Positions 1 to 7,593 of a stretch of DNA of 7,593 bases are shown piece after piece. Every line of letters starts with the position of its first letter. The first letter of the stretch is position 1. The position numbers and the translations under genes are program-made. Origin of the DNA: Anthoceros angustus. Taxonomy: Eukaryota; Plantae; Anthocerotophyta. The notes below the pieces were generated by a model. That model searched no databases and was not told where the DNA came from. It saw only the letters and a program-made list of their open reading frames with translations. The stretch covers positions 1 to 7,593 of the forward strand of contig VJWM01000434.1 of the NCBI GenBank assembly GCA_010909165.1, in the 5' to 3' direction.

Positions 1-178
1 GGCCGATCGCGATCACTATCGGCGTGATCGGGCCGGTGGAGGGAGGCGGTGAGAGCCAGCCAATCGAAGGCAGCGGGCGTGAGCAAGCAGACGAGCCGTG
101 CGAAAGGCGGAGGCCACCAAAATCGGGGACCTCGGCCTGCAGAGGTAGAAGGGCGGCGGAGGCGGAGGGACAAGGACA

Positions 179-200
179 CCTTGGAGTTACAACTCCAAGG
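179..200. repeat. Perfect inverted repeat, 10-bp arms with 2-nt loop
   Basis: ccttggagtt-ac-aactccaagg; the arms are exact reverse complements. Confidence 0.9.
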
Positions 201-362
201 CAGCGTCGGGCGGAGGGGTTCTCATGAGAGAAGTCCAAGACTTGAGCCGGAGATGAGGCGCCTCCCACGCCAAGATGGAGGCAGGGGTGAGTGAGGCAGC
301 GGACCAGCCGGGGCCTGTGAAGTTCATAAGGAGATGGATTCACTAGCAAGTAAATAAAATTA

Positions 363-368
363 TTTATT
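363..368 (-). terminator. Candidate polyadenylation signal AATAAA of ALY-like copy 1
   Basis: AATAAA on the minus strand ~85 nt after the stop codon, preceded by TGTA/T-rich sequence typical of plant 3' UTR upstream elements; conserved in copy 2. Confidence 0.45.
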
Positions 369-732
369 TAATTATGTATGTATGCTATTCTTTGAACAAC
401 AAAGAAACATACAACCATATTACATACATATCAGGCCCTTCTTGTTTCCACCTTTAAATTTGCATCTGACTAAATTGTGCTAACATGAAGTCTTGCGATA
501 TGCAATCTCGCATCACTTGACCATGGTACACATCTAGCTCCGCATCCAAGACCTCTGCACTTTTGACTATGGCGGAGGTGGGTTGGCTACCTCCTCTTCC
601 TATAACATGTGCCGCCACACTCCCATTTGGGGTCGTTGGTTTCTGCTTGTATTATCATTCGCATATCAATTGCCTCAATGGTCATTGGTTTGCCATCAAG
701 ATCAAGTGGTTGTTTGGCTTAGTGGTTCGGAG

Positions 733-977
733 CTTTGCGATAGAGAACCACAATAGCAGATAGGGTTGCAACAAAGTCGGGGCTCAAGTATCACAAAGTT
801 AGAGACTTCAACTTAAAGCGTGAGACAAGATCAAACAACAAAATCCAAATGTAAAATTGAAGTTCAAAACCGCCCAATCATATATCGACAAGCTAGGGCA
901 CAAGTAACACTAAATATGCACAAGTTCCACTAAGTACTTAAGCATCTAACGGCACACCAAAGTGTGTAGTTACAAAC
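733..977 (-). other. Probable intron of ALY-like copy 1
   Basis: AAG|GTTTGT donor right after the ...LTSK codons; T-rich, stops in all three frames; acceptor AG near 733-734 uncertain. Confidence 0.55.
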
Positions 978-1109
978 CTTGGAGGTTAAGTAGGGTGATT
1001 CGTCTTGCTACACGGTTATCGTAAGTCGTGTCAACACCTCGAGCCCTCGAGAACCTCTCGTCCTTGGCAACGATTCGTCCGCATTGGATGGCGAGCACAC
1101 GCCTTGCTT

Positions 1110-1375
1110 TCTTTTATTGAGCTTGATCAAGTCATCAAGACTCAATTTGCCTTCCTTAAGCAGCGGTTCCATACATATGGTGACCGCCACCGTGTCCTTT
1201 GCCTTAAGCTTGATCAAGTCATGCTTATTCTTTTTATTGAGCTTGATCAAGTCATCAAGACTCAATTTGCCTTCCTTAGCAGCGGTTTCATGCATGTGGT
1301 GACCGCGTGCCTTGCCTTAAGCTTGATCAAGTCATCCACATTCTTTTTATTGAGCTTGATCAAGTCATCAAGACT
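1110..1375 (-). repeat. Coding tandem repeat, ~113-120 bp period, encoding SLDDLIKLNKK units
   Basis: Three copies of ttttattgagcttgatcaagtcatcaagact plus two shorter cttaagcttgatcaagtcat copies (1203-1223, 1316-1336). Confidence 0.95.
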
Positions 1376-1570
1376 TAGATGACCAGCGTTGTCTTAGGTC
1401 CTCGAGCAACTCATAATTATTGCTTGGTGGCGAATTCATTATTGCTTGGATGTTTGTGCTCTATAATGTATTTAAAATTGGTCAATATGGATTATTTTGT
1501 GAAAATATATTCAACCGTGGTGGTTGCTCTCAATATCCTAGGCAAATCAATTGTTAATTGCAAGGATGAG

Positions 1571-1913
1571 CAATTTTACCGACCACTTATTGTTTGATAG
1601 ATGTTCAATTTTACCGACCACTTATTGTTTGATAGATGTTCAATTTTATAGACCACTTATTGTTTGATAGATGTTCAATTTTATGGACCACTTATTGTTT
1701 GATAGATGTTCAATTTTATAGACCACTTATTGTTTGATAGATGTTCAATTTCTTGACCACTTATTGTTTGATAGATGTTCAATTTCGAGCACTTATTGTT
1801 TGATAGATGTTCAATTTATAGACCACTTATTGTTTGATAGATGTTCAATTTTATACCACTTATTGTTTGATAGATGTTCAATTTTATACACCACTTATTG
1901 TTTGATAGATGTT
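1571..1913. repeat. 35-bp minisatellite, 10 units
   Basis: Consensus caattttatagaccacttattgtttgatagatgtt; units start at 1571, 1606, 1641, 1676, 1711, 1746, 1780, 1812, 1846 and 1879; variation is confined to a short stretch after caattt. Confidence 0.97.
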
Positions 1914-2054
1914 CACGAGGTGGAGCGTGGCGAGGATGAGCAACTTAACAAACCACTTCTTGTTAGGCTTTCCTAAGGTGCAGCGTTGCGAAGGTGGGCA
2001 ACTCAACCAACCACTTAGATGATGGCTCCTTTATAGATGACCTTGAATACTAGA

Positions 2055-2290
2055 TACTATCTGAGGATATTTGATATTTCCTTTCTAGCATCTTCAAATT
2101 GTTTTCTTGTGATAGGTACTATAAATGGATATTTGATATTTCCTTTATGCACGTTCAAGTTGTTTTTTCTTAATACATACTATTAATGGATATATGATAT
2201 TTCCTTTCCGGCATGTTCTAATTGTTTTCTTGTGGTAGCGATATTATATTTATATTTGGTATTTTCTTTTGTGGTATCTTTGAATTTCTT
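2055..2290. repeat. Degenerate ~62-bp tandem repeat, 3 clear units and one decayed unit
   Basis: tactat...ggatat(t/a)tgatatttccttt...ttgttt recurs at 2055, 2117 and 2178; weaker at ~2240. Confidence 0.85.
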
Positions 2291-3116
2291 TCATGCTTTC
2301 GTATTGGTCCATCTTAGTAACAAAATGGCATGGTTGTGCAACTTAATAATTAAGTCTCCTCACTTGCCTTCTTAATGTACAACATGTCAATTGGAGAACT
2401 AAACTACACCAAATCTTTGGAATAGAAGTTGATGTGGGAAATAGTTACCACCATTGATTAGACAAAGGCATTTGTTTGGTTCCTTGATGAACTTTGTGGC
2501 GTGAACTAAGCAATGTCATGCCTAACACTTCAGCCCAAATGTGGTAACATGGTCATAGTTTTAACCTTATTAATGTTATGAATTGCGTGCTAAACTTACG
2601 TCAACTTAAGGCTGGCCTTGATTGCCACGAACCTCTTATGTTGAAGCTCACGATGGCCTCCCAAAGCGCTTCTTACTAAGGGCTGTCCATGGCATTCAAA
2701 CCTTCATCAAAAGGAGCCATTCGTATATCTAGTTTGCGGCACGAAATCTTTATCAAGGTGCCCAATATTGCAAGGTGCAAGCGGCAATTAGGAGACCCCA
2801 ATACTTTAGTGTAGATGAGACCATCCAATTTGTACACCTTTGACATAAAGAACTACTCATCATATTATGATTTCAAGGACTATCAAACTCGTAGAGGCGG
2901 AAAACAAACCTAGACTTGTAGGATAAGAGGTTAGTCGTAGAGACTTTGCGTTGTGGAATAGCGAGGTTTGACCTACTTTGGGCTTTTCTTGTGAATACAT
3001 AAGCATTGGGATTCTCATCTTATCTCCATTTTCAAATTTCATGGCCAAGCGGAAAAAACATTACTACAATAATATAAATTAAACCACTAGCACAACAAAA
3101 ATTAAGGCATAATAAA

Positions 3117-3180
3117 GCAAAAAAAGAATAAAACATAAAACATAAAACAAAACAAAACCTCAAACAACGGCAAAACAATA
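3117..3180. repeat. A-rich low-complexity tract (aaaac/aaaacat units)
   Basis: aaaacataaaacataaaacaaaacaaaac seen directly. Confidence 0.7.
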
Positions 3181-4163
3181 GAGAGAACCTTGTGCATCTT
3201 TTGAATCTTTAGACATTTGGCTTGGGCGGCTCCAAGTGCACACCATACCACTTCGTTCTCGCATTGCGCGAATCAAGAAACATCGGTCAAGGAATTATTA
3301 TTGTGCCAAATGTGAAACAAAGTCTTGTGATTCCCAGCGAGTATAGTCTTAGGATTGGTAGTGCAGTGAAAGGTTGATCATAAACAAGTTTGCACCAAAA
3401 TCACGAGCCTAAACACTCTAAATGTTTGTACGTGCGGATTGTGAATGACCTTCTTTTAGGAAGGCTCAAAATTGGATAAAATTGAAAATCAAATGCGTTT
3501 GTGCACACGTAAACAAGACCTAAACTATTCAAAATGGTCTTTTTAGTGCGGATTTTTAGCATGCAATTTGGGGTTTGCAAGTCGTGTGCAAAAGGGTTGG
3601 AGAAACCCCTTTCTACCCAGATATTCTTGGTAGAAACCCATATGATCCCCCTCTCCTTCTTGTCTGGTGGTAACACAATATCAACGAGATTACTCTTGCA
3701 TTGAACTTAATTTATGGTCTTGGTAATGACATTGTTGCACCACTTGTGGCTGCAAAGGAGTTTCTCAATAGGCTAGAGGTCGATGTGGTCATTGCTCGAG
3801 CCTTGCGAAAGGATCTTTGGTAGAGACCATATTGATTATGACTTTTCACTCCATGGATGATCGCCTCCAGTTATGAAGGCTAGGTCTATGTTACGGACGA
3901 CTTTATATATCAATCTTGATCTTACACCATTTGGAAGATTAAGGAGAAGTTACCTTTGCTTTCGTCAGAGTCACTTTCTTTCATGGGGATGAATTTGTGG
4001 TGTTTAGCCCTCGTTCATGCATTTCATTAACATTATTGATTGATTGAAGATTATTTGTCTTGTTTGAATTTTACCTTTGCATTCGTCTAGACCATTTTAC
4101 GCAATCTATGTAGTTGCCATATTTCAATCCTATCAAGATCATCCTTAGTGGACTTGAATAAAT

Positions 4164-4350
4164 TTCTTCTTCTTCCTCTTCATCTTCTTCTTCTTGTTGT
4201 TGTTCTTGTTCTTCTTCTTTCTTCATCTTCTTCTTCTTCTTCTTCTTCTTCTTCTTCTTCTTCATCTTCTTCTTCTTCTTCTTCTTCTTCTTCTTCTTCT
4301 TCTTCTTCTTCTTCTTCTTCTTCTTCTTCTTCTTCTTCTTCTTCTTCTTC
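4164..4350. repeat. (TTC)n/(GAA)n microsatellite, ~62 triplets
   Basis: Interrupted at the left end (gtt, atc, ctc variants); pure runs at 4228-4263 (12 units) and 4267-4350 (28 units). Confidence 0.98.
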
Positions 4351-4459
4351 CGTTATTAATTGTATTTAGAAAACTATGAAACTTCTTCACCTCTAGGTAT
4401 TGTATGTATACATGTTTAGTATAGTGATTATTTTTCACTAGCATAGTAAATAAAAATTA

Positions 4460-4465
4460 TTTATT
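4460..4465 (-). terminator. Candidate polyadenylation signal AATAAA of ALY-like copy 2
   Basis: Position equivalent to 363-368. Confidence 0.45.
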
Positions 4466-4832
4466 TAATTATTTATGTATGCTATTCTTTGCAACAACAA
4501 AGAAACATACAACCATATTACATACATATCGGGCCCTTCTTGTTTCCACCTTTAAATTTGCATCTGACTAAATTGTGCTAACATGAAGTCTTGCGATATG
4601 CAATCTCGCATCCTTGACCATGGTACACATCTAGCTCCGCATCCAAGACCTGCACTTTTGACTATGGCGGAGGTGGGTTGGCTACCCTCTTCCTATAACA
4701 TGTGCGCCACACTCCCATTTGGGGTCGTTGGTTTTGCTTGTATTATCATTCGCATATCAATTGCCTCAATGGTCATTGGTTTGCCATCAAGATCAAGTGG
4801 TTGTTTGGCTTAGTGGTGGTTGACGAGCTTTA

Positions 4833-5075
4833 CTGCGATAAGAGAACCACAATAACTTAGATAGGTTGCAACAAAGTCGGGGCTCAAGTATCACAAAGTT
4901 AGAGACTTCAACTTAAAGCTGTGAGACAAGATCAAACAACAAAATCAAATGTAAAATTGAAGTTCAAAACCCAATCATATATCGACAAGCTAGGGCACAA
5001 GTAACACTAAATATGCACAAGTTCCACTAAGTACTTAAGCATCTAACTGGCACACCAAAGTGTGTAGTTACAAAC
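4833..5075 (-). other. Probable intron of ALY-like copy 2
   Basis: AAG|GTTTGT donor at 5075; pyrimidine tract plus CAG (ttctcttatcgcag) ending at 4833. Confidence 0.55.
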
Positions 5076-5207
5076 CTTGGAGGTTAAGTAGGGTGCGATT
5101 CGTCTTGCTACACGGTTATCTAAGTGTGTCAACACCTCAAGCCCGCCTCGAGAACCTCGTCCTTGGCAGTTCGTCCGCATTGGATGGACACCGCCACGCC
5201 TTGCTTT

Positions 5208-5472
5208 CTTTTTATTGAGCTTGATCAAGTCATCAAGACTCAATTTGCCTTCCTTAAGCGGCAGCGGTTCCATACATATGGTGACCGCCAGTCCTTTGCC
5301 TTAAGCTTGATCAAGTCATGCTTATTCTTTTATTGAGCTTGATCAAGTCATCAAGACTCAATTTGCCTTCCTTAGCGGTTTCATGCATGTGGTGACCGCC
5401 GTGTGCTTTTGCCTTAAGCTTGATCAAGTCATCCACATTCTTTTTATTGAGCTTGATCAAGTCATCAAGACT
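5208..5472 (-). repeat. Coding tandem repeat, ~114-118 bp period, encoding SLDDLIKLNKK units
   Basis: Three full units and two half units (5300-5320, 5413-5433), as in copy 1. Confidence 0.95.
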
Positions 5473-5681
5473 TAGATGACCACGTTGTCTTAGGTCCTCG
5501 AGCAACTCATAATTATTGCTTGGTGAGAATTCATTATTGCTTGGATGTTTGTGCTCTATAATGTATTTAAAATTGGTCAATATGGATTATTTTTGTGAAA
5601 AATATATTCAACCGTGGTGGTTGCTCTCAATATCCTAGGCAAATCAATTGTTAGGAGTTCTCGTCCCATTGCAAGGATGAG

Positions 5682-5990
5682 CAATTTTACCGACCACTTA
5701 TTGTTTGATAGATGTTCAATTTTACCGACCACTTATTGTTTGATAGATGTTCAATTTTATAGACCACTTATTGTTTGATAGATGTTCAATTTTATGGACC
5801 ACTTATTGTTTGATAGATGTTCAATTTTATAGACCACTTATTGTTTGATAGATGTTCAATTTTATGACCACTTATTGTTTGATAGATGTTCAATTTTCGA
5901 GCACTTATTGTTTGATAGATGTTCAATTTTATACCACTTATTGTTTGATAGATGTTCAATTTATAGACCACTTATTGTTTGATAGATGTT
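5682..5990. repeat. 35-bp minisatellite, 9 units
   Basis: Units start at 5682, 5717, 5752, 5787, 5822, 5857, 5891, 5924 and 5957; variant order largely matches the first seven units of copy 1. Confidence 0.97.
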
Positions 5991-6340
5991 TGTGGGAGGA
6001 AAACCGGGGCTTAGATTCACCCTCTAGTGGCCACACTTATCCCACTGCTAAGTACAATAGGTTTCGTCCCATGAGACTCTTGTTTGTCGTCACCAACATC
6101 CAAGGCACAAACCACACGCCTCTTCACACCCCAAGCTCCCTCACACAGGAGCAACTTCAACTCACTCCATGCAGCAGCCCACGCCTCACCATGCCGCTCC
6201 GTCAATCACCGCTTCTAGACCTACAACGACCCTCACGACTATAGGTCCACACCCCACGGCAAGAGGTCGCCACGCACGACGCTGCAACGCGACTCACCAC
6301 CCGTGATCGTCCACTATTCCTTTCCCATCGCCTTCCCACA
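5991..6340 (+). mobile_element. Probable 5' LTR (~350 bp) of an LTR retrotransposon
   Basis: Starts TGTGGGA exactly where homology to copy 1 ends; ends TCCCACA (7-bp terminal inverted repeat, TG...CA); followed 2 nt later by TGG; sharp shift to C-rich composition. Second LTR and TSD are not in the window. Confidence 0.55.
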
Positions 6341-7593
6341 ATTGGCACACCTCAACCACCAACTCGGGCGCCACTCCCGACCGCCTCCGCTGAATCACCC
6401 TCCTGGACCTACAACGACATCCTACGAGGGTCCCACCCTATGGCGGTAGGTCCACCGCTCACGCATAGGGACCCCCTACACAGCGACTTCTCCACCCGTG
6501 ATTTTGAGACCTTAGCCCGGCTTCCCCTCGGTTTGGTGTGATTTGGGACCCTCCCTTAGGCTCGACTTGGGCCTTCTTCTTACTCCTAATCTCTACCTAC
6601 CCTCTACTCAACATTCAGCTCCACATTCTCCTCAACACTCACCTCAACTCAACTCCTCATCCTCCTAATCTAACCTTACTTCAAGCTCACTGCCCTAGCT
6701 CGCCCTTAGACAACTGGGTCCGCTAAGCCAACAAGTTCTTCCTTGGGCGTTGCTATGAGTTTGCACTGGACAATGAGAACCTCCGGAGTCTTTCCGTAGT
6801 CTACCCTCAAGCCGAGAGTTCCTTGGGCATCGCCACACACCCAAAGCAAAGCAATTTCAAAGAACCATTCACAAGGGAGCAACTGCAGGGCGCCGCAAGG
6901 AGCGAGCCTCCGCCAAGCACTCCGACCACGCAAACTCCCTCTACCATCGCGTTAGCTTGCAGCAGACGAAATTCCTTCACAAGGAGCAAAGGACTCATGA
7001 GTTTGGGAGCGCAAGACGATAATTTTACTTCACAAGCTCCCTCCTTTTAGGGAGGTCCTCACACAGCCTCTCGGCGCCCTCTTGGCCCCGCCTCACTCTT
7101 ATTTTAGTGTATCCTATTGCGACTTTAAGTTCGACATCCAAGCATCTTGGGTAAAATTCTATTCTAGCAAACTTCACCTATGTGAGCCTTAATGGCTCGT
7201 CAACATTCCTATCTAGCTAGTCAACACACCCTCGGGTTGACAAGCATTAATGCCTGTCCTCCTCTAAAGAAAAGTCTCCCCAAGCAATGAGCCCACACTC
7301 CAAGCTACCACCACCCTTCAATTACCTCTAGATGTGCCGCATCGCCTGGTGATCCTACGGATGTAGGGCCACCCTCTACACCTCCTACGGACGGGGTCAC
7401 TCTTGGCCCTACCGCCTCCACACTCTCCAGCAAGAAGGTCTCCCGTGAGCGGATCTTGCTCCATGCCTTCCTCTTCCTCCTCCGAGTCATCCTCACGGCC
7501 TTCCATACCGCATGTGTTTGTCCGCCATGAATGCCACCAAGTGCCTAGCCTCCACTGCGCTCAAGCATCCTCTTCCCTGCCCCTAGCAACCAA
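6341..7593 (+). mobile_element. Probable retroelement 5' leader/internal sequence; no gag or pol motif recognised
   Basis: Lies after the LTR/PBS-like signals; C-rich, with internal degenerate repeats; only short, unrecognisable ORFs. Confidence 0.35.
6343..6351 (+). promoter_or_regulatory. PBS-like site TGGCACACC
   Basis: TGG (complement of tRNA CCA) 2 nt after the putative LTR end; resembles a recalled tRNA-Arg-type PBS (TGGCACGCC) but diverges after 9 nt. Confidence 0.4.

Follow-up and report, generated by a model that had tools for sequence, protein, structure and literature searches.

ALY/REF export adaptors combine UAP56-binding motifs (UBMs), RG-rich stretches and an RRM (PMC7744094). 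Other adaptors carry a single UBM, as is the case for UIF/FYTTD1, plant UIEF-type proteins, LUZP4 and POLDIP3, and CHTOP has two UBMs placed close together (PMC7744094, PMC2828547). SARNP/Tho1/MOS11 proteins contain 2-6 tandem DDX39B(UAP56)-binding motifs each, and the motif in SARNP/Tho1 has the form KxxxRxx[R/K]FG (PMC10508174). Multivalent binding to UAP56/DDX39B is thus already known, through a motif different from the UBM.

The DNA analysed here is a stretch of 7,593 nucleotides from Anthoceros angustus (contig VJWM01000434.1), which we refer to as the window. A preliminary description had read positions 454-1439 as an ALY/REF derivative with multiplied UBMs and no intact RRM, and had merged its pieces into a protein of about 245 aa. 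We have re-examined this reading with respect to the layout of the window, the parentage of the fragment, its reading frames, and its occurrence in public DNA and RNA runs.

Results

Two copies of an ALY-like fragment in one window

The fragment occurs twice in the window. Copies A and B form a direct repeat with a spacing of ~4097 nt and 94% column identity (Table 1), a fact that the preliminary description overlooked, as it did the membership of the fragment in a high-copy repeat. Copy B ends at 5990 inside its 35-bp array, where it is interrupted by unrelated C-rich DNA, and copy A extends beyond the corresponding cut point into degenerate units of the array. About 1.4 units of a ~4.1-kb repeat are visible in the window, arranged head to tail with 9 nt between them. 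Outside the ALY-like part we saw no coding signal in the window; Pfam profiles gave no match to its ten other open stretches, and no Rfam family was found within it.

Table 1. Coordinates of features in the window. Exon, intron and UTR terms describe the ALY-like reading.
Feature	Position	Strand	Remarks
Copy A, repeated segment	341-1915	-	35-bp array, ALY-like fragment and 3'-UTR-like tail
AT-rich 3'-UTR-like tail	341-453	-	reaches edge of repeated segment
Stop codon TAA	454-456	-	closes C-terminal piece
C-terminal UBM/FoP-like motif SAEVLDAELDVYH	523-561	-	FoP_duplication match below cut-off
LDLDGKPMTIEAI	668-706	-	translation; contains LDG[KR]PM-type piece
Intron-like spacer	718-977	-	GT 976-977, directly after (E)SPYLTSK in copy A; AG 718-719
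RG-rich remnant and ...PYLTSK end of exon 1	978-1109	-	best legible in copy B
N-terminal UBM-like motif 3, SLDDLIKLNKR	1110-1142	-	A-run short by one A, giving a frame shift
Tandem duplication, period ~113, 2.3 copies	1112-1375	-	nested 33-nt duplication in each unit
Half motif 2, HDLIKLKA	1200-1223	-	
N-terminal UBM-like motif 2, SLDDLIKLNKK	1230-1262	-	33 nt identical to motif 1
Half motif 1, DDLIKLKA	1313-1336	-	
N-terminal UBM-like motif 1, SLDDLIKLNKK	1343-1375	-	translation; REF2 N terminus; FYTT positions 19-38
ATG of ALY-like reading (MNSPPSNNYELLEDLRQR)	1437-1439	-	copy A: out of frame with first motif
35-bp tandem array	1571-1915		~10 units, directly upstream of ALY-like start
Remainder of ~4.1-kb unit	1916-4435		non-coding; DNA-run depth as high as in ALY part
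61/62-bp repeat inside ~4.1-kb unit	2051-2269		
(TTC)62 inside ~4.1-kb unit	4164-4350		
Copy B, repeated segment	4436-5990	-	ALY-like part 4552-5534
Twin 35-bp array, copy B	5682-5990		

UBM-like motifs in the order of ALY

On the minus strand, each copy carries three SLDDLIKLNK(K/R) motifs and two half motifs, (D/H)DLIKLKA, followed by LDLDGKPMTIEAI and (SAE)VLDAELDVYH, which is the order of these parts in ALY. Motif positions in 454-1439 were checked by minus-strand translation, and the motifs reported for this interval proved to be real. The core of the N-terminal motif is found six times in the window and the C-terminal motif twice, as compared with 0.0 per window in 1000 shuffles, and LDG[KR]PM is found twice against 0.001 per shuffle. 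The motifs of the fragment lie far above chance. The SARNP/Tho1 motif KxxxRxx[R/K]FG gave 0 matches in a six-frame translation of the window. RG-type stretches are short and degenerate, and are represented by KKKARRGGVHPMRTNCQGRGSRGG in copy B and by VIGRGGSQ before the C-terminal motif in copy A; the clearest reading of the RG-rich region and of the end of exon 1 comes from copy B at 5076-5252 (KKKARRGGVHPMRTNCQGRGSRGG...RVARRIAPYLTSK).

Profile searches gave sub-threshold matches at both ends of the fragment. N-terminal pieces match the FYTT/UIF profile (E 0.025 and 0.034) within its UBM segment, over ~17-20 residues at positions 19-38 of 310; they score 13.9-14.4 bits, where the cut-off is 21, and no FYTT match was found beyond this segment. 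The C-terminal piece matches FoP_duplication (PF13865) at E=0.0026 with 18.8 bits, under the cut-off of 24.6. In a PDB search, an N-terminal piece aligns with the N terminus of mouse REF2/THOC4 chains ('sldd+ikln', E 1.3); the PDB searches gave marginal N-terminal matches only, with no match to the C-terminal piece and none to an RRM. The nearest named Atlas cluster, which ranks second overall, is FoP_duplication (score 0.87, 171 shared features), and the neighbours are UIF, FoP and ALY clusters, including plant 'UAP56-interacting factor' clusters.

Three distinct pieces that lie collinearly on the same strand point to ALY/REF, and on this basis the fragment would derive from an ALY/REF-type (THOC4-like) gene. 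The parentage proposed in the preliminary description therefore stands at the level of the motifs, their order and the FoP/UBM-like C terminus, and is qualified by profile matches that all fall below curated cut-offs: FoP_duplication and FYTT are detected in this sub-threshold range and RRM_1 is not detected at all. RRM_1 was absent at E values up to 10 from the stop-free pieces, the intron-like pieces and an X-joined read-through (50 aa), in agreement with the earlier statement that no intact RRM is present. A search for remnants of the domain, in the intron-like spacer and in the DNA that lies upstream of LDLDGKPM, detected none. The RRM is missing through absence of its coding DNA, rather than through faster decay. 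What is left of it is presumably LDLDGKPMTIEAI, which we take to resemble the final strand of the RRM in ALY; this likeness came without a profile match. A further resemblance, to the RNP1/helix-2 part of ALY, received no confirmation and was discarded.

Searches for related proteins covered ~15 billion sequences and 1.84 billion representatives and yielded no similar protein besides one spurious repeat translation. The latter, P0001, was the sole match to an 85-aa piece among the representatives and is a translated tandem repeat. No homologue was returned for pieces of 102 aa and 65 aa in a search restricted to lengths of 0.55-1.75 times the query, a range that full-length ALYs fall outside. 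An exact look-up of four ORFs in the sequence collection retrieved none, and a metagenome DNA pattern search and a peptide search were both empty. The parent ALY gene was not recovered by these searches.

Motif multiplication at the DNA level

The N-terminal motifs follow one another at 113 and 120 nt in copy A and at 114 and 118 nt in copy B. Over nucleotides 1-29 of their 33 nt, all six full motifs are identical, and only the length of the terminal A-run varies. Use of the same codons across the N-terminal motifs argues for recent duplication of DNA, in units of 33 bp and 113-120 bp, and not for selection. The preliminary description had seen a hint of selection on helicase binding in the persistence of both UBM types next to an unrecognisable RRM. 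This is contradicted by the identity of the motif codons, by indels that ignore the reading frame (see below) and by the simple absence of RRM DNA.

Broken reading frames and small indels

The frame that starts at the ATG meets 6 stops within exon 1 in copy A and 9 in copy B, the first of them after 23 and 14 codons, respectively. By inspection of the frames, at least 5 frame changes would be needed to read through copy A and at least 7 to read through copy B. In copy A the longest ATG-initiated ORF has 95 aa and spans two full motifs plus a half motif; its counterpart in copy B has 76 aa and a single motif. Neither copy encodes the merged protein of about 245 aa, which is a mosaic of copies A and B across three frames.

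Between the two copies, 32 gap events stand against ~12 isolated substitutions, with indels of 1-4 nt predominating. Per 100 nt, exon 1 has 2.9 gap events and exon 2 has 1.9, against 2.7 for both the intron-like part and the 3'-UTR-like tail; indels are thus equally dense in exon-like and intron-like DNA. The length of exonic indels is divisible by three in 3 of 18 cases, and the remaining 15 break the frame. From the density and lengths of its indels, the fragment is under no coding constraint.

Such an excess of small indels is unusual for natural divergence, and part of it could be long-read consensus error in a high-copy repeat. Taken to its limit, this would make all of the frameshifts assembly artefacts, with open true copies, and the locus an amplified intact gene. 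Indel-dominated, GC-skewed differences are typical of long-read consensus errors, and here indels outnumber isolated substitutions by ~3:1, with a density in the GC-richer ALY part that is threefold that of the AT-rich 35-bp array. In the public DNA run X1, the 1720 contigs that match the repeat display 124 indel variants and 9 substitution variants; 44% of sampled words of 454-1439 are present in X1, and frameshifts private to one copy represent the assembly's reading. Against a purely artefactual origin, several differences measure 3-4, 14 or 33 nt and lie outside homopolymers. Length variants at the same site occur in X1 at word depths of hundreds to thousands, one example being an additional G behind 1193 at 789/3507, which indicates that copies of the repeat truly differ in length. 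Behind 702, an extra C is present in all of the X1 depth, and copies A and B share this 1-nt difference from the run. Overall we regard the artefact explanation as quite improbable, and copies A and B are most likely both dead as protein genes.

Open mosaics and the prospect of an intact copy

Mosaics assembled from copies A and B could be open. For exon 1, 112 of 16,384 combinations put all three motifs in a single frame that runs without a stop from the ATG to the donor, and 4 of 32 combinations of exon 2 were open up to the stop. No open frame came from the controls, which were drawn from upstream DNA, the intron-like spacer and the two antisense strands. The occurrence of open mosaics, with none among the controls, suggests that copies A and B probably descend from an ancestor that was still open.

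The same observation could be explained by an intact master copy elsewhere, of which A and B would be dead members. Its product would lack an RRM and have three N-terminal UBMs and one at the C terminus, and could act as a multivalent UAP56 scaffold, decoy or dominant negative. Beyond the reopening of both exon-like parts in mosaics and never in controls, the spacing of the motifs is in frame once in each copy (114 in B, 120 in A), and the extra C of X1 behind 702 would phase AG 718-719 with an AAG/GT donor. However, an open ancestor is also expected if amplification came soon after the loss of function, and we roughly estimate the chance probability of the in-frame duplications at ~1/9 to 1/27. 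Homologous linkers between the motifs are read in different frames despite their common DNA, so that linker protein sequence is not conserved. No intact copy was seen, the databases searched held no similar protein, and RNA run X3 was without a match. We assign the master copy a low probability. An even bolder form of this reading, in which an open, spliced and expressed family member survives as an RRM-less helicase 'sponge' (three UBMs at the N terminus, one at the C terminus) and modulates TREX-dependent mRNA export, appears highly improbable. The working multi-motif UAP56 binder envisaged earlier is unsupported, with frames broken in both copies.

A high-copy ~4.1-kb repeat unit

Word depth in X1 is ~500-10,000 across the whole of 320-6040, values from which no copy number was derived. 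The fragment is part of a ~4.1-kb unit that is repeated at high copy number. The check for transcripts called for by the preliminary description gave nothing: one small RNA run from the same sample, X3, yielded no contig on the unit. A further run, X2 (organism B), contains a contig of low depth that covers 514-755.

Instead of a tandem macrosatellite, the unit could be a CACTA-like or Pack-type non-autonomous DNA transposon with the ALY fragment as its cargo. CACTAG starts the repeated segment in both copies (341, 4436), TAGTG is found at 4422-4426, and the interval 341-4426 is flanked by ATT on both sides (338-340, 4427-4429). Yet no TIR extends past five bases, and the local alignment score of 19 compares with a mean of 16.5 and a maximum of 29 in shuffles. 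The window contains CACTA at 9 places and no inverted repeats of at least 25 nt, and its two units follow each other head to tail with a 9-nt gap. Foreign DNA interrupts copy B within its array, so the edge at 341 may likewise be an interruption. We treat the CACTA reading as a weak hint, and a transposon as unlikely. Other types of element were considered and rejected. An LTR retrotransposon would match the segment-internal-segment layout, but by inspection neither TG..CA ends nor a PBS or PPT accompany the segments, and copy A runs on where copy B is cut. A Helitron (CTAG/T and A/TC on the minus strand) would rest on four bases and lacks a GC-rich 3' hairpin, and a Pack-MULE was dismissed for want of inverted repeats.

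The repeat might instead act as RNA, with small RNAs that silence it and possibly cross-regulate the parent ALY gene. Gene fragments captured by transposons can yield siRNAs, and both the high copy number and the derivation from a host gene would fit. The absence of an RNA contig on the repeat in X3 speaks against such a role, which we consider very unlikely.

Discussion

Most likely, the locus is the non-functional remnant of an ALY/REF-type (THOC4-like) export-adaptor gene that is now part of a high-copy ~4.1-kb repeat. The relic would retain a first exon, with the N-terminal UAP56-binding motif and an RG-rich region, an intron-like spacer, a last exon that comprises the end of the RRM, an RG remnant, the C-terminal motif and the stop, and a 3'-UTR-like tail. 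A 33-nt duplication would have come first, followed by two-fold duplication of the 113-120-nt unit. The motif would have been multiplied by slippage or unequal exchange at the DNA level. Amplification of the whole ~4.1-kb unit would have come afterwards, tandemly at least in the window, with the unit spreading as a macrosatellite or as transposon cargo. The copies now appear to be decaying through small indels irrespective of reading frame, in a repeat that is presumably silent.

The locus provides an example of an export-adaptor gene fragment that was drawn into a high-copy repeat of kb scale and remodelled by micro-duplications, and it should be useful in annotating the repeat-rich genome of Anthoceros angustus. 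It also serves as a warning that consensus 'proteins' should not be read from several decayed copies. Relevance to mRNA export would arise only if an open, expressed member exists, in which case it would be a natural adaptor that lacks an RRM and carries multiplied UBMs, and could serve directly as a tool for studying the effects of UAP56 valency on TREX. If the sponge reading were true, amplification might reflect selection for dosage or a selfish role.

How does this locus relate to known systems? With ALY/REF proteins (ALYREF/THOC4, Yra1) it shares an N-terminal UBM of the form SLDDxIKxN and, in the same order, what may be an RG stretch, an RRM end, an RG remnant and a C-terminal UBM/FoP-like motif (xLDAELDxYH). 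It differs in having neither an RRM nor a continuous ORF, in carrying the N-terminal motif three times with two half copies, and in lying inside a high-copy repeat. UIF/FYTTD1 resembles the fragment in having a UBM without an RRM, but the C-terminal FoP-like motif and LDGKPM favour ALY, and the fragment is not an intact gene. SARNP/Tho1 is multivalent in the same sense as the protein hypothesised in the preliminary description; its motif, however, is another one, and its genes are intact, conserved and single-copy. The last comparison is with plant repeats that carry host-gene cargo, such as Pack-MULEs, CACTA elements, Helitrons and kb-scale satellites. With these repeats the locus shares a host-gene fragment that includes an intron, a high copy number, internal micro-duplications and unconstrained decay; it differs in that the 7.6-kb window yields no demonstrable transposon ends, target duplications or transposase.

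An ALY-like fragment without its RRM

We consider the locus likely to be a decaying ALY-derived gene fragment within a high-copy 4.1-kb repeat. The ALY-like translation runs on the minus strand from 1439 to 454, and its parts are collected in the table below. The core of the N-terminal UAP56-binding motif (UBM) occurs six times in the window and the C-terminal motif twice, compared with 0.0 per window in 1000 shuffles; neither is a chance occurrence, and the motifs of the preliminary description lie where it placed them. Opposite the motif repeat, plus-strand positions 999-1379 hold 127 codons without a stop (FIELDQVIKTQFAFL..., repeated). The repeat itself accounts for this open stretch, which had no family match.

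Parts of the ALY-like fragment (copy A) and layout of the window
Feature	Position (nt)	Strand	Basis
ATG, then MNSPPSNNYELLEDLRQR	1437-1439	-	translation
SLDDLIKLNK(K/R), copy 1 of three	1343-1375	-	translation
Half motif DDLIKLKA, between full motifs	1313-1336	-	translation
SLDDLIKLNK(K/R), copy 2 of three	1230-1262	-	translation
Half motif HDLIKLKA, between full motifs	1200-1223	-	translation
SLDDLIKLNK(K/R), copy 3 of three	1110-1142	-	translation
Degenerate RG-rich stretch ending ...PYLTSK, GT directly after	GT 976-977	-	translation
Spacer, 260 nt, closing AG	AG 718-719	-	sequence reading
LDLDGKPMTIEAI, then short GRGG stretch	668-706	-	translation
SAEVLDAELDVYH	523-561	-	translation
Stop	454-456	-	translation
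Foreign G-rich DNA	1-340
Unit 1	341-4435
Start of unit 2	4436-5990
Foreign C-rich DNA	5991-7593

The C-terminal piece matched the Pfam profile FoP_duplication (E=0.0026; 18.8 bits, under the 24.6 cut-off), and two N-terminal pieces matched the UBM segment of the FYTT/UIF profile (positions 19-38 of 310; E 0.025 and 0.034). An N-terminal piece also aligned with the N terminus of the mouse REF2 and human THOC4 chains over 'sldd+ikln' (E 1.3 and 9.3), and language-model neighbours of the pieces fell in plant UIF-like, FoP and ALY clusters. The parts are collinear (N-UBM, RG, RRM end, RG, C-UBM), with LDLDGKPMTIEAI presumably representing the end of the ALY RRM. ALYREF has the order N-UBM, RG, RRM, RG, C-UBM (PMC7744094). 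Given these consistent motif-level matches and the shared order, we accept an ALY/REF-type gene as the putative parent. No RRM_1 match was obtained on stop-free pieces, intron-like pieces or a 50-aa X-joined read-through of 590-790, and a PDB search returned no RRM, in keeping with the lack of an intact RRM noted in the preliminary description. The RRM is absent because most of its coding DNA is missing, and not through decay. The fragment thus differs from the ALY family in two defining features, the RRM and an open frame.

In a run from another organism (X2, organism B), a 257-nt contig at a low depth of 3.1 spans 514-755, the exon-like part at the C-terminal end, from which it deviates by 4 other letters and 14 gap letters. 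Its source may be the parent ALY gene or, in a relative, a low-copy ancestral form of the cassette.

Motif multiplication by DNA duplication

Multiplication of the UBMs is borne out, with three full N-terminal motifs, two half copies and one C motif per copy. Tandem Repeats Finder reported a period of 113 nt with 2.3 copies over 1112-1375; motif-to-motif spacings are 113/120 nt (copy A) and 114/118 nt (copy B), and in every unit a full motif is followed at 33 nt by its half motif. The first 29 of 33 nt are identical in all six full motifs, third codon positions included, and the sole difference among them is the length of the terminal A-run. This identity points to recent DNA duplication rather than to purifying selection on helicase binding, which had been suggested earlier. 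A 33-nt duplication would have come first and that of the 113-120-nt unit second. The two inter-motif linkers are homologous DNA read in different frames (GHHMHET... versus VTICMEPLL...), so the linker protein sequence is not conserved.

Two copies with broken frames

Segment 341-1915 recurs at 4436-5990, offset by about 4097 nt, with 94% column identity, a second copy that the preliminary description had missed. Three components make up each copy: about 10 tandem units of 35 bp, the ALY-like part, and a 3'-UTR-like tail rich in AT. In the assembled sequence, the frame that begins at the ATG is closed after 23 codons (copy A) or 14 codons (copy B), and up to the donor site it contains 6 stops in A and 9 in B. 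Tracing the ALY-like peptides takes at least 5 frame changes in copy A and at least 7 in copy B. The longest ATG-initiated ORFs encode 95 aa with two full motifs and one half motif (copy A) and 76 aa with one motif (copy B). The merged translation of ~245 aa put forward previously mixes both copies and all three frames, and neither copy encodes it.

Aligned with each other, the two copies show 2.9 gap events per 100 nt in exon 1, 2.7 in the intron-like spacer, 1.9 in exon 2 and 2.7 in the 3'-UTR-like tail; of the 18 exonic indels, only 3 have a length divisible by three. Indels are blind to frame, and there is no coding constraint between copies A and B.

Indels of 1-4 nt are the main difference between the copies, which show 32 gap events but about 12 isolated substitutions, and the density of these differences in the GC-richer ALY part is about three times that in the AT-rich array. 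Behind this divergence lies either an odd mutational process of the repeat family or remaining long-read consensus error. Some of the frameshifts could be consensus errors, as the excess and placement of indels would suggest, along with the presence in public DNA run X1 of only 44% of sampled words from 454-1439; against this, several of the differences span 3-33 nt, and that run shows length variants at high depth at the same sites.

A high-copy repeat, possibly in a broken array

Summed word depth in run X1 was about 500-10,000 over 320-6040, across the whole unit and beyond the ALY part alone; these depths indicate abundance, not a copy number. In all, 1720 contigs of the run matched this interval, and they showed 124 indel variants, some at high depth, such as +G behind 1193 (789/3507) and +GAG behind 1431 (881/2957). 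From depth and variants together, we infer that the 4.1-kb unit as a whole is repeated at high copy number, with small indels setting its members apart. The one RNA run covered, a small run from the same sample (X3), gave no contig on 320-6040. The window held no other coding signal and no Rfam family.

Copy B ends inside its 35-bp array, while copy A runs on into degenerate array units, a layout that fits a head-to-tail array broken up by other elements. Both flanks are GC-rich, and they are related neither to the unit nor to one another; probably they are further repeats that break up the array. Neither had a Pfam match. The left is G-rich (65% GC); the right is strongly C-rich (50-60% GC, GC skew about -0.4) and has a 35-nt internal repeat at 6197-6230 and 6385-6418. 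A transposon is a possible vehicle of the unit: CACTAG opens both copies, TAGTG at 4422-4426 ends unit 1 and ATT lies on both sides of 341-4426, a CACTA-like arrangement, but no inverted repeat extends past those five bases. Features of LTR, Helitron or MULE vehicles were not found.

The 35-bp arrays (consensus CAATTTTATAGACCACTTATTGTTTGATAGATGTT; 1571-1915 and 5682-5990, about 9-10 units) immediately precede the ALY-like start; their unit variants are arranged differently in the two copies, and B lacks one unit (33 nt). The non-coding part also carries a 61/62-bp tandem repeat at 2051-2269 (about 3.5 copies, 75-80% identity). Near one unit end is a long (TTC)n microsatellite (4164-4350; about 62 units, a few of them interrupted), at which run X1 contigs break.

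A probably open ancestor

We chose the copy A or copy B state at each difference and checked the frames of the resulting mosaics. In exon 1, 112 of 16,384 mosaics kept one frame, with all three motifs in it, open between the ATG and the donor, and in exon 2, 4 of 32 mosaics were open as far as the stop. Applied to the intron-like part, to the region upstream and to each antisense strand, the same test gave zero. Since open mosaics arose only in the exon-like parts, the common ancestor of copies A and B, with its triplicated motif, was probably still open. An extra C behind 702 in run X1 would put the acceptor at 718-719 in phase with the AAG|GT donor. By our own rough estimate, the chance of in-frame duplications together with a phase-compatible deletion is ~1/9 to 1/27. 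Although open mosaics leave room for an open, expressed multi-UBM member elsewhere in the family, we regard one as highly improbable; an open ancestor is also expected where amplification came quickly after loss of function.

Comparison with known UAP56 binders

Searches limited to relatives of similar length found no homologous proteins for the 102-aa and 65-aa pieces, and the 85-aa piece retrieved only a spurious translated repeat among 1.84 billion representatives; exact look-up of four ORFs and two metagenome scans gave no match. Of the preliminary description, the ALY-derived character, multiplied motifs and missing RRM stand, while function as a UAP56 binder is unsupported. UIF, LUZP4 and POLDIP3, with one UBM, and CHTOP, with two close UBMs (PMC7744094, PMC2828547), are UBM-bearing adaptors without the ALY-type layout. 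SARNP/Tho1 orthologues carry 2-6 tandem DDX39B-interacting motifs, a motif with no counterpart in the window, and human SARNP is able to engage five helicases (PMC10508174). The hypothetical 245-aa protein would resemble them in multivalent UAP56/DDX39B binding and, with these tandem motifs as precedent, a multivalent binder of this helicase is not unprecedented.
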